The notes below the pieces were generated by a model. That model was not told the DNA's origin, made no database searches, and worked only from the letters and a program-made list of their open reading frames with translations. From Candidatus Electronema halotolerans (GTDB lineage Bacteria > Desulfobacterota > Desulfobulbia > Desulfobulbales > Desulfobulbaceae): a DNA stretch of 32,000 bases. This document shows positions 1 to 32,000 of this stretch, piece by piece. Every line of letters starts with the position of its first letter. Within the stretch, counting starts at the first letter, position 1. The translations under genes were made by a program, and so were the position numbers. The stretch spans positions 810,001 through 842,000 of the forward strand of contig OW818675.1 of NCBI GenBank assembly GCA_942493095.1. Reading direction: 5' to 3'.

Positions 1-856
1 CCTCCATGCGGACTTGGCAGCGGTCGTAGCTGTCGCCTGTGCTGCCGAGCGGAATGTCGAAATCAAACTGCTCGTAGATCGAATAGGGATCGTTGCGGCG
101 GATATCGTAGTTGACCCCGGAACCGCGCAGCACTGGCCCGGTGCAGCCATAAGAAAGGGCTTTCTCTGGCGAGAGAATACCTATTCCCTTGGTGCGCTCC
201 AAGAAGATGATGTTTTTGTTGAGCAGGGTTTGGTATTCGTCCAACTGCTTGCGCAAAAGAGGAATCAGGCTTTTGATGCGAGGAATGAAGCCATCCGGCA
301 CATCTGCCGAGGCACCGCCGGGCCGGAAATAGTTCACAGTCAGGCGTGCGCCGCAGAGTTCTTCAAAAATATCGTTGATCAGCTCGCGCTCGCGGAAGCC
401 ATAAAAATAGGTGGTGAAGGCACCCATGTCCATGCCGAGAACACCCCACCAAAGCAGGTGCGACTGGAGCCGTTGCAACTCGCTGACCATGACCCGGATG
501 TATTCGCCGCGCTCCGGCACACCGATGTTCAATGCTTTTTCAACGGTCATGCAGAGGCAGAGATTGTTGAAAAAGGCGGACAGATAGTCGAGCCGGTCAG
601 ACAGGTGGATGTTCTGGATGTATGTCTGGCTTTCCGCCATCTTCTCGATGCCACGATGGATGTAGCCAAGATGCGGCACCACTTCCACGACGGTCTCGCC
701 GTTGAGCCGGACCACCACCCGGAGTACGCCGTGGGTGCTGGGATGCTGCGGCCCGATGTTGACAAAGAAGTCTTCCGCTTCGCTGTCCTCGGATAATGGC
801 AGCTTGAAGCCTTCCGGTAACGGACTGGCAGATATGCCTACTGTTTCTGTTTGCAT
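1..856 (-). CDS. nuoD: NADH-quinone oxidoreductase subunit D (N-terminal part; C-terminus lies beyond the window start)
   Basis: The minus frame is open from the window edge to the ATG at 854-856. It is absent from the ORF track because the window truncates it. My translation is MQTETVGISASPLPEGFKLPLSEDSEAEDFFVNIGPQHPSTHGVLRVVVRLNGETVVEVVPHLGYIHRGIEKMAE..., which carries the NuoD/49-kDa signature blocks. The listed + ORF 14..796 is its antisense shadow. Confidence 0.9.
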   Translation of the reverse strand, partial: MQTETVGISASPLPEGFKLPLSEDSEAEDFFVNIGPQHPSTHGVLRVVVRLNGETVVEVVPHLGYIHRGIEKMAESQTYIQNIHLSDRLDYLSAFFNNLCLCMTVEKALNIGVPERGEYIRVMVSELQRLQSHLLWWGVLGMDMGAFTTYFYGFRERELINDIFEELCGARLTVNYFRPGGASADVPDGFIPRIKSLIPLLRKQLDEYQTLLNKNIIFLERTKGIGILSPEKALSYGCTGPVLRGSGVNYDIRRNDPYSIYEQFDFDIPLGSTGDSYDRCQVRME

Positions 857-893
857 CTCATTCTCTCAGTTCAGGCGGCAACAGCAATGAATT

Positions 894-1286
894 TCATATC
901 TCGGTCAAATAGCTGCTCATGATTTCGTCCAGCACTTCCGGCAAGGCAGGAGTTACAGCAAAAATGATTCCCGTGACTGTATGTTTATGTTCAGAAAAAC
1001 CAAGGGCAGGTTTATGGGCAGCATTGTTATAGCGAAATCGTAGCATGGCATCAGCATTCTGATAATGAAATGAATACATTTTTCTGTCAAGGCCATGCCG
1101 GAGATCAAGATACTCTTTGAAAAAAAGCGTTGAACCGTCGGTAAAAGTCACAATTCCTTTCAGCAGACCGAGCTGTTCTGTTCGCATATCTGCGGTCAGC
1201 TCAGAATGAACAAGCAGTTCACTGCGGCTGAACTCCGCAAGAACATTCTGAATATCAAGGACATATTCACTGAACAGCATACTCAA
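894..1286 (-). CDS. Small protein resembling the DUF6516/TumE-like putative toxin family
   Basis: 130-aa ORF that overlaps the upstream 97-aa ORF by 20 nt. The block YSFHYQNADAMLRFRYNNAAHKPALGFSEHKHT matches my recollection of the DUF6516/TumE pattern (Y-x-YHYQ ... RYDNAPH ... HHKH). The family assignment is from memory and not searched. Confidence 0.45.
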   Translation of the reverse strand: MSMLFSEYVLDIQNVLAEFSRSELLVHSELTADMRTEQLGLLKGIVTFTDGSTLFFKEYLDLRHGLDRKMYSFHYQNADAMLRFRYNNAAHKPALGFSEHKHTVTGIIFAVTPALPEVLDEIMSSYLTEI

Positions 1287-1560
1287 TCTGTTGCAGCAGA
1301 TGGAGTTCTTCCAACACCGCTTGACGGATATTGATTTCTCCCATCCAGCTTACATAATCATCATCTCCGCCTGCCAAATCTTCCGCTGAACAGTCGTTCT
1401 GAAATTGTTCTGAAGACATATTGTATTTTTCTTCAAATTTCTGAATTTCTTTTTCTGTTTTCCGCAGGCCGATTTCGATGCGCCTCATTTTGGCGGCAAT
1501 GGCGGATTGAATAACAGGAAGTGCATTCTGCTGATCAGAAGCAATATGAAGCCGTATCAT
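1267..1560 (-). CDS. Small acidic coiled-coil protein, putative antitoxin-like partner of the downstream 130-aa gene
   Basis: 97-aa ORF immediately upstream of and overlapping the TumE-like gene, a typical two-gene TA layout. It has a charged helical middle (RKTEKEIQKFEEKYNMSSEQF) and an acidic patch (AEDLAGGDDDY). I recognised no family. Confidence 0.4.
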   Translation of the reverse strand: MIRLHIASDQQNALPVIQSAIAAKMRRIEIGLRKTEKEIQKFEEKYNMSSEQFQNDCSAEDLAGGDDDYVSWMGEINIRQAVLEELHLLQQIEYAVQ

Positions 1561-1579
1561 TTTTTCTATCCTTATGACT

Positions 1580-1996
1580 TTAGCTGTCCAGCACCTTGCC
1601 TCGCAACTGCTTGATTCTGCCCTGCCGTGTCTTCCTTTCCAAGCGTTTTTTCTGAGCTGCCTGTGTTATTCTGGTCGGCCTGCGCACTTTCTGCACAACC
1701 ATCGCCCTTTTGATCAAATCCCGCAGCCGCTCCAGCGCATCCTGCCGGTTCTGCTCCTGAGTCCGATATTGCTGGGCCTTGATGATTACCACGCCGTCCT
1801 TGCTCACCCGCGCATCGTTGAGGCAAAGCAAACGCTGCTTGCAGTGATCGGGCAGCGATGAGGCGTTGATGTCAAAACGCAGATGAATCGCTGAGGCAAC
1901 TTTGTTGACGTTCTGCCCGCCCGCTCCCTGCGCCCGGATGGCCAGCAGCTCAATCTCATGATGAGGAATGGAAATATTACGGGAAATGTGAAGCAT
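1580..1996 (-). CDS. arfB: Alternative ribosome-rescue factor ArfB (YaeJ-type peptidyl-tRNA hydrolase)
   Basis: 138 aa with the GGQ motif in the context RAQGAGGQNVNKVASAIHLRFD. It has a Lys/Arg-rich C-terminal tail (KKRLERKTRQGRIKQLRGKV). Size and layout are typical of ArfB. Confidence 0.9.
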   Translation of the reverse strand: MLHISRNISIPHHEIELLAIRAQGAGGQNVNKVASAIHLRFDINASSLPDHCKQRLLCLNDARVSKDGVVIIKAQQYRTQEQNRQDALERLRDLIKRAMVVQKVRRPTRITQAAQKKRLERKTRQGRIKQLRGKVLDS

Positions 1997-1999
1997 GTT

Positions 2000-2050
2000 T
2001 CAATACGGCCTTTTCACCACCCGAGTCGGGTCGTCATAATCCTTGCGCAG
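2000..2050. repeat. Direct repeat copy 1: orphan duplicate of the last 16 codons plus stop of nuoC
   Basis: tcaatacggccttttcaccacccgagtcgggtcgtcataatccttgcgcag is identical, 51/51 nt by hand comparison, to 2784-2834, the genuine nuoBC 3' end (...[16 protein letters not shown]). Confidence 0.95.
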
Positions 2051-2056
2051 TCAGCT

Positions 2057-2455
2057 TCATGAACGCAACTTTTCGCTAACTGCTTCATGAATTTTTTCTG
2101 CAATCTCAAGAAGGGACATTGCTTGCTCTTTGCTTGGCAAGCCTGAAGGGAGCAAGCCGAAACTGCCGGGATATCTTGTATCAATGTACACATCATCAAT
2201 CAAATCAAGCTCGTCTGCCGTCACTGGCAAAGTAATACCAGTGCTCTCAACAACCAAGTTGTGCAGCCTGTTCACGCCATGAATCTTTGGAACATTCTGG
2301 CCATTTTCTTCCAAAAGTGCTTTCAAGGATTTTTCCACACATTGCTGTGAGTGAAACAAAACAATATTTGCAAGATATTCACTTTCAGCAAGTTTCATCG
2401 CTGCATCAATATCTCTTGAGGCAAATTCAAGCCATGCTTTTGTCTGCTCTTTCAT
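2057..2455 (-). CDS. HEPN domain protein (putative toxin of an MNT/HEPN pair)
   Basis: 132 aa, all-helical. It carries HEPN (PF05168-type) hallmarks: SQQCVEKSLKALL ... IHGVNRLH ... IDTRYPG. Its ATG overlaps the stop of the upstream nucleotidyltransferase gene in an ATGA overlap at 2452-2455. Confidence 0.8.
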   Translation of the reverse strand: MKEQTKAWLEFASRDIDAAMKLAESEYLANIVLFHSQQCVEKSLKALLEENGQNVPKIHGVNRLHNLVVESTGITLPVTADELDLIDDVYIDTRYPGSFGLLPSGLPSKEQAMSLLEIAEKIHEAVSEKLRS

Positions 2456-2784
2456 GCCAAGCGAATGCCTTCCTGCTCAATCTGCTTAATGAATGAACTG
2501 CCGGAATTTTTTAGCGCAGCCCATTCATCTTTTGTATAAACAAGCAGATCAATTGGAATCTTTTTTCTCAATTCCCGCAGGCGCATGGAAACAGTTTTTT
2601 TGTTTTCCAGCACTTCGGCATAACTGACGCTCATCCCTTCTTTGTCAAGGATAACCAGCAGATCAACATCGCTTTCCTCTTGCGCGGCCTCATGAGCATA
2701 GGAGCCAAAAATCAGCACTTGGTGAAAAGGCTGATTTTTGAAAATATCTATCAGCTCCTGTTTGATTGTCTTAAAATCAAGCAT
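2452..2784 (-). CDS. Minimal nucleotidyltransferase (MNT, putative antitoxin of the MNT/HEPN pair)
   Basis: About 110 aa with the pol-beta-type NTase motif IFGSYAHEAAQEESDVDLLVIL (GS...DxD). The ATG at 2782-2784 shares its A with the nuoBC stop codon (TGATG). The ORF-track start at 2787 is a TTG one codon upstream. Confidence 0.85.
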   Translation of the reverse strand: MLDFKTIKQELIDIFKNQPFHQVLIFGSYAHEAAQEESDVDLLVILDKEGMSVSYAEVLENKKTVSMRLRELRKKIPIDLLVYTKDEWAALKNSGSSFIKQIEQEGIRLA

Positions 2785-2834
2785 CAATACGGCCTTTTCA
2801 CCACCCGAGTCGGGTCGTCATAATCCTTGCGCAG
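2784..2834. repeat. Direct repeat copy 2: the functional 3' end of nuoBC
   Basis: Identical to 2000-2050. The two copies flank exactly the 733-bp MNT/HEPN cassette (2051-2783). Confidence 0.95.
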
Positions 2835-4058
2835 CGGGTAGCCGGGAAACTCATTTTCCAAGAAAATGCGGCGCAGGTCAGGATGATTGCTGAAGCGGAC
2901 ACCGAACATGTCATAGGCCTCGCGCTCATGCCATTCCGCGCTGCGATAGAGATCAGAAATAGTTACCACTTCTGCATCACCGCTGGCCGGGTCTTTTTCA
3001 GCCCGACTGCGGAAAAAGAGCTTGTGGCCGTCCCGGACCGAAAGAAGCTGGACCACAACATCAAAATATTCCTGCCAATCCACGCAGGTGAGCTGAATGA
3101 GCAGGTCCAGGCCGAGGCTTTGCTCATGGCGCAGATATTCAGCAAAAGCCCGGTACTGCTCCGGTGGCACAGCCAGATCAAGGATGTAATCCGGCCCCAG
3201 CTCCGCAACTGCTTTTGGACTGATTCCCGGATGATCATGCACTTCAACTGCCGGGAATTTTTCCTGCACTGTTTGCAGCAACGTCCAGTTGCTGATGCCT
3301 TTGGCAATCTGCTTTTTCCGGGAGAGCGCAGGGAAGGTCTCCTTTTTCACGCGGCTCGGTTTGGGAGCAGCACTCTTGGGATTCTCGCGCTGAAACTGCT
3401 CTCTGGCATCGCGCAGCTCCTCATCCCGCTGTTGTTCATAAGCTGCCCATTTTTCCTGCGCTTTGGCAAAGAGATTTTCAATAGGCGTTTGCACAAGGCT
3501 GCCGACTTTCCACGGACGGCGGCGGCCTTCCTTCTTGATCTTCTCCTGCAACTGCATGATGCCTTGCAGCAGGGCTTCGGGCCGGGGCGGGCAGCCGGGA
3601 ATATAGACATCCACAGGCACCAGCCGGTCGCCGCCTTTGATCACCGAATACGAATCATAATAAAACGGCCCGCCAGAGATGGCGCAGGAACCCATAGCCA
3701 GAATGTATTTCGGCGCAGGCATCTGCTCGTAGAGGGTGACGAGATTTTTGGCCATCTTCTCGTTGATGGTGCCGGCAAGGATGATCATATCCGCCTGTCG
3801 GACACTGGCCCGCATGACCTCATGGCCGAAACGGGCCAGATCGTGCCGGGCCGCCGCAGTGGACATCATTTCAATGGCGCAGCAGGAGGTGCCATAGACT
3901 AATGGCCAGATCGAATTGGCCCGACCCCACGCCACCAGCAGTTCAACTGCGTCAACTAACTTTACACCGCCGGGAATTTGTTCGATCAGATCGCCGGTCT
4001 GGCGGACCAAGGCGGACGCGCCGTTGTTCACTCCCATACCAGAACTCCTTTGCGCCAT
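2784..4058 (-). CDS. nuoBC: Fused NADH-quinone oxidoreductase subunits B and C
   Basis: The N-terminal half has NuoB motifs ([42 protein letters not shown]). The C-terminal part has the NuoC motif ([27 protein letters not shown]). A Lys/Glu/Arg/Gln-rich linker of about 70 aa sits between them. An alternative start at 4037 (MGVNNG) would overlap nuoA by 10 nt rather than 31. Confidence 0.9.
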
Positions 4059-4411
4059 GCGTAAATCAGGCCGGAAAAGAGAATAAACATGAAACAGAAC
4101 AGCTCCACGTAAATCAGGTTGATAGTGACCCCGCCTGCCGCGCCTTCAGTGGCGGCCCGAAAAATTTTCATGCAGGGAAACAGGAAAAGTGATTCAATAT
4201 CAAAAAGGAGAAAGAGCAGGGCGAAAATGTAGTAGGCGACTTTGAAGCGGATGCGGGCATCGCCAATGGGTGTTTCCGAGCATTCATACGCCTGCCGTTT
4301 GCGCAGACTCTCCGGCGAGCGGTAGGCAAGCAGCTTGGCAAGCAGAATGGCTCCGCCTGCGAAGAGGGTGCCGAGAAAGGCAGTGCAACCGATCAGAATA
4401 TAACTGTCCAT
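4028..4411 (-). CDS. nuoA: NADH-quinone oxidoreductase subunit A
   Basis: 127 aa with three hydrophobic segments and the NuoA block [38 protein letters not shown]. It sits directly upstream of nuoB. Confidence 0.9.
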
Positions 4412-4615
4412 AAGACGTTGTCAGTGCTGAATTGAAACAGCTTTCAGGCTGGATGATTCTTTCCCAGTGAAGATCAAAATGGCCTGATTGTCAAGGAGAA
4501 AAAATATTACATTTTTGTCTGAACATTTGCCGCCGCAAGATTCATTGAAACAATATCTTGTTATTTTTCACAAAAACGCATGTTTTGCATTGCGTGACGC
4601 TTGAAAAATTTTTTA

Positions 4616-4644
4616 ATTATACGCCTCCAGTTTTGCCCTGTCAA
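4616..4644 (-). promoter_or_regulatory. Consensus sigma-70 promoter for the nuo operon (TTGACA-17 nt-TATAAT on the minus strand)
   Basis: The minus strand reads ctatTTGACAgggcaaaactggaggcgTATAATtaaaaaa. The -35 box is at 4639-4644, the -10 box at 4616-4621, and the spacer is exactly 17 nt. It lies about 200 nt upstream of the nuoA ATG (4411). Confidence 0.6.
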
Positions 4645-4716
4645 ATAGATAATAGTTATAAACAAGATTAACTTGACTGATGACCATTTTTTCGGCCTGC
4701 CAGCAGCGATGCCCGC

Positions 4717-4746
4717 TTGACGCGGCCTGCGATGACAGAGTATGAT
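4717..4746 (+). promoter_or_regulatory. Putative sigma-70 promoter for the M48 protease gene, divergent from nuo
   Basis: TTGACG (4717-4722), an 18-nt spacer, then TATGAT (4741-4746). It sits about 45 nt upstream of the ATG at 4792 that begins a signal-peptide-like sequence. Confidence 0.45.
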
Positions 4747-4791
4747 TTCTCAAACTTTTTTACTACTGACCAACGCAGCATGTTGACTACA

Positions 4792-6219
4792 ATGAACATA
4801 CGGCTGCCCAGACTCTTGCGCGGCACTGTCGCGGCACTGGCGGCTGTCCAGCTCCTCCTGCCGCCTCCCGCGCAGAGCTTCAGCATTGGCGAGGAACGGC
4901 TGATCGGCGAACAGCTCCTCTATGCGGTTCGCAGTGAATTCAAGGTGCTTGATGACCCGGACATTGCCCAGTACATCAACGGACTGGGCAGACAGGTGCT
5001 GGCCGCCGCCGGGCCGCAGTATTTTGATTATCATTTTTTTGTGATCAAAAATGAGGAGTTCAACGCCTTTGCCGCGCCCTCCGGCCTGATCTTCTTCAAC
5101 AGCGGCCTGATCAGCACCATGAAGAATGAGGATCAGTTAGTCAGCGTCATGGCCCATGAAGTCGGCCACGTGGTCAGCCGTCATATTGCCTCGCGCATGG
5201 CCAAGCAGGGCAAAGTGACGGCTCTCAGCATGTTGTTCGGCTTGGCCAGTTTGGCCGCAGGCAGCCCGGCTTTGACCCAAGGAATCCTCACCGGAGCAAT
5301 GGCCGCAGGCGCGACCGCAGGTCTGAGTTTTTCCCGTCAGGATGAGGAGCAGGCCGACCGGCTGGCCTTTGATTGGCTGCGGGCAATGGGCCGTGATCCT
5401 GAGGCAATGGAGGCCATGCTCAAGACCATGCGCCGGATCAGCCGCTACCGCTCCGAGCAGCTGCCGCCGTATCTGCTCACCCATCCCAACCCTGAAGACC
5501 GGCTTCATTATGTCCAGTCCCTGTTGGAGCTTGAGCACCGCCAGTCCGTGAAAAAGCATCGGAGCAGGCCGCGCCCAAAAGACAGTTTTCCCTTTCTCCG
5601 CTTCAAGTACCGGGTGCTGAGTCTGGCCTTGGAGCCGGAGGACATGCGCCGCTGGTGCGCCAGCATCATTGCCTCGGACAACAAAGAGGAAAGCGGCATG
5701 GCCCGCTACGGGCTGGCTCTGCTCAGTGCCAGAGATATGAATTTCAGCAAGGCTGTCGAGCAGATGGAGCAGGTGCGGCGCGAATATCCGGGCAGAGACA
5801 TTCTTGATATTGATCTGGCTGTGCTCTATGTAGAAGCAGGGCGGATGGACAAGGCCTTGGCCATGCTGCGTCAAGCGCACCAGCGTGATCCGGCAGACAG
5901 TTACGCCGCCTTTCATCTGGCTGAGGCCTTGGAGAAAAGCGGCAGCTTGGCTGAGGCGGAGCGGCTCTATCTGCAAACGGCCAAGGCCATGCCGGATTAT
6001 GCCCAAGTCTATTATGAGCTGGGCCGTCTCAAGTCCCGGCAGGGCAGGGCCGAGGTCAGCAATTTTTATTTGGCCAAGTATTATCTGTACGAAGGCCGGG
6101 TCAAGCAGGCCCAGCAGTATCTGCGCAAGGCGGAAAAAAATCAGAGCCTGCCGCCTGAGCTGCGGAACGAGGCCAAAGCGATTCTGGAGCGGTTGAAAAA
6201 AATCGAGGATGCCTCCTGA
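4792..6219 (+). CDS. BepA/YfgC-like periplasmic M48 metalloprotease with C-terminal TPR domain
   Basis: It has the HEXXH motif (MAHEVGHVVSRH) and a downstream EEQADRLAF block. The N-terminus is signal-like (MNIRLPRLLRGTVAALAAVQLLLPPPAQSF). The C-terminal half is TPR-like (YELGRLKSRQGR, AKYYLYEGRVKQAQQYL). I prefer the start at 4792 because the longer ORF (4717) would begin inside the putative promoter. Confidence 0.85.
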   Translation: MNIRLPRLLRGTVAALAAVQLLLPPPAQSFSIGEERLIGEQLLYAVRSEFKVLDDPDIAQYINGLGRQVLAAAGPQYFDYHFFVIKNEEFNAFAAPSGLIFFNSGLISTMKNEDQLVSVMAHEVGHVVSRHIASRMAKQGKVTALSMLFGLASLAAGSPALTQGILTGAMAAGATAGLSFSRQDEEQADRLAFDWLRAMGRDPEAMEAMLKTMRRISRYRSEQLPPYLLTHPNPEDRLHYVQSLLELEHRQSVKKHRSRPRPKDSFPFLRFKYRVLSLALEPEDMRRWCASIIASDNKEESGMARYGLALLSARDMNFSKAVEQMEQVRREYPGRDILDIDLAVLYVEAGRMDKALAMLRQAHQRDPADSYAAFHLAEALEKSGSLAEAERLYLQTAKAMPDYAQVYYELGRLKSRQGRAEVSNFYLAKYYLYEGRVKQAQQYLRKAEKNQSLPPELRNEAKAILERLKKIEDAS

Positions 6220-6265
6220 ACAAGGAGCGGCGCAAGCGAATACTTTCACATCAAAGGCGAATGCT

Positions 6266-6676
6266 ATGCTGAGACGTTTCTCCGTTTCCCTTGAGGAGCA
6301 GCTGCTGGAGCAGTTTGACGAGTACATCAAAACCCACGGCTATTCCAACCGCTCCGAGGCGGTGCGCGATCTGATCCGGGCCAGACTGATCAACGAGGAG
6401 TGGGAGCAGGACAGCGAGGTGGTCGGCGTGGTCTCCTTGGTCTATGATCATCATCAGGCCAATCTGCAAGACCGGATCACCGAGGTGCAGCACGACTACT
6501 ACCAGTTCATCACCTCTTCGACCCATGTCCACATGGATCATCACAACTGCTTGGAAGTGACCATTGTCAAAGGAAAAGCTTCCAAAGTGCGCGAGCTGTC
6601 AGAACGAATGATCGCCCTGCGCGGGGTCAAGAGCGGCAATTTGACCATGACCTGCACCGGCGACGGGCTGCATTGA
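6266..6676 (+). CDS. nikR: Nickel-responsive transcriptional regulator NikR
   Basis: The N-terminus is ribbon-helix-helix (MLRRFSVSLEEQLLEQFDEYIKTHGYSNRSEAVRDLIRARL). The C-terminal metal-site block is THVHMDHHNCLEV, matching the E. coli NikR H-x-H...C pattern as I recall it. The start was chosen at the internal ATG at 6266. Confidence 0.85.
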   Translation: MLRRFSVSLEEQLLEQFDEYIKTHGYSNRSEAVRDLIRARLINEEWEQDSEVVGVVSLVYDHHQANLQDRITEVQHDYYQFITSSTHVHMDHHNCLEVTIVKGKASKVRELSERMIALRGVKSGNLTMTCTGDGLH

Positions 6677-6693
6677 ATAAAGAGAGGAAAATC

Positions 6694-7131
6694 ATGGAAT
6701 ACCGAAGCGGCACAGTTGGCAGGGTGATTGCGGTTCGTTTTGATCATGGCGAGGATTTTCTTGCCGGGCTGAAGGAACTCGTTCTGCGGGAAAAAATTGA
6801 GAGCGGCTGGTTTCAGATCATTGGCGCGTTCATGCAGGCTGGAACCGTGATCGGCCCGCGTGAGCCGGTGGTACCGCCGGAGCCAGTCTGGCGGAAAATT
6901 GATTCCGTCTCCGAGGTGCTGGGCAGCGGCTCGGTGCATCTGGATCAGGGCGAGCCAAAGATTCATCTTCATGCTGCCTTGGGAAATCACGGCGAGACCC
7001 TGACCGGCTGTGTGCGCAAAGACACCAGAGTCTATCTGACCTTGGAGCTGCTGCTGTTTGAACTGAAGGGTCTGGGGGCGGCAAGGCCTTGGCATGAAGC
7101 AGGAGGTTTCAGCCGCTTGGAATTCAAATGA
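6694..7131 (+). CDS. PPC/DUF296 domain protein
   Basis: About 145 aa. GRVIAVRFDHGEDFLAGLKELVLREKIESGWFQIIGA ... IHLHAALGNHGETLTGCV resembles the DUF296 pattern (..hlH..l.d.dG...GGH). The ATG at 6694 is preceded by agagagg. Confidence 0.65.
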   Translation: MEYRSGTVGRVIAVRFDHGEDFLAGLKELVLREKIESGWFQIIGAFMQAGTVIGPREPVVPPEPVWRKIDSVSEVLGSGSVHLDQGEPKIHLHAALGNHGETLTGCVRKDTRVYLTLELLLFELKGLGAARPWHEAGGFSRLEFK

Positions 7132-7168
7132 AAGCAAAATTACACCAAGAGCTTGACACCTGCGTTCT

Positions 7169-14633: not shown

Positions 14634-15695
14634 ATGAATATATTCTTCAACATAAGCCACCCAGCGCATGTGCATTTTTTTAAAAATGCCATATCAAAAC
14701 TTGAGCAAAACGGGCATAATATCATTGTTGGTGCGCGCAACAAAGAATTCACCATAGAACTGCTCAAAGCATACAATATTCATCATATTATTCTGACTAA
14801 CAAAGGCCAAGGACTGGCAGGACTTGTCAAAGAATTGCTTGTTCAGCAGCTCAAACTATCGAAAATTATAAAGGAACACTCAATAGATATGATGCTGCAA
14901 ATCAGCGGCATCTTCAATGCGCCTGTTGGAAAATGGTACGGCATTCCTACCTTGGCCTTTTCCGACACTGAAAATGATACTTTGGGCAATAAACTTTCTT
15001 TTTCGTTAAGCAGACATGTTCTTTTGCCAACCTGCTTTGATCACCATCGCGGCGGAACTTGGAAAAATCAAATTCTTTATCCGGGCTACCATGAGCTGGC
15101 CTATCTGTCGCCCCGTTATTTTCCTGAAGTAAAATCCGAAAATAAATTTTTGGTCCGTTTTGTTAGCTGGGGCGCAGGCCATGATTTTGGCGAAAAAGGA
15201 CTGACTCTGGCGCAGAAGATTGAGATTGTGAATATTCTCAAGCACTGGGGTGAGGTTTATATTTCCTCAGAAGCACCGCTGCCGGAGAGTCTAACCGAGT
15301 ATGCCTGCACATTTCATCCGGCTGAAGTGCATGATTTTATGAAAGCGTGTACAATGGTGGTGGGAGAATCCGCCACTATGGCTTCCGAGGCTGCTGTTCT
15401 GGGCATACCTGCTGTGTTTATTTCTGACACCGGCAGAGGCTATACGACAGAACAGGACAAAAAATACGGCCTGATCAAGCATTATCAGCGGCATCAATGG
15501 ACAGAAATTGTCGCGACGTTAAAAGAATGGGCAGGGCAAGACTTATCAGCCCAATGGCAGGAAAAACGCCGGAACATGTTGCGGGATAAAATAGAAGTAA
15601 CAGACTGGCTGGTTGATCTGGTTGAGCAATATCCTGACAGCATCCAATCGTCGAAGAACAGAAACTTTGCGAGGTATGCTCTATGTGCGGCATAG
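14634..15695 (+). CDS. DUF354 domain protein (GT-B/epimerase-like fold, glycan biosynthesis context)
   Basis: The N-terminus MNIFFNISHPAHVHFFKNAISKLEQNGHNIIVGARNKEF matches the DUF354 pattern I remember (I..DI..P.HVHFF..ii..L...GHEV). About 350 aa. It overlaps the start of the next gene by 13 nt. Confidence 0.65.
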   Translation: MNIFFNISHPAHVHFFKNAISKLEQNGHNIIVGARNKEFTIELLKAYNIHHIILTNKGQGLAGLVKELLVQQLKLSKIIKEHSIDMMLQISGIFNAPVGKWYGIPTLAFSDTENDTLGNKLSFSLSRHVLLPTCFDHHRGGTWKNQILYPGYHELAYLSPRYFPEVKSENKFLVRFVSWGAGHDFGEKGLTLAQKIEIVNILKHWGEVYISSEAPLPESLTEYACTFHPAEVHDFMKACTMVVGESATMASEAAVLGIPAVFISDTGRGYTTEQDKKYGLIKHYQRHQWTEIVATLKEWAGQDLSAQWQEKRRNMLRDKIEVTDWLVDLVEQYPDSIQSSKNRNFARYALCAA

Positions 15696-17512
15696 CAGGT
15701 ATCTGCCGTCAGGCCGGAATTTCCCAAGCTGATATTAACCAAGTCAAGCAGATGAACACCCTGCAAAAGCATCGGGGGCCTGATGCGGAAGGGCTGTTTT
15801 CTGATTCCTGCGTTGTTCTCGGCCATCGGCGACTGGCCATTATTGATTTGTCAATCGATGGCAAGCAGCCCTTTGCTTCGGATGATGGCCGCTATCAGCT
15901 CGTCTTCAACGGTGAAATCTACAATTACCTTGAGCTGCGGGAGGAATTGAGCCGCCACGGCTGGACATTCAGAACCAAGACAGATACGGAAGTGCTGCTC
16001 AAGGCATATCAGCACTACGGTGAGGAATGTCTGCATCAATTCAACGGCATGTTCGCCTTTGCCATCTACGATACGCAGCAGCAGCGGTTATTTTTGGCAC
16101 GGGATCGGGTCGGGGTCAAACCGCTTTACTATGCTGTTATTGATTCTGCCCTGTATTTCTCTTCTGAGATTAAATCCTTGTGCAGTATTTCGGCAGTCAG
16201 CAGGTCAGTCAATTATCAGGCCCTTTTTGATTACCTTGTCTTTAATCGCACCGATATTTATGACGAAACTTTTTTTCGTGATATAAAGCGCATTCCCAAA
16301 GGCTGCCACGCCTTGTTCGATCAGGATGGACTGCGCATAAGACAATGGTGGAATCCTGAGAAATTTCTCAAGTCAGAAACGGAAGAGCCTGATTCAGAGA
16401 AGATATGCAGAGATATTGAAGAACTTTTTCTTTCATCTGTGCAGCTGAGAATGCGCAGTGATGTTCCGGTCGGTTCTTGTCTCAGCGGCGGGCTGGATTC
16501 CTCGATTATGATCGGTGCGCTGTTTCAGCATTTTGATCTTGGATCGAACTACGCCACTTTCACAGCTTCTTTTCCCGGCCATCCCATTGATGAGACCGGA
16601 TATATTGACAGCCTGAACCGTCAGTATAAATTTCAAAATATCCGCACCTTTCCTGATGCCGACAAGGCATACGACAGTCTGAAAGATTTTATTTATGCCA
16701 ACGATGAGCCAACCACCAATTCCTCTTTTTTTTCCCAGTACGAGGTGATGCGGCTGGCCAAAGAAAACGGTGTGACTGTTTTGTTAGATGGTCAAGGCGG
16801 TGATGAAAGTTTTGCCGGATATCAGTATTTTCAGGGGTTTAATCTGTATGGACTACTGAAGCAAAAAAAAGGAATCCGCTTGACCTCAGAGCTGGCAAGG
16901 AGTATGCTGAGAAAGCAGCATGTGTCTGTGTATCAGACGATACTGTTCCAACTACTGCCGGACCTGCTGAGAAAAAAGGCTCTTCTGAGGATGCTGCCGT
17001 ATATTGAGCAAGAGTTTTTTCACGAATATATAAATCACAGCAGAATATACAAAGAGTTTTTCAATGTCAGCGGACTGAACCAGAGTCTGGTGCGTCATTT
17101 TCAGTATAAACTTGAGCATCTGCTGCGGATGGAAGATCGCAATTCGATGGCCTTCTCGTTGGAAGCCAGAGTGCCGTATCTTGATTATCGTTTGGTTGAA
17201 TATATCTTGGGACTGCCTGAAAACCTGAAAATACAGAACGGGGAAACTAAGTATTTGCAAAAAAAAGCGTTGGGGAAATATACAATTCCTGAGATTCTCC
17301 AGCGAACTGACAAAATTGGCTTCGGGACTCCTGGCGACGAGTGGATGCTGACAGATAAATGGCGGCAGCTTACCAAAAAAAATTATTCTGATTTATCAGA
17401 GACATTTCCAAACATCTTTAAACAAAATGCGCCGTTACCGAAAAAAGGATTTGATCGTTGGAAGATCAATCAACTGTGTACATGGAAAAATATTTTTCAA
17501 GTGAATAGCTGA
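15683..17512 (+). CDS. asnB: Asparagine synthase (glutamine-hydrolysing) family amidotransferase
   Basis: It has the MCGIAG N-terminal nucleophile, RGPD, the LVFNGEIYNY GATase-II blocks and the SGGLDSS PP-loop. In glycan loci such enzymes usually amidate sugar carboxylates rather than make Asn. Confidence 0.88.
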   Translation: MCGIAGICRQAGISQADINQVKQMNTLQKHRGPDAEGLFSDSCVVLGHRRLAIIDLSIDGKQPFASDDGRYQLVFNGEIYNYLELREELSRHGWTFRTKTDTEVLLKAYQHYGEECLHQFNGMFAFAIYDTQQQRLFLARDRVGVKPLYYAVIDSALYFSSEIKSLCSISAVSRSVNYQALFDYLVFNRTDIYDETFFRDIKRIPKGCHALFDQDGLRIRQWWNPEKFLKSETEEPDSEKICRDIEELFLSSVQLRMRSDVPVGSCLSGGLDSSIMIGALFQHFDLGSNYATFTASFPGHPIDETGYIDSLNRQYKFQNIRTFPDADKAYDSLKDFIYANDEPTTNSSFFSQYEVMRLAKENGVTVLLDGQGGDESFAGYQYFQGFNLYGLLKQKKGIRLTSELARSMLRKQHVSVYQTILFQLLPDLLRKKALLRMLPYIEQEFFHEYINHSRIYKEFFNVSGLNQSLVRHFQYKLEHLLRMEDRNSMAFSLEARVPYLDYRLVEYILGLPENLKIQNGETKYLQKKALGKYTIPEILQRTDKIGFGTPGDEWMLTDKWRQLTKKNYSDLSETFPNIFKQNAPLPKKGFDRWKINQLCTWKNIFQVNS

Positions 17513-17521
17513 ACAAGTGCT

Positions 17522-18697
17522 GTGGAATATAAGATAAATAATATATTGACAGATGTTTTGTCTGCTGCTGAATCTCAGGACTACAGCGGATACAGCAAGT
17601 TTGACGCACTCAACAGTCCTGTTTTGAAAAAATTAACGTTTAATAATAAATGGCTGCGATTTTTTTTTACGCAACTTGTCAAAGAGCTGCCCATTAATAT
17701 CAGGCCGTTGCTGCATGTTAAAAAGTCCAAGAATCCAAAAGGAATAGCGTTATTTGCCCGTGCGTATTTTTTTCTCTATCAGCTCACCAATGACACAGAT
17801 TACTTAGAAAAAGGAGAAGCTCTTCTGCAATGGCTGTTGGAACATCCCAGTGCGGACTGCCGGAATCTATGCTGGGGATATAATTTTATCTGGCAAAATA
17901 CGATTTTTCTTCAGGACGAATTTGAACCCAATGCGGTTGTCTCTGTTTTTGTCGGCGAAGCTCTGATGCATGCCTATCGTCTGACAAAAAAAGAACAATA
18001 TCTCAAGGCGGTCTGTTCCGTTACTGATTTCATCGTCAATGACCTGCCGGTTCTTCATGATTCGGAAGATGAACGTGCTATAGCCTATGTTCTGCGTAAA
18101 GTTGATGCCATTGTCCTGAATAATCAAGTTCTGACAGGCACTTTTCTGATAAAGGTCTGGAAAGAAACAGGGGATGAAGAGTTAAAAGAGATTGCTCGCC
18201 GCCAATTCAATTATACAGTAAACCGCCGGACAGAGTATTATGCGTGGTATTACACCTATCCGCACGGAAAGTCGCATATTACGCATGACAATTATCATAC
18301 AGGCGGAATCTTGGACGCTCTGCTTGAATATTACGAAGAAACAAATGATGACAGATATATGCAGGTATATTGGCAAGGATTGAAGTATTATAAAGAGCAT
18401 TTATTTGAGTTGGACGGTGCGCCGCGCTGGATGAATAATAAAAAATATCCTTTTGACATACATGGTTCAGCTCAGGGCATTATATCATTTGCAAAGGCAG
18501 CCCGGCATGATGCCAGCTTAATGGCTCAGGCAAAGCTGATTGCCGATTGGACACTTGCCCATTTATACCGTCCAGAGTCGCATGATTTCGCCTATCGCCA
18601 AGGGCGTTATCTGAAATGGAATTATTCCTTGATGCGCTGGTGCAATGCGTGGATGGCAAGAGCGTTAGGGGAGTTGGAATATGCTGCTGGGGCGTGA
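17522..18697 (+). CDS. Hypothetical protein, probably an (alpha/alpha)6-barrel, weakly glucuronyl-C5-epimerase-like
   Basis: 391 aa with a GTG start. It has repeated helical W/Y-rich segments and a block DIHGSAQGIISFAKAA reminiscent of the C5-epimerase C-terminal family. This is a weak, memory-based call. Confidence 0.4.
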   Translation: MEYKINNILTDVLSAAESQDYSGYSKFDALNSPVLKKLTFNNKWLRFFFTQLVKELPINIRPLLHVKKSKNPKGIALFARAYFFLYQLTNDTDYLEKGEALLQWLLEHPSADCRNLCWGYNFIWQNTIFLQDEFEPNAVVSVFVGEALMHAYRLTKKEQYLKAVCSVTDFIVNDLPVLHDSEDERAIAYVLRKVDAIVLNNQVLTGTFLIKVWKETGDEELKEIARRQFNYTVNRRTEYYAWYYTYPHGKSHITHDNYHTGGILDALLEYYEETNDDRYMQVYWQGLKYYKEHLFELDGAPRWMNNKKYPFDIHGSAQGIISFAKAARHDASLMAQAKLIADWTLAHLYRPESHDFAYRQGRYLKWNYSLMRWCNAWMARALGELEYAAGA

Positions 18698-19466
18698 GCA
18701 AAGACACCATCCGGGCTATTCTTTGCCAGAAAGGATATACATTGCCCTTTTCGGAATGCCCATCATCGGACTGCGCATTCGCGGCAGAAATGTCTTTCAC
18801 CTGATTCCGAAGGATAGAAAATATCACCATATTTTGGATGCCGGTTCAGGGCCGGGAGTCTTTTCCTTTGAACTTGCCCGCCGCTTCCCTGATTCCAAGA
18901 TACTGGGCGTTGATCTGTTAAGCGAATCCATTGCCGCCTGTCAGCATATTGCTGAAAAGACAAATATAACGAATGTGGAGTTCCGGCAGACATCTCTTGA
19001 GCATATAACGGATAAGAACACGTTTGATCTTATTGTCTGTGTCGATATAATGGAGCATATACAGGATGACCTTCGTGCTCTGCAATGTTTGCATGAGGTT
19101 GCGGCTCCGGGCGGAGTGCTGGTGCTGCATGTTCCGGCATTATATCGGCGGTATCCGGTCTGCAAGAAAAGTCTGAATTTTGATGTTGAAACCCATGTCA
19201 GAACAGGTTATGAGCCGCATGAGATTGAAGCAAAAGTGAAACAGGCTGGTTTTTCCATCCGGGAAAGCGGATTCACCTATGGCTTTTGGGAAACATTGGC
19301 AAACAATCTTAGCTATATGATCACCCGCGCCCGAATGCAAAATAAGAAAATTTATGCCTTGGCTTTCCCTTTCTTGCACTTGATATCTCTGCTTGGATAC
19401 AGAGCACGGCCTGCCTCGCTTGGTGCAGGAGTTTTTGTTATTGCGGAAAAAAAGAGTGAATCATGA
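18681..19466 (+). CDS. Class I SAM-dependent methyltransferase
   Basis: Motif I is ILDAGSGPGVFSFELARRF, followed by ILGVDL and DLIVCVDIMEHI. The start is uncertain: 18681 overlaps the upstream gene by 17 nt, and 18756 is an alternative. Confidence 0.8.
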   Translation: MLLGREQRHHPGYSLPERIYIALFGMPIIGLRIRGRNVFHLIPKDRKYHHILDAGSGPGVFSFELARRFPDSKILGVDLLSESIAACQHIAEKTNITNVEFRQTSLEHITDKNTFDLIVCVDIMEHIQDDLRALQCLHEVAAPGGVLVLHVPALYRRYPVCKKSLNFDVETHVRTGYEPHEIEAKVKQAGFSIRESGFTYGFWETLANNLSYMITRARMQNKKIYALAFPFLHLISLLGYRARPASLGAGVFVIAEKKSES

Positions 19467-21631
19467 GACAAGTTGTCCAAAATTTTAAAACCGGTGTTGT
19501 CAGCGTTGAGGACGTGCCAAAGCCCATGTTGCGTCCGGGTTGTGTGCTGGTGAGAAACAGAGCTTCGCTGATCAGCGCAGGAACTGAAGCGGGGACTGTC
19601 AAGCTCGGCAAGATGAGCATGTTGGGCAAGGCGCGGGCACGTCCTGAGCAGGTGGCCAAGGTCTTGCAGGCATTGAAAACTGAAGGAATCGTGGGAACAG
19701 TCAATGCTGTCAATCGATCCCTTGATCTGCCTGTTCCATTGGGATATTCCTGCGCCGGGGTGGTTGAGAGCGCAGCGGAGGACATTAACGACCTACATGT
19801 GGGAACAAGGGTGGCCTGCGGCGGTGGCGGGATGGCAACGCATTCCGATTATGTGGTGATTCCCCGCAACCTCTGCGTCCCGATTCCTGAAAATGTCACC
19901 TTCCAGCAGGCTGCCTTCACCACGGTCGGGGCCATTGCCATGCAGGGTATCCGCATCGCCGACACCAAACTGGGCGAAAATGTGGTTGTGATCGGTCTCG
20001 GCTTGGTAGGACTGCTGACCGTGGAAATCCTCAAAGCCGGTGGCTGTCGTGTTTTCGGCATTGATGTCAATCCGCAGCGGGTGGCTTGGGTCAACGAGAA
20101 CGGCATCTGCCAAGCCTGTGTCCGCAATGCCGCCAGTCTTATTGACGCAGTGCTTGAATTCAGCGGCGGATACGGGGCAGACGCTGTCATCATTGCCGCC
20201 GCAGCAAACAGCAACGATCCAGTGGCATTGGCCGGAGAGCTTGTCCGGTATAAAGGCAGAGTGGTGGTTGTAGGCCGCACAGTCATGGATGCCCCGCGTG
20301 AGACCTATCTCTTTAAGGAGCTGGAATTATGCACTTCTTATGCGTATGGCCCGGGAACAGGTGATGCCAGTTACGAAGTGCAGGGATATGACTATCCCAT
20401 TGGCTATGTGCGCTGGACCGAAAATCGCAACATGGCCTGTTTTTTGGACTTGCAGAAGGAAAACAGAATCAGCTTGGAACAGTTAGTCAGCAATACGTTC
20501 TCTGTGGACGCTGCTCCGGCTGCCTTTGAGGAGCTGACCAAATCGGGCAACCAGAGCATCGGTTTGATTCTGGAATATGAAAATGAGCAGAAAGCTGATC
20601 GGAAAGCACCTGTTGCAGATCATGATAAGGAGGACAGCAACAGGCATCACCGGCCAAGCCTTGCACACCAAGGTAAAATTCGCGTTGGAATTATCGGAGC
20701 AGGCAGTTTTGCCACAAATGTTATTGTTCCATTGCTGGCTAAACGCAATGATATTGCAATCCAAGCAATAGTCTCTGCTAATGGTCTGAAAGCTGCTGCT
20801 TTGGCAAAAAAATATCATATTCCTCAATATGATTCGGATGCAAAGGTCATTCTTGATGCTGACGATATAGATGCTGTTTTCATTTTGACACGCCACGGCA
20901 CACATGCGCCATTTACCCAACGCGCTTTGTTGAACAATAAGCATGTATTTGTGGAAAAGCCCTTGGCTCTCAACGAGCAAGAGTTGGATGCTGTAGTTTC
21001 GGCGCAGAAAACAAGCGGCAAAGTGCTGATGGTTGGGTTCAACCGGCGTTTTTCTCCTTTGGCGCAGAAAATGAAGACGTTTTTTGTGGACCGCTGCCAG
21101 CCGATGATTATCAGTTTCCGTGGCAATGTCGGTTATCGTCCCCCGGAGCATTGGCTGCACGACCCGGTTGACGGCGGCGGCGTTATACTCGGTGAAGCCT
21201 GCCACTATATTGATTTTTGCAGATGGCTGACAGGTTCTCCCATTATCGAAGCAAGCTCCAGATATATAGGAGAAAGCAACACGAAAATCATCCGTGAGGA
21301 TAATGTTGAAATAGCTCTTCGTTTTGAAGACGGTTCTATCGCCAACATATTGTACATATCCAACGGTGCCAGAGGATATTGCCGCGAGTCTTGCGAAGTG
21401 CATTCTGAGTCCAGATCAGCTGTCTGGAAAGATTTTAGGTATGTACAATTAGTGAATGATTTAAAGTTGCCAAAAATCCATCGCAGCTTCTTGTTTCATG
21501 AAAAAGGGTATAAAGAAGAGCTGGATGTTTTTTTTGGAGCCGTGCAGGGAGAAATTGAGATGAAATGGTTAAAAGAACAGATAGATGCATCACAAATGAG
21601 CATTAAAACTGCAATTAATTTTAAGAATTAA
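19463..21631 (+). CDS. Bi-domain oxidoreductase (MDR/zinc-type alcohol dehydrogenase fused to Gfo/Idh/MocA)
   Basis: The N-terminal half is MDR-like with a Rossmann motif VVVIGLGLVGLL. The C-terminal half begins IRVGIIGAGSFATN and contains the Gfo/Idh/MocA-type VFVEKPLAL block. Its ATG overlaps the upstream stop (ATGA). Confidence 0.85.
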   Translation: MRQVVQNFKTGVVSVEDVPKPMLRPGCVLVRNRASLISAGTEAGTVKLGKMSMLGKARARPEQVAKVLQALKTEGIVGTVNAVNRSLDLPVPLGYSCAGVVESAAEDINDLHVGTRVACGGGGMATHSDYVVIPRNLCVPIPENVTFQQAAFTTVGAIAMQGIRIADTKLGENVVVIGLGLVGLLTVEILKAGGCRVFGIDVNPQRVAWVNENGICQACVRNAASLIDAVLEFSGGYGADAVIIAAAANSNDPVALAGELVRYKGRVVVVGRTVMDAPRETYLFKELELCTSYAYGPGTGDASYEVQGYDYPIGYVRWTENRNMACFLDLQKENRISLEQLVSNTFSVDAAPAAFEELTKSGNQSIGLILEYENEQKADRKAPVADHDKEDSNRHHRPSLAHQGKIRVGIIGAGSFATNVIVPLLAKRNDIAIQAIVSANGLKAAALAKKYHIPQYDSDAKVILDADDIDAVFILTRHGTHAPFTQRALLNNKHVFVEKPLALNEQELDAVVSAQKTSGKVLMVGFNRRFSPLAQKMKTFFVDRCQPMIISFRGNVGYRPPEHWLHDPVDGGGVILGEACHYIDFCRWLTGSPIIEASSRYIGESNTKIIREDNVEIALRFEDGSIANILYISNGARGYCRESCEVHSESRSAVWKDFRYVQLVNDLKLPKIHRSFLFHEKGYKEELDVFFGAVQGEIEMKWLKEQIDASQMSIKTAINFKN

Positions 21632-21633
21632 TC

Positions 21634-22767
21634 GTGAATATAGGAATCGAAATTACAAAAGCCCATCATAAAGACGGGGGATTTGGAGTATATCCAAGAA
21701 AGCTGATTAAAAATCTTCTTGAAATAGATAAAAATAATCAATATATTGTTTTTACGTCTAAATTTCTTGATGAGTTAGATGGATTTTCTAATTGCCGTCA
21801 AATATTAGTTCCTTCTTCAGATGGAATAGTTAATTTCTTGAAGTTATATTTCAATTTTAAAAAAATTATAGAAAAATATGATATAGATATCCTGCATCTG
21901 TTAAGCTTGTATGGTATACGTAAAGCACCAAGGTTGACGATATCAACAGTATTTGATCTTCGGCACTTGGCTGTTTCCGGACTAAATGAACGAAAATTCG
22001 GAAAAATCATATATAAATATTGGCTTCCTTATTTACTCAAGCATTCTTGTCATTTTATTGCGATTTCTGAAGAAACGAAGAAAACGATGAAGATGCACTT
22101 TGGTATTTCTGACGACAGGATAACTGTTACGCGTTTGGGACATGAAATATATTTGCCAGATAAATCAGAGGAAATGGCAACAAGGATTTCAGGGAAATAT
22201 TTTATGTGGGTAGGTATGATAACAAAGAGAAAAAATCTTGAAGTTCTATACAGGGCTTTTGCTCAATTTATAGCTTGTCATCCAAAATACAAACTTGTTA
22301 TTGCAGGAAAATTTTTAAACTCTATAGTTGAAGGTAGTCACAAAAAATTAATTCATAATTTAAATATAAAAAGCAGTATCATTTTTACCGGTTACGTTCC
22401 AGATTCTGAACTATACACTTTATACAAAAATTCCGCAGCATTTATATTTCCTTCAATATATGAAGGGTTTGGCATTCCGATAATAGAAGCAATGGCTTTA
22501 GGCACACCAGTGATTACAACTGTTGATGGTGGAGCTACAAAAGAAGTAGCAGGAAATGCCGCTTTATTTTTTAAAAGATATGATGCTGATGAACTTGCAG
22601 AAAGAATGAAAGAAATTATATCTAATGAAACGCTTAGAGACCTGTTAGTAAATAAAGGAAAACAACGAGCTGAATTTTTTTCATGGAAAAAGACAGCAGA
22701 AGTGACTCTTGATGTCTATCGAAAATTGACAACGAGCAATAACAATGATAGTGCATTTTGCTCTTGA
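21634..22767 (+). CDS. Glycosyltransferase family 4 (GT-B, retaining)
   Basis: The C-terminal EX7E-region block is FIFPSIYEGFGIPIIEAMALGTPVITT. 377 aa, with a GTG start 2 nt after the upstream stop. Confidence 0.85.
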   Translation: MNIGIEITKAHHKDGGFGVYPRKLIKNLLEIDKNNQYIVFTSKFLDELDGFSNCRQILVPSSDGIVNFLKLYFNFKKIIEKYDIDILHLLSLYGIRKAPRLTISTVFDLRHLAVSGLNERKFGKIIYKYWLPYLLKHSCHFIAISEETKKTMKMHFGISDDRITVTRLGHEIYLPDKSEEMATRISGKYFMWVGMITKRKNLEVLYRAFAQFIACHPKYKLVIAGKFLNSIVEGSHKKLIHNLNIKSSIIFTGYVPDSELYTLYKNSAAFIFPSIYEGFGIPIIEAMALGTPVITTVDGGATKEVAGNAALFFKRYDADELAERMKEIISNETLRDLLVNKGKQRAEFFSWKKTAEVTLDVYRKLTTSNNNDSAFCS

Positions 22768-22797
22768 GCGGCTTAAAAAAACTACATTGATAACACT

Positions 22798-23475
22798 ATG
22801 AAATTCAATAAGGAGTATTATAAGTCCTATTTAGATATAAACGTTTTTCGTAAGATAGGTAGACGTTTTTTCACCCCTAAAGTATTCGCATTATTTAAAG
22901 TTATTCGGAGTCTCGCACCTGAAGCGAAAGTGCTTGATGTTGGGGCTGGAACTGGAGGTTTTCTTGAGATTATTGAACAGGCCAACCAAAAAATAAAAAC
23001 TTTTGGGATAGACATAGGAAACCCTCCCGTATTTATGAGCAAAGGATTTTTTATTCGAGGTGACATACTCAATTTGCCATTTCAAGATAATTCTTTTGAT
23101 TTAGTGACATGCTCGCATGTGATTGAGCATATTACAGATCCTTTTAATGCGATTGCTGAATTAAAAAGAATATGCAAGCCTGATGGATATATTTATGTTG
23201 AAGTGCCTTCTCATCGATCAGCTTTAATGCCTATTGGTGTCAACTTTTGGGACGATCCAACGCATATTCGTCCATATACTCGTATTTCTTTAAGGAAATT
23301 GTTTGAAATACAAGAGCTGAAAATCATTAAAGACGGGGTTAAGCGATCTTTATCTGGAATTTTTTTTGGCTTTCCCTATATGATAATAGGAAAAATTTTA
23401 AAAGATCCCTTATCAAGGGTAATATTTCCAATATATTTTTTTGGGCTATCTGTATATATTTTAGGAAAAAAATAG
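22798..23475 (+). CDS. Class I SAM-dependent methyltransferase
   Basis: Motif I is VLDVGAGTGGFLE, followed by FDLVTCSHVIEHI and PDGYIYVEVP. Confidence 0.8.
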   Translation: MKFNKEYYKSYLDINVFRKIGRRFFTPKVFALFKVIRSLAPEAKVLDVGAGTGGFLEIIEQANQKIKTFGIDIGNPPVFMSKGFFIRGDILNLPFQDNSFDLVTCSHVIEHITDPFNAIAELKRICKPDGYIYVEVPSHRSALMPIGVNFWDDPTHIRPYTRISLRKLFEIQELKIIKDGVKRSLSGIFFGFPYMIIGKILKDPLSRVIFPIYFFGLSVYILGKK

Positions 23476-23479
23476 ATAT

Positions 23480-24439
23480 ATGACTAACACTTTTCATTTT
23501 ATTAAAAAAAACAAAAAAATCATACAGTCTTTTTCTGGAGCCATCTTAATAGGAATTGTTATATGGCAGTCTAATCCTGAAAAACTTTACAACCAAATAT
23601 TTGATGTTCCACTTTATTATTTAATTCCATGTTTCTTACTATATTACTTACTGGTTACTTTAACATGGGCAGTAGGCATATACTTTCTATTAATAAGAAT
23701 TAAGAAGGATACTTTTTGGAAAATAATTAAGTCCTCTTTTAAATTACAAGTTATTGCAGCTATTACACCAGGACGTTTAGGGGATATAGGACTTTTATAT
23801 TACCTTAAAGGAGAATATACTTCAGGCCAGCTTGGTGCAATATTTTTTATTGACAAATTAATAACACTTGGAATTAATATTGTAATATCAATTATTGGAT
23901 TTGGAATTCTTTTATCTTGGAAGTACGCTGTCGTAATATCATTTTTTTTGATAGCTATATTCTCTTTGCTAATATGTTTTTTGTTTAAGTTTCCTCAAAA
24001 ATTTATCAACTGGGGAATTTTTAAAAATATAATCGTATATCTTCAGGGTTTTCGAGTTGAGTTAAATGCTACGGCGAGAGACATAAAAGGTATAGCAGGA
24101 AATGTAGTCCTGACTCTCGTTCGCTACATTCTTGCTGGAGGCTGTATGCTCTTAGCTCTACTATGGTTTGGACAACATGTTACGTTAATCAACGTTATTC
24201 TGATTCAGGCAGTTGCGCAACTTGCTACTTTTATCCCCTTAACAACTATGGGCCTGGGAGTTACAGAAGCTGTCTGTATCTCTCTTTTTATAACCATAGG
24301 TGTTTCTTCTGAAATGACTTTAGCCGCACTTTTATGGTCCAGAGCAATTTACCTGATGTTTATTGCAGGTATTTATTTATTATGGACAGGAATGCCTGTA
24401 TATTATAAGGTTTTTAAGAAAATAACACCTGCTGAATAG
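23480..24439 (+). CDS. UPF0104 / lysylphosphatidylglycerol-synthase-TM-region (flippase-like) membrane protein
   Basis: 319 aa and polytopic. It has the conserved-looking loops TPGRLGDIGL and IPLTTMGLGVTEAV (the P..GlGv.E pattern of UPF0104). Confidence 0.6.
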   Translation: MTNTFHFIKKNKKIIQSFSGAILIGIVIWQSNPEKLYNQIFDVPLYYLIPCFLLYYLLVTLTWAVGIYFLLIRIKKDTFWKIIKSSFKLQVIAAITPGRLGDIGLLYYLKGEYTSGQLGAIFFIDKLITLGINIVISIIGFGILLSWKYAVVISFFLIAIFSLLICFLFKFPQKFINWGIFKNIIVYLQGFRVELNATARDIKGIAGNVVLTLVRYILAGGCMLLALLWFGQHVTLINVILIQAVAQLATFIPLTTMGLGVTEAVCISLFITIGVSSEMTLAALLWSRAIYLMFIAGIYLLWTGMPVYYKVFKKITPAE

Positions 24440-24470
24440 AAAGAAAATTGTCATTTACTCTAACATTGAT

Positions 24471-25667
24471 GTGATAATGAGTAATATCAAAAAAACAAAC
24501 ATAATCCTCCGATACTGGCTCCTCGCCCTATCCTTTGCCACAGCCGGCCTCCTGATAGCCCTCTACTCGGCCCACAGCCACTATCAGAACTATACTGATC
24601 CGCTTTACAGCAGCTTCTGCGCGATCAGCAAATCGATCAACTGCGATACGGTCGCCCAAAGTCCTTGGTCGATCATGTTCGGCCTTCCAGTTGCTTGGTG
24701 GGGAGTGCTCTTTTACCTCTTCTTTCTCCTGATCCTGCTGACCGAAAACCGCTCCAACCTTGCCGCATGGCGCGGTTGGCTGCTGGTGATGCTCATCTCT
24801 TCCACAGTGACGCTGGGACTGGCAGTCATTGCAGTCTGGAAAATCAAATCCCTCTGCATTGTCTGTCTGGCCACATACATAGTCACCTTTAGCCTGACCT
24901 ATATCTGCTGGCTCGGTCAGCGGCGGTGCAAGGAAGTCGTCAATAAAGGTGCTGACAATGTCGCGGCTGCATTCAATCTAAAAGACGCGCTGCGCAATTA
25001 CAGTGTTGCCACTGGCGTGTTCTGCATCAGCCTGCTGCTTGTCTTCGGCCTCATGCCCCGCTACTGGCTCCTTTCCGCTGCTGAGAGTGCTGCGGACATC
25101 AGCAATCTGCCGCATGGCCTGACTGAGGATGGTCATCCGTGGATCGGCGCGGAAAAACCGCTCATGACCATCACCCAATTTTCCGACTACCAGTGCTTCC
25201 AGTGCAGCAAGATGTATTTTCTCCTGCGGAATTTTCTGGCAGCGCACCCGGATACCCTCCGCCTTGTCCATCGCCATTATCCCTTGGATCATGAAGTGAA
25301 TTCCATCATTGTGCCAGAACCGTTTCATGAAGGTTCAGGAAAATTGGCTAAAGTTGCTATTTTGGCGGCAATGCGGGATAAATTCTGGCAGACCAATGAC
25401 CTGCTCTATGCAATGATGCGCGGCAAGAACAGCAAGGTTAAAACAATTTCCCTCAAGGAAATTGCTGACAAAACCGGGCTGAACATCAACGAGCTGGCCG
25501 CTGCCCTCACTCATCCTGTCATTCAAGAAAAGCTGCGCCGGGACATCTGGGACGGCATGAAGCTGGGAATAACTGGCACTCCAGCTTTCCTGATTGACGG
25601 CCAAGTCTATCAAGGCCAGATTCCGCCGAAGATTCTCAAGAAGATTGAAGCACTGCCCGGAAAATGA
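24471..25667 (+). CDS. VKOR (vitamin K epoxide reductase-like, DsbB analogue) fused to a DsbA-like thioredoxin domain
   Basis: The N-terminal membrane domain has the VKOR loop cysteines C-x7-C (FCAISKSINCD) and the CxxC in a TM helix (SLCIVCLATY). The C-terminal domain has a CxxC (DYQCFQCS) and a cis-Pro loop (GITGTPAFLIDG). An ATG at 24477 is an alternative to the GTG at 24471. Confidence 0.8.
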   Translation: MIMSNIKKTNIILRYWLLALSFATAGLLIALYSAHSHYQNYTDPLYSSFCAISKSINCDTVAQSPWSIMFGLPVAWWGVLFYLFFLLILLTENRSNLAAWRGWLLVMLISSTVTLGLAVIAVWKIKSLCIVCLATYIVTFSLTYICWLGQRRCKEVVNKGADNVAAAFNLKDALRNYSVATGVFCISLLLVFGLMPRYWLLSAAESAADISNLPHGLTEDGHPWIGAEKPLMTITQFSDYQCFQCSKMYFLLRNFLAAHPDTLRLVHRHYPLDHEVNSIIVPEPFHEGSGKLAKVAILAAMRDKFWQTNDLLYAMMRGKNSKVKTISLKEIADKTGLNINELAAALTHPVIQEKLRRDIWDGMKLGITGTPAFLIDGQVYQGQIPPKILKKIEALPGK

Positions 25668-27328
25668 AACGGCAGCATTTTTTGCAGGCAGCACTTGCGG
25701 TTGTTGTTCTCTGTATTGCCGTGCTTGCCTGCACCCCGCCTTTCAGCCGGGATGCCCTGATTCACCACCTCCAAGTCCCCAAGCTCTATCTCCAGCACGG
25801 CGGCATGTACGAGATTCCTGAATTGAAATTCTCGTATTACCCCATGAATCTGGACCTGCTTTATTTATGGGCCTTATGGTTGGGCAGCGACATTCTGCCC
25901 AAATACATCCATGCAGCCTTTGCCTTGGCCACCGCCCTGCTGCTGCACTGGCATCTGCGCAGACGGCTGTCTGACAGCCACGCTTGGCTGGGTGCATTGT
26001 TTTTCCTCAGCATTCCTATCATTGTCAAGCTGTCGATCACCGTCTATGTTGATCTGGGCTTAGTTTTTTTCAGCACTGCCGCCCTGCTCCTGCTCTTCCG
26101 CTGGCTGGAGACAAAACGGCGGCGTGACCTGCTGCTGGCAGGCATCTGCTGCGGCTTGGGTATCGGCACCAAATACAACGGCCTGCTGGTGCTCTTTATT
26201 CTCACCTTCATGCTGCCGATTCTGTTCATCAGAACTCAGGAGAAAAAACAAGGGACTGCTCGTCCGGCAGTGAAAGCGACAGTGCTTTTCTGCTTTGCCG
26301 CCCTTTTCGCCGCTTCACCGTGGCTGATCAGGAATGCTGTCTGGACCGGCAATCCGCTCTATCCGCTCTATAACGGCTTCTTCAGCCGCATCAGCAGCGC
26401 GGTGTCGGAACAGCAGCAGGTTGATGCTGATGCAAACAACGAGGAAGCAGAGCAGGACAGCACGGTCAAGGGCGTGTTTGCCAGACGATATATTTTATAT
26501 CGGGAAAACATCTGGCAGTTGCTCCTATTGCCAGTACGGATTTTTATCGAGGGACAAGATGGCGATCCCCGCTATTTTGACGGCAGGCTCAATCCTTTTC
26601 TCTTGCTGCTGGCCCTGCTGGCCTTTATTGGTCCGGCAAACCGGCAGGTGCGGCTTGAACAAATCGCTTTGGTCGCTTTCAGCCTGTTTTATTTCCTCTT
26701 TGCCTTCAACACTGGGGTGCTGCGCATCCGCTACTTAGTGCCAATGGTGCCGTGTTTGGTGATTCTCTCTATGCACGGCCTGCGCAATCTGGAGCTGCAG
26801 GCAGAGCGTCATCTGCACTGGCCCCGTCTGCTGACCGCAGTCTGGCTGGTGCCGGTGAGCCTGCTGCTGGCATGGAATGGCAGCTACATCTGGCAGCAGT
26901 TTCAAGAGGTTGATCCTCTCAGTTACATCACAGGCCGTGTGAGCCGGGATGAATACCTGAGCAAAAAACTGCCTGAATATCCGGTCATGCAGTATGCCAA
27001 CCAGAATCTGCCTGCTTCGGCAAAGGTTCTCTGCATTTTTACGGGCAGGCGGGGATATTATTTGGACAGGCCCCAATCTTTTGAAGATTACGGCAACAAA
27101 AACGGTCTGCTGGCTTGGCTGAACAAATCAGGGATGACAGCGGAAGAAATCGGCCAGCGGCTGGCAAAAAAAGGCATCAGCTATCTGCTCATTCGGCGGG
27201 ACTTGCTCTATCAGCAGCTTAACCGGGCAAGCGGCAGCACCCAGCAGCTCTGGCTGGAACTGGAGCGGCAGCATCTGCGACCGCTCTTCTCCAATCGTGA
27301 ATACAGCCTTTATCAGGCAGTTTTCTGA
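25664..27328 (+). CDS. GT-C fold membrane glycosyltransferase (PMT_2/ArnT/GT39-like), no TPR domain
   Basis: 554 aa. TM1 is followed by an acidic loop (PPFSRDALIHH). About 10 or more hydrophobic segments follow, with GIGTKYNG and a soluble C-terminal ~130 aa. Its ATG overlaps the VKOR-DsbA stop (ATGA at 25664-25667). Confidence 0.6.
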   Translation: MKRQHFLQAALAVVVLCIAVLACTPPFSRDALIHHLQVPKLYLQHGGMYEIPELKFSYYPMNLDLLYLWALWLGSDILPKYIHAAFALATALLLHWHLRRRLSDSHAWLGALFFLSIPIIVKLSITVYVDLGLVFFSTAALLLLFRWLETKRRRDLLLAGICCGLGIGTKYNGLLVLFILTFMLPILFIRTQEKKQGTARPAVKATVLFCFAALFAASPWLIRNAVWTGNPLYPLYNGFFSRISSAVSEQQQVDADANNEEAEQDSTVKGVFARRYILYRENIWQLLLLPVRIFIEGQDGDPRYFDGRLNPFLLLLALLAFIGPANRQVRLEQIALVAFSLFYFLFAFNTGVLRIRYLVPMVPCLVILSMHGLRNLELQAERHLHWPRLLTAVWLVPVSLLLAWNGSYIWQQFQEVDPLSYITGRVSRDEYLSKKLPEYPVMQYANQNLPASAKVLCIFTGRRGYYLDRPQSFEDYGNKNGLLAWLNKSGMTAEEIGQRLAKKGISYLLIRRDLLYQQLNRASGSTQQLWLELERQHLRPLFSNREYSLYQAVF

Positions 27329-27939
27329 GTGACCGGTTCCTTGTCCCGGAACCGCTTCTCGGTGCCGTTCAGCAGTCGCCGGATATTCTGCTGATGCTTG
27401 AACCAGATCAGCAGGACAACATACGCGGCCAGCCATAGTTTCCAGCTTGCTTCGCCAAAAAAATATAAACCGGGCAGCATCGCAGCGGAAGCCAAGAGCG
27501 AACCGAGCGAAACAAAGCCAGTGGCCGCAACTGTCAGCATAAAGACAAGCAGGCTGATCAGCAGTGCTTTGGGGGAAAGGGCGAGAAAGACTCCCAGCGC
27601 GGTTGCCACGCCCTTGCCGCCCTTGAAACGCAGGAAAACCGAAAAACTATGGCCAGTCACAGCCGCTGCCCCGCACAGGGCGGTGGTCAGATTACGGCTG
27701 GGATCATCGCCAAGCAGCAGCCCGGCAGCAATGACCGGCAGCCAACCCTTGGCTGCGTCCAAAAGCAAGGTGAGCAGGCCGATTTTCTTGCCCACCAAGC
27801 GGGAAACATTCGTTGCGCCGATATTGCCGCTGCCATGCTGGCGGATATCAATGCCGCTGCTTCGTGACAGGAGCAGGCCAAAAGGAATTGAGCCGATCAG
27901 ATAGGCTGCGGCAGGCAGCAGGATGTAAAGACTGTTCAT
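27313..27939 (-). CDS. plsY: Glycerol-3-phosphate acyltransferase PlsY
   Basis: It has YLIGSIPFGLLLSR and HGSGNIGATNVSR motifs. About 200 aa, polytopic. Confidence 0.9.
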   Translation of the reverse strand: MNSLYILLPAAAYLIGSIPFGLLLSRSSGIDIRQHGSGNIGATNVSRLVGKKIGLLTLLLDAAKGWLPVIAAGLLLGDDPSRNLTTALCGAAAVTGHSFSVFLRFKGGKGVATALGVFLALSPKALLISLLVFMLTVAATGFVSLGSLLASAAMLPGLYFFGEASWKLWLAAYVVLLIWFKHQQNIRRLLNGTEKRFRDKEPVTQKTA

Positions 27940-27945
27940 CAGGTC

Positions 27946-29064
27946 TCAGGCAAGATGCTCCAGCAGAATGCGCAGCATCCGGCGCAGCGGTTCTGCCGCG
28001 CCCCAGAGGAGCTGATCGCCGACCGTGAAGGCACTCAGATACTGCGGGCCAAGATTCATTTTCCGCACTCGGCCCACTGGCACTGCCAAGGTGCCGCTGA
28101 CCTTGGCCGGACTCAGTTCGCGCAGAGTCTCTTCCTTGGTATTGGGAATGAAGCGCACCCAGTCATTGTGCCCGGCAATGGCCGCCTCAATCTCGGCCAG
28201 CGGGATGTCCTGCGTCAGCTTGATCGTAAAGGCTTGACTGTGGCAGCGCATTGACCCCACCCGGACACAGCAGCCGTCAATCGGAATCAAATTGCTTTCG
28301 TCCCGGCCCAAAATTTTGTTTGTCTCAGTAATGCCTTTCCACTCCTCGCGGGTCTGGCCGTTATCCATAGCCTTGTCAATCCACGGAATCAGGCTGGCAG
28401 CCAAGGGTGCGCCAAAATTCTGCGTCGGAAAGGCCGGATTGCGGAGCGAGGCGGTCACGTTGCGGTCAATATCAAGAATATTGGCTTTTTCATCAAGCAG
28501 AATCTGACAGTTCTCGCCAATCAGCCGCATCTGATTAACTAATTCCAGCATGTTCTTGGCTCCGGCCCCGGAAGCGGCCTGATAGGTCTGCGAAGTGATC
28601 CACTCCACCCAGCCTTTCTCAAACAGCCCACCCAAAGCCATCAGCATCAAAGAAACTGTGCAGTTGCCGCCGATATAGTCCCTGATGCCCTTGGCCAGAG
28701 CCTTGTCAATCACGGCCCGATTGACCGGGTCAAGAATGATGACCGCATCTTTTTCCAAGCGCAGGGCCGAGGCGGCATCAATCCAATAGCCCTGCCAGCC
28801 AGCTTGGCGCAGCTTGGGATGCACTTCTTTGGTGTAATCCCCGCCCTGACAGGAGACGATGATGTCCAATTCCTTGAGCCGGGCCACGTCAAAGGCATCA
28901 AGCAGCTCATAGCTTGTGCCGTCAATCTCCGGCCCGGTCTGCCCGGCTTGCGAGGTGGAAAAGAAGCATGGCTCAAAGTGCTGAAAATCATTTTCCTCGC
29001 GCATCCGCTCCATGAGCACAGAGCCGACCATGCCCCGCCAGCCAATGATGCCTGTCTTTTTCAT
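27946..29064 (-). CDS. asd: Aspartate-semialdehyde dehydrogenase
   Basis: [21 protein letters not shown] is nearly the E. coli Asd N-terminus as I recall it. [13 protein letters not shown] contains the active-site Cys. 372 aa. Confidence 0.92.
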
Positions 29065-29090
29065 GATAATTTGAAAGAGTTTTTGTGGAA

Positions 29091-30011
29091 TTAGACAATC
29101 CGCAGGTAGTGAATCAGTTCTTTGGCAATAATCGGAGCCACAGAATAGACTTCCAGCAGCCCGTCACTTTTGGTGCCAGGATAGGTGTCCGCGCCGATGA
29201 TTCGCTTGACTCCTTTAGCTTGGAAGCGTTCACGGGCATTCCCGGAGAGAATCAGGTGCGTGGCCATGAACATGACATCTGCCGCGCCAGCCTCGTAGCA
29301 GCGGTCAGCGGTCTGGAGCATGGAGCCGCCAGTGCGGATCATGTCGTCGCAGATGACAGCGGTCTTGCCTTTGACCGCGCTGGAGAGCTGGCTGACAATG
29401 GTCTTGTCCACGTCATAGCGGTCTTTGTTCGCTGCCGTGTGCGGGCAGTCCAAAATGCCGGCCACCCGCGCCACCCGCTTGCTGAAGCCGTAGTCTGGTG
29501 AGACAAGGACATAATCGCTCAAATTCATATCTCGGATTTTTTGGGCCGCCAGCTCCTCAGTCCAGAGATGCCGGGTCTTGACCTCGCCGGAATGGGCATG
29601 CAGCACGGCCTCAGAGTGCAGATCGACAAAGGCGACATAATCAGGCCGAGTGCGAAAAATCAAGCGGGTGCGGGTCACGCCCTTGGGGATTTCGCCGGAT
29701 TCTGGCTTGGCCCGCTCCATCGTGGAATAGCCCAGATACGGAATCACCACGTTGACGCTGCGGGCATTCCAGTAGCGTCCGCCCGCGATCAGGTCGAGCA
29801 GCTCCAGCAGAGCGCAGTCAGTGTGTGTGGAGGAGACGATGACCATATCCACCCCGGACACGTCGCGGGGAAAGGCATGGTAGGCCTCGCCGTCGGCAAA
29901 CTGCCTACGCACCATTGGCGTGCATTCAATTTTCAGCTCTGAGGCCACCTTGTCCGCCAGCGGCACAGAATCACAGGTGGCCAAGAGAAGAATGTTTTCG
30001 CGTCTGGTCAT
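29091..30011 (-). CDS. Ribose-phosphate pyrophosphokinase (PRPP synthetase) family protein
   Basis: It has a PRPP-binding loop ([15 protein letters not shown]), [13 protein letters not shown] and VDLHS blocks. It diverges from canonical Prs. I prefer the ATG at 30011 over the TTG at 30026. Confidence 0.7.
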
Positions 30012-30022
30012 TGTTCTTCTTT

Positions 30023-31345
<1,323 letters not shown>

Positions 31346-31363
31346 TCAGCTATGCTTGAAAAG

Positions 31364-31390
31364 GCCCTCCCTTTATTGGCAAGGGAGGGC
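31364..31390 (-). terminator. Rho-independent terminator of the GGGtGRT-family gene
   Basis: gccctccctt-tattggc-aagggagggc forms a 10-bp perfect stem. On the minus strand it is followed by ttttca, and it lies 20 nt downstream of the stop at 31410. Confidence 0.7.
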
Positions 31391-31409
31391 AGGTTTCTTA
31401 CAAGCAGCA

Positions 31410-32000
31410 CTATCCTGCCGCCTGCTGCAAGGCCACGGCCACAGCTACAGAAGCCCCAACCATCGGGTTGTTGCCCATGCCGATGAAGCCCATCATTTCG
31501 ACATGCGCAGGCACGGAGGAAGAACCGGCAAACTGCGCGTCGCCGTGCATCCGGCCCATTGTGTCGGTCAGGCCGTAAGAGGCTGGCCCGGCAGCCATGT
31601 TGTCCGGGTGCAGGGTCCGGCCTGTGCCGCCGCCCGAAGCCACGGAAAAATACTTCTTGCCCAGCTCAACGCACTCCTTCTTATACGTGCCTGCCACTGG
31701 ATGCTGGAAGCGGGTGGGATTAGTCGAGTTGCCAGTGATCGACACATCCACGCCTTCAAGATGATTGATGGCCACGCCTTCGCGCACGTCATCCGCACCA
31801 TAGCAGCGCACCTTGGCCCGCTCACCATCGGAAAAAGGCTTCTCCAGCACCACGTTCAGCTTGCTGGCCGCATAGTCAAACTGCGTCTTCACGTATGTGA
31901 AGCCGTTGATCCGCGAGATGATGTAGGCCGCATCTTTGCCCAGACCATTGAGAATCACCCGCAGCGGCTCAGTTCGCACCCAGTTGGCAGACTTGGCAAT
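31410..32000 (-). CDS. GGGtGRT-family protein (function unknown), C-terminal part; N-terminus lies beyond the window end
   Basis: It contains the eponymous SGGGTGRTLHPDN motif. The reading frame stays open past the listed Met to the window edge. Confidence 0.7.
   Translation of the reverse strand: MAKSANWVRTEPLRVILNGLGKDAAYIISRINGFTYVKTQFDYAASKLNVVLEKPFSDGERAKVRCYGADDVREGVAINHLEGVDVSITGNSTNPTRFQHPVAGTYKKECVELGKKYFSVASGGGTGRTLHPDNMAAGPASYGLTDTMGRMHGDAQFAGSSSVPAHVEMMGFIGMGNNPMVGASVAVAVALQQAAG

Follow-up and report, generated by a model that had tools for sequence, protein, structure and literature searches.

A VKOR-DsbA fusion accompanies type IV pilin and GT-C glycosyltransferase genes in Desulfobacterota

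Background

Type IV pilins of model bacteria rely on the general DsbA/DsbB system, and among substrate-linked Dsb enzymes are DsbL/DsbI, which are encoded with AssT, and SrgA, which serves Pef fimbriae. The MdbA-VKOR pair of Actinomyces and Corynebacterium, a thiol oxidase system with pilus subunits as its main known clients, is required for the assembly of sortase pili (PMC5478893). Pilin glycosylation is exemplified by TfpW, a GT-C pilin D-arabinofuranosyltransferase of the Pseudomonas aeruginosa group IV cassette pilA-tfpW(-tfpX) (bioRxiv 10.1101/2020.04.19.049825). For cable bacteria, Geerlings et al. (2023) described a pilA cluster of Ca. Electrothrix that encodes TPR proteins, a methyltransferase, a "phospholipid carrier-dependent glycosyltransferase" and a further glycosyltransferase; the TPR proteins were taken to be protein-interaction modules, and VKOR, DsbA and disulfides go unmentioned, the word "disulfide" occurring 0 times (PMC10580974). 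Our own search, beyond whose reach most subscription journals lie, retrieved no paper on an arrangement of VKOR with type IV pilins, in cable bacteria or in Desulfobacterota.

Here we describe a window of 32,000 nucleotides from Ca. Electronema halotolerans, the whole stretch of DNA that was analysed, in which a VKOR-DsbA fusion and three GT-C enzymes are encoded downstream of a type IVa pilin. The locus belongs to the same family as the Ca. Electrothrix pilA cluster (PMC10580974), and the cassette is a variant of known pilin-modifying gene sets.

Organization of the locus

The features of the cassette are as follows.

9199..9639, + strand: type IVa major pilin 1 (N_methyl Pfam match)
9681..9707, + strand: terminator-like hairpin, 12-bp stem and T-tract (consensus scan only)
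9717..11762, + strand: GT-C/TPR protein 1, 681 aa, of TfpW-like/TMTC-like architecture (TPR Pfam matches in the C-terminal third)
11765..13837, + strand: GT-C/TPR protein 2, 690 aa (TPR matches; alignment with its paralog)
13974..14453, + strand: pilin 2, AT-rich (N_methyl match)
14634..24439, + strand: variable sugar-synthesis island (Pfam and NCBIfam matches)
24471..25667, + strand: VKOR-DsbA fusion, 398 aa from GTG or 396 aa from ATG (Pfam and PDB sequence matches)
25664..27328, + strand: third GT-C glycosyltransferase, PMT_2 type, 554 aa, without TPR (Pfam, AF2 model, Foldseek)

The hairpin, which lies between pilin 1 and the accessory genes, is the top-scoring site of the consensus scan of positions 8900-27600 and may provide attenuation between pilin and enzyme genes. 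The overlap of the fusion stop with the start of the third GT-C gene, noted in the original prediction, can be read directly in the sequence (ATGA, 25664-25667), and the 3' end of the latter gene overlaps the convergent plsY by 16 nt. The core-like composition that had been attributed to these two genes, as opposed to the AT-rich island, is borne out by GC3 values of 0.63 for VKOR-DsbA and 0.65 for the third GT-C (plsY, 0.66) versus 0.23-0.52 for the island; both GT-C/TPR genes and pilin 2 are AT-rich as well (0.33-0.36, with pilin 2 at 0.33).

The island encodes a DUF354 protein, an AsnB-type amidotransferase, an alpha/alpha-barrel protein, two methyltransferases, a two-domain oxidoreductase, a GT4 protein and a flippase-like UPF0104 protein. 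It is missing from three congeners (G002, G006, G001), in which pilin, GT-C/TPR, VKOR-DsbA, GT-C and plsY are contiguous, and its predicted status as an insertion is thereby upheld. The proposed ancestral layout stands only in this part: the pilin does not directly precede VKOR-DsbA, one to three GT-C/TPR genes lying between them, and the ancestral order is pilin, GT-C/TPR, VKOR-DsbA, GT-C. The first five island genes adjoin GT-C in two other loci (L025, L077) and, in part, in a third (L024). Because they recur beside GT-C in other genomes, the island sugar genes (DUF354, AsnB, alpha/alpha-barrel, methyltransferase, oxidoreductase) are parts of the system rather than foreign cargo.

The VKOR-DsbA fusion

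The reading of this ORF as a VKOR joined to a DsbA with all catalytic cysteines is confirmed by the profile matches and by conservation. The Pfam VKOR model (PF07884) matches residues 19-145 with 78.5 bits versus a cutoff of 27.5 (82.1 bits in the genome-wide profile search), DSBA (PF01323) matches residues 233-389 with 53.5 bits, and Thioredoxin_4 (PF13462) also matches, with 46 bits. Translation may begin at GTG 24471 or, more likely by ortholog alignment, at ATG 24477, from which residues are numbered here. In 10 orthologs with identities down to 37%, the loop cysteines C48 and C56 (C-x7-C), the membrane motif C127-I-V-C130, and the C240-F-Q-C243 motif and cis-Pro T368-P369 of the DsbA domain are all invariant. 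Hydropathy and the positive-inside rule point to five TM helices, corresponding to five hydrophobic segments, with K/R-rich loops at residues 1-10, 91-103 and 147-176 and residues 196-398 outside; a periplasmic position is thus predicted for the DsbA domain as well as for the loop cysteines and the end of TM4 that bears the CxxC.

Against PDB sequences the protein matches VKOR structures and ScsC/DsbA-like proteins, ScsC-like and DsbA-like entries being the best matches of the fused domain. It shares with the Synechococcus VKOR (3kp9, 4nv2, 4nv5, 4nv6), by sequence matches, the VKOR core, the loop cysteines and the membrane CxxC, as well as a fifth TM helix that is predicted to place the fused thioredoxin-fold domain in the periplasm. 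The two differ in the nature of that domain, which is a plain Trx in Synechococcus and of the DsbA/Thioredoxin_4 type with an inserted helical domain here, and in the location of the present gene within a pilin operon. MdbA and its VKOR are separate proteins that act on sortase pili and whose genes lie outside the pilin operon; the present enzyme is one fused polypeptide, and its gene shares a type IV pilin operon with glycosyltransferase genes. DsbL/DsbI resemble the present case in that a Dsb pair adjoins its client gene, but they too are separate proteins.

The GT-C glycosyltransferases

The third GT-C protein matches the Pfam models PMT_2 (43.2 bits, cutoff 26.1) and PMT (39.4 bits, cutoff 22.7). 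Its AF2 model (pLDDT 87.4, pTM 0.88) retrieved STT3, AglB, PglB, ArnT, ALG12, DPY19, AftD and Pmt4 in Foldseek, with E-values from 2.5e-9 to 1e-4, and residues D30 and H35 of the first periplasmic loop are invariant in 26 orthologs. The fold and the invariant acidic residue of loop 1 confirm its membership in the GT-C superfamily; the same fold, together with the flippase-like gene of the island, suggests a polyprenyl-phosphate-linked sugar as donor. The protein lacks the MIR domains that mark the large luminal loop of a protein O-mannosyltransferase proper (PMT, GT39): these had no match at E 0.01, only the N-terminal PMT core being matched, at residues 83-200. Likeness to ArnT is confined to the level of the fold as seen by Foldseek: the curated ArnT (GT83) model gave no match, NCBIfam returned only sub-threshold LA_3751/3752, Agl23-like and LIC_10190 matches, and a phmmer comparison with PDB sequences, ArnT included, yielded nothing at E 1.

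The two GT-C/TPR proteins are paralogs with 47% identity. Protein 2 has a sub-threshold PMT_2 match (23.4 bits), profile comparison by hhalign weakly relates protein 1 to the GT-C core of the third enzyme (E 2.4e-4, probability 44%), and the DD pair (D26, D27) that follows the first TM segment is invariant in 16 homologs. When compared by published architecture, both resemble P. aeruginosa TfpW, a large polytopic GT-C protein encoded right after the pilin gene, in their position after pilA, in the DD motif of the first periplasmic loop and in the C-terminal periplasmic TPR domain; sizes are similar (646 aa for TfpW versus 681 and 690 aa here), and sugar-precursor genes lie close by in both cassettes. 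Unlike the Pseudomonas cassette, the present one has a VKOR-DsbA fusion and a second, TPR-less type of GT-C, but no TfpX-like gene, and Pfam domain matches revealed no D-Araf pathway genes in the window. A GT-C membrane domain followed by TPR on the non-cytoplasmic side is also the layout of TMTC1-4, the eukaryotic protein O-mannosyltransferases. TMTC_DUF1736 has no match in either GT-C/TPR protein of the window at E 0.01; the GT-C/TPR neighbour of one distant VKOR-DsbA (L129) scores 29 bits versus a cutoff of 27. Neither the GT-C nor the GT-C/TPR alignments contain a single invariant cysteine, and the idea that these enzymes themselves need the oxidase was rejected.

Conservation and gene order

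The neighbourhood of the fusion was surveyed in 80 Desulfobacterota genomes, with one species-level locus each. Of 77 usable loci, 54 have the third GT-C gene directly downstream of the fusion and another 14 have it no more than 5 kb away, so that proximity is kept in 68/77 loci from different species, far beyond chance. A TfpW-like GT-C/TPR gene directly precedes the fusion in 49/73 loci, and a type IV pilin with Cys33 and a C-terminal Cys heads the operon upstream in 38/52. Among 60 relatives, orthologs of the full-length fusion, of the GT-C and of the full-length pilin occur in nearly the same genomes. The predicted conservation and pilin linkage of the VKOR-DsbA/GT-C pair therefore hold across genomes, and the relatives' loci dispose of the pair as a chance neighbourhood or a peculiarity of one genome. 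Carriers include unicellular sulfate reducers (Desulfosarcina, Desulfobulbus, Desulfofustis, Desulfosudis); in cable bacteria, the pilin is 10-13 kb away in several loci.

The association has its exceptions. No pilin gene occurs within 10 kb of six more distant GT-C orthologs (L033-L036, L038, L039), and the target of the third GT-C may accordingly be something other than pilin. In a 400-genome sample of the phylum, the GT-C is matched in 40 genomes (own genome included) at E<=1e-20 and in 27 at E<=1e-60, VKOR is present in 48, and only about 6 genomes have both, which rejects a constant requirement of the GT-C for VKOR.

Pilins and other candidate clients

Each pilin of the window has exactly two cysteines, as had been predicted, at mature positions Cys33 and Cys107 in pilin 1 and Cys33 and Cys120 in pilin 2. 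Pilin 1 has the hallmarks of a type IVa major pilin: its prepilin leader ends at G↓FTLIE, with Glu5, and an AF2 model with a pLDDT of 90.9 shows the long alpha-1 helix together with a head domain that contains a beta-sheet. Foldseek with this model returned weak pilin matches only (best E 0.08), with FimA, PilE and PAK on top. Both cysteines are invariant in 54 orthologs. They do not constitute the classic C-terminal disulfide loop of two close cysteines, lying instead at mature positions 33, on alpha-1, and ~95-120. All pilins in VKOR-containing loci have C33 and a C-terminal Cys, whereas in GT-C loci without VKOR most pilins contain 0-1 Cys and none has C33. Since a single ancestral cassette may have given rise to the VKOR-linked loci, this correlation perhaps reflects a single evolutionary event rather than repeated co-evolution.

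In the genome of Ca. Electronema halotolerans, two of three minor pilins have cysteine pairs and the third has three cysteines, both major pilins have a pair each, a PilY1-like ORF has 55 Cys in 2193 aa, and four pseudopilin-like genes encode 0-1 Cys. The exported proteome comprises 107 proteins with even and 97 with odd cysteine counts, without a clear even bias, in a census that is weak evidence, being based on a crude, home-made signal-peptide rule and greedy ORF calls.

Proposed role and alternative explanations

We favour, with a probability of roughly 60%, the view that the genes accompanying the pilin are the accessory portion of a type IVa pilin operon conserved in Desulfobacterota, with the fusion as a "bring your own oxidase" for disulfide-bonded pilus proteins within a pilin glycosylation cassette. 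Sugars and a disulfide bond are probably added to the pilus subunit by the enzymes of the cassette, and, whereas the analysis establishes domains and motifs, gene order, conservation and co-occurrence and, as a prediction, topology, we infer that the pilin is both the client of the oxidase and the target of glycosylation. The prepilin would enter the inner membrane such that its globular domain projects into the periplasm, where the membrane-tethered DsbA domain (CFQC) would link Cys33 to the C-terminal Cys and would probably also introduce disulfides into those minor pilins that contain cysteines and into the Cys-rich PilY1-like protein. The VKOR part would then re-oxidise the DsbA domain, its loop cysteines and membrane CxxC relaying electrons to a quinone, presumably menaquinone. 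The variable island would make polyprenyl-phosphate-linked sugars, the UPF0104 protein would flip them, and the GT-C enzymes would transfer them to the periplasmic part of the pilin.

A different and rather unlikely explanation is that the fusion oxidises all exported proteins of the envelope and is only incidentally located in a pilin operon, the third GT-C being a general envelope transferase that is active in ArnT-like lipid/LPS modification or in the O-glycosylation of a wide range of proteins and is not specially tied to pilin. The fusion is the only VKOR in its genome, and a genome search found no DsbB there; two further DsbA-like proteins encoded elsewhere in the genome could be its partners. 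With no other VKOR and no DsbB, the fusion must serve any other envelope disulfides, and the strictly dedicated role implied by the original prediction is untenable. In line with a general transferase, ArnT is among the best fold matches of the third GT-C, whose gene has a core-like composition and shares the evolutionary behaviour of the core genes that flank it, and distant orthologs lack pilin neighbours. Yet DsbB was detected in no Electronema or Electrothrix genome, and about 19/36 genomes of the family have neither VKOR nor DsbB and still keep other DsbA-like genes, so that the fusion is not the housekeeping system of the lineage. Moreover, members of the fusion clade hardly occur outside the pilin operon, where they take two gene orders, alleles of the fusion are swapped along with the operon side that holds pilin and GT-C/TPR, and the crude census of exported proteins shows no marked even-cysteine bias. 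The fusion thus behaves as a pilus-linked accessory within the family and is, by default, the sole quinone-linked disulfide generator of its own genome, so that the refuting case named in the original prediction, a sole housekeeping Dsb system, applies only by half.

A broader and still more doubtful reading takes VKOR-DsbA and the TMTC-like GT-C/TPR protein as a general, portable module of periplasmic maturation, combining oxidative folding with O-glycosylation from lipid-linked sugars, ER-like in function, which anaerobic Desulfobacterota would attach to client loci, the pilin operon being merely the commonest. It is suggested by the recurrence of the pairing without pilin: distant VKOR-DsbA clades that lack pilins adjoin GT-C/TPR genes in three loci (L124, L129, L130) and have one nearby in a fourth (L121).

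These pilin-less clades could also be cited for a physical complex, in which the fusion and the downstream GT-C would carry out a single coupled step of oxidation and glycosylation, with translational coupling setting their stoichiometry; we regard this as improbable. The 4-nt overlap of the two genes recurs in 14 loci and in one of the two loci with reversed order, GT-C then VKOR (4 nt in L015; a gap of ~70 nt in L094), and direct adjacency is the prevailing state. Against this, other genes separate fusion and GT-C in 14 loci, and GT-C orthologs with pilin and GT-C/TPR neighbours exist in genomes that lack any VKOR. Furthermore, within one genus, VKOR-DsbA alleles of ~45% identity stand beside GT-C proteins that are 71-77% identical; identity changes abruptly from one gene to the next, right at their junction, which speaks against an interface shaped by co-adaptation. 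The mechanistically coupled step of the original prediction is, in its strong form, not supported by these loci and alleles.

That the cassette matures a structure specific to cable bacteria, the periplasmic conductive fibres or their sheath, instead of the pilus is very improbable: in Ca. Electronema aureum no protein is reported to be more abundant than PilA, whose role is called unclear (PMC10580974), and the fibre sheath contains protein on a polysaccharide-rich layer (PMC8238962), but the cassette also occurs widely among unicellular sulfate reducers and the fibre study itself argued against pilin as a main fibre component (PMC8238962).

Implications

If the pilin-accessory reading is correct, a complete fused disulfide generator inside a pilin operon, in a lineage that is often without one, represents a client locus that brings its own oxidase, and PilA is predicted to be both disulfide-bonded and glycosylated. 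The cassette is also a source of naturally occurring VKOR-DsbA fusions and of uncharacterised GT-C enzymes that probably act on a defined protein substrate. Genetics would be feasible outside the uncultured cable bacteria, as culturable carriers of the cassette include Desulfosarcina widdelii PP31, Desulfobulbus rhabdoformis DSM 8777, Desulfobulbus alkaliphilus DSM 24258, Desulfofustis glycolicus DSM 9705 and Desulfoprunum benzoelyticum DSM 28570.

Gene content and predicted activities

We read this locus, with a probability of roughly 0.6, as a cassette for maturing the pilin: the fused VKOR-DsbA would supply a disulfide to pilus proteins, and GT-C glycosyltransferases would glycosylate the pilin. 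The genes lie on the + strand in the following order, and convergent plsY and asd bound the operon on its downstream side.

Features of the operon (window positions)
9199-9639, +, pilin 1
9681-9707, strong terminator-like hairpin directly 3' of pilin 1 (12-bp GC-rich stem and T-tract)
9717-11762 and 11765-13837, +, two TfpW-like glycosyltransferase genes (GT-C/TPR)
13974-14453, +, pilin 2
14634-24439, +, AT-rich island of eight sugar-related genes
24471-25667, +, VKOR-DsbA ORF; GTG at 24471, with ATG at 24477 a better fit to the orthologs
25664-27328, +, ORF of the TPR-less GT-C

Pfam matches above curated cutoffs, to VKOR (residues 19-145), DSBA (residues 233-389) and Thioredoxin_4 in the fusion and to PMT_2 and PMT in the TPR-less GT-C, agree with the domains originally assigned. 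The proposed stop/start overlap is likewise present, with ATGA at 25664-25667 holding the GT-C start and the VKOR-DsbA stop in the same four bases. An alignment of the fusion with nine orthologs, the most divergent at 37% identity, shows no variation in the VKOR loop cysteines (C48, C56), the membrane CxxC (C127, C130), or the CFQC (C240, C243) and cis-Pro (T368-P369) of the DsbA domain. Hydropathy shows five hydrophobic segments and K/R-rich loops on one side, which predicts a periplasmic position for the loop cysteine pair, for the end of TM4 with the CxxC and for the entire DsbA domain, the location first supposed for that domain. The Synechococcus VKOR-thioredoxin structures, which the fusion matches by sequence, have the same layout, and fused VKOR-thioredoxin proteins are an already known kind. 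The DsbA domain also gives a weak NCBIfam match to a "thioredoxin-like (seleno)lipoprotein" family; many of the DsbA-like matches in relatives (G011, G013, G020, G024, G032, G042, G045 and other genomes) have a single in-frame TGA and may represent selenocysteine-containing DsbA-like proteins.

The TPR-less GT-C has a high-confidence predicted structure (pLDDT 87.4, pTM 0.88) with structural matches to STT3, AglB, PglB, ArnT, ALG12, DPY19, AftD and Pmt4, and 26 orthologs all keep its D30 and H35, which lie directly past the first TM helix. In architecture and position the GT-C/TPR genes resemble TfpW, which arabinosylates the pilin in group IV strains of P. aeruginosa; its gene immediately follows pilA, and the protein combines a loop 1 DD motif with a TPR domain at the C-terminus (bioRxiv 10.1101/2020.04.19.049825). 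The DD motif is invariant in the GT-C/TPR alignment; no D-Araf genes were seen among the window genes.

As the original prediction stated, VKOR-DsbA and GT-C have a core-like composition (GC3 0.63 and 0.65, close to plsY at 0.66), whereas the island genes range from 0.23 to 0.52. Both GT-C/TPR genes and pilin 2 are AT-rich like the island (GC3 0.33-0.36) and pilin 1 is intermediate (0.52); the stretch of foreign composition therefore begins directly after pilin 1 and not at 14634. The hairpin, which ends shortly ahead of the first GT-C/TPR start, ranks first among the terminator-like sites of the region.

Conservation of the arrangement

Of 60 relatives, 14 carry the full-length fusion, and these are also the 14 with the GT-C; the two genes adjoin on one strand in 13 of them, once in reverse order. 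A wider scan with one genome per species gave 221 relatives of the fusion; the best 80, examined here, belong to Desulfobulbales and Desulfobacterales, cultured strains among them. Within these 80, the GT-C lies directly downstream in 54 of 77 usable loci and within 5 kb in 14 more, with the 4-nt overlap in 14 loci. A GT-C/TPR gene is found directly upstream in 49 of 73 usable loci and farther upstream in 11, and an upstream pilin with C33 and a C-terminal cysteine in 38 of 52. The exceptions are mostly frameshifted assemblies or cable bacteria carrying inserted islands. The pair is thus conserved and pilin-linked across genomes, in support of the original prediction. The cassette was also found on contigs of MAGs labelled Cyanobacteriota and Bacteroidales (L041, CALNYB010000016.1; L102, JAWOBQ010000042.1), one with a fusion 84% identical to that of Electronema; both contigs are probably mis-binned.

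Three congeners without the island have pilin, GT-C/TPR, VKOR-DsbA, GT-C, plsY and asd contiguous; other genera, and two further families of the phylum, also carry the block formed by the first four. The suggestion that the island was inserted into an older operon stands, but the ancestral order of pilin, VKOR-DsbA and GT-C does not, since the ancestral operon includes the GT-C/TPR genes.

The older unit

Across a phylum sample of 400 genomes, GT-C matches at E<=1e-20 occur in 40, own genome included (at E<=1e-60 in 27), and VKOR in 48, the two together in only about six. Genomes lacking VKOR nevertheless have a pilin and a GT-C/TPR gene beside the GT-C ortholog, and some of them also the DUF354, AsnB, barrel, methyltransferase and oxidoreductase genes of the island. 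These first five island genes (DUF354, AsnB-type, alpha/alpha-barrel, methyltransferase, two-domain oxidoreductase) have counterparts of 34-71% identity immediately beside the GT-C ortholog in other families (L025:12694-19745, L077:8200-13094, L024:3-4812); they make up a conserved sugar module, not random cargo. Because these neighbours are kept where VKOR is missing, the older unit is a pilin with two kinds of GT-C and sugar genes, and VKOR-DsbA is an addition in one part of this family. In the GT-C tree the VKOR-adjacent members group together, and the VKOR-linked loci may share a single origin.

Oxidation and glycosylation

The original prediction suggested that the pair carries out a coupled step of oxidation and glycosylation, and here the evidence is mixed. 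On its side, the 4-nt overlap is conserved and persists in one locus with reversed gene order. Distant VKOR-DsbA fusions from other families of the phylum (22-30% identity), with no pilin nearby, again adjoin GT-C/TPR genes, overlapping them at L124:7259-10695, L129:1503-4408 (where the GT-C/TPR gene passes the TMTC_DUF1736 cutoff) and L130:6045-9378, and lying close by at L121:386-4366. Against it, the GT-C is present at loci without VKOR, and when window 24477-27328 is compared with its counterparts in two Ca. Electronema genomes (L011 of G007, L012 of G001), VKOR-DsbA is about 45% identical over its full length, but identity rises to 71-77% in the GT-C, starting at its first residues. So abrupt a change at the gene junction marks an allele-replacement breakpoint, and in Ca. 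Electronema the oxidase accordingly belongs to the variable, pilin-side half of the operon and the TPR-less GT-C to the conserved flank. On balance, the evidence speaks against tight coupling.

Related systems

A link between MdbA/VKOR and sortase pili is known in Actinobacteria (PMC5478893). A literature search of incomplete coverage turned up no paper on a type IV pilin operon that contains VKOR-DsbA. The pilA cluster of Electrothrix was depicted by Geerlings et al. (2023), who showed its TPR proteins and sugar enzymes and made no mention of VKOR or disulfides (PMC10580974).

Possible disulfide clients

Each window pilin has exactly two cysteines, as first noted, at mature positions 33 and 107 in one and 33 and 120 in the other. 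C33 and one C-terminal cysteine occur in every pilin of the VKOR-containing loci and are invariant in 54 pilin sequences; at GT-C loci without VKOR, most pilins have 0-1 cysteines and none has C33. Full-length pilin orthologs are almost exclusive to VKOR-containing relatives, the exception being G030, whose assembly is 81% complete and whose congener G021 carries part of a VKOR at the edge of a contig. Since a single origin of the VKOR-linked loci is possible, these correlations could stem from one event that selection has maintained, as opposed to repeated co-evolution.

Whether the fusion is simply the sole general Dsb system receives a divided answer. The own genome (3.2 Mb) has one VKOR, two further DsbA-like genes and no DsbB, which favours a general role. 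DsbB is, however, missing from every Electronema and Electrothrix genome examined and present in just 4 of the 36 genomes of the family, and VKOR and DsbB are both absent from about 19 of the 36, including several of 97-100% completeness. Quinone-linked disulfide formation therefore follows this pilin type and does not count as housekeeping for the family.

A crude census of the own genome revealed no clear even-cysteine preference among exported proteins (107 even vs 97 odd; cytoplasmic proteins, 569 vs 579). Of its three minor pilins (about C1:1961506-1963354), two have cysteine pairs and the third has three cysteines; they are followed by a PilY1-like ORF of 2193 aa with 55 cysteines (C1:1964564-1971145). 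A four-gene pseudopilin-like cluster (C1:2631175-2632517) has 0-1 cysteines per protein.
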